Source of the DNA: Octopus vulgaris
Lineage: Eukaryota
Length of the DNA stretch: 64,000 nt
Direction: 5' to 3'
Assembly (NCBI GenBank): GCA_951406725.2
Contig: OX597815.1
Coordinates: forward strand, 185,194,001 to 185,258,000
Under the pieces are notes generated by a model that did not search any database, had not been told where the DNA came from, and saw nothing but the letters and a program-made list of their open reading frames with translations. Below are positions 1-64,000 of the stretch, in pieces. The position numbers and the translations under genes were made by a program. The stretch's first letter is position 1. Each line of letters begins with the position of its first letter.

Positions 1-212
1 AATTATTTATCGAACCGTTAAGTGATACGTATAAAGGGACCCAACATTAGCAATGGCACACACACACACACACACACAAGCACACATAAACGCACGAACA
101 TATACATGCATATACAAATATGTACGCACAGACACACACTCTCGTATATACGTATGCATATAAGTGTGTATGAGTGTGTGTGTATTTACACACACACACA
201 CACACATATTTC

Positions 213-580
213 CAACCACTTGGTCGCAGGTTCAGTCCTACTGCGTGACACCTTGGGCAAGTGTCTTCTACTGTAGCATCGGGCTGACCAAAGCCTTGAG
301 AGTGAATTTGGTGCATGGAAACTGAAAGAAGCATTTCGTTTATATATATATGCATATATCTAAGTGTGTGTCTGTGTCTTTGCGTCTGTGTTTGTCTCCC
401 ACGACCGTTTGACAATTGGTGGGGGTGTATTCACGTCTGTTTAACTTAGCGGTACGGCAAAAGAGTCTATGTTTTTAAAAAAATGTCTTGGGGTCGATTT
501 GTTCGACTAAAACCCTTCAAAGCGGTGCCCCAGCTTGGCCGTAGTCAAATGACTAAAATTAATAACAAAAATAAAAGATA
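213..580 (+). mobile_element. tRNA-derived SINE family 1, 5'-truncated and diverged
   Basis: Contains ggttcagtcctactgcgtgacaccttgggcaagtgtcttc and a tail ending gtcaaatgactaaaa, collinear with the other family 1 copies. Confidence 0.8.
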
Positions 581-599
581 AAGAGACACTACATAGACT

Positions 600-756
600 T
601 AGGAGTGGTTGTGTGGTACGTAGCTTGCTTACGAACCACATGGTTTCGGGTTCAGTCCCACTGCGTAGTGCCTTGGGCAAGTGTCTTCTATAGCCTCGGG
701 CCGATCAAAGCCTTGTGAGTGGATTTGGTAGACGGAAACTGAAAGAAGCCAGTCGT

Positions 757-803
<47 letters not shown>

Positions 804-1032
804 TGTGTGTGTATATGTTTGTGTGTCTATGTTGTCACCCCAACATCGCTTGACAAACTATGCTGGAGTGCTTACCTCCCCGTTACTTTAGCGGTTCGGC
901 AAAAGAAACACGATAGAATAAGTACTAGACTTACAAAGAATGAGTCCTGCGGGAGAAGGTCGATCTGCTCGACTAAAGGCGGTGCTCCAGCATGGCCACA
1001 GCCACATGACTGAAACAAGTAAAAGAGTAAAA
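600..1032 (+). mobile_element. SINE family 1, full length with internal (TA)/(TG) microsatellite
   Basis: A-box-like tggttgtgtggt, B-box ggttcagtccc, CORE-like ccttgggcaagtg, tail ggtgctccagcatggcc...gactgaaacaagtaaaagag. Confidence 0.9.
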
Positions 1033-1615
1033 AAATACGCACAACAACACCACACACACACAACACAAACACAAACAAACAAATGCACGCTCAAACAATT
1101 GCACGTGCATGCATGTACATGCACGCACAAAAAACACGCACGCACACGCACACATGCCTTTCTATATTCCTACGTATTCGAATAAAGAATACTTTCTCGG
1201 ATAAGTAGACCTCTACATTTTTCGTTTATTCGGTTTGGGACGACAAATGAATTTTAGGTAAAAACGACGCAATAAACAGGAGAGAAGTTTAAAGCTAGGA
1301 ATTCTTAATATATCTCTCTCTCTCTCTCTATTTTACAAAACGTATAAAGTGGAGAGGATTTCAGAGCAACGCCGACTATATTTTCTTAAAACATACTGTA
1401 ATAGTTGCGCGGATCGATCGCAAAAGTGGGCGACTGGTTTTACAATCCTCCTCCTCCTCCTCCTCCTACTCCTCTCACCTCCTCCCACTGCCTCGCTATT
1501 CCTTCATCAGACGGCTAGAGCGTTATAGCGAGCGTTTAGTTTTCCTTGTTCAATGCCTCTCGCATCTATTCCATTATTTCTCTATATCGCACACACACAC
1601 ACGCACGCATACGCG

Positions 1616-1663
<48 letters not shown>

Positions 1664-1903
1664 CATTATCATGCTGTTTATTTCTTCCTCTCTTTTCTAG
1701 ATTCTCTCTTTCCTTTTAAAATTTTCGTTATTCCGCATTTTGCGTTATTGCTAAGCACGCGCGCGCACACACACACACACATACACACACACATACACAC
1801 ACACATACACACACACATAAGCTTGAAATTTCTATCGATGTGAGTTCCTACTTTATGGTAGAGTATTTTAAAATACAACTTTATTCTTATCATTTTACTT
1901 CTT

Positions 1904-1953
<50 letters not shown>

Positions 1954-1957
1954 CATT

Positions 1958-2170
1958 AAGGCGGTGAGCTGGAGGAATCGTTAGCGCGCTGGAGGAAATA
2001 CTTAGTGGCCCGTCGCTACGTTGTGAGTTCAAATTCCGCCGAAGTCGACTTTCCTTTTCCTCCTTTACTGGTCGATAAATTAAGTACCAGTAAAACACTG
2101 GGTGGGTCAATGTAATCTACTAGTCCCCTCCCAAACACTTTCAGACCTTGTGTCGATAGTATAAAGGATT
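1958..2170 (+). mobile_element. tRNA-derived SINE family 2 (Nin/Deu-like central domain)
   Basis: aaggcggtgagctgg...gagttcaaattccgccgaagtcgacttt...gtcgataaattaagtacc, inserted in (ATT)n. Confidence 0.85.
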
Positions 2171-3573
2171 ATTATTATTATTATTTTTATATTTCAGAAT
2201 GGTCATTTTGCCAGTTTAGCCAATAAATTATTATTATTTTTATTATCATTATTATTATTATTATTAATAATTAATTAATTAATATTACTGTCATTATCGT
2301 CATCATCGTCGTCGTTGTTGTAGTTGCTGTGTGTTATATAGTATTTAGACAGTTGCAATAACCCTAGGTGAGAGCGAAGCATCATTTTATTAGTTGCGAA
2401 GAGAAAAAATAAATTCTATCTGCACAGATTCATTGTTTTATATCGTTATTTCCTATGACTTCTCTCTTTAATATTTTAGAGAGAATTTTAGCTCCTTCCT
2501 TCCTCCCCACGCTGTATTTCTCACACCCATTTCTACATCAACATAACGCAAAAGAAAAACCAAAAAAAAAAAAACTGTTTATATATCTAACCCAACAATG
2601 AAATAACCAAGTTATTTGTTAGATGACTTCTACTACAGGAATAAGCCAATCAGATTTATTCTGTTTACGGCGCTTCTATCCGCAATGATGATCGCAGTGA
2701 CCAGCACAACAACAACAATATTAAGGTACCGTTGGTTTTAACATTCTAACAAGTAACTAGACTCCATCAACCAATCAGAATAGCTCATTATTTATCTCAT
2801 TATTTATCTCCTTCCAATATTTGAATTCATTTTCTTTTTTCACTATTCACAGAAATTAATCTAATTTATGTATTTAAAATAATAGTACAACTCTATACTG
2901 TTCGCTTCTCTTCCTTTTCCCTACATATTTTTTTTTTTTTACATTCTGCATTCTTTCAGAATGTTTAATGAAAGCTTATATATCCTTCCAGTTTCCCTGA
3001 TAATATTTTGAGATTGCTTTCATGGATTTTAGCTATTTATCTGTGTTAGATTTGACGGTTTAACAATTACGAAACCAATCCCTTTACCAAATATTCTAGT
3101 GATTGACGTGCAGAGAGGAAGTCGGAACCATTTATTACATGATGTATTTGACTTTCGTTATATATTTGTCCTTCACAAGTTCAAAAGGTCAGGCGACTAA
3201 ATTTTAAATCTTCTCTTGTAGGAGTGGCTAAATATGTATGCTCTCCTCCCTGTTTTGTATCATAAAATATTTTAAACTAGCATTTCCGTATCGGTCCCAG
3301 TTCAGGAATGGCTAAATTCTGGCGTCTTAATTCAATAATTTATTCAAGCCTCAATTCAGTACTTATTTTCTGAACACTTTCCGATGATTTATTATAGTTT
3401 CTATGCTATTGAGAAATGTTAGGTCCGAAGTAGAAAGTAGTGGGTATAAAATCTACTGACCCCAAAACATACATTATAAAATCAATTGTCAGACTGACTT
3501 TGAGCCAAACATCCTTCATATTATTTCTTCGAGAACATTTCATATGTTACTACGAAAGTCAATATCTCTACTA

Positions 3574-3761
3574 TTACTCTTTTACTCTTTTACTTGTTTC
3601 AGTCATTTGACTGCGGCCATGCTGGAGCACCGCCTTTAGTCGAGCAAATCGACCCCGGGACTTATTCTTTGTAAGCCCAGTACTTATTCTATCGGTCTCT
3701 TTTGCCGAACCGCTAAGTGACGGGGACGTAAACACAAGCAATGCTAGGGGGACAGACACAG

Positions 3762-3832
<71 letters not shown>

Positions 3833-3991
3833 TACGACAGGCTTCTTTCAGTTTCTGTCTACCAAATCCACTCACAAGGCATTGGTCGGCCCGGGGCTAT
3901 AGCAGAAGACACTTGCCCAAGATGCCACGCAGTGGGACTGAACCCGGAACCATGTGGTTGGTTAGCAAGCTACTTACCACACAGCCACTCC
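3574..3991 (-). mobile_element. SINE family 1, full length
   Basis: Reverse complement of the 600-1032 copy, with little divergence. Confidence 0.9.
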
Positions 3992-4256
3992 ACACAGGCA
4001 AAAATTATTTATAATATTATCGGAAATAAAATTTGAGCAATATATTTTTGAGGAGAATCAAGAAACACGCATATGATTTGCTGTTTAAACAAACTATTAG
4101 TTTAATGTAGCGGATATAATTTGACTTCTACACTTTATTAACGGCAAAATGTTGTGGTGTACGGCTATTGGACTGTGTAGTTTTGGAATTATTCGGTCGT
4201 TTAACCAAAATTAATGGTTAAGTGAAATGAGAAAACAATCTTTTAAAAAAGATGAA

Positions 4257-4434
4257 GGCGCAGGAGCGGCTGTGTGGTAAATAGCTTGCTTACTTACCAC
4301 ATGATCCCGGGTTCAGTCCAAATACGTGGCACCTTGCGCAAGTGTCTTCTACTATAGCCTCGGGCTGACCAAAGCCTTGTGGGTGGATTTGGTAGACGGA
4401 AGCTGGAAGAAGCCCGTCGTATATGCATATATAC

Positions 4435-4501
<67 letters not shown>

Positions 4502-4715
4502 TGTATGTGTGTATATGTTTGTATGTCTGTGTTTGTCCTCCACCCCAAGATCGCTTGACAACCGATGCCGGAGTGTTTACGTCCCCGTAACTTAGCGTTT
4601 CGGCAAAATAGACCCGATAGAATAAGTACTAGACTGCGGGGGAATCGATCTGCTCGACTAAAGGCTGTGCTCTAGCATAGCCACAGTCTCATGACTGAAA
4701 CAAGTAAAAGAAAAG
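4257..4715 (+). mobile_element. SINE family 1, full length
   Basis: Same head, core and tail as other copies, with internal (TG)n. Confidence 0.9.
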
Positions 4716-5146
4716 AAAGCATAGAGAAGTTTGCGAAGTAGATGTGTACAACAGATGGAATGCAGAAATGTATAAATAAGTGTCTGTGTGTGTGTGCGTG
4801 TGTGTCTGTGTGTGTGCGTGTGTGTGTGTCAGAGAGAGAGGGAGGGAGAGAGAGCGTGAATGGGTGTATGCGCATGTGTGTACAGCAATGTTCTGTAAAA
4901 ATCACTTACCCGATTGTCTTGTGTCCGGTTTTTACGCTTCAATAATATTCTTGCTCCCCCGTGGGCTGCGGAAATCGTTTCAATGTTATTTACTTGTTGA
5001 CAAACAAGACGAAAACAAGTTGTAGTTAATGCCCAAGGTTTCGTATATTTTTAACTTATTTACATACACACGCGTGTGTGTGTGTGTGTGTGTGTCTGTG
5101 TCTGTGTCTGTGCATACATATACACACACACGCACACACATATATT

Positions 5147-5363
5147 ATTCTTTTATTTGTTTCAGTCATTTGACTGCGGAGCACAGCCTTTAGTGGAACA
5201 AATCTACCCCAGAACTAATTCTTTGTAAGCGTAGTACTTATTCTATCGGTCTCTTTTGCCGAATCATTAAGTTACGGGGAAATAAACACACCAGCATCGG
5301 TTGTCAAGTGATGGTGGGGAGACAAACACACACACACACACATACACACACATACATATACAA

Positions 5364-5431
<68 letters not shown>

Positions 5432-5598
5432 GCATACGTACATACGACGGGCTTCTTTCAGTTTCCGTCTACCAAATCCACTCTGAAGTCTTTGGTCGGC
5501 CTAAGGCTATAGTAGAAGGCACTTACCAAAGGTGTCACGCATTGGGACTGAACCCGTAACCATGTGGTTGGTAAAGAAGCTACTTACCACACAACCAC
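5147..5598 (-). mobile_element. SINE family 1
   Basis: Reverse-strand copy with internal (CA)/(TA) tract. Confidence 0.88.
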
Positions 5599-5958
5599 AC
5601 CATGTATGTATGTATGTATGTATGTATGTATAGCCCACCTGCTACTGAAATTGTCTTCCTGTGTTAATAATGCTAACCATTTTGGTCTGGAAAGAACGGG
5701 TAAGTAATGATTACACGTAGCTTTTAGCTTGCAATCTCAAATTGCAATAAAACACTGTTTTCAAAGAGGCTACTGTGTGTGATTCGAACATGCGTTCTTT
5801 CACAATTTACGATAGTGAGGAACAAAAGAACTGGGAGAAAAACCTTTGACCTATTGAGAAACAAGTAAAAACGTGAAGTGCTGTAAGTAATGATAGGCCT
5901 TTCAAAGCAAGTTACAGTGTTATTTCAGTACATTATTTACATTATTTACATTTGACGG

Positions 5959-6001
<43 letters not shown>

Positions 6002-6005
<4 letters not shown>

Positions 6006-6110
6006 CCTGTTCGCTTAGCCAGCAGGGTGGCGTCAATCGAAGGCTAAAACAATGCGAACGCATTGTGACCAGCGATGTGTAGCAACATCTGATGGTCTGG
6101 TCGGTCACGT
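6002..6110 (+). mobile_element. SINE family 3, 3' fragment
   Basis: Matches the 3' part of 53015-53310 (ggcctgttcgcttagccagc...gtgaccagcgatgtgtagcaacatctg). Confidence 0.8.
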
Positions 6111-6240
6111 AAAAAAAAAAATAAATATATATATATATATATATAACAAGAAAAATGCCACTTATATTTGAACACTATACAAATATTCTTTCAAATAAAC
6201 TTTCCTTTTAATTTTTCTAAATTTAATTATTTAATTGTTA

Positions 6241-6276
6241 CAGTTGAATAAGTCACAATGACTGAAACCGGTACTG
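6241..6276 (+). ncRNA. Minimal type-I hammerhead-like motif (U3 variant)
   Basis: cag-TTGAATA-agtca caa tgact-GAAA-ccgg-TA-ctg: stem I cag/ctg, 5-bp stem II, palindromic ACCGGT stem III; core position 8 is T. Confidence 0.6.
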
Positions 6277-6623
6277 AAATGTTCTTTATAAAATTATTTT
6301 AGCATTTTCTATCCTGACTTGCTTTTTCATATATATATGGGGAGAGAGACAGAGAGAGAGAGAGAGAGAAGCAGAGAGACAAAAAGACATACAGAGACAG
6401 AGGGAGAAAGAGAGAATGAGTGAGAGAAAGAAACAATATGTACATATGGATGGATGGATAGATACACTATTGGTGCTTTAAGTTTCACGACTGAGTGGTC
6501 AGATTGCTGTAGTTCCGTATTTGCAAACGTGATAGCGAATTTCGAAACTGCTAATTGGTTAAAACCATAACTTACAAAGCATTCTCTAGATAACAAGTGA
6601 CTCGAAATGTAAAACCAAACCGA

Positions 6624-6723
6624 NNNNNNNNNNNNNNNNNNNNNNNNNNNNNNNNNNNNNNNNNNNNNNNNNNNNNNNNNNNNNNNNNNNNNNNNNNNNN
6701 NNNNNNNNNNNNNNNNNNNNNNN
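6624..6723. other. Assembly gap (100 N)
   Basis: Run of N. Confidence 1.
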
Positions 6724-7560
<837 letters not shown>

Positions 7561-7571
7561 TATATAGAAGG

Positions 7572-7622
7572 AGCTTCTACAGGACTAGTACTGTTTCATT
7601 CAAGAGAAATCTTCAGGAAGCT
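7572..7622 (-). ncRNA. Type-I hammerhead ribozyme, family E
   Basis: Exact reverse complement of 13310-13360. Confidence 0.8.
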
Positions 7623-8054
7623 ATTTAACAAGAATTGTATTAGCATTTATACATTTAGAGGAGTGGTGGTGGGGGACTTTTTGGGGGTAGGCATAGCGCA
7701 AAATATCATACTTGGGGGAGTGGTCAAGGTAATAAAAAAATAAAAAAATAAAAAAATAAAAAATAAAAAAATAAAAAGATAAAATAAAAGAATAAAAATA
7801 AAAATAAAAAATATAAAAAATATAAAAAATATAAAAAATATAAAAAAATAAAAAATATAAAAAATATAAAAAATATATATAAAAAATATATATAAAAAAA
7901 TATATAAAAAAATATATATATAAAATATATATATAAAAAATATATATATAAAAAAAGGGGGGATAGAGTTATAGGTAAATAAGGAGATTCTCACTTATAC
8001 CTATACACACATGTATACGTATCTACACACACATACGCACATACACATATATCT

Positions 8055-8099
<45 letters not shown>

Positions 8100-8564
8100 C
8101 ATACCTACACATACACACATACATACATACAAATATACATATACATATATATATATATACAATCCAATACAGGCCCATTCCCTAATTTTAATTTTATTAT
8201 CTTCATTTATTACTTTTGTTATCTTTGATCGCTAAGGCTAAGAATCCTGGCAATAGCTGCTTGTCCATTTGTCTGTCTACTAGAAGGCAAGTACTCATTC
8301 CCGCACGCACACTCATTAGCACGTACATTCACCCATTCGTACACTCATACACATACACGTACGCACGCGTTATATTCATACATACAAACATCTACATACG
8401 TTCACGTATATACACATACGTACTCGTACCTACAGATTCGTGTCTACACTTTAGGAGGCTAGTCTATACATATACACCAATAAATATACATATATATATA
8501 TATATATATATACCCGCATATACATACACACACACACATATATACTCCTACATACAGATACATA

Positions 8565-8606
<42 letters not shown>

Positions 8607-8802
8607 TACATATATATATACATACATACACATACATACACATACACACATACACACACATACATACACATATATATACATACACAAACATATATACACA
8701 CACATATATATACATACACACATACACACATACATACGTATACATACCTACATACATCTATACATCCATACTTACATGCATTTATACGCATACACACACC
8801 CA

Positions 8803-8843
<41 letters not shown>

Positions 8844-9122
8844 TCACACATACATATACAAATCTACGCACACACATACATACATACACGTATACGCATA
8901 CACGCACATACACATATACATGCGTACCCATACACGTGCACACACGCACGCGCATCCATATAAATACACACACACACATATATATATACACGTGTGCAAG
9001 CATACATACATACTCATACGCGCACACATACTTACAAATACATATATGCACACACTTACACACATATATATACATACACATATACATGCATACATACATA
9101 TATTCATACATACACACACGCA

Positions 9123-9184
<62 letters not shown>

Positions 9185-9243
9185 TATACATACATAGACA
9201 TATATACACATACATACACATACACATACGTACACACACATAT

Positions 9244-9287
<44 letters not shown>

Positions 9288-9498
9288 GCATACATATATA
9301 CACATATACATACATATACATACACACACACATAAATATATACATATACACTGATACACATACCCATACATACACATGCATATACTTATATTACTACATA
9401 CTCACATATATAGACATATATACATATACACACATACATATATACATGTACATACACATACGCATGCATATATATATATATATACATACATATATATA

Positions 9499-9529
<31 letters not shown>

Positions 9530-9812
9530 ACATACACACACACACACACATACATATACACATATACATGTATACATACGCAAAAATGATACGCATATAT
9601 ACACATACACACACACAGACAGATGCATATACATACATATATATATATACAAACTACATATCTATATAAATACATACATGATACACATATACACACACAT
9701 ATATATACATTCATGCATATACATATACAAGTATACATACACAAACATACACACACACGCGCACACATACATATACACACACACACATATACAAATACAT
9801 ACATACACACAT

Positions 9813-9845
<33 letters not shown>

Positions 9846-9882
9846 CATACATGTACACATATACATATGTATATATATATCA

Positions 9883-10095
9883 ACAAGGGGGGTAAAGTTA
9901 ATTAGTTATTAATCAATTTCATCAAGTGTTCAGTATGTAAAGGGACCATTATTATTTTGAGTAAACAATGTTAGAGGGAAAAAAATTCTCTAAGTAGTGG
10001 AAGAGGCTAAAAAACTTTATTGGCTGCTATTTCTAGAAAGTTTAGTATGTGGCAAAGTAATTTATTTTATTTTCCTAAGCCCTAATTATATAATA
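9883..10095. mobile_element. Fragment of the 558-bp unit family with an internal inversion (mirrored at about 10880-11092)
   Basis: ggtaaagttaattagttattaatcaatttcatcaagtgttcagtatgtaaagggaccatt matches 36454-36511 directly; 10010-10085 matches 36543-36610 in reverse. Confidence 0.75.
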
Positions 10096-10251
10096 TTTTA
10101 TACATACATACACATACATAAGCACATACATTTACACATACATATGCATATACATATATACACATATACATACAAACACATATACACATATACACACACA
10201 CACACATACAAGCACATACATATATATATACATATATATACACATATATAT

Positions 10252-10282
<31 letters not shown>

Positions 10283-11128
10283 CATGCAAACATATATACA
10301 TATATATTTTTTTACATGCATACATACACACACACACACATAATACATGCGTATATTCCTACTGTACCCATGCATTTCTATACATATATACATACATACA
10401 TACGACACATATACAAGCGTGCACATATAATATGCGTGCACATATAATATGTGAAAGGTCTTAGGAGAAAAGGTAATCGGGGTGCTAGGGGAACAGCACC
10501 GATTACCTTTTCTCCTAAGACCTTTCACATATTATATGTGCACGCATATTATATGTGCACGCTTGTATATGTGTATCGTATGTATGTATGTATATATGTA
10601 TAGAAATGCATGGGTACAGTAGGAATATACGCATGTATTATGTGTGTGTGTGTGTATGTATGCATGTAAAAAAATATATATGTATATATGTTTGCATGTA
10701 TATATATATATATATATATGTGTATATATATGTGTATATATATGTATATATATATGTATGTGCTTGTATGTGTGTGTGTGTGTATATGTGTATATGTGTT
10801 TGTATGTATATGTGTATATATGTATATGCATATGTATGTGTAAATGTATGTGCTTATGTATGTGTATGTATGTATAAAATATTATATAATTAGGGCTTAG
10901 GAAAATAAAATAAATTACTTTGCCACATACTAAACTTTCTAGAAATAGCAGCCAATAAAGTTTTTTAGCCTCTTCCACTACTTAGAGAATTTTTTTCCCT
11001 CTAACATTGTTTACTCAAAATAATAATGGTCCCTTTACATACTGAACACTTGATGAAATTGATTAATAACTAATTAACTTTACCCCCCTTGTTGATATAT
11101 ATATACATATGTATATGTGTACATGTAT

Positions 11129-11166
<38 letters not shown>

Positions 11167-11723
11167 ATGTGTGTATGTATGTATTGGTATATGTGTGTGT
11201 GTATATGTATGTGTGCGCGTGTGTGTGTATGTTTGTGTATGTATACTTGTATATGTATATGCATGAATGTATATATATGTGTGTGTATATGTGTATCATG
11301 TATGTATTTATATAGATATGTAGTTTGTATATATATATGTATGTATATGCATCTGTCTGTGTGTGTGTATGTGTATATATGCGTATCATTTTTTGCGTAT
11401 GTATACATGTATATGTGTATATGTATGTGTGTGTGTGTGTGTGTGTGTGTATGTAGGTATGTATGTGTATATATATGTATGTATATATATATATATATGC
11501 ATGCGTATGTGTATGTACATGTATATATGTATGTGTGTATATGTATATATGTCTATATATGTGAGTATGTAGTAATATAAGTATATGCATGTGTATGTAT
11601 GGGTATGTGTATCAGTGTATATGTATATATTTATGTGTGTGTGTATGTATATGTATGTATATGTGTATATATGTATGCGTATATGTGTATATATATATAT
11701 ATGTATATATATATATGTGTATA

Positions 11724-11756
<33 letters not shown>

Positions 11757-11785
11757 ATGTGTATATATGTCTATGTATGTATATA

Positions 11786-11824
<39 letters not shown>

Positions 11825-12106
11825 GAGTGCGTGTGTGTATGTATGCATATATGTATGTATGCATGTATATGTGTATGTATATATATGTGTGTAAGTGTGT
11901 GCATATATGTATTTGTAAGTATGTGTGCGCGTATGAGTATGTATGTATGCTTGCACACGTGTATATATATATGTGTGTGTGTGTATTTATATGGATGCGC
12001 GTGCGTGTGTGCACGTGTATGGGTACGCATGTATATGTGTATGTGCGTGTATGCGTATACGTGTATGTATGTATGTGTGTGCGTAGATTTGTATATGTAT
12101 GTGTGA

Positions 12107-12143
<37 letters not shown>

Positions 12144-12333
12144 TATAGATGGGTGTGTGTATGCGTATAAATGCATGTAAGTATGGATGTATAGATGTAT
12201 GTAGGTATGTATACGTATGTATGTGTGTATGTGTGTATGTATATATATGTGTGTGTATATATGTGTGTGTATGTATATATGTGTATGTATGTGTGTGTAT
12301 GTGTGTATGTGTATGTATGTATGTATGTATATA

Positions 12334-12379
<46 letters not shown>

Positions 12380-12837
12380 TATGTATCTGTATGTAGGAGT
12401 ATATATGTGTGTGTGTGTATGTATATGCGGGTATATATATATATATATATATATGTATATTTATTGGTGTATATGTATAGACTAGCCTCCTAAAGTGTAG
12501 ACACGAATCTGTAGGTACGAGTACGTATGTGTATATACGTGAACGTATGTAGATGTTTGTATGTATGAATATAACGCGTGCGTACGTGTATGTGTATGAG
12601 TGTACGAATGGGTGAATGTACGTGCTAATGAGTGTGCGTGCGGGAATGAGTACTTGCCTTCTAGTAGACAGACAAATGGACAAGCAGCTATTGCCAGGAT
12701 TCTTAGCCTTAGCGATCAAAGATAACAAAAGTAATAAATGAAGATAATAAAATTAAAATTAGGAATGGGCCTGTATTGGATTGTATATATATATATGTAT
12801 ATGTATATTTGTATGTATGTATGTGTGTATGTGTAGG

Positions 12838-12894
<57 letters not shown>

Positions 12895-13309
12895 AGATAT
12901 ATGTGTATGTGCGTATGTGTGTGTAGATACGTATACATGTGTGTATAGGTATAAGTGAGAATCTCCTTATTTACCTATAACTCTATCCCCCTTTTTTTAT
13001 ATATATATTTTTATATATATATTTTATATATATATTTTTATATATATATATTTTTTATATATATTTTTTATATTTTTTATATTATTTTATATTTTTTATA
13101 TTTTTTATATTTTTTATATTTTTTATATTTTATTTTTTATTTTTATTTTTTTTTATTTTTTTTTTATTTTTTTATTTTTATTATTTTTTTTTTTTTTTAT
13201 TACCTTGACCACTCCCCCAAGTATGATATTTTGCGCTATGCCTACCCCCAAAAAGTCCCCCACCACCACTCCTCTAAATGTATAAATGCTAATACAATTC
13301 TTGTTAAAT

Positions 13310-13360
13310 AGCTTCCTGAAGATTTCTCTTGAATGAAACAGTACTAGTCCTGTAGAAGCT
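13310..13360 (+). ncRNA. Type-I hammerhead ribozyme, family E
   Basis: agcttc-CTGAAGA-t ttc tctt gaa t-GAAA-cag tactagtc ctg-TA-gaagct: 6-bp stem I, intact core, 4-bp stem III, predicted GUA cleavage after 13354. Confidence 0.82.
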
Positions 13361-13441
13361 CCTTCTATATAATAAATTAATTTTACTCTGCTATGTATTG
13401 AGTACCTTACTTACTGTGGTTAACCCCGAATCAACCCGGGA

Positions 13442-14588
<1,147 letters not shown>

Positions 14589-14844
14589 ATTTTAGGTCAG
14601 TACACCAATACATTCATCTTAACACACACACAGATGCATAGACACACACACGCGCATACAGATGCACACATGCACATGCACACATGCATCTGCACACTTG
14701 TGGGTCAGTTGCTATTATATGACAACAGAGGTGGTGGCGGCGGAGATGGCAGCTGCAGCACTGGTGGCAGCAGCGGCAGTGCCAGTAACGATGTTGGTGA
14801 TGGTTTGTGCAAGGCTGCATATGTGTGTGTTTTCCTCTGTGTGT

Positions 14845-14944
14845 NNNNNNNNNNNNNNNNNNNNNNNNNNNNNNNNNNNNNNNNNNNNNNNNNNNNNNNN
14901 NNNNNNNNNNNNNNNNNNNNNNNNNNNNNNNNNNNNNNNNNNNN
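14845..14944. other. Assembly gap (100 N)
   Basis: Run of N. Confidence 1.
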
Positions 14945-14964
14945 ATTCTTCTTATTATTATTAC

Positions 14965-15476
14965 TATTATTTATTTGTTTATTGCCCACAGGAGGCTAAA
15001 CATAGAGGGGGCAGACAAAGGGATTAAGTCGATTACAATGAACCAGTGCGTAACTGGTACTTATTTAATTGACCCCGAAAGGTTGAAAGGCAAAGTCGAC
15101 CACCTCGGAATTTGAACTCGGAACGTAACGGCAGATGAAATACCGCTAAGCATTTCGCCCAGCATCCTAGCGATTCTGCCACCTCGCCGCCCTTGCCAGC
15201 TCAATAATAATAAAAGCATTTTTTCCTGAGTGAATATCGATATATATTTCTTTTCTACCCACAAGGGGCTAAACTCAGAGAGGACAAACAAGGACAGACA
15301 AACGGATTAAGTTGATTACATCGAACCTGTGTATAACTGGTACTTAATTTATCGATACCGAAAGGATGAAAGGCAAAGTCGACCTCGGCGGAATTTGAAC
15401 TCAGAACGTAGCGACAGAGGAAATATTGCTAAGCATTTCACCCAGCATCCTAACGATTCTGCCACCTCGCCGCCCT
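14965..15476 (-). mobile_element. Two tandem SINE family 2 copies (14965-15193, 15247-15476)
   Basis: Both end cctcgccgccctt and share the flank gctcaataataataaaa...cctgagtgaatatc. Confidence 0.85.
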
Positions 15477-15799
15477 TGCTAGCTCAATAATAATAAAACC
15501 ATTTTTTTCCTGAGTGAATATCCATCTATGCGCAATAAAATATCGAAATTGATAAACAACTCGAAACGTATTTAGATAAGTTTATTTAATTCGATGAAAT
15601 TATTAGAAGTAATGATAAAAGTCAAATTTGTCAAAACGGAAAATTCTTGGCTTCAATCGGTAATATAAGCTATTTTACACCAATTACATTCATTGTTCGA
15701 GACAGGCTTTTATGTTAAACATACATTGGAAGACATCCAACGGAATGGCATTTAAGTTCTCTGTTTACACCTTTAATCTTTAGTCTTTTGACTTCTATT

Positions 15800-16130
15800 T
15801 ATTACTTGTTTCCGTCATTAGTCTTAGGCCATGCTGGGACACCGCCTCATAGAATTCTGTCTTAATCGAATGAATTGGCACCAGTACTTATTGTTAGTGT
15901 CAAGTCTGGTACTTATTCTATCGGTTCTTTTGCCGAACCGCTAGATAACAAGGACTTAAATAAACAATAGGCTCGGGCGTAGCTGTGTGACAAGAATTTT
16001 GTTTCCCAATCACATTTTTCCGGGGTCAGTCCCACTGCTTGATACTTCGGGCAGGTGACTTCTGCTATGGCCTCAGGCCGATCAATGACTTCTGAGTGGA
16101 TTTGGTAGAATATAAATTAGAAAAAAACCC
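15800..16130. mobile_element. Diverged SINE family 1 fragments (tail on - strand, head on + strand)
   Basis: cttgtttccgtcatt...gccgaaccgct on -; gggtcagtcccactgc...gtggatttggtag on +. Confidence 0.7.
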
Positions 16131-16427
16131 ACATTTTATCAATTCAATAATGAAAAATTGAATTATACCATTTAGAAAAATTACATATTATAGAAAGATT
16201 AAATATAAGATAAAACATATAACAATGATTAAGTAATATGCAAAATAGTAAATAAAATGTATTATTTGGTAGAATAACGACACGTGTTTCGTGGCTATAC
16301 TTAAGAAATGATAAATGTAATAATAATAGTAAAATCACTTCAGTATAAATATAGCCACTCTCATATAAATATAAATAGATTTTCCCCTTGTTTACAATTA
16401 ACACGGAAGAAAAGATAAACAGTTACG

Positions 16428-16997
16428 TTTTAATTGTTTCAGTAATTAGATTGCGACCATATTGGAGCAGCACCATGAAGAAATTTTACTCGCATGAATC
16501 AGCCCTGGTATTTAATTTTAAGCTTATTACTAATTCTATAGAATGTGTTTGTCGAACCGCTAAGTTACGCTGACGTAAAGACTCCAAAAACGGTTGTCAA
16601 GTGGTGTTGGAGCACAAACGTAGACACACACACATACACACACACACACACACATACACATACAACACACACACACTACTCTCAGTTTCTGTCTACCAAA
16701 TTTACTCAAAACGCTTTGGTCAGCCGAGGCTATAATAGAAGACACTTGCCCAAGGTCCCAGGCACTGAGATTGGACCCAGAAATTGAATCTCTATAATAC
16801 TCTTTAGTTTCTATTATTGGTACAAGGCCAGCAACTTTTAAAGAATGGTTTCAGTCAATACCATCGATTTCAGTACTTAAATGAAGAAAGGCAAATTTTA
16901 CCACAGGGAGATTCGAACTCAGAACGTAGTAAGCCGGAAGAATGTTGCAAAGCAATTTGTTCTTGACGCTCTGATGATTCTGCCACTTCACCACTCT

Positions 16998-17028
<31 letters not shown>

Positions 17029-17500
17029 GCTTATGTTTCCCACTGACCACTGTTTGGACAATCGGTATTAGTGTGTTCACGTCTGCTTAAATTAGCGGTT
17101 CGACAAAACGAAACCGATAGAATAAATACTAGCCTAAAACGTAATTACCCATTTCTTTACTGCCCACAAGGGGCTAAACATAGAGGGGACAAACAAGGAC
17201 AGACAAACGGATTAAGTCGATTATATCGACCCCAGTGCGTGACTGGTACTTAATTTATCGACCCCTAAAGGATGAAAGGCAAAGTCGACCTCAGCGGAAT
17301 TTGAACTCAGAACGTAACTGCAGACGAAATACTGCTAAGCATTTCGCCCGGCGTGCCAACGATTCTGCCAGCTCGCCGCCTTATACTAGCCTAAAATGTA
17401 ATTACCGCCACACCTTGGGCGAGTGTCTTGTACTATAACCTCGAGCCTGCCAAAGCCTTGTCTGTGTATTTAGTAGGCAGAAGTTCCCTCGTGCCGTTGA
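16428..17500. mobile_element. Nested SINE cluster, including a family 2 copy at 17150-17382 (-) with a target-site duplication
   Basis: atactagcctaaaa(c/t)gtaattacc repeated at about 17126-17149 and 17383-17406. Confidence 0.8.
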
Positions 17501-17510
17501 TATGTGTGTA

Positions 17511-17549
<39 letters not shown>

Positions 17550-18700
17550 AGTGTAAGTTTACATCATTTATACGCATTCAGTTTTGTTACTAAGAGAACA
17601 GTAAACGAATCAATTACGACGTAAGTATTGTTTCCTTTTTTATATCTCTATTTGCGCTGAAGATGATAACAATCTGGCTTGTTTCAAAACTTGTTAGAAA
17701 CTGAACAAGAAAAGAATATTTTTCTTCTGTTCACATAAAGATTAATAGCTCATAGTTATTAATAAGCTGTTAAGATCATCTCTATAAATTTTCCATAGAA
17801 ATTACACCCAGCACTGATTTTGTTACGACGTTTAGAATCCGTGACGCCAGATGTAAACAAACAATTACGACATCGTGAATAAAACAGTGGATAATTGTCG
17901 TATATGCCATATTTCGAGAGTTTTTTCTCCTTCATCAGCACCAATCTAACACATTAATCATCCACCAACGCATTGCTGAAATAGCCACAACAAATAGCGG
18001 TGTAACGTTATTGGACATACCAATTTACATATTAAACACATTCCTGGACGTTTGTATGTAAATATTAATAACTTGTAATGACTTGTAGAGAAAAAGATAG
18101 AAGAGAGAGAAAACACGTCCGTTCTTTTAAACGTCCGTGCAGGAAAAGAAAGTTGGTCCCGTGAGGAAAAGAAAGATGGACGATGATCACGTGTGAGCAG
18201 CGTCAGAAAGATAAAGAGGGGGAGAAAGAGAGAGAAAGACAGATAGAAAACAGTGAAGGAGGGTGGGGAGACAAAGGGAATTAGAGAAAGATGGAGGAAG
18301 AAAACAGTATAGAAGATGGAGTGGCATCAAAAAGGCGAAGATACACTTACTTGGAAATGTATGCGTCGCGTTCAATTAAATAATGATAAATGATCTCGAA
18401 ACATGTATATTATTAATCCTGGTCGTGTTGATACATTGCTTTTCTCTTTGCCTTCGTAAAAAAGTATGTTTACAGTCATGGAGATTCTTATAGTAGTAGA
18501 GAATTTTTAACTCCTTTTTCTAATTTCGGTATGTGATGAAGCAGTTAGCTGAACCCTAATTATAATTATATGGATAATTTTAACTATAAAGGTTATTTTA
18601 ACGTACCGATCTAGTTGGTAAAATTGTTAATTAATTGATCAATTAATTAATTTAATTAATAAATTTTACCCTTCTATTATTAATTTAAGATATATATATA

Positions 18701-19252
18701 TACATGCATATTTGGGTACAGGACGTCACCAACAGTGCAAATAACATGAAATACGTAAACAAACGAGGGAAAAGGAGTGAAATACATGGACAACGAGAAA
18801 AGCTGGAAAACGGGACAAGTAGAGAGAGAGAGAGAGAGGGGGGGAGAATGGAGTGTTTTCTCTCTCTTTTCTGTTTTCCAAAAAATGTTTCCTCCACCGT
18901 TCACTATTTTCTTCTCGTTCTGGTCTAACGATGCTTTACGTTTGTTTTCGTTCGGTTTCCTTGTATGTCTCCACTTAATTTTTTTTGTTCGCAACTTTGA
19001 CCCGGCATAAGTGCTAAATTTTATTTCAGAATTTATTGGAACAACTGTCTTTGAAGATATTGTCGTGGAATGCTCGAAATAAAGAGTCGACAGACAGCCG
19101 ATAACTGACAAAGAAGGGTCCTTTCTCTGTGTTTACATGTCCTGTTTTCCATTTTTCTCGTTGTTCACGTATTTCACTTGTTTTTCCCTCGTTTCTTTAC
19201 GTATTTCATGTTACATGCACTGTTGGTGACGTCCTGTACCCATATATACATG

Positions 19253-19253
<1 letters not shown>
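18701..19253. mobile_element. Non-coding element with about 120-bp terminal inverted repeats, in (TA)n; degenerate HHR-like motif at about 19045-19097
   Basis: gggtacaggacgtcaccaacagtgca (18713) versus tgcactgttggtgacgtcctgtaccc (about 19216-19241); internal ctgt-CTTTGAAGA...aatgctc-GAAA...TC-gacag. Confidence 0.7.
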
Positions 19254-19308
<55 letters not shown>

Positions 19309-19455
19309 TAGATAGATAAGAAAGTTGGTTTGTGAAAGCACGTGGGTGAATATATAGAAAATAGTAAAGAGAGTGAAAAAACTACAGAAGGCTTAAATGT
19401 TAATAAATATATATATTTGCGTCAATATGTCTGAAGAATATTAGAAATTTTTTAA

Positions 19456-21611
19456 AAGAACAAAAGTGAACACATCCCACACAGAGGAAGAAATAAAGAT
19501 CTTGACGAATTCTGTAACCACATTGAGAACTTTCCCTACCATACTATACATAAACAGAAAGTTAACTCAAATTTTAACACTACACAATGGAAAGAACTGA
19601 TAGAACTTCAAAATGATGAGGATATAACCATTAAGGAAGCAGACCAGGGAAATGCAGTTGTAATAATGGATACATCATACTACAGAAATCTTGTAATTTC
19701 CTTGCTTGATGACGACCTACATTATGAAAAAATTACCAACTACACCCCACAAAAAATAATGAAAACTCTATCTTCACTAATTAAAACCCATGAAAAGGAA
19801 CTAACAACCAAAGAGATTGACTTCCTAACAAACTTTAAATGCAAACCTAGCCTTTTCTATGGTCTGCCAAAAATTCATAAAAGTCAAATTATAAATGAAA
19901 CCATTAAAAAATCCCCAAAGACATACATACACACACCTAACCCGGGGTACCTAAAACTACGACCCATTGTAGCTGGCCCAACCTGTGAAACACACAGACT
20001 AAGTCTACTTATGGACATCCTCCTGAAACCCTTCCTTAAACATATCGATAGCCATATCAGAGATGACTTAGATATGTTAAACCACCTTCCAAAAAAAGCC
20101 AAGGAAGAAACAATCCTGGTTTCATTTGATGTAGTTAACTTATATACCAGTATACCTCATAATTATGGACTGGAGGCAATACAGTTCTGGTTAGACCAAT
20201 TTCCGGAAGAAATACCAAAAAGGATCAGTAAAGAATTCATTACTAAATCAATTGAATTCATCCTACACAATAACCACTTCATGTTTGACAATACATTTTA
20301 CCGTCAAAAATCCGGAATTGCTATGGGTACAAGGGCAGCACCAGTCATTGCTAACTTAACAATGGGTTACATGGAAATAATCATTTACCAGGAATCTTTA
20401 TCAATCTTTGGAAACCCCCTCTCTCAATACATAAAAGAGAATTGGAAACGATTCTTAGACGATTGTTTTATTCTCTGGAATGAAAACACAGATAAACTCC
20501 TAAAATTTAAAAACCTATTGAACAGCATAAACCCAAATATACAGTTCACAATGGAATACAACCAAAAGGAGCTCCCGTTCTTGGATATACTAATTAAAAA
20601 AATTAACCTTAAAATAGAAACAGACATTTTTTACAAAGCCACAGACGCCAAACAATACCTTCTTTTAATTCATGCCACCCAAGACACACTAAAACAAACA
20701 TCCCCTTCAACCTTGCAAGAAGGATATGCACAATAGTGTCAGAACAAAATACCAGGAACTTTAGACTGCAAGAACTCAAAAACACCCTAATTGACAGACA
20801 TTACCCAGCTCAACTCATAGAGGATGGGATCAGACGTGCAACAGAAATCAACATAGAAACTTTAAGAAAAGTTCAACACAACAACACACCTTCCCCGAAA
20901 ATACTACCTTACATATCTACATACAACCCCAGAAACAAAGAAGCCTTCATCATCATCACCCAGAATTTACCAATACTTCATAAAGACCCCAAATTAAAGG
21001 AAATTCTAAACATACACCAAATCATTAAAAGCTACAAACAGCCTAAATCACTTAAAAACATTCTCACAAAGGCAAAATTGTCTTCTGAAATTACGGATGC
21101 AAAAGTTAAAAAATGTGGTAGATCGAACTGTGCAACATGTCCTAACCTGCTAGAAGGATCAGAATTCCTCTTTAAAGAGGGACAGAAATTCAAGATCAAA
21201 TCTAACTTTACTTGTGCCTCTGAAAACATAATTTATGTCATAAAATGCTCGGGCTGCCACCAAGACTACGTGGGTTCCACGGGACTATCACTCAGACGTA
21301 GATGCATACTGCATTGACAACAGATTGCATTCCCAGAATATAGAATGATACCTTTTGGTGAGCACATTGAGAAATGCGCAAAGCAACTACTACCACAATT
21401 TTTAATCTTTCCATTTTACCAATGTGCTTTCGGATCATCAACACAAATTAGACTAAACAAGGAAACATTCTTCATTGAAAAGTACAAGCCCAGACTCAAC
21501 CATCCGAACATACTGATACAGAGAAATTCACACCAAGGGAAAGGAAAAAAATTTTTAAGCGATTATCTCCCTTACATCAGAAGAAATCACTCACTACCTC
21601 CCCTTATTTAG
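19456..21611 (+). pseudogene. Penelope-like reverse transcriptase / GIY-YIG endonuclease (one frameshift near 20665, one stop at 21315-21317)
   Basis: IKEADQGNAVVIMD, FYGLPKIHK, LRPIV, SFDVVNLYTSIP, QKSGIAMGT, WKRFLDDCF, FLDI; after the shift NSCHPRHTK; Cys linker KCGRSNCATC; NIIYVIKCSGCHQDYVGST; C-terminal ETFFIEKYKPRLN. Confidence 0.95.
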
Positions 21612-21661
21612 AACTCTCCTGAACATAAACATAACGATTACTCTATTCAACATAACGTCGC

Positions 21662-21700
21662 AAGAAATTTGAAAAGCTACACGCGAAACCGGTCTTTCTT
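21662..21700 (+). ncRNA. Minimal hammerhead motif in the Penelope 3' pLTR, U3:A8 variant
   Basis: aagaaat-TTGAAAA-gc tacac gc-GAAA-ccgg-TC-tttctt, at the position expected for a PLE HHR. Confidence 0.6.
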
Positions 21701-21826
21701 TTAAATTATGTCATTATAAGAGAAAAAAATTTTTTTTTTCAAATTTTCTAATATTCTTCAGACATATTGACGCAAATATATATATTTTTTAACATTTAAG
21801 CCTTCTGTAGTTTTTTCACTCTTTAC

Positions 21827-21878
<52 letters not shown>

Positions 21879-21904
21879 ATATATATGTATATATATATGT
21901 ATGA

Positions 21905-22030
21905 CTTCCCTTTACAAATACTGATAGGGCACAGAAAGTGTGTCTATAGCCAGCTGGAGGAGGTGTCTTCCTGGGGCTACAAACTACAGTAGCATCCACC
22001 CTTAGGGGTTAGCTATATTCAAATGGCAAA
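21905..22030. repeat. Dispersed repeat related to 40660-40800 and to the 54670-54860 hairpin
   Basis: gccagctggag...cctggggctacaaactacagtagcatccacccttaggggttagc. Confidence 0.7.
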
Positions 22031-22152
22031 TATACGTCACGATGTGTTGCCGCTACTGTTTATAACACGCTCTGAGATTTATCATTATATGTATATATTT
22101 ATATATGTATATATATATATGTATATATTTATATATGTATATATATATGTAC

Positions 22153-22197
<45 letters not shown>

Positions 22198-22247
22198 TCA
22201 TTATTATCATTATTATTATTACTATTATTTAATTGAACGCGACGCAT

Positions 22248-22306
<59 letters not shown>

Positions 22307-22315
<9 letters not shown>

Positions 22316-22504
22316 GAAGGAGCTTCTACAGGACTAGAACTGTTTCATTCAGAGAAATCATCAGGAAGCTTCCTGATGATTTCTCTTGAATGAAACAGTT
22401 CTAGTCAATCCTGTAAAAACTCCTTCTATATAATAAATTAATTTTACTCTGCTATGTATTGAGTACCTTATTTACTGTGGTTAACCCCGAATCAACCCGG
22501 GACC

Positions 22505-22507
<3 letters not shown>
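22307..22507. mobile_element. Mini fold-back element, family E: two head-to-head HHRs (22321-22370 on -, 22367-22421 on +) plus tail
   Basis: Centre ggaagcttcc; CTGATGA core on both strands; tail aattttactctgctatgtattgagtacc...aacccgggacctac nearly identical to 13380-13446. Confidence 0.85.
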
Positions 22508-22539
<32 letters not shown>

Positions 22540-22765
22540 GAGTGTGATTATGTGTCTGTGTTTATCTCCCACCACCACTTGACAACCGATGTTGGTTTAT
22601 TTACGTCTCCTTCACTTAGCTGTTCGGCAAAAGATATCGATATCTTAGGTAGCAGAATTCTCTTTTTTAAAATAAGTGTTGAGGTTGATCTTTTCGACTA
22701 AAACCTTCAAAGTGGTGATCCAGCCTGGCCACTCTGCAATAACAGCAAACAAGTAAAAAACTAAA
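22540..22765 (+). mobile_element. Diverged SINE family 1, 3' half
   Basis: cttgacaaccgatgttgg...cttagctgttcggcaaaag. Confidence 0.7.
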
Positions 22766-23015
22766 ACAAAACATTTTTTCTCGCTATTATCCTAATGATT
22801 TCATCTTTCACACATCATCATCATCACATCACACTTAGACTCCATATCGATATTTGCATCTGAAAGTCGAACATTTACTACACATTTCATTATCCCACCA
22901 GTTTGAAACAAACCAAATATTTAAACTCCTCGGAAAAGTGGATAAGTAAATATCAGTACAGAATTTGTGCGACACTCTATTCATTAGTCACCTACATCAC
23001 AATATCTCTAATTAA

Positions 23016-23019
<4 letters not shown>

Positions 23020-23070
<51 letters not shown>

Positions 23071-23233
23071 AGTATATATGTACATATATATGTATATATA
23101 TGTATATAAGTATATATGTACATATATATGTATATATATGTATATAAGTATATATGTACGTATATATATATATATATATATGTACGTATATATATATATA
23201 TAAATATATATGTATGTATATATATATACATAT

Positions 23234-23272
<39 letters not shown>

Positions 23273-23466
23273 AGTATATATATACATATATATGTATATA
23301 TATGTATATAAGTATATATGTACGTATATATATATGTATATATATATACATATAAAGGTATATATATATATATATATATGTATGTATATATATATACATA
23401 TAAAGGTATATATATATACATATATACATATATATATATATAGATATATACATATATATATATATA
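23020..23466. repeat. TA-derived higher-order minisatellite
   Basis: Recurring units tgtatataagtatatatgtac and atacatataaaggtata. Confidence 0.85.
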
Positions 23467-23698
23467 TGGATGAATACGTACATACGTAATTGTATATATC
23501 ACAGACGGTGAAAAAAGAACATTAAGAATGATTTTTGCGTCTGCGATTTTAGTCATGTAAGTACAAAGCTCGCGTCTGACATTTATGGCATTATTCTTTA
23601 CAATTTCTCAAATATGTCTGGTTTGATGATGCCAAAATACATTCTATTAATTTGTGTGTCTATACATACGTACATATATATGTGTATAGACACATGCA

Positions 23699-23748
<50 letters not shown>

Positions 23749-24186
23749 AAGATTAATAGAGAGATCGAGAGATTTTTTTCTTTTTACAATTGAATCAATG
23801 TGTGGCATTCGCTGCTTAAAGTTTTCACTAATCATTTTCTCTGTTACTTCTTTTGGTGATCTCTATTTATGGAATTGGTATATTACATACTTCTTGGCAT
23901 CGAAAGACACATTACATAGTAAGTACAAGAATTCACATATGGCGTGCATACACACACACAGACACTATCTGTCTTAACGTACGTTTGCCTATGTGTCGTG
24001 AGTGCATGTATGCGTATGCGTGTGCATATATATATATATGTGTATATATATATGTAGGCAGAATATGGACCGCTGCCTGAATCCACCTTCTCTTTAAACT
24101 CATCTTAAGAATGACTATACTTATCGATCTACCATCGGACGAAATAACATGAACCTTGGAAGGCAACATATATATGTATATATGTC

Positions 24187-24215
<29 letters not shown>

Positions 24216-24218
<3 letters not shown>

Positions 24219-24390
24219 ACATGATCATACGTCCGTGCTATCAGATATGCGCTTCGCATTGTTTTATATATGAGCAGGCCAACAGAAGAAATATACAGCA
24301 GGGACCGCCATACCCCTGCCGGAGCCTTGTGGAGCTTTAGGTGTTTTCGATCACGAGTCTGCTGCCCTAACGACTGGGCCATTGCGCCTC

Positions 24391-24391
<1 letters not shown>
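24216..24391 (-). mobile_element. SINE family 3, internally deleted
   Basis: Reverse complement begins ggaggcgcaatggcccagtcgttaggg, as at 53015. Confidence 0.8.
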
Positions 24392-24436
<45 letters not shown>

Positions 24437-24832
24437 CCTTTCATATACCTTACCATTTCTAGGCTATCAGATGTTGCTACTCCACATTCTGATCACTGAC
24501 ATGTAAAGCACAGAAATAACAAAAATTCTGGAATGATAGTCATGCAAACTGTGATGGAGAAACTAAGATAGTGGCCTCTTTTATGAATATTTAAATAATG
24601 ATATTCTTAGTCTGAACTCTTTCTATGTATTTCCTGTAATCTCAAAAATGCTACTGTGTAATTAATATACATCCCCTTCAACTTATGTTTTAATATAAAT
24701 AAATAGAACAGTATAGAATGTATGTAAATATCAAATATATATTTATCCTATATATATATATATATTTCAATAAATGACATGGTATAAGCTATAGAAAATG
24801 CGAATACTAATGACTGAAATCAGTAAAATATT

Positions 24833-24912
<80 letters not shown>

Positions 24913-25274
24913 CACATGTATATATATATATAATATATATTTACATATATATATTACATCACTGTACATAATACCTAGGCAACAAGTGTCAGAAACCAAT
25001 GTTTTTGTGTACATATTCCCCCCAGAAAGAATTCAAACCCTTGCCCACCACCAAACTAAAAGATAAAAATTACTTGTTTATTTTTCTAGCATTGTGAATA
25101 TTCACTCATAAATATCATACACACAAACAAACTTTCTTCTCAAGAAAATACATATTCAAATAAGTGAAACATAATATCACTTAGCTGTTATAAAAACAAA
25201 GCAATTTAAAAATATATTAAAACAATGTAAATATATGACCTTGTGTCAACATTATAATATAATAGCCTTTTCTG

Positions 25275-25321
<47 letters not shown>

Positions 25322-25479
25322 CATATATATATATATATATTAATATCACTATATATATAGAGGGACATTAAATAATTATTAGATATACAGACAGAGATAG
25401 GTAAAGAGATAGAAGACAGATGAACATTAATAGAGCTATAAAATTACGGCCTGATATGAAAATATGTATGAAATCTGGT

Positions 25480-27088
25480 ATAATTACAGGCGTTTTGAGT
25501 CACCATAGAAAATGCACAGTTTTTAATGTTAGATAATTAGAGAGCTCTCATATATGTATCAGCTCAGAACCATTTTTGCACCGAGGCTATCACTGAATGC
25601 TATTTGTACTCCTTTTCATCAAGACTGTGTCATAAATGCTGACACCTCCACCTGGCCAAGCGAAATGTCTAAGCATTAAATATATATGATATTAATATAT
25701 ATATACTATTTCATATGCTATATATATATATATAGTGGGTAATATATTTGACAAATTTTATATTTGACCTCTGAATTTCACTCCTTCACCATGCTAGTTT
25801 GGCGTCTGATAATTGGGTCATCAATAATCGGCCTTTATTTGGACAATTAATAATATAAATACTAACATATATACATTGTATAATTATCAGTTACCTCACA
25901 TATAGGAACTTAATTAAACAGTACATTAATAATTTCTTGGATGGAAACACAAAGAAGACAAGTTTTATGAGGAATCTATATACAGAGAATATTTAGTAAA
26001 AGAGAGGAGAAACTACTGTTGGCAATATAAAGACATAGAAAGTAAGCTGGAAGTATATTACTGTTTTTAGAATATTTCTCAAATACTTCAAAAATGGCTC
26101 TGTCTTGTATAGTGTGAAAAATGCATTAATTCAACTTTTAAAATCCATAGTAAATATGACATCTAAAAAACCAAATGCAATGAATTTCTACGAGAAGACA
26201 TTTTTCAATTCACAAAAGGAAAGCAAGTCTATGCACAGACAAAGAGAAATTTGAAATAGAGAAAGGGGATAATCTGTTGGAAATACGAAGCTTTCACTCT
26301 TAAAGCTCTGTCTTCTCTCTACTTTTAAGCAACTACAAAATTTTCTGTCTCTCTCTCTCTCTCTCTGTCGTCTCTTCTCTATGCTTCTCTATCTATGCTT
26401 TCTGAAGAGGAGATTGAAAGACCACATTTCAACAATTTTCAGGGTATAAATTATAATTATTGACTCCTTCTTGACATTTCTATTGATTGAAAAAAGGGTA
26501 AAGTTGTCTTGGCGATTTGAACTGTACATTATATATTTTAAAAAATGCCATTACTTTGCCAGACATGTTAACAATTATTTCCAGCTTTCACTCTCTCTTT
26601 ATAACGCTCTGACAATATCATATACATTTAAGAAGCAGATCTTGTCAGAAATCTATAATTTCATTAATCTTTATCGGCCTCTTCAGAATGAAAGCCAGAT
26701 AATTGTACTCACCTTAAAAGTCTGTATACGAAAAGGCAATATATATTGTCCTTCTTATCTATGTAATAAAATAAAAATGAATGAATACACGTGGCAATGT
26801 TTCTGTGCTCAACATTCTCAGCCATGATTATAGATATATACCAGTATTATTAGTCAAAGGATAATTTAAAATGCACACTTTACATATTCATAAATTCAAA
26901 GATTTGTGCCTCTCTCATGGACTCTACAAACAAGAGACTCTTAAAGGGGGACATATATATAAACAATATATATCACGTGGTGACCAATATCTATTGAAGG
27001 AGAAGAGGAAGTTTGTGGAGAGAAAGGATAGAAGAAAGAAAGAGATGTGAGAGCCAGACTAGACAGTGTTTGGGGTAGAGATATATAC

Positions 27089-27128
<40 letters not shown>

Positions 27129-27307
27129 AATTATATGTTTCTGTGTTCGCAAGTGAATCGACATTTGGTGAAATCTTGTTCTGTGTGTTGTGTGGTAATA
27201 AAATGTAATTTATATTAAGAAGTAGATTGACTTCGATCCTAATCTATTCTAAGTCTCTGCGATTTTTTGAATCCTTGAGCATAAAAGAAAGCCAAGTAAA
27301 TTTCACA
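25480..27307 (+). mobile_element. Possible highly degraded Gypsy-like integrase + PPT + LTR relic
   Basis: gcgtctgataat (SDN-like) near 25802, polypurine aaaggggg at about 26943, aataaa at about 27197, ends ...tttcaca; no open frame. Confidence 0.25.
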
Positions 27308-29526
27308 TTGGCTTTCTTATCCATTGTGCTAAATTTCTCTAGGCTCTTATAATATCTCTGAAACATGTAAAAGACTGGTCTCTTGTTGCTTTTTATTTTC
27401 TTGTCCATTGAATGGATAGCAACGGATGTTAAACAGTGACAATTTAATCATGTCTCTTACATTACAAGTGCTTATCCTTAATATCTCTCTCTAAGGTCAG
27501 CTGAACAAGGAAAACAGCATTTTCCTTACAATTACTCATTTTTGCCAAGTGAGAAATCATTTTCTAATTAACATGGTAAGATAAATTAGTCTTGAGGAAC
27601 ATGGAGTCTGAACTCAACACGATCAATGAGACTGAATGTAATGACTATTTACATACGCTTCAAATATATATTATATATATATAATCAAATTTCTATCAGA
27701 TATAATTATCCAGTCTGAATCTTCTTCATTGCTACCTCTCTTCACATAAATAATATAATATATAGACTACATACATATATATTTGATGTGTCTGTGTGTC
27801 TTCTGTGTCTTGAAATCTGTGTGTTTTTTTATTGTATATGAATATGATACCTTTCTATATGAATATATATTTCACAGTGTTTGTTTTATTGTGTCTGTGT
27901 TTCATTTTAAAGCTCTGTGTGTGTTTACTGTCTATTAGATCCATAGATTAAGCTTTATGTTTATATAATGTCGACTAAAATTCAGAAATAAAAAAGTTTT
28001 CTTTGTTATATTAAATTTAAAGGTCTTTATCTCTTTGCAGTTCTAAAGGTTATCAACAAAATATGATCAAAATTAGAGTAGAAAATAAAAGATTATGGAT
28101 TAATTAGCAATAAGTAACTCTTCTGTCTCTTGTAAAAATACTTCACGTCTGTTTTAATTAATTTAGATAATTGCCAAATATTCTCAAAGAAAAAAAGAAA
28201 ATAACTGTATTTTAATAACTCAATTTTCCTATGGCTCCTGTCTTTTGAAAAATTTCTTGATCTCAAATTGAACAATTATTTATGACTTGAAAATTCATTA
28301 ATCTCTGTGTAAAGTGAAATTGATAAATAGATGAGTCAGCTGGTGTTATTGTCTTTAGAATTCTCGATAATAAAATGCTAAGCTTAAAAGGATCAACAAG
28401 TATTTTCTCCATCTCTTATTTATGTTCTCAGTAATACTCGCAAAAGCATAATTAGGCATTTCTCTCTATGATCAAGATATAAATAAAATCTTTTTAAAGT
28501 GAAACTCATATCTAATCTGCTATTTTGAAGTATCTTTAGAGCTCGATATTGAAATCAGAACTAGATCTTACATTGATTGTTTGTTTCTTTCATTTGTAAG
28601 TTAAGTCATGGATTAACTGATGGAACTTCAACTTCTTTCTAAAATACATGTCTCTATAAATCTCTCTTGTTTGATTGCTCTTATAAATTTATCTTCTGTA
28701 TCTTAGTGTTCTACATTAACATGCATCTTAGAATGTGCTTTCTTTGTTTAAAATCTCTCTCTATTTGCCTCCAATGTTGAAAAGAATGACAAAGGAGAAA
28801 AGGTTTGAGCCTGGCTAAAAAATTGTTTGCCGTATTTCTCTAGCCGTATTCTTCTCTCTTAATATAGAACATCTATACTTCTGGGATCATCCTTTCCATC
28901 TAGCCTCAGTGTATCTATCTACTCTGTATCTAATCTTCTGCCTCTCTATCTATCTCCATCTTTATCTATCTGGTGTTATATTTCTTTTCTCTATTATCTA
29001 TTCTCTATACCCTTCTCTCTACTCTTCTTCTCGACTATCTGCATCTCACTCTATCTTCAATATATGTTAAACAGAGAATATAAATCTCAACACATTTGCT
29101 CTTTTAATGTCTCAACATTGTATATTACCTTACACATCATTATTTCAAGCTTGTACATACATATATAAAATACATACAGTGCAAAATATGTTGAATCCTA
29201 TCAGATGATATATCATGTATATATAGAGGTGGTCTTTCCATTTAGCCATTTTAATATTATATGACCATAGGAAGCCGGTATTTAGTAGAATATGCATACA
29301 TAGGCCCAGACTTGTTCTGTTAACGATGAACCTTCAGCATTATATATTAATAAAGTTGCATTATTATATATGATATCTTGTGGCAGATTTAGCTCTGTAT
29401 TCGATCAATATTGTTTTATCCTCAAAGCATAAAAACTGTATAACAGTAACTATTATGGACAATTTGAACATATAGAATAGAAAACTTTTGTCACTATATA
29501 TCAAGGTTATGAGTATATGACATTAA

Positions 29527-29565
<39 letters not shown>

Positions 29566-30027
29566 TTTACTCAATAGAACCAATAGGACGTTGTCACCTT
29601 CATTGCTAAAGATTTTGCCAATCAACATAGGATAAATAATGGAAACATTTTATACATTATGTATATATGCAATATTGTCAAGAATGCCAAGATTTTATTG
29701 ATTAAGACCAACAATTCCAAATTTGAACCATTGCTTTTTATTTATCAATCTAGTAAACAATGAAATATATTTTAGGAAAATGTTGTCTTAACAATGATTT
29801 ATGCCTTGAAATTAATGGTTAACCCCGGAACAGCTTGGCATGAGTTAACTTTAGTCTTGTTTAATCAGTAAACAAAGAAATGGCTTTCCCTGCATCAACT
29901 ATCCACCACTAGAAGAGATTTTGTTACAAGCTATAATTATAAATAACATACTCAATTCCTTGTAAATCATTTTTGTTTTGTCATACGTCTCAGGACGGTC
30001 AAATTAAGTACTTGTGAAGTGCTAGAT

Positions 30028-30182
30028 CAGTGGTTCCCAATCCTTTCCTTTAAATGAGTTTTCCCACTGACCCCTTTTAATATGCATATCCTTAAATGTG
30101 TATATATATATATATATATACATACATACATACATATATATATATATACATATATATATACATACATACATACATACATACA

Positions 30183-30214
<32 letters not shown>

Positions 30215-30359
30215 CATACATACATACATACATACATATGTGTGTGTGTGTACGTGTGAAATTTTGAATTTGGTTCATGGACCCCCAGTACTACCTTTGC
30301 GGACCACTGGGGGTCTGCGGACCACTGGGGGTCTGCGGACCCCGGGTTGGGAACCTCTG
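30028..30359. mobile_element. hAT-type MITE with internal (TACA)n
   Basis: TIRs cagtggttcccaa / ttgggaacctctg; 8-bp TSD tgctagat / tgctagaa; subterminal 18-bp repeats gcggaccactgggggtct. Confidence 0.85.
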
Positions 30360-31234
30360 TGCTAGAATTACGTAATCGATCACCCTTTTTCCTTAAATTT
30401 GTAACGTAGTATATATTTTCGAAATGGTTTTCTAATATTAGCACAATTTTAAAAACTTGGTTGAGCATTTCAGTTGCTGTTATTGGTCTGTTACTGCAAC
30501 ATAAAGTGTCGATCAAATATACCCAGAAGTATAAATACGAAAGCCGGCGTCCTCTGGTTTTGAACTCAGAAGTAAACCGAAGTAAGGAAATACTGCAGTG
30601 AACTTTATTTAGTGCATTGCCATTCACCAACTGATTTTAATTACAGCATTGATTTCTATAGCACCAATGTACCATCACTGCTTTGGAAATGATGGGTGCA
30701 GTTGACTAAATCGAAACTAGTACAAATTTATTGATTTATTGAAATCTCGTGAGTAAAATCAATGGGAGTCGGATTAGAATTTAGAATTTAGAAGTTAGAC
30801 TAAATGCAATAAAGTGATCAATCCTGCTTACCCGTCTCTCTTTATTTGAATGGTAATTAGTCGTCCACAAAAACACATCGATATGTAATGAAATGAAAAG
30901 AATTATAAATAGGGTAAACGAAACGCCTTACACTACGTGAGCATGCACTTACAATATTCGTTTCCGACGACATTAGCAAGCAGCTGAAAATTATGGGGGT
31001 AAAGCTCAGCTGATTAAATTAACACCATCAGTTGATTAGTTTATGTTTTATCAACACCGTTGGGAGAAGTCACAAATTATACAACAGTAACTTTTAATTC
31101 AGGACGTAGAAATATGTAGTTATATACGATGCTCTCTCAGTTTCCTACCAAGTAATCTTGTCTTGTGTTCTACAACTTCTGCTTCCTTTGAGACTGAGTA
31201 CTCGGTGAACATTCTATATGGGGATACATATTAT

Positions 31235-31456
31235 CTCTTTCTTTACTACCCACAAGGGGCTAAACACGGAGAGGACAAACAAGGACAGACAAACGGATTG
31301 AGTCGATTATATCGACCCCAGTGCGTAACTGGTACGTATTTAATCGACCCCCGAAAGGATGAAAGGCAAAGTTGGCCCCAGCAGAATTTGAACTCAGAAC
31401 GTAGCGGCAGACGAAATTTCGCCCGGTGTGCTAACGTTTCTGCCAGCTCGCCGCCT
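31235..31456 (-). mobile_element. SINE family 2
   Basis: Reverse-strand match to family 2. Confidence 0.87.
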
Positions 31457-31867
31457 CGGAGATACATATTATCACCATGGTGATAACATGTTCATACATA
31501 TTATCCTCGATTCTTACTTCAAGGGAGAAAAGAGCCATCGAAACAGCAAAAGTGCATCCTCGAAGTTACTGGATATTCCGGAATTTTTCTTCAATCAATC
31601 CCTACTGCCTTAAAACTGGAAAGAGAAATAACACAAGGTACATTCAACTACATTCAGTTTTAATTCTATACAAACACACATACTTTCACACAACGCCTCT
31701 CCCATACACCACACATCGCATACATTCATGCATATGTACGTACATACATATATACATAACATAAACGTATGTATGCATCCATGTATGTGTGTATGTATAC
31801 ATGTATGTATGTATATATGTATGTATATATGTATGTCTATGTGTATGCTTGTATATCTCATCTACTT

Positions 31868-32215
31868 TTTGATTATTATAAATTTTCCACTGAGGAGGGA
31901 ACCGGTTTCCTACAAAGATACAAGGCTCCATCTTTGTGATGTAGTTAACAGAGACAAATTCACATTTCGAACTTGAGAAAAGTCTTGCATATTTTTACTG
32001 TTCCACTCACAGACTGCACATGTAATGTACGAATTTACCGGTCGATTTCTCTTTCTGAAAATCCCAGTTTATCCAGATTCTTCTTTAAGCATTTGCTAAC
32101 AAAACCTAGTATTCCAATTATTATTGGTATGAATATGAATTCATAGTCTGGATATAGAAGCTGGAGGTTTCGAAGCGGTTGTCCATAGATATCCTCTTTT
32201 TCTTTTACTTCAAGA
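31868..32215 (-). mobile_element. 3' end of an RLE-type non-LTR retrotransposon (R4/Dong-like)
   Basis: KEKEDIYGQPLRNLQLLYPDYEFIFIPIIIGILGFVSKCLKKNLDKLGF...SVSGTVKICKTFLKF resembles the restriction-like endonuclease C-terminus; short 3' UTR ending ataataat; a similar 3' UTR follows at about 32216-32290. Confidence 0.72.
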
Positions 32216-32540
32216 TTTCTTGCCAATAGAGAAAGAGCCGGTTTCTCACCTAGGTTCAATACTTCTTCATTGGAATTTCAACAACATCGATAGGGCATGT
32301 TTGTATGTATGTATACATGCAGATTTGTATGTTTTGTTTTATGTCTGTCGAATTGATGGATGAAGCTTTGTATTTATGTATGTACATTCTAGCAAACATT
32401 GAAAGTAAAATATATTTTAGGGAAGAACGGTTAAAGGTAACATTTTACAATGATTAATGATGACGTAGATGAAGAATTGTGTTAGGAAGATTACTTAAGA
32501 GAGAAATAGAAAGGCAAGGAAAGTGAGTGAAGGAGAGAGA

Positions 32541-32609
<69 letters not shown>

Positions 32610-33326
32610 TGTGTGTGTGTATGTGTGGAAGGGATAATGGACCAGAAAACGAAAATAAAAAGCGAAGCATACTCATTATTAGTATAAACGCATAAAATAG
32701 AAAAAGGAGAATTGTTTTATTTTTCAATCAAATGTCATTAAATTATTTCCTGAAATACATAACTTATAATAAAATCAGAAAATAGCGAAAATATAAAAAT
32801 CATGTCAGAATACAAGAAAATCAGATTTTATTCATTTATTTTTTATTGTATTCATTGTGGTACAGAGTGTTGTTTTCAGACAGCCTATCATCTCTCTTAG
32901 TATTCGTTATTGTTATACAAAGCACAAGTTCACACCAATACAATAGAATCAAATTAAAACAAACAAACAAGACACAATACGTGTAATCATTATAAATAAT
33001 ATTATGATTATCATTGATCTCTTATTATGGCCGCAGGTCAACAATTTTATAGGGAAGGAAATTGAGATTTTGTTATGGTCGTTCGTTTGAAAAAGGTGTT
33101 GGAAGAATAAATGAAAAGAATTCTCTTCAACCGGGAATCGAACTAATTGTTTTTGTTCTTTTATAGTAAATACTATGTGTGAATATCAAAACCCGGGTGT
33201 TAGTGCTTAAAAATAATAACATTTCGTGTATTTCCCAAATAAGTTTACCACACTTTTTACTAATTAGCCATCACCTATAATATTAAAGTAACAGTTACTT
33301 TTAATCTATATTATGCACCTAATTAG

Positions 33327-33900
33327 AAGGCGGCGAGCAGGCAGAAACGTTAGCACGCCGGGCGAAATGCTTAGCGGTATTTCGTCTGTCGTTACGTTCT
33401 GAGTTCAAATTCCGCCGAGGTCGACTTTGCCTTTCATCCTTTCGGGGTCGATTAGATAAGTACAAGTTACGCACTGGGGTCGATATAATCGACTTAATCC
33501 GTTTGTCTGTCCTTGTTTGTCCTCTTTGTGTTTAGCCCCTTGTGGGTAGTAAAGAAATAGGTATTTCGTCTGCCGTTACGGTATCAGTTCAAATTCCGCC
33601 GAGGTCGACTTTGCCTTTCATCCTTTCGAAGTCGATAAATTAAGTACCAGTTACGCACTGGGGTCGTTGTAATCGACTTAATCTGTTTGTCTGTCCTTGT
33701 TTGTCCCCTCTGTGTTTAGCTCCTTGTGGGTAGAAAATAAATAGGTATTTCGTTTGCCGCTACGTTCTGAGTTCAAATTCCGCCGAGGTCGATTTTGATT
33801 TTCATCCTTTCTGGGTCAGTGAATTAGGTACCGGTGAAACACTTGGCTCAATGTAATTGACTAGTTCCATCCCCCAAATTTGTGTCTATAGTAGAAAAGA
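33327..33900 (+). mobile_element. SINE family 2 trimer
   Basis: One full head, then the body restarts at ggtatttcgt (about 33560 and 33744). Confidence 0.9.
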
Positions 33901-35001
33901 TTATGTACATATGTCCTTTTTTGTGGATGGTTCACTTAACAAATATATCACTTCGTCGTAAATGAAAAGGAGACAAATGAACAGAACATTTTTGTAACGA
34001 TTTGGTCAGATATAATTTCTGTCCAGAAGACTCACAGTCAGTAACATTCCAACCATGCCCACCCTAACGTTTTCTTGACATACATTGGAATTCAGGGCTA
34101 CATTTACCTAATGCTCTCTTACTTTCAAACAGCGGGATGTAGCGTAAGATAGGCTCGGGGCATAGACGAGTGAAATTGAAGGAACCATAGCATATGTATT
34201 GCCTAACATCCTTAAGGATGATGTTGTAGGTGAGGCAAGAATATTCAGTGGAATGTGATTTTAGCAGAAATTCTAAATTTCGAAAGTATGCTTGCAGGGT
34301 AAAGAAGATTGAATTACATGTGATGCTGAAAGGAAAGCAGCAGCGATAACACAAGACATTTAGAGTGGGAGAGGAGAGAAAATAAAGAAAACTATATCAT
34401 TTTACAAGGAAATCGAAGAACATTCTGTAACAACGGCAGCAAATGACTGTTTGGGGTTTTGTTGCGAACATTCATTATGTTGGTTTTTAATACGTTTAAC
34501 ATGTTGCTGAGTGAAATTTGCTGCTTCGATTGCAAATATGTAGATTATTATTATTATAACAATAAAACATATTGTTTCTTTGGCTGATGCGTCGGATAAC
34601 TTGTGCTAAATGATGTTGTTTTGATAGCTAACATAATGACACCTTGAGCAGAATTGCAATTTCCTTTCCATTATACTGATATAACTAAAAGCATGGTTTA
34701 TCACGCCGTTCTTGCTAGAACCAAGAAGCTGGGAGTCAGTGACGAACGTCAGAATAAAATTACGAATGTATAAGGTGCGAAAATAGAATAAATACATATA
34801 TTTTGAACGGTGTATATTAACGAATATTAGTTTTGCTGAGGTAAGATGCATTTCAATATTTCAGCATGGTTTGCTATTTGAAGGCGTAAGGAATACATTG
34901 TAAATTATTGTGATATGTTCATTTCTATGTAATTAAGATATCTGGAATAGACTGCACTGAAATCGTCCAAGAAGTATTAAATAAAGATATTTTCTACAGA
35001 T

Positions 35002-35200
35002 TTCATTTTGGGATTTGGTTTGCAAGATCCTTTATATGAGTTCGTATGTTGAAGCATATTCTGTTGCGTCTGAGGAGAGTCATTTTCTTTTTGTGCCTTA
35101 TAATGTAACACACTCACCGGTAAAATTTCCACTTATTTTTATTTTCCAAAAATTTTCGTTGCGTCTTGCAACATTTTCAATAGTCAAGAAATAAGTGGAA
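35002..35200 (-). mobile_element. Short TSD-flanked element carrying a degenerate U3:A8 hammerhead-like motif
   Basis: 13-bp direct repeat attttctacagat (34989-35001, 35201-35213); minus strand cta-TTGAAAA-t gttgc aagac gcaac-GAAA-attt; internal inverted repeat aaaatttccacttattt. Confidence 0.6.
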
Positions 35201-35686
35201 ATTTTCTACAGATGATTTCTGAAAATTATCCTGGAAAATAATTGATTTTCAACTGTAAAAAAACACAAATGGAACAACCTACATATAAAAACGTGTTTGG
35301 TTATCTGTTATTACTACATATCTTTCGTGCTATGCTTTTAGATACTCAATCTAGTATGAGGGGCTACAAAATTCTCTGCAATTATTATTAGGTAACTTCA
35401 AACAATGCTGTCTTTGAATTGGTTCAAATAATGAAGGCCGAGTGCAGATATATCAGTTCCAAATGGAATTTGTGCTCAGCAAATAGTGTATCTGTACGGA
35501 CGAAAAATTTTATATCAGTTTATTTACTGGTCCATTTTCATGACTTAATTTAATTAACAATTAATACCCCTACAAATATCAACGTACAATTCTCTCTATA
35601 TATAAATATGCTTGTAGCTAAATATAGTCTAACTATATATATAGTGTATGTAGCTAACTCTCAGTATATATAGAATATGCATATGT

Positions 35687-35913
35687 GAAGGCGGCGAGCT
35701 GGCAGAAACGTTAGCACGCCGGGCAAAATACGTAGCTTTATTTCGTCTGCCGTTACGTTCTGAGTTCAAATTCCGCTGAGGTCGACTTTGCCTTTCATCC
35801 TTTCGGGGCGGTAAATAAAGAACCAGTTACGCACTGGGGTCGATGTAATCGACTTAATCCGTATGTCTGTCCTTGTTTGTCCCCTCTATGTTTAGCCCCT
35901 TGTGGACAATAAA
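35687..35913 (+). mobile_element. SINE family 2
   Basis: Full family 2 sequence. Confidence 0.9.
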
Positions 35914-35944
35914 GACATATATATAAATATATATATATATATAC

Positions 35945-35976
<32 letters not shown>

Positions 35977-36394
35977 TTGTGTGTGTGTGTGTGTGTGCGT
36001 ATGTGTGTGAGTATTTGTGTGTCTGTGTTTGTCCCCCCAATATCGCTTGAGAACCGATGCCGGTGTGTTTACGTCCCCGTAACTTAGCGGTTCGGCAAAA
36101 GAGACCGATATGATAAGTACCAGGTTTACGAAGGATAAGTCCTGGGGTCGATTTGCTCGACTAAAGGCGGTGCTCCAGAATGGCCACAGTCACATGACTG
36201 AAACAAGTAAAAGCGTGAAAGAGTAAAAAGAGAATATGACTTAAAATACGTTTATTAAGAAAATCTTAAGGGATAGCTTAGCATTGATGTTTCACAATGC
36301 AAGCGAGGAAGAAACCTGACCATTGCAACTCATGAGAAACGTTATAGCCTTCACTCGTTGAGCTATTAAAACTGGTTCATACATATACATATTA

Positions 36395-36441
<47 letters not shown>

Positions 36442-36723
36442 TTCAACAATTGAGGGTAAAATTAATTAATTAATCAATTTCACCAAGTATTCAGTATGCA
36501 AAGGGACCATTTAAGGCGAATTCAAATTATTACATTATATAAAAGGGCTTAGTAAAATAAATTACTTTGCCGCATACTGAACTCATTAGAAATAGCAGCT
36601 AAAAAAACTTTTTTAAAGCTATTTCTAATACTTAAAGAAAATCTCTCTCGTAAAGTGTTTGCTCAATTCAACTCACGAAAGTATGAGGGTAGAAACATTA
36701 AAAAATCAAATGCAAAGGTTATT

Positions 36724-36775
36724 TGAGAACGTACGTTTCAAGATTAGTCAAAAAGACATTTCTATCATCAGCTCA
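36724..36775 (-). ncRNA. Type-I hammerhead, family F, copy 1
   Basis: Reverse complement of 37625-37676. Confidence 0.78.
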
Positions 36776-37281
36776 GAACTCCCTGGTTTGGATTTGAAAA
36801 CACTGAAAGTAGGAGCATACCTTTTCGGCTTCCCATCGTCTCCGAAGATCTACTTGAAACTAACAGTGCCAGCAAATTCGAACATGCAAGCGAAGAATTT
36901 CTGCTCTCCCCCTTCCACCAGCGTGGGTTAAAATCAGCAAACAACATGCTTTTTTTCGGTAAAATCCGAGGCATTAAATAGAGAGATATGAATTATAATT
37001 TCAACAATTGAGGGTAAAATTAATTAATTAATCAATTTCACCAAGTATTCAGTATGCAAAGGGACCATTTAAGGCGAATTCAAATTATTACATTATATAA
37101 AAGGGCTTAGTAAAATAAATTACTTTGCCGCATACTGAACTCATTAGAAATAGCAGCTAAAAAAACTTTTTTAAAACTATTTCCAATACTTAAAGAAAAT
37201 CTCTCTCGTAAAGTGTTTGCTCAATTCAACTCACGAAAGTATGAGGGTAGAAACATTAAAAAATCAAATGCAAAGGTTATT

Positions 37282-37333
37282 TGAGAACGTACGTTTCAAG
37301 ATTAGTCAAAAAGACATTTCTATCATCAGCTCA
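37282..37333 (-). ncRNA. Type-I hammerhead, family F, copy 2
   Basis: Same sequence as copy 1, 558 bp away. Confidence 0.78.
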
Positions 37334-37624
37334 GAACTCCCTGGTTTGGTGAATACTTGGTGAAATTGATTAATTAATTAATTTTACCCTCAATTGTTGA
37401 AATTATAATTCATATCTCTCTATTTAATGCCTCGGATTTTACCGAAAAAAAGCATGTTGTTTGCTGATTTTAACCCACGCTGGTGGAAGGGGAGAGCAGA
37501 AATTCTTCGCTTGCATGTTCGAATTTGCTGGCACTGTTAGTTTCGAGTAGATCTTCGGAGACGATGGGAAGCCGAAAAGGTATGCTCCTACTTTCAGTGT
37601 TTTCAAATCCAAACCAGGGAGTTC

Positions 37625-37676
37625 TGAGCTGATGATAGAAATGTCTTTTTGACTAATCTTGAAACGTACGTTCTCA
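37625..37676 (+). ncRNA. Type-I hammerhead, family F, copy 3
   Basis: tgag-CTGATGA-t aga aat gtc ttttt gac taa tct t-GAAA-cgtacg-TT-ctca; palindromic AACGTACGTT stem III. Confidence 0.8.
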
Positions 37677-37956
37677 AATAACCTTTGCATTTGATTTTTT
37701 AATGTTTCTACCCTCATACTTTCGTGAGTTGAATTGAGCAAACACTTTACGAGAGATTTTCTTTAAGTATTGGAAATAGTTTTAAAAAAGTTTTTTTAGC
37801 TGCTATTTCTAATGAGTTCAGTATGCGGCAAAGTAATTTATTTTACTAAGCCCTTTTATATAATGTAATAATTTGAATTCGCCTTAAATGGTCCCTTTGC
37901 ATACTGAATACTTGGTGAAATTGATTAATTAATTAATTTTACCCTCAATTGTTGAA

Positions 37957-38004
<48 letters not shown>

Positions 38005-38165
38005 AATATGTATATGTATGAACCAGTTTTAATAGCTCAACGAGTGAAGGCTATAACGTTTCTCATGAGTTGCAATGGTCAGGTTTCTTCCTCGCTTGCA
38101 TTGTGAAACATCAATGCTAAGCTATCCCTTAAGATTTTCTTAATAAACGTATTTTAAGTCATATT

Positions 38166-38689
<524 letters not shown>

Positions 38690-41259
38690 TATAAATTGAT
38701 TATTTCTAATGTTAAATAAGTATTGAATCTCATTAAACTAACCTGTTGTCTCCGATAAAAGTCTCCTCTCAAAAAGTCCTCTTATAATGATTTTACAGAG
38801 GAATATAACAAATGTGTGGCTGTTGAATCTGAGAGAAGTAGTTGTGCTTTGGTTGAGCACAGTATGGTGGCACGAGAAAACGGAAGTGTAAACATCAATT
38901 AGAAGAGCGAAGTCATCGACAGAATTATCACTGCCACTACGAACAACAGAAAATGCCTGAACAATAGAGTAAAAATAAGGCAATTAGTGAGAAAAAGTAA
39001 ATGTTAATATTTGCAAACCCTATAGCATAAAAAGAAAAAGGTAAAACATGTCACTAAAGCGCTGAACGAAACAAGTACCACCTGCATCGTAAACAATTAG
39101 AATAAAACAGAAAACATTCAACAGCGACAATGGCGGCGGCAGAAATAACGACAATTTTGAAGAAAATATTCATTGCACCAACAATAACAAAATTAATTAT
39201 GACATCGGGAAATGTGGTTCATTTGACTTTGTAACTCTTCGGTTCAAAACATATAAGGCTATTGAAGCCTGGGGTGTTTTATGGCTACAGAAGATGAGCT
39301 GCAGCGTTCATTAAGAAACACAGCCATTGTTGGTACACAAACAAACTGTCGGCTGTCTGCGAAATGTCAAGATCAAAATCATTATTTTTTTTTATTTTTA
39401 CATTGGAAAATGAACAAAACGTTAGCATGCAGATAAGTGTTTGAAAAGGTGCTCAGAGTGCCATGTGAAATATCAGAAAACAGAGATGGTATGTTCTGAA
39501 GTGAGAAGGAAATGAAAACGTATATTACTATCTTATGTGTTTGGGAGGACGTTTACCTAATTTCGACAACTATGGACACCGTTGCTCAACAAAATAATAT
39601 TTCTTAGTGTACCACTAAATACTATCAGCTCATTCTGGTGGCAATAGTGAAGCAACAAGGGGGAGATAAAGATATTTCATTGCCAACCTAAAATAGTTCA
39701 GAAACTCAATTTGAGCTTTATGTATTAATTCCACCAGGAAAATGATTAATTTACCGGACTAGTACCATGTTGACTGTGTCTAAAGCATGATGGCAGCAGA
39801 ACACTAACCTGCTTCATCTGTAGCGGAAATAATTATCTCAGGGGTTTCACCCGAATGCAACAGATTAACAAAAAAAAAAAAAAGACGAAAAGCCTTGGTT
39901 TCTGATTTCAGCAACGAATCCCCATCAGCAACAGAATCAATATTAACGGAAACAAAATAAAACTGAAAGAGTAGTTAAAACAAATTATTAAAAGCACAAT
40001 CTCCCCTGCGTTACGCAACCGAAGAATATTGTGAATAGCACTTACGAGAAAAAAGAAAACGAAACATGAACCTCTCACTATAAGCTGTTACCTTTGCCTT
40101 CGTTAAATACCTTGGTTGGCAAAGTTGATGCGGAGATTTCTCTACGAACGAGCAAGTTACTAAAATCTGAAAAGTGGTTGGCCTAAAGTCTCGAATGTGT
40201 AGCTTTATGATGTATGATAATAAACAACAGTATGCCTCCTAGAACCTATTCTGAAAGGTTATTAGTTTATGTGAATCGAGGAAGTCAATGTACAAATATC
40301 ATAGATACATAAAGCCAACAAATATCTAGAAACGGACGTAAGTACCGGAAGCTGAATTTGTCATCCCGGCAGCGATTGACATACACCTTATACAAGTAGT
40401 GGCTTACATTAAGGAAGAATATCAGGAGAAACCTATTTGGTTTTTTTTTTCAAAAAGAAAATAGCACCAAAGAACAAGAGATTGAAGAAATAACTTGTAG
40501 ATTGACTCGAAGAAGTTTGTTTAGGGAAGCTATGCTATGAGGAACACAAACAAGCAAAATGTGCCGCGAAAATTACTTCGATGCTAAATAAAGTGGTTCT
40601 TAGAAAATTTCTATTTGTAAATCTCACAACGAGAGATATTCAGCAACAGTACTTTGGAGTACATGGCGGTCCTGGTTTAGGATGAATGTTGCTGTAACTT
40701 AGCCCCAGGAGACATCGACTCCAGCTGGCTGTACCACACGATCTGTGTCCTTATATTTTCGAACAAGGGAATCAAGCACCCCTACTCAGCTTAAAACAAT
40801 ATCTGTGGCTCTGTTGTCAGAGCTAAGCTGCTTGACTTGTGATACGAAGGAAAGAAAAAATATTCTGTAACAATACTAGTGGAGACACAATGAGAGAAAA
40901 GAAAGGAATTGTCTTTGATGAGCTTACCCTGACTTTTGGCGAAATCCAAAGGTACGAGAAAACCGATTCCTGTCGTTAAAAGAATTTCTAATTAGATTAA
41001 TAATATTCACTACGTTGAATGCGTTGACATTAACTGGTACAATTGTTTCTTATGCAAATGAATTCCATGAATAATTATCCATTCGGTTTTCTTCTTTAAA
41101 TATGTTCAGTTACATTCTGACTTCAAGTTCTGACAGAATAACATTAAACTTTCAAACTTACTTGAATATTATAAAAACCAGTGAACTCAACAACCAGCAC
41201 AAAATTAAATCGACTCAACTTTTATCTTCATAAATCTTCTGGCGAAGTTGATTCTTATA

Positions 41260-41572
41260 TCTCTCTATATGTAAAGCTGAAGTTGTCTGTGTATGGCAGG
41301 TTTGGTAGCCTTCAACTAACACTATTTCATCCGAGACCCAGCGGCGCAAGTTGACCAAAATTGAGAGTATGATTGAAGAAGGCTTGCTCTTCATTCCGTA
41401 GAAGATAAAATTCAATTTTGACTGCTGTGTCGCCATTTTTCGGTGTATTTCAACCAGAAAAATCTTCACTTAAGGAGAATAACAAGCTACATAATGCAAA
41501 AGTTTTACTTTTCAAAAATTCCAATTCTAAAGGGTCGAAGCAAGCCCGAACAACGCCGGGCGATACTGCGAG
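41260..41572 (+). mobile_element. Non-autonomous Helitron
   Basis: 5' TC after host A; 3' hairpin gcccg-aacaacgc-cgggc followed by CGAG (CTAG variant) and host T; no TSD. Confidence 0.65.
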
Positions 41573-41883
41573 TTCATGTTAAAATTTGATCAAAAAAATT
41601 GCTCTTCAGTTGGACGTGATACTTTATCCTTAAATACATACGTATATATATGTATATACACACACACGCACATAATATATATTATGTGTGTGTGTGTGTG
41701 CATGTGAGGTGGGGGGGTATAATTTCAAGGATTTTGTATAAAATAGCAGTTCCACTGAAGAGAAAGAGATATGCATATGTAGAATTAAACATTTTAAAAT
41801 TTTGACAAAATATATACATTCATACTTACATGTTAATACGTGTTTGTGTGCGTGTGTGTAAGTATGAATGTATGTATTTATAC

Positions 41884-41917
<34 letters not shown>

Positions 41918-41935
41918 TTACATATACATATATAC

Positions 41936-41981
<46 letters not shown>

Positions 41982-41993
41982 TTACATATATAC

Positions 41994-42045
<52 letters not shown>

Positions 42046-42060
42046 ATATACAGATATCCA

Positions 42061-42258
42061 TGATAGATCGTTAGCCACTACACACATATTTTCCTATCCT
42101 TGTTTATCTCCTTGTTTTTTTTTTCTGTGTCCCTTTCTGTAGAAGAGTGTAGGCTCGAAACGTAAAAGACTTTTTCTATTCCTGAGCGTTATACTAATAC
42201 ATCTGTTTGTTTTGTACACCACCTGTCTTCGTCTTCTGTTTTTTTCGTAAACTCTCCT
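42061..42258 (+). mobile_element. Short PLE-pLTR-like element, family B, with HHR-like motif at 42133-42168
   Basis: cttt-CTGTAGA-a-gagt gtag gctc-GAAA-cg-TA-aaag; homologous to 57465-57645; between microsatellites. Confidence 0.7.
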
Positions 42259-42297
<39 letters not shown>

Positions 42298-42335
42298 ACA
42301 CACACACACATATATATATATATATACAACATAAA

Positions 42336-42805
42336 CAGGGGTTGGACAAAATAATGGAAACACCTGAAACTTTCAAGCAAATTTATTTTAATATGGGGTA
42401 GGACCGCATTTGGCAGTAATTATAGCTTGAATTCGATGAGGTATGGACTCGTATAAAGTTTGAATTGTTTACAAAGGGATATTTCTCCATTCTTCAACTA
42501 AAACAGTCTCCGGTTCTTGTAGTGATGATGGTGGAGGATATCGACTCCTTACTTGTTTTTCTAAAATGCACCATAAATGTTCAATAATATTGAGATCAAG
42601 GGACTGTGGTGGCTAGATAAGATGTTCAACCGCACAAGAATGTTCCTCGTGCCATTCAGTAACAACTTTAGCTGTGCGAATTGCTGTATTATCATCCTGA
42701 AAGATTGTGTTTCCCTCCAGAAACAGTTCCGCAACCATGCGATGAATTTGATCATATAGAATGCTTAAATAGTCTTGACTATTAATGCTTAAATAGTCTT
42801 GATTA
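42336..42805 (-). mobile_element. Tc1-like transposon, 3' fragment (DD34E transposase relic + TIR)
   Basis: IFQDDNTAIRTAKVVTEW...PPQSLDLNIIEHLW; stop at 42388-42390; TIR caggggttggacaaaataatggaaacacc. Confidence 0.9.
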
Positions 42806-43047
42806 TTAATATATGTATGGGTGTGTTTCTGTGTCAGTGTGTCTCTGTGTTTCAATAATTTCGTGGTCTACATGACGTTGCACTTCATGACGTTGCACTT
42901 CACGTGGCGTAACGTAGTTGTTCGAACAATAAGGTTTATCAAGTAATATGGAAATAATAGTTGGATCGATAAAATCCACTAAACCGCTTTAAGTGGTGTC
43001 CCAGCATGGCTGCAGTTTCATGAATGATAAGATGAAAATATATACAT

Positions 43048-43086
<39 letters not shown>

Positions 43087-44139
43087 CATATATATACATA
43101 CCAGTGTGTGTGTGTGTGTGTGATCCTAGAGAGTGAATTTAAGAATAAATGTTCTTATTCAATTAGTGAAACCGTTTGGAAATAAGTTACGTTTAGAATT
43201 TGAAAGTACGTCGTTATGGTTGCTTAGAAATTGGAGTGATACATACAAATAACCAGGTAAAATATGTGTGTGTCTGTGTATGTGTATGTGTGCAATGTCC
43301 GTATATATATATATATATATGTGTGTATGTATATATATATATATAGATATGTAAGTGTTTGTGTGTATGAACATATATACATATATATATATACATATTT
43401 ATATATACACACATATATATATATATACATAGAGAGAGAGAGACAGACAGACAGAGAAAGAGGGAAAGGTACACATAGATATAGAAACGTACATATTTAT
43501 ATAGATATATATGTGTATATGTGTCTGTGTAAGCATGTATTTTTGTAGACATGTGTTCGTGTGCGTACATGTATATCTACACACACATATATATATATAT
43601 ATAAATATGTATATATACGCATGAATTCTTACATGCACATACCATAAACACATTATATATTCTACATTATACCTGATATCACAAAGAGAAATCGATTGAT
43701 GGAATCTCGCGAGTAGAATGGGTGCACGGTGTAAATTGATGCAAATTTAAAACCTTGTTTCTCTGGTTAAGTGTCTGCAGCCTTAAAAGTATTTAGTTTT
43801 CTGCGAAGAAATTGCGTATATCCATCTATCAGAATTTATTAAAGTGGATTTCTACTGTCGATGCATTAATGGTTATTGAGATGTTGTATCTTCCAGGAAT
43901 ACTTGAACGTACGTTTTCCAGAGTTCAATAAATCTGAGACACTGTTACATACTTCTTTCTCTCGACGTTGGTTGGTATTGCTTTAATTGCAGTTATTTTC
44001 AATAGTTCATTCCCGAGTCGCCGGTTTCCTGGTTTCTGTGACCTACACATTTTGTACCTGGACAAGCACCATTCCAGCATCGAAACCACAATCTTGTGAT
44101 CATGATCAGTGCCTTAACTACTGGTTATTAATACTTTTA

Positions 44140-44975
44140 TTAAGGTAGCATGCCGGCCGAATCATTATCAACGCCGGAAAAAACACGTAGCGGCATTTGG
44201 TCCGTCTTCGTGCTCCGAGCCTAAAGTTCGCCGAGAGAGACTTTGCCCTTTCATCGCTTCGAGATTCTTGAAATAAAATAAGCACCAGTTGAGCACAGTG
44301 GGGTGGATGTAGTAAATTTATCCCTTCCGCACGGAATTGCCGGCCCCTGCTAAGATTTGTTGTTGCTCTTCAAAAGCGGCGAGCTGGCAGAATCATTAGC
44401 ATGCCGGGCGAAATGCGTAGCCGTATTTCGTCTGCTGCTACGTTCTGAGTTCGAATTCCGCCGAGGTCGACTTTGCCTTTCATCCCTTCGGGGTCGATAA
44501 ATTAAGTACCAGCTGCGCACTGGTGTCGATATAATCGACTTAATCCGTTTTCTGTCCTTGTTTGTCCTCTTTGTGTTTAGCTCCTTGTGGGTAGTAAAGA
44601 AATCGGTATTTCGTCTGTCGCTACGTTCTGAGTTCGAACTCCGCCGAGGTCGTCTTTGCCTTTCATCCTTTCGGAGGTCGATAAATTAAGTACCAGTTGC
44701 GCACTGGAGTCGATATAATCGACTTAATCTGTTTGTCTGTCCTTGTTTGTCCTCTCTGTGTTTAGCCCCTTGTGGGTAGTAAAGAATTTAAATCGTTAGC
44801 AAAGCCAGACAGAATGCTTAGCGACAAGTCGTGAGTTCAAATGCGACCGAGGTCGACTTTGCCAATCATTCCTTTTGGAATTAATATAATAAGAACCATT
44901 TGTGCATTGGGAGTCCTAATCGACTAACCCTCTCTCCCCAAATTTCAGGATTTGTGCGTATAGTAGAAAACATTA
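44140..44975 (+). mobile_element. SINE family 2 cluster (young dimer at 44374-44790 among older copies)
   Basis: Repeated ccgaggtcgactttgcctttcatcc motifs. Confidence 0.85.
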
Positions 44976-45570
44976 TTATCATCATGAGATGTTGTTTCAA
45001 TATATTTATTACAATGTTTTCATTTTCTAAATTGTAAAATCGATCAAATTTCCCCATTTTAAAGATATTATTAAATGTGTTTATCGTTTCCAACATATAT
45101 TCGTTCGACTTTTCTCTCCTACAATCTCTCTTTCTTACTCGCTCATTCACTTTCTCCCCCTCCGTATTTATATGGATATATTATATATGTGCGTCTGCAT
45201 TTGTGCATATTTAAACTAAAATCTGTTTATCACATTTTAAATACTATCTTTCTTCTTCTCAAACAGTAAATTTTTGATCGTTTATTTATGTATATATGTA
45301 TATGTGTATATACATGTGTGTGTATGTGTGCGTGTGTATGTATGTATATATCTATGTATGTATGTATGTAAGTATGTATGCATGTATGTATGTATGCATG
45401 CATGTACGTATGTATCTATCTATCTATCTATCTATCTATTCATCCATCCATCCATCTATCTATCTATCTATCTATCTATATATCTATCTATCTATCTATC
45501 TATCTATCTTACTATCTATCTTACCATCTATCTATCCATCTATATGTTTGTCTGTCTGTCTGTTTGTCTG

Positions 45571-45613
<43 letters not shown>

Positions 45614-45718
45614 ATATATATATGTACATATATACACTTACAAAAAGGAAAATACTAGTAAAAGTATGGGCATATATATATTTTATCAACTTTCGGCCAA
45701 TCGGTCAAATATCCCAAT

Positions 45719-45780
<62 letters not shown>

Positions 45781-45804
45781 CCGATATAACTTGTATGTTT
45801 GCGT

Positions 45805-47182
<1,378 letters not shown>

Positions 47183-47209
47183 AACATATCATATATAAAC
47201 TGTAATATA

Positions 47210-47252
<43 letters not shown>

Positions 47253-47486
47253 GTGTGTGTGTGTGTGTATGTATATCTGTATGTATATTCGTTTTATTCT
47301 TGGTATACACTCAGTCGTACATGACAATTTGTTTGAAAAGAAAATATTAGTTTCTTTATTTTTTTTGCTCAATTAATATGATAACTTTAAGCGAAAGAAA
47401 ACGTACCGATAAGAAAGAAACGCGCAAAAAGAGAAAACTGAGTTCTTTAATGATAAATAGAGCTTTAAATAACTTATAATAAAATG

Positions 47487-47860
<374 letters not shown>

Positions 47861-49039
47861 CATGTATTCATACATAAATATTCATGCATATCTTCGAAAT
47901 AGAGAATCGTACACATTTGTCTTACATAAGTATTTATTCATAGAGCGAAAGACAGTTATAATAACATCGCGAGAAAAAAAAAGTTTGAGAATAAGCAGAT
48001 GCTAATATGAAATGATAATGAGGAATTTCAAGAAATATTTATATAAACTATAGTAATCGATTTTAGAATCGATCGAACATTATGGGAAATAAATTGAAAG
48101 TTAGAAGATGTTATGAAGTGAATATTTGCAAGATCGCCACCGACGCTATGTAACAGGCACTAATTCTCTTATCATTCATCTTTGTATTACTTTGTTGTTT
48201 AGTCAAGGTTAACCCTGATGGAGCAGGTCCGTCATCAAAAGGATTCTAGCTATGATCTTCTCGCCTTTATATATAAAAATAGACTATGCTCTCTATTGTG
48301 CGTGTAATTATTTTCCAGCAGAGTGGTGTCGTGTCTGAGGAATTTGGTTAATGTTTCTAGCATGTCAGACGACTGCATAGAAGTTCTTTGTTTACTCGTA
48401 GATTACATTGTGAATTCAAAGACTGTCTTGATGACTCTATATTTCCTTGTTAACATTGTTGTTGCTATTACTATCACCATTCGTTATATTGATTACTATT
48501 GACTACAGAATAACAAAAAGTCGACTAAATCGATCACAGTGTATTACTGCTACTTCTTTTATCGATTCCGAAAGAACAGAAAAATCGAGATCGATCTGTG
48601 CAGGATATTGTCGTCTCTGAACTAGAAAGTATTTTTATTCTCAAAGCAGCTTTCCAAACAACTTTCTTGTCTTGGCCATCTACATTCGAGTTATTGATTG
48701 TTGAGATCATATAAATTAGTGTTGCCCTTGAAAATATATCAATGTCATATTATTTCAGAGTTTTGTCTCAAACATTTAAACTTTTGAATCCTGATATAAG
48801 CAAAATATCATTTATAGGTTTTTGGTGTAGAATTAGCAGTAAAAAGAAAAAATTAAGAATGCAACAGAATTTTTGCTTCAAGCTAAAAGTTATTTCATTT
48901 TGCTTAAAGTGGTGACCTTGAAAACTTTCATCTCAAAAATCACATTTTCATCTCTTAATTTGCAAAGAACTTGAATTTAAACAATAATAAATCACCTGTT
49001 ATACTGGTTTCTAGTCTTGTGAAAACACTCTTTTTATTA

Positions 49040-49366
49040 TCATTCTCATTCCTATAGTATTTTTCGATGTTATTATTATTATTTAGGAATCGAAATCGGA
49101 ATCTTGGGGTTAGTAGCCCGCGCTCTGAACCACTATGCCATATACCCGTAGGCAATTATGAACTGAATTTTAGGGCTTATAAATCTAATATTTTCCATTC
49201 CTTCCTTAATACCGGTTCCCATATGATACTCATATCTGCACTAAGTCTGCTTTTAGATTTATAAGCCCTAAAATTCACTCTGTAATTATCCACGGGCATA
49301 TAGCGTAGTGGTTAAGAGCGTGAGTTACTAACTCCAAGATTCCGAGTTCGATTCCATGCAGTGACC

Positions 49367-49403
<37 letters not shown>

Positions 49404-49577
49404 CATCGAAAAATACCTTAGGAATGAGAACCCAGGTTCGAAATTTCCCCCAAGACACCTGATGAAGCCTGGATGGTACATCACCGAAACGTTTTTAAGA
49501 ATAATCAAGATGAGGACAAATTTCCGTCAAATGTAGATAATGTACATAATTCCTCATCTCTCAAATATAGAACTGTA
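49040..49577. mobile_element. tRNA-head + (AAT)n + hammerhead element, family A (49294-49577, +), with an inverted partial copy (49040-49190, -)
   Basis: A box tagcgtagtgg, B box gagttcgattcc; acac-CTGATGA...GAAACGTT at 49455-49493; inverted arms aattttagggcttataaatctaa / ttagatttataagccctaaaatt. Confidence 0.8.
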
Positions 49578-49799
49578 TAATCTTAATCTCTGAAGTTGTT
49601 GACCTGCAACAAAAAAAGTCGAATTCATTTAAAATCATACGCTATTATTATACTAAAGGATATTTTATTCAAGCTCGTCTTTAAGGTGCAAAAAAAAGGG
49701 TTAAACTAGAAAAATTCTTCCTAAAATTTATTGTTTTCTAAAATTATATATATTTAGAGTATGAAAAACTTTATTAATCGCTCTGGCAAGATCTATTCC

Positions 49800-50330
49800 T
49801 ACATTATTTGAATAACTGAACGCTTGAATATTTCAGTCTAAGTACTGTCTTTATATTTGAAGCAGCCTGTGTTGTTTCTAGTAGAGCAGTATGCAATTGT
49901 CTCTGCACAAATATATCAGCTACGGAGTATATACGTGTTGTAGTCAACGATTGATTTGGAGAAAAATTGATTGCCATTGTGAAAGCCACTCGAACTGGAA
50001 ACTGTAATCGAGAAAGGGTGAAGTGCTAAGTAATGTTGCGGCAAAATGATATATATTGTGTAATGTTCACATCCTGGAACAATGTTGCCTTCAGTCAGGC
50101 GTTCACGTAAATGGACTGTTTGAATTCTTGCTCCCTTGAAATATCTACTTGTCATATTTATATTTCCTAACCGCAATACAACAGACCCTCTTCACAAAGT
50201 AAAGTATACAGGGCAGTCCATCATCGATACAACTGTTTAGGAACATCATTAGAGAAGTGTACAAATTGTCTTAATCATCGAAGGAATCAATAATTTTGCA
50301 ATTCTTTCTTCAAACATGTTGACGCTCTTT
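49800..50330 (-). pseudogene. Helitron PIF1-like helicase C-terminal relic
   Basis: RLQFPVRVAFTMAINFSPNQSL...IY...IFVQRQLHTAL matches QFPVRLAFAMTINKSQGQSL...VFSHGQLYVALSR; upstream FLNS..DGLP and RLGNIN-like segments. Confidence 0.72.
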
Positions 50331-50544
50331 TAATTTATAGAATAAAAAAGAAAATTCAGTATTGGATAAAGTTGGTCATTTTGGAGACTAGGCTGTTTGG
50401 AAATTTGACCTGATCTTATTTCACTTTCATTTGATGCAACCTCAGCTCAGTTTGAAAGCTCATTGCTGCCATCAAATTCAGATTGTTTATTTCCTTCACC
50501 GAACACAAAGTAAAAAGATTAATAGACACGTTACCCTTCATTCT

Positions 50545-50760
50545 TATTTCTTATTTCTTTATTGCCCAGAAGGAGCTAAACATAAAGGGGACAAACAAGA
50601 ACAGACAAAGGGATTGAGTCAATTACATCGCCAGACATAGGGATTAAGTCAATTACGTCGATAAATTAAGTACCAGTACCTAATTTATCGACCCCGGTAC
50701 TTAATTTATCGACTCCGAAAGGATGAAAGGCAAAGTCGACCTCGGCGCAATTTGAACTTG
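50545..50760 (-). mobile_element. Rearranged SINE family 2 fragment
   Basis: aaggatgaaaggcaaagtcgacctcggc, with internal stutters. Confidence 0.78.
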
Positions 50761-51473
50761 ATTCTGTGGGCGAAAATTCCTTGTCAGTCTGAGATTCATA
50801 ATTCCTTTAAAAATGATGAATGCTTCCTAGGTTTTCACAATAGCAACTCTGCTAGATTTCATTGTGTTCGTCAACAATTGCCTTCATATACTAAGATCTT
50901 GCCTCCAAAATTTAAACCATTTTACACGCAAAATTCAAATCAATTTTACATGCCAACAGATGAATTATGTGCCTCAAATTATTCTTGTTAACATCAATGA
51001 TGTAAGCCACATTTCCCGTCAGCTGAAAAAGGAATTTAGAATTTTGAATGAGTGATACAAGTAATTTTGTAAGACAGGACAGTAAGAACTTGATAATCTA
51101 AACAAGCTTCCAGGACCAGTTGTCAAGAACGGAATGAAAATTGGGTTGTTGATGCAATAAGGTGTAAAATTCCTGTCAAGTCTCTTAAGGCAATGCTTCT
51201 TTTCGACTAGTAGCTTCAGTTTTCTGTAGGGACAGAGAATTTTGAGATTATCGGGAGATAATTCAAAAAGTTGTCATTCCTAGGTAATCTAGGAATGCCA
51301 AGATGAAAGTAAATACCATTTTGTTGACAGAAAGTGTACAAACCTGTGATAACATACTTCTAACTATTCATCATCGTTAGGATGCTGTAATCGATGACGC
51401 CATTTTACCATTGACAACTCGTGATTTTGAAAGGATGCCTGTTGACCTGAAAATTCTCAAAAAAGTAATAGTC

Positions 51474-51875
51474 TTTTCTACTCTAGGCACAAGGCCCGAA
51501 ATTTTGGGCAAGGGGGAGGCGGTCGATTAGATCGACCCCAGTATGCAATTGAAACTTATTTTATCGACCCTGAAAGGGTGAAAAGCAAAGTCGACCTCGG
51601 CGGAATTTGAACTCAGAACGTAGAGACAGACGAAATACCTATTTCTTTACTACCCACAAGGGGCTAAACACAGAGGGGACAAACAAGGACAGACAAAGGG
51701 ATTAAGTCGATTATTTCGACCTCAGTGCGTAACTGGTACTTAATTTATCGACCCCGAAAGGATGAAAGGCAAAGTCAACTTCGGCGGAATTTGAACTCAG
51801 GACGTAACGGCAGATGAAATACCGCTAAGCATTTCGCTCGGCGGCGTGCTAACGTTTCTGCCAGCTCTCCGACTT
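51474..51875 (-). mobile_element. SINE family 2 dimer
   Basis: Two bodies, second restarting at gaaatacc. Confidence 0.87.
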
Positions 51876-53014
51876 CTCAAAAGACTAATATTAACAGGAA
51901 CAAATATCGAAGTTGAAACACAAAACATGTCTCAAAATCACAGACATCACTCTAATTTATCAACTTTAGAAACGGACACAATAAAACCCGACTTTAAAAG
52001 TGATTCCTTCTGTTTGGCGTCACTATTCCTCTGCAATTTTCATTTCCAAAAACGAGCTCTCCCAATTTTGTGTCGTAAAGTAATACAGAAATTATATATA
52101 TCAGAATCTTGAGACCCGACAAATTACATATCTGTTTTCCCCTCGCCTTTGGTTTACAATTTCTGTCGTCTGTTTGTGCAACTCTGATTCCATTATCGCG
52201 CACTAATTTGTGGGAGTAGCTTGAAAATTCTGACCGGAGGGATTATACACTTTACATAGCGGATTCACTATTAACCATCTAATTTGGAAAGAATACAAAT
52301 TTAGAAGTGTAGGATAGTAATTATGCTCGAATAGATCTGCAGTGTTAGGTGCCCTAAAGTGGGGAACCTTTCCTAATTACATATGGATTTCTTTCGAACG
52401 CATTGAGATTCTCAAAATTCATCTATGTTCCTAATAAACGAAACAATTATAGGAAGTTTAGTGCATGTAAACAAACGTAAGTATCTGTTATTGAACATAT
52501 GAATCGTGTTTTTTGTAGTCGGTTCAGAATCTGAGACTTTGTTTTCGATTATTTATTAAAAACATTAAGCGAGTTATGCGTGATAAATGCATATTGGAAA
52601 ATATATGTACGGCTCCTTTTCTTTTTCTTTGACAAAAGCAATTGTGTATGTATGTGTGTGTGTGTGTGTGTGTTTGTGTTTGTGTATGTGTGTGTGTTTG
52701 TGTGTGAATTTTTCAAATTAAATATAGCCATTTATCGCACGTCTAAGACGGAATATTGTAGTACATCTACCATTACTATGAAAGATCTCCCACACTCTTA
52801 CAATCAAAGATTCTCTTACACCATCTTCCTTCATCTTCCTTTTTTTCTCTCTCTCTCCCTCGCACACAAGATTCCTATACAAATATGCATATATATTCGC
52901 ACATATATGCATGCATATTTATAAACATACGCGTGTATGTATGTATATTTATGAATTGAATATATATATATGTATGTGCATGCATTTATTAATTAAATAT
53001 ATATATATGTGTGT

Positions 53015-53305
53015 GGAGGCGCAATGGCCCAGTGGTTTGGAAAGCGGACGCGCGGTCGAAGGATTTCGATTCACAGACCGGGCATTGTGAGTGTTTATTG
53101 AGCGAAAACACCCAAAGCTCCACGAGTATACGGCAGGGGGTGTTCGCAATCCCTGCTGTATTCTTTCGCCACAACTTTCTCTCACACTTTCTTCTGTTGG
53201 CCTGCTCGCGTAGCCAGCGGGGTGGCGTCATTTTAAGGCTAAATCAATGCGAAGCGCACTGTGACCAGCGATGTGTAGCAACATCTGATAGCCTGGTCGG
53301 TCAGG

Positions 53306-53310
<5 letters not shown>
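53015..53310 (+). mobile_element. tRNA-derived SINE family 3, full length
   Basis: ggaggcgcaatggcccagtggtt (A box), tttcgattc (B-box-like), ends in (TA)n; partial copies at 6002 and 24216. Confidence 0.85.
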
Positions 53311-53360
<50 letters not shown>

Positions 53361-53908
53361 GTATGCGTGTGTGTATTCACGTAAGTATTGTCATTTATTC
53401 TATGTTTGATATATGCATGTATCTATATTCATACGAAGCACATTTCTCTACCCACACCTTGACAAACTATTCTTAATATTTCCACTACATTTCCAATAAG
53501 CGAAGTAAACACAGGCAACTGCTGCAGCTAAAGTAACTGGATAAATTTTAAAAGCCCGCATAAAGCAAATATACATCAGTTTTCATGTGAAATGTGTATC
53601 TCATAGGCGTGAACGCTCCCATTTTTTTTTCCTAAACAGGCCTACCCGTATACATATACATACATACATAAGTCGGCACGCTTAAAAGTATCTGTTGCTA
53701 TTTGATGCTCTTAGCAGAGTTCAAACTGTGCAAGGCTTCAAGCACAGTTATTATGTACAACGATACACCGTTCCTTCTCCGTACCGCAAACGTTCGTCAC
53801 TCTAAATTGTTATGCTTGCTCTCACAAGTTAAGACATTTACAAATACACACATATTCAACATACGCATATAAATATAGACTTATATACATATATACATAC
53901 ATGCATAC

Positions 53909-53941
<33 letters not shown>

Positions 53942-54148
53942 TGTATGTATGTATGTATGTATGTATGTATGTATGTATGTATGTATGCATGTATGTATGT
54001 ATGTATGTATGTATACATATAAACATCTTAAACTCTAAGCTAGACGGGCTGTACCCAGGTCATGACTACTCGGTACTCGGTACCATATGTATATGCAAAT
54101 AAATATATATATGCACACACACACGCACATATATATATAAATATATAT

Positions 54149-54202
<54 letters not shown>

Positions 54203-54204
<2 letters not shown>

Positions 54205-54407
54205 AATGTGACCTCGTGTGTACCGTTGGCGAGTTTTTCCTCTATCTTCCCTTCTCTGGATCTTTACCTCTCCTCTGTTTCCGACGAAGAACTCCGCTCG
54301 AAACGTTAAACCCTCCTTTTTCCTTCTTTCCTGAGCGTCCAATAATAATATATTTGTTCACGTCCTCGCGTTGTTGTGTTTTTTTTTGTGCTTTCTTGTT
54401 TGGATTA

Positions 54408-54412
<5 letters not shown>
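54203..54412 (+). mobile_element. Short PLE-pLTR-like element, family C, with HHR motif at 54277-54311
   Basis: gttt-CCGACGA-a-gaac tcc gctc-GAAA-cg-TT-aaac; homologous to 59800-60018; (TA)n on both sides. Confidence 0.72.
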
Positions 54413-54477
<65 letters not shown>

Positions 54478-54496
54478 CATATTTACGCTCATTGTT

Positions 54497-54553
<57 letters not shown>

Positions 54554-54623
54554 TACATACACACAGAGACATATTCAGAGTGTACAGAAGTGAATCAAAT
54601 ATACATAGGTACATATACAAGTG

Positions 54624-54859
54624 ATAATAAGTATCTGAACGAGATGTAAACAGTAACTGCTCGACAACATAAAGTATACTAGCCATCTTAATATGGCTAA
54701 CCACTAAGGGTGGGTGTTACTGTAGCTTTTAGCCCCAGGAGATCATCGTCTCCAGCCGGCTTTAGGCACAGCCAGCTGGAGACGATGATCTCCTGGGGCT
54801 AAAAGCTACAGTAACACCCACCCTTAGTGGTTAGCCATATTGAGATGGCTAGTATACTT
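54624..54859. mobile_element. TSD-flanked insertion consisting mostly of a 190-bp near-perfect hairpin
   Basis: Arms about 54670-54761 and 54770-54861; 14-bp direct repeat tacatatacaagtg at 54610-54623 and 54860-54873. Confidence 0.85.
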
Positions 54860-55725
54860 TACATATACAAGTGGTATACCTAATAATTACAAAAATGAAA
54901 TCTGTAATGAATTGCGACTATGTATTATGTAAATATGCATGAATGAATGTATATGCGTACATATGTGTATATGTACATATCTTTGTATGTGTGTGTACGT
55001 ATGCACGTACGTGCGTGTATCTATATATATATATGCGTGTCCGAGCATGAGTATGTATATATGTATATGTACATGTAAGTTCATCAACTTAATGACCGGT
55101 GAATTCTTGAAGGTCAGCCAAGGACAATGTCAATTTTAAGCGACCATGAAGAATAAATTAGCAGAACAAAACAACAGAATGCCACACCCTTTTAATATGA
55201 ATTCCAAAACTTACCATCCATAACATAGCCACTCTTCCACTGCATCTAGAGCGGTCTCGTCAACAGATTTTCAACCATAGCACATTTTTTGATACGCTGA
55301 GTGGTTAGTACTACCTCGCAAGCCACGACAGACAGAAAAGGGTGCTCTAGCAGCCGTGAATTTGAATTTACAGAACACAGAAGAAAGAAATATTTATACA
55401 CCACCTGAGGAAACACAACATTTCATAATGAGTGGAAGCGGTTACATAAACAAATGACTGCGAACCTGGAGAACTACGTTGCGTGGAAACAATTGTAGTG
55501 ATTACAAATATATGTTCGTCTAGCTCCAACTTGTTCAATTATCCATTGACACACGACAGATGACCAAACACAAAACTTGGAAGTACGAATAATACTACTA
55601 CTGGATAGCACCGGATGAGATCTGAGAGTGGATCAGCTTTAAATTGTACTCTAATACGTTCTTAACAGAATATAGCTTAACTAAGGCGGCGAGGTGTGTC
55701 TATGTGTGTGTGTGTATGTGTGTGT

Positions 55726-55770
<45 letters not shown>

Positions 55771-55950
55771 ACCACACAAACATGATTTTTATTGAACTCA
55801 AAATACTTATTGTATTCTCTTTCTTGAATACTTTCATGTAAACTATTTTTAACATTTTCTTATCATGATCAAAAAATGTATAACTCTATTTTAATACTTT
55901 CGTTAAACCATTTTTAACACAACAAAGCTTATACAAAAACCTTACATTTT

Positions 55951-55992
55951 ACTTTTGATAAACTTTTTCTAAAAAAGTAAAACCGGTCAAGT
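55951..55992 (+). ncRNA. Minimal hammerhead-like motif, U3:A8 variant with G12A
   Basis: actt-TTGATAA-acttttt cta aaaaagt-AAAA-ccgg-TC-aagt. Confidence 0.6.
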
Positions 55993-56121
55993 CAATAGAC
56001 ATCTCTAAGTGACCTTTGCATTTTCAAACCTTCTTTCATATATATAAATAAATATATATATATATATACATACATACATATACATACACACATATATATA
56101 GAGATATATACATACATACAT

Positions 56122-56234
<113 letters not shown>

Positions 56235-56417
56235 CATGTATGTATGCATATCATTATATTTTATATATCAAACTACAATGATATATAAATCAAAAACTTT
56301 GACTGCAATGACTTTAAATTATACTACCAAGTATAACTAAATCATATATATGTGGAGGTGTGTATTGATAGAGAGATACATAGGTAGATAGGCAGATGTA
56401 GATAGATAAACAGATAA

Positions 56418-56454
<37 letters not shown>

Positions 56455-56471
56455 CAGATAGACAGATAGAC

Positions 56472-56526
<55 letters not shown>

Positions 56527-57069
56527 GAGTGAGCAATTTGATCAAATATGTCAAGGTCATTCTCCAGAGGTACCCGTTATTGTATCTATATAGGTATTAG
56601 GTGTTTGGACGTGCGTAAATGTATAACATCATATACGTAAACTTCAGTAGAAATGCAATGAATTGGAACGGTTAAATGATTTATCGGTTGACCTGTGACT
56701 TCATTGTCAGTCTGAATCAAATGCGCGTCACCACATAGAATCAATCAATTTCTCCATTTCGCAAACTTTATTGTCAAGTAAGTGAAATCTGCACAGGCTG
56801 AGGTAGTGTGGGAAATTATATGTATGTTTAGTCACTTCATAACTATTTCAATTCATCTATGCGGCAAATAGTCATGCGCAAAGAAGAGATGAAACAGCAT
56901 CGTCTTCTGAAATCCTGTCCAAAGTTCCATTGATCGTAACCGCCAGACAATCACCGTAATTCTATCCGCCACTTTGGTCTCTATAGTCAACCTGCGATAT
57001 ATATATTTATGCGTAACTAGGTACGTATAGATATCTAAGCATATATATGTATGTGTGTCGGTATGTCTT

Positions 57070-57163
<94 letters not shown>

Positions 57164-57327
57164 TATATATATATATATCAGTACATATGTCTATATGCAT
57201 TTATGTATATGAATGTATATGCATATGTATATGTATAATAAATTTGTACTCTACAAAAGTATAGAGTAAGCCATCAGATTAATGTAAAATTATCTATATT
57301 ATAACTGAACATAAAAACAAACATATA

Positions 57328-57367
<40 letters not shown>

Positions 57368-57464
57368 AAAGCACATATACACGCACACACACACACGCAC
57401 ACACACGCACACTCACTCACACACACACACACTCACACACACACAACACATACATGCATTTCGC

Positions 57465-57645
57465 CATGCTGGACCGCTGAAATCTACAAGTTTTTTTCAT
57501 TCTCTCTCTGTTTCTTTTCTGTTATTCGTTTCTGCTGAAGAGCGTAGGCTCGAAAGGTAAAGGACTTTTTCATTTTCCCCAGCGTCAAACTAATACACCT
57601 GCTCATTGTTCATACACTTGTTTTCGTCTTTTGTTTTTCTGTAAA
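57465..57645 (+). mobile_element. Family B element with HHR-like motif at 57528-57563
   Basis: gttt-CTGCTGA-a-gagc gtag gctc-GAAA-gg-TA-aagg. Confidence 0.68.
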
Positions 57646-57681
57646 TAGATAAATAGATAGACAGACAGACAGACAGACAGG

Positions 57682-57717
<36 letters not shown>

Positions 57718-57722
57718 CAGAC

Positions 57723-57777
<55 letters not shown>

Positions 57778-57827
57778 CTGACGGACAGACAGACAGACAG
57801 ACAGACGGACGGACGGACGGGCGGGCG

Positions 57828-57899
<72 letters not shown>

Positions 57900-58149
57900 T
57901 ACAGACAGATAGATAGATAGATAGATAGATAGTAATTATATGACTTTATATCATATATGTATTCATTTATACAAGTGTAAACGTCATTTAACGTATAGAT
58001 ATGTGCTTTGTCTTATGTATATGTAGATATACATCTATTTGCATACATACACACAATACATTCTAAACGTCTGGGCTGAGCTGCTTTACATATTCTGCAA
58101 TGCATTTAATGGCTTGTAGCTAAAATTTTCTAATTAGCCTTGTCAACTC

Positions 58150-58420
58150 TGATTTTGTAAATCTTAGATTCTTTCTTTACAATGCTGCTGCGACTGCCAA
58201 ATAAATTAATATTAGCTGGGCAACTGACTTTGCACTGCAGTGTACGGGTTTTGCACAATTCCTCATCATGACTGGATTGCTAAACTTGCTTTAAATTAGG
58301 CTTTGGATGTCTTCTCTATTCATTTTGATGACTTCTTTATTCATTTTCTCATTTCCATTCGCGCATCCAAAGTAATAAAAACACGTTTTTGCCGATGAAA
58401 ATCATCGGTTCTGTCTTCTA
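58150..58420 (-). pseudogene. Possible Tigger/pogo transposase N-terminal relic
   Basis: KRVFITLDARMEM resembles the pogo HTH start KRKxITLxxKxEI; otherwise broken. Confidence 0.3.
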
Positions 58421-58589
58421 ATTTTACTGTTTATTTTTCCAAGAATTCCCGCCAAACAATTCAGTTTGATTTCTTCTCTATTTTCACCTCTCTTGTGTTA
58501 AACTACAAATGCGTATACTATATACATTACCCTTATTTAAAATGATTAGAAATAGGTCAAGAAATATCAAAAATGATTAGAAATATGTC

Positions 58590-59003
58590 AAGGCGGCGAG
58601 CTGGCAAAAATGTTAGCACGCCGGGCAAAATGCTTAGTGGTATTTCGTCTGCCGTTACGTTCTGAGTTCAAATTCCGCTGAGGTCGACTTTGCCTTTCAT
58701 CCTTTAGAGGTCGATTAAATAAGTACCAGTTACGCACTGGGGTCGATATAATTGACTTAATCCGTTTGTCTGTCCTTGTTTGTTCTCTCTGTTTAGCCCC
58801 TTGTGGGTAGTAAAGAAATAGTATTTCGTCTGCCGCTACGTTGTGGGTTCAAATTCCACCGAGGTCGACTTTGCCTTTCATCCTTTCGGGGTCGATTAAA
58901 TAAGTCCCAGTTGTGCACTGGGGTCTATGTAATCGACTTAATCCCTTTGTCTGTCCTTGTTTGTCCCTTCTATGTTTAGCATTTTGTGGGCAATAAAGAA
59001 ATA
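58590..59003 (+). mobile_element. SINE family 2 dimer with TSD
   Basis: agaaatatgtcaag at 58579-58592 and 59004-59017. Confidence 0.9.
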
Positions 59004-59651
59004 AGAAATATGTCAAGAAATTAAGGCTCTATTTCTAAAAGGAGTCAGTAAGTGTTTACGTCGGACGTGAAACTTGATGCTTAACAAAAGTTTTACAGAG
59101 GAGAAAATCTTTTAAGAATACGATGCCTACAATGTGAACAATACCAAACAATAGTCATAAAATTAGGTCAAGTTTGCAAGAAGATATTCCGTTAATTCTT
59201 GGACAATGTTTTTCATAGATTTGATAAGAAGCTTAACATGTGATGCCTCCTAGGTGTGTGCATTGACAATCTAACTGGATATAGATGTAACCTTCCAATA
59301 AATATGATAGTCATTTAAACAAAAGCTATGTTAACATGACAAATTGATGAAAGAGAATGGTATCATTTCTGATGGAAAGGATGTCTAGCTAGAAAGGGCT
59401 AATTGGAAAGGTTTAAAAGGCGAAATCACCTGTGCGGATTTAAAATGAGCTCACCACCTACAATTGAATTGATGGAGAAGGTTAATTAAATAGCTTGACC
59501 CATATATACTGGATGATTCAAAATGCTAGGTATATTTAGATATAGGATACATGGTCAGCAAATTTCGAGAGCCAAATACTGTAATAGCTGCATGAGTGAG
59601 AGATTGAGTTAAGTCATTGGAAAAAAGATATATACACCAAAAAGGATTTTG

Positions 59652-59770
<119 letters not shown>

Positions 59771-59799
59771 TATATATAATATATTTCTATATATATTGA

Positions 59800-60015
59800 T
59801 TCAATTTGTGACCACGTGTGTATCGTTGGCGATTTTTTTTGCCTCCGTCTTCCCTTCCTTGGATCTTTCCTTTTTCTGTGTTTCTGACGAAGAGCTCCGG
59901 TCGAAAAGTTAAATCCTCCTTTTTTATTTCCTTTCCAGAGCGTCCAATAGCACTATACTTGTTCTACGTCATCGCGTTGTTGTGTTTTCTCTTTGTGTTT
60001 TCATGTTTGGATTAA

Positions 60016-60018
<3 letters not shown>
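59800..60018 (+). mobile_element. Family C element with HHR motif at 59880-59914
   Basis: gttt-CTGACGA-a-gagc tcc ggtc-GAAA-ag-TT-aaat. Confidence 0.72.
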
Positions 60019-60060
<42 letters not shown>

Positions 60061-60181
60061 AGTAATTGAATGAATTATCTTAGTAAGGATAATTCGAAAG
60101 ATAACCGATACCTGGGTAGCAACATATGTCGAGAATAAAGGATATTTGTTAACTAGTCGTTGAACTCCATTCTTTCATATA

Positions 60182-60216
<35 letters not shown>

Positions 60217-61769
60217 AGCATTCTTAACTTAATCTATGTGTTGTACATTATTTCAAATATATTTCGATAAAATCTCTAGAACCGAGGCAACGACTATATA
60301 TAGTTTCTAAGAATGCTTCGTGATCTTGGTCTCTGAATACCAAAATATTCCACATGATGCTTACTCAATGTTCCTTCCACGTCTCTAAAATCTTGGACAC
60401 CTTATGCCTCTCTCAAATGAAAAATGATCTGATGTATATCTCATTAGAAAATGAACTCACCAAACGAGGAAGCATTTAGATGGTTGCTCATTCTCCAAGG
60501 AATACCTGCCAAATTAAAAGTGGCAGGAGATGCTGGAAAATGATTTCCCTTTTTGACGCACTATATATATATGAGAAAAACAATACGAACACAACTGTGT
60601 CATATTTGGCGATAAATGTGCACCTTCAGATTTGAATCGGAGCTAAGCAGTAGTAGCTTCGACGACAGCTCCAAAATCCTGCCTGCTTACTTTTAATTTA
60701 ATTTTCTTGCAAATAACATCGACGTTTTGCCAAAATTAGTTTTGTGGCTTTTTTTTTTCGCATGAATATATTGAATATATTTTGTCACGAGATCACGCAC
60801 GGCATTGATATTCTCATAGGATATATATTCGACAGAAAAGAAGAAAAAAAACTATAATAAATCATGAAACTCACCACTGCCATTGCACACCTTCAACAAT
60901 AACCATCAGATATGTATGTGGGTGTATTTGTATTTATCATTTGTGCCCAATATCTGTATTCATGGTTGCTGAGCACATTTTTTCACCATTCATTTTTTTC
61001 TTTAAATATGCCGCTTTTCTAACTGCTGTGAAGCTTTTCTAATATTTTTCTCATTCAGATTTATTCTTTTTATCCATCATCTAACCTCTCTCTTTCCTCT
61101 TCTCTCTCTCTCTCGCTCTCTTTCTAATATCATCCCTATATTTCTCTCTACTCAGCCTCCTTCTGTTGCCAAATCGTCACTTCCCAATTCCGTTCAGGTT
61201 GAGTACTGATCTTTATTTTACCTTTTTACTTGAACTATTGTGTACACGTATCATCTTACTCTCCGTTGTTTTACTTTAAGACTCACTCAAAACATCTTTC
61301 GTCTATTCTTCTGCGTCGTAACTGCTGCAATATTGTTTTCTAGTATTGTTCGATTTTCACCGTAAATGATTAAAGCTTAATTTAATTTCATTTTATTTTA
61401 AGCAGATTTTGTTTTAATCAAGTCAGTAGTCTTAGCTAGACTTCCACTTCCCGTCCATGCGTTCTCTCCACCTCAGTCTCTTAGATTCAACTCTATGTTC
61501 GTCCTTGATTTTGTATCTCGTCTCTACTGTATTTAATACCTGAGAACCGTATCCAGTATTTGTTGACGCCACTCATACATGCAGTTTTCCATAGACAACG
61601 AAACTGTTAGAATCCACAGCAAGACAGCTAATGCAGAATAAACATAAAATCCGTTTGTTTGTCTCGTCTGTTGAGTGTATTTTCTCCTTCATACTTCGTC
61701 TTCTCTCTCTCTCTCTTTCTCCATTCTCCCACTCACTTTCTCTCTTTGTCTCTCTCTCTCTCTCTGTAC

Positions 61770-61799
61770 ATGGGTTCTCATTCCTAAGATATTTTTCGA

Positions 61800-61852
<53 letters not shown>
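61770..61852 (-). mobile_element. Family A fragment
   Basis: gggttctcattcctaagatatttttcgatg followed by (TTA)n. Confidence 0.7.
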
Positions 61853-61853
<1 letters not shown>

Positions 61854-61982
61854 AATATATTGCAGCTATTTGGGTAGTGGTTATTGATGAAGTCTTTGAT
61901 TGCATTATAGCATATCACAGCATAAATCTGGTAATTATTTTGTGTGTGTGTTGGTGTGTGTGTGTATGTGTACGTGTGTGTT

Positions 61983-62025
<43 letters not shown>

Positions 62026-62401
62026 GATTCCGAAACGAACGGATGTCCATACCTTTCTCAAAACTTCAGAATATTTTCCTGGTGTATTGTGGTAAGCTAA
62101 TTTAACAATGTATTCATTCTTTTCATCGATATTGTAGTTGGTTGATTGTAAACTCGAGAATTATTTGCAAAAATCCTGAGAAAGTTATTGAATAGTTGAA
62201 ATGTTATGGACTTCATACACGGTTTTTTTTTAAATTTATATTTGCGCGATTCCATTCATGCGGAACTAAAATTTGACAATGGAAATATCTAAATCTGACA
62301 GAAAAAAAATGTAGTTTATCTGCTGCTCTTTATGGCAGATAATGCAGATTGCATAGAGAACTGTCTAACCAATCCATGCCAACGGAGCGAACCTGACATA
62401 A

Positions 62402-62434
<33 letters not shown>

Positions 62435-62570
62435 GTGGTGGTTGGGGATGGTGGTGATGGTGGTGGTGGTGGTGGTGGTGGTGGTGGTGGTGGTGGTGGT
62501 GGTGGTGGTGGTGGTGGTGGTGGTGGTGGTGGTGGTGGTGGTGATGGTAGTGGTGGTGGTGGTGTGATGA

Positions 62571-62604
<34 letters not shown>

Positions 62605-62716
62605 GGTGATGTTGATGATGATGGTGGTGGTGGTGATGATGATGATGATGGTGATGGTGATGATGATGATGATGACGATGATGATGATGATGATCATGAT
62701 GATCATGATGATCATG
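62402..62716. repeat. Compound (GAT)n/(GGT)n trinucleotide repeat
   Basis: Direct reading. Confidence 0.97.
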
Positions 62717-63001
62717 AGTCTTTTGTTTTGTAGAAGTAATTGTGTTTTTGTCAGTCCTAGCTTTTACCTTAGCCAATGACCATCTAGTATATTCTTCTTT
62801 TGCAATTGATGGAGATCTTCTTGAGAGGAGGGGCTATATTGGCTTATACATTAAAATGTTTTATTGTCGTCAATGTTGATATACGAATTGATATTTTTTC
62901 TGTTTGGATTTTTTTAATACTTTGTTTTGAAAAACAACATGGAGAAAACGAAGACGAAAGCATTTTAAATGCAAGTCAAAATACCCGACATAGACACTGT
63001 T

Positions 63002-63245
63002 TTATTTACATTATTTACATTTGACAGATATTTGTCCTCATCTTGTTTGTTGTTAACACAACGTTTCGGCTGGTATACCCTCCAGCTTTCTTCAGGTGTC
63101 TTGGGGAATTTTCGAACCTGGGTTCTCATTCCTAAGGTATTTTTCGATGTCATTATTATTATTATTATTCAGGTTTCTGCTTGGAATTGAACTCGGAATC
63201 TCGGGGTTAGTATCCTGCGCTCTTAACCACTACGCCATATGCCCG
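63002..63245 (-). mobile_element. tRNA-head + hammerhead SINE-like element, family A; HHR at 63056-63099
   Basis: Minus strand gggcatatggcgtagtggttaagagcgc...gagttcaattcc, (AAT)n, then acac-CTGAAGA-a-agctgg agggtata ccagcc-GAAA-cg-TT-gtgt. Confidence 0.82.
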
Positions 63246-63479
63246 TTGTTTTAAGTGGAATCAAAACTATCCACATGTACACATTCTTGTATGTATATAG
63301 ATAGGTAGGCAGGTAGGCAGTGAGGCAGGTGTATATACGAACGCACACACATACAAACACACGGGAAAATGTGCATAGCATTTTTTTTACTGAGAAAGGG
63401 TGTTCAGATTTTACGTGTTTCTAGATAAATTCTTCCTTAATACCAACTTTTTTCTTGTTATTTTCCATTGCAGGCCAAT

Positions 63480-64000
63480 AATGTATTCGAAGCAGAAGAA
63501 ATGGTTGCTGTATGTCCAACATCCAAAGAAGGTTACTGTTTGTTTATGGAGAACAATAGATGGAGGGGTTTGAAGAAGGGGAAAGAATCATTGAAGAAAA
63601 TCATGCAGTGGTAGGCCATCAAATCAGACCACAAATAAGGAATCATCAGGAAATGGACAAATCGATTCCCACAGGAATAAAAGGCAGAAACCCTAAAATC
63701 ACTTCCCCATGACAAAAGAAGTTTAAAAGCCAACGATCAAAGCGAAACATAACAGCGATTGTTTTATTAGATGACCAGAGCATCATTCCTGGAAGATGAC
63801 ATTACCATGAACTGCGAGCATTATACAGAAGCATTCGAAAGTCTTTGAGAAGCCATTTCGGGGAAGAAAACAAAAGCCTGAAGCGATCCACATTCACATT
63901 GACAACACTCGACTGAACACGTCTTTCTTCATTCTTCCAACATCAAGAGTATAACCTAGATTTGGCGCCCTCCGACTTTCACTCGCTTGATCAATGAAGA
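63480..64000 (+). pseudogene. mariner (DD34D) transposase relic, running off the window end
   Basis: FKSQRSKRNITAIVLLD, HIDNTRLNT (HDNARPH-like), HQEYNLDLAPSDFH (HPPYSPDLAPSDFH-like). Confidence 0.8.

Follow-up and report, generated by a model that had tools for sequence, protein, structure and literature searches.

A 558-bp hammerhead-bearing unit in Octopus vulgaris: a probable non-autonomous derivative of a Penelope-like element terminal repeat

The window analysed here, a 64-kb stretch of Octopus vulgaris DNA that is A+T-rich, microsatellite-laden and interrupted by two 100-N gaps, contains three identical type I hammerhead motifs, each inside a copy of a 558-bp unit. The locus raises the question whether this unit is a retrozyme that releases circular RNA, the stump of a coding Penelope-like element (PLE), or a PLE-dependent family without proteins of its own, and how two of its copies came to lie head to head with a third.

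Layout of the locus and build of its hammerheads

The copies and their surroundings are listed in Table 1. The left arm, with the ribozyme on the minus strand, reads B, A, (TA)n(GA)n and about 530 bp of host flank, and the right arm, with the ribozyme on the plus strand, reads a 53-bp remnant, C, (TA)n(GA)n and the same host flank. These inverted arms (35909-37051 and 37350-38507; 97% identity, microsatellites included) enclose a 298-bp single-copy spacer, and outside the microsatellites they differ by 5 substitutions, all of them transitions, in 961 bp and by two small indels; the flank copies alone differ by 2 substitutions in 403 bp. Unit B is 99.4% identical to A (2 substitutions) and C is 98.9% identical to A (3 substitutions and 2 small indels), with B's alleles present in C at two sites. 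The left flank ends inside a (TA)n that terminates a different repeat, and the two-part order of the dispersed repeat on the right recurs at 6 other places in the window. Since the right flank runs on in this recurrent order and the left one stops in a foreign (TA)n, the right arm is likely the original site and the left arm the copy.

Table 1. Features of the locus and the decayed PLE of the same window (window positions)
Feature	Position	Strand	Details
Decayed Neptune/Nematis-type PLE	19342-21832		RT and GIY-YIG at 19456-21510; RT PF00078 E 4e-8; frameshifted
Left host-flank copy	35909-36440		(TA)n, (TG)n, a SINE-like dispersed repeat, a part found once in the window, (TC)n(TA)n
Unit A, full copy, 558 bp	36441-36998	-	3' end (ribozyme sense) at 36441, adjoins (TA)n; blastn self-comparison
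Hairpin within the unit, 45 nt	36585-36629		arms of 12 bp, perfect in A; B and C have two G.U wobbles on the ribozyme strand
Hammerhead of unit A	36724-36775	-	predicted cut after 36728; CUGAUGA starts at 36771
Predicted cut-to-cut monomer, 558 nt (hypothetical circle)	36728-37285	-	34% G+C
Unit B, 5'-truncated, 351 bp	36999-37349	-	head to tail with A; starts 20 nt before the ribozyme core
Hammerhead of unit B	37282-37333	-	predicted cut after 37286; CUGAUGA starts at 37329
3' remnant of the unit, 53 bp	37350-37402	+	opens the right arm; matches unit positions 1-53 at 100%
Unit C, full copy, 555 bp	37403-37957	+	orientation opposite to that of A and B; 3' end (37957) adjoins (TA)n
Hammerhead of unit C	37625-37676	+	no other on the right arm; cut predicted after 37672; CUGAUGA starts at 37629
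Right host-flank copy, inverted	37958-38526		continues past (CA)n(TA)n into the 2nd half of a dispersed two-part repeat

The head-to-head inversion junction lies at 37349/37350, and there the left arm closes with four bases that can pair with unit positions 43-46, a microhomology of 4 nt located 11 nt from the beginning of the right arm; a second place where they can pair is 185. In the two arms and an older relative, a small sample from this window, the 3' ends are fixed (both arms at unit base 1, the relative at 9880 at base 3; 287 nt from the cut site) and the 5' ends variable (351 and 53), with no end at the cleavage site. Neither a target-site duplication nor a one-sided tail was seen at the locus. 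An earlier note on this DNA had described a tandem 558-bp unit extending over 36441-37957. The unit stands, and the tandem comes to 558 + 351 bp, or 1.63 units, short of the at least two units asked of a retrozyme and not reported by TRF (settings of Li et al., period up to 1000); the extent has to be widened to 35909-38507, where the inverted repeat takes in about 530 bp of host flank.

The hammerheads were scanned for with a type I descriptor (core, stem II of at least 3 bp, palindromic stem III, H, and stem I of at least 3 bp) that was written after the motif had been seen; over the 64 kb its matches are exactly these three, while 100 shuffles gave 0.01 on average and 1 at most. All three possess the core CUGANGA, GAAA and UH together with stems I-III, which is the definition of a type I hammerhead, and the two predicted cuts on the minus strand (37286 and 36728) are 558 nt apart. 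Helix I has 4 bp; helix II has 3+3 bp, is broken by a 3x3 loop and is closed by U.U (U10.1.U11.1); stem III is the 8-nt palindrome ACGUACGU, which makes 2 bp and a 4-nt loop alone and 8 bp as a dimer; and the cleavage triplet is GUU. GUU cleaves slower than GUC. The G10.1-C11.1 pair of both the canonical and the minimal PLE consensus is absent, as are the helices of canonical retrozymes (helix I 6 bp, helix II 4 bp). Non-GUC triplets have lower activity (PMC2238771), a cleavage rate for GUU being found in the accessible parts of neither PMC1636495 nor PMC2238771, and hammerheads with U10.1-U11.1 exist in nature (PMC3088659). The earlier description of three identical canonical hammerheads is thus right in identity, positions, strands and 558-nt spacing, and wrong in the word canonical (U10.1.U11.1, 4-bp helix I, GUU).

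The Rfam hammerhead models gave no match at the gathering threshold in the 64-kb window and none at E<=10 in 36400-38000; CRISPR-DR50 and DUF805b, the only Rfam matches at E<=10, were judged to be chance. With a model built from 8 outside PLE hammerheads with 6-nt palindromes, the three motifs scored 15.6 bits (E 0.12) and took ranks 8-10 of 20. The exact ribozyme pattern had 0 matches in metagenome contigs.

Several other structures of related kind are present in the window. Hammerhead-like motifs of other families, intact or decayed, lie at 49459 (+), 63095 (-), 57535 (+), 59884 (+), 17938 (-), 26686 (-), 6236-6281 (+) and 55947-55996 (+). A 7.5-kb palindrome at 6726-14283, between two assembly gaps and with a near-perfect hairpin centre near 10485, carries a second hammerhead family at both outer ends (7570-7624 on the minus and 13308-13362 on the plus strand), pointing into long (TA)n, and a 69-nt tail on the right arm only; the 3 non-repetitive segments compared between its arms show no difference, so that it is either very young or an artefact. 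The same second family forms a small head-to-head insertion in (TA)n at 22304-22508; each of its arms begins at the edge of stem I of the ribozyme, and a tail is found on only one of them. The older relative of the unit's 3' end (78-86%) occurs at 9880-10094 and 10881-11095 as a short inverted structure, whose arms at 9880-10094 have their ends some 90 nt from each other. As its inner junction also occurs in contigs of X2 and X13, two of the public sequencing runs described below, this derivative appears to have spread independently. A+T-rich palindromic ends like the 3' end of the unit, each followed by (TA)n, lie at 18600-18700 and 45930-46030 and are possibly an end signal common to several families. 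At 54670-54861 there is a 192-bp near-perfect palindrome with a tiny loop.

Folding, coding content and relatives among Penelope-like elements

The circular monomer folds at -142.9 kcal/mol compared with -113.3 +/- 6.8 kcal/mol for 60 shuffles (z -4.4), and the hammerhead is not formed in this lowest fold. The local active hammerhead fold has -2.7 kcal/mol, its 76-nt piece being no better than shuffles. In the 909-nt tandem the active folds lie 11.5 (dimer) and 14.1 kcal/mol (two monomers) above the minimum in a model that excludes tertiary contacts, the dimer being better by 2.6 kcal/mol, and the palindromic stems III of the two motifs can pair over 8 bp (computed -9.8 kcal/mol), which agrees with the earlier statement that two minimal hammerheads can pair in this way. 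The ribozyme strand folds 22.7 kcal/mol better than its complement, mostly a matter of composition, since shuffles give 15.1 +/- 5.8 kcal/mol. PLE-type hammerheads have low activity in vitro (Cervera and de la Pena 2014, PMC4209133), and among frog retrozyme dimers cleavage was seen in only 1 of 9 tested (Li et al. 2026, 10.64898/2026.07.22.740005). Our ribozyme alone is predicted to have weak activity, and cleavage would require that two palindromic stems III pair, perhaps with the help of protein. That the family yields a detectable circle of about 558 nt is less likely than not, and this locus itself is very unlikely to be a notable source of circles.

The earlier statement that the locus has no credible ORF was confirmed. 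One candidate is a 100-codon frame (36629-36931, plus strand, antisense to the ribozyme) with no Pfam match near the cut-off, whose best match in the Atlas is peptidase M17 at 0.90 with 157 shared features. The frame has a faint likeness to motifs C-D of the PLE RT and a best tblastn E of 0.006 among 98 PLE proteins. It was considered as an RT relic and rejected: it scores 4.3 bits against a PLE profile (2 of 300 shuffles score as high, as do 0 of 95 other segments of the window) and lacks the catalytic aspartates, and the likeness is probably chance. An ORF with RT and GIY-YIG was not found in the unit, and the 98 PLE proteins gave no convincing match on the ribozyme strand (best tblastn E 0.037). 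A scan of the locus for bacterial promoters and terminators stayed below chance.

The window does contain a decayed PLE (Table 1). An inverted terminal repeat lies upstream of it, a degenerate remnant resembling a hammerhead is found near 21665-21700, and its two domains are separated by a CX4CxxC zinc-finger linker, which is a mark of Neptune/Nematis (PMC8557442). The named relatives of a retrotransposon protein in the window are mostly molluscan, including one Octopus bimaculoides record. With a profile of the clade of this PLE we gathered 97 outside PLE loci, in which the descriptor found 35 motifs in 30 loci (0-1 in 20 shuffles); GUU is the commonest triplet (17 of the 35 matches, some loci sharing a contig or a family). 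The U.U-closed stem II together with a 6-nt palindrome was found in 4 of the 35, all in loci 43-48% identical to the query and among the closest RT relatives. Downstream of the ORF, which was read in 17 loci, 8 have a hammerhead-like motif 83-444 nt after the ORF (5 of these 8 with U...U), and the ribozyme core sits 227 nt from the 5' end of the unit. The stems of the PLE hammerheads covary at 7 of 9 pairs in 8 sequences chosen by the descriptor. Because GUU and the U.U build recur in related PLE loci, the odd features of our ribozyme are features of that PLE group. At the DNA level the unit and the window's PLE share nothing but an A+T-rich patch, and the 97 outside loci gave no match to the unit, so an autonomous partner was not found there. 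Loci L081-L097, which hold PLE ORFs of the animal type with hammerheads, come from contigs assigned to bacterial genome bins, likely through contamination by host DNA, and L088-L090 are tandem copies on one contig.

The unit family in public contigs

We compared the contigs of 4 of 24 listed runs, labelled as two organisms, with one unit length (36792-37420); two of the four, X13 and X18, are RNA only by guess. The 558-bp unit is a very abundant family: 4057 contigs were placed on it in X1 and 718 in X2, with summed depths of 6e4-1.5e6 and 1e4-5e5, respectively (contig depth is not copy number and cannot rank parts of the unit, and contigs cannot show circles, ends or strand). The head-to-tail joint is bridged by 1 of 32 listed records (X18, 36907-37056, at least 31 letters on each side, 6 differences), and 4 further listed records cross it by 18-22 letters; contigs also run across the arbitrary ends of the query, and none of the 24 listed loose ends departs from the unit at the joint. 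Among 40 listed variant rows a single one (37312, loop II) falls in the ribozyme. No link of the unit to a PLE ORF was seen among the listed contig records, and a minority of copies may be ORF-linked.

The inversion junction was spanned by no listed contig record, and the T of unit A at 36855 has zero depth in all four runs; for these two reasons the exact locus is regarded as not seen outside the assembly. A, B and C differ from the family majority at about ten sites. Short-read polishing was dismissed as the cause of the differences between the arms, since at these sites rare alleles persist in each of the three copies. In X18, two of the six listed loose ends, one contig each, carry 10 A-to-G among 10 changes and 6 A-to-G among 9 (scored by eye on the strand opposite the ribozyme, with no matched DNA), a hint of ADAR editing of double-stranded transcripts.

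Origin of the unit and of its inverted arm

In our best explanation the unit, a high-copy repeat that encodes no protein, is probably non-autonomous and descended from a PLE terminal repeat of the Neptune/Nematis type, and it would be copied in trans by PLE enzymes. Its layout matches the published pattern of PLE insertions, in which a partial tandem has next to it an inverted copy truncated at the 5' end, with (TA)n as a frequent target (Craig et al. 2021, PMC8557442; Arkhipova et al. 2013, PMC3846280). The likeness to the canonical EN+ PLE insertions in these papers extends to 3' ends that are fixed while the 5' ends vary, to a 5' junction with microhomology and to a hammerhead in the terminal repeat; the differences are that our locus has no ORF, a unit of 558 bp, no one-sided tail or target duplication, and 530 bp of host flank on both arms. 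Metazoan non-LTR retrozymes (Cervera and de la Pena 2020, PMC7229834; Li et al. 2026, 10.64898/2026.07.22.740005) resemble the unit in being non-coding and head to tail with one type I hammerhead each, in low G+C, in a well-folded predicted monomer and in the presence of PLEs in the same genome, whereas our unit has a PLE-type ribozyme, makes 1.63 units and exceeds the invertebrate circles of 170-400 nt. The PLE hammerheads with a small palindromic helix III (PMC4209133) share the short helix I, the long helix II and the palindromic stem III, and GUU appears in the supplementary alignment of that paper for Lottia and Caenorhabditis, but in our motif U10.1.U11.1 replaces the conserved G-C, the palindrome has 8 nt and helix II contains a 3x3 loop. 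The non-autonomous Chlamys PLEs, e.g., MRC1 (PMC8557442), are likewise ORF-less derivatives with pseudo-LTRs (pLTRs) and head-to-tail insertions; they differ in belonging to a green alga, to a clade described there as lacking canonical hammerheads, and in having a known autonomous partner, none being identified for our unit. A search of the literature, with subscription papers and repeat databases (which may list the family) mostly outside its scope, found no paper on the unit family or on cephalopod hammerheads, nor, in the same scope, on an inverted duplication of host flank made by a PLE. We treat the unit as a new family that works like a non-autonomous PLE and shows the layout of one.

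We infer the dependence on PLE enzymes, the priming and the order of events. A transcript of tandem units would serve as the template of reverse transcription, either uncut or religated into a circle, as argued by unit B, which runs through the cut site, and by the fixed 3' ends 287 nt away from it. The PLE reverse transcriptase and endonuclease would act in trans on this RNA, and copying from a nick in (TA)n, with a fixed start point in the unit and variable stops, would account for partial tandems whose 3' ends are constant and whose 5' ends vary. The enzyme of an anole PLE cuts A+T-rich DNA, extends both strands and begins copying at fixed sites inside the RNA; it can do without cleavage by the ribozyme, which in that element required protein (PMC11167929); capture of host DNA between pLTRs is also known (PMC3846280). 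For the inverted arm, the likely source would be the right arm, from which a read-through RNA (351 nt, a unit and 530 nt of flank ending in (UA)n) would likely have been primed at the (TA)n just upstream; the cDNA end would then have been joined back into the source tandem via the 4-nt microhomology, with removal of the intervening DNA, and the outcome would be the 2.6-kb head-to-head repeat with its spacer. On balance we favour this origin of the flank-carrying arm over DNA fold-back or template switching and over an artefact.

An active non-LTR retrozyme, cleaving itself at GUU every 558 nt and supplying abundant circles as the template for 1.63 turns of cDNA, is an unlikely reading of the unit. 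Two identical motifs with palindromic stem III do lie 558 nt apart, within the 51-972 bp range of Li et al. (10.64898/2026.07.22.740005), but TRF does not report a tandem of this length, and the invertebrate retrozyme circles that have been demonstrated are smaller (PMC7229834). The circle folds better than shuffles and the dimer better than two monomers, but the active fold stays 11.5 kcal/mol above the minimum and the advantage of the ribozyme strand is mostly compositional; natural U10.1-U11.1 hammerheads are known (PMC3088659), but the ribozyme is of the PLE type, with low activity in vitro (PMC4209133) and protein dependence in the anole element (PMC11167929). The 5' end of B passes through the cut site, the family is closed head to tail, its ribozyme is conserved among the listed variants and the unit is present in two runs guessed to be RNA, in a kind of data that can show neither circles nor ends nor strand. 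The retrozyme proposed in the earlier note thus keeps its monomer geometry (in the left arm) and its head-to-tail closure and loses its canonical ribozyme, which is of the PLE terminal-repeat type; with fewer than two units and no canonical ribozyme, we do not class the unit as a retrozyme. The retrozyme and PLE options largely merge, since animal retrozymes are derived from PLE terminal repeats by Li et al. 2026. The bare PLE pLTR tandem, which the note had offered as its alternative, would make the unit the 3' end of a coding autonomous PLE that is never mobile alone, and this we consider quite improbable. The position of the core resembles that in the 3' UTR of related PLEs, and truncation at the 5' end is the rule among PLE insertions (Li et al. 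2026, 10.64898/2026.07.22.740005; PMC8557442), but upstream of a stump ORF sequence is expected, whereas what precedes A, and likewise C, is the 3' end of a further unit, diverged contigs of other copies cross the same head-to-tail joint, and the PLE proteins have no convincing match on the ribozyme strand. The locus does have the PLE insertion layout of that alternative.

Two further readings concern the inverted arm. It is doubtful that arm and flank were made at the DNA level, by a break with fold-back or by a switch of template among self-complementary stretches of (TA)n, with no part played by reverse transcription and with the element as a bystander; this reading applies to the duplication only and is compatible with the assignment to a PLE family. 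The 298-bp single-copy spacer and the microhomology at the junction are as in fold-back duplications (PMC3907307), and the outer end in (TA)n, 530 bp beyond the end of the unit, is explained equally by fold-back or template switching. Outward head-to-head arms running into (TA)n recur, however, at the hammerhead elements 22304-22508, 7566-13447 and 9880-10094, one of which has a one-sided tail, a mark of PLEs (PMC3846280). An assembly artefact (a fold-back read or two joined haplotypes) is improbable. It would agree with the lack of a listed contig across the junction, with the allele of A that is missing from four runs and with the second giant palindrome between two gaps, the arms of which are identical in the segments tested; but all five substitutions are transitions and C carries alleles of B and not of A, which argues against a fold-back read, the microsatellites differ in length, and the junction is asymmetric with microhomology.

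The unit, as a probable non-autonomous PLE derivative, adds one non-autonomous PLE- or retrozyme-like family in a group for which no hammerhead family was found in the literature, and the U.U-closed build of its hammerhead appears to mark one PLE clade. The locus is a compact test case for the cutting and the circles of PLE-type hammerheads in vivo and for the formation of head-to-head PLE insertions. The inverted arm with its flank matters if such arms are common, because the elements would then be a local source of inverted duplications of host DNA. A wider scenario, improbable as we judge it, is a very high-copy family of 558-nt hammerhead circles for which borrowed PLE enzymes copy read-through host DNA at (TA)n into palindromes of kilobase size, with double-stranded RNA and ADAR hyper-editing as the consequence. 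If it were true, the palindromes would be the one of 2.6 kb here and the one of 7.5 kb at the second hammerhead family 25 kb away, and a ribozyme-bearing parasite would be a running source of inverted duplications and of editing substrates in a cephalopod-like genome.
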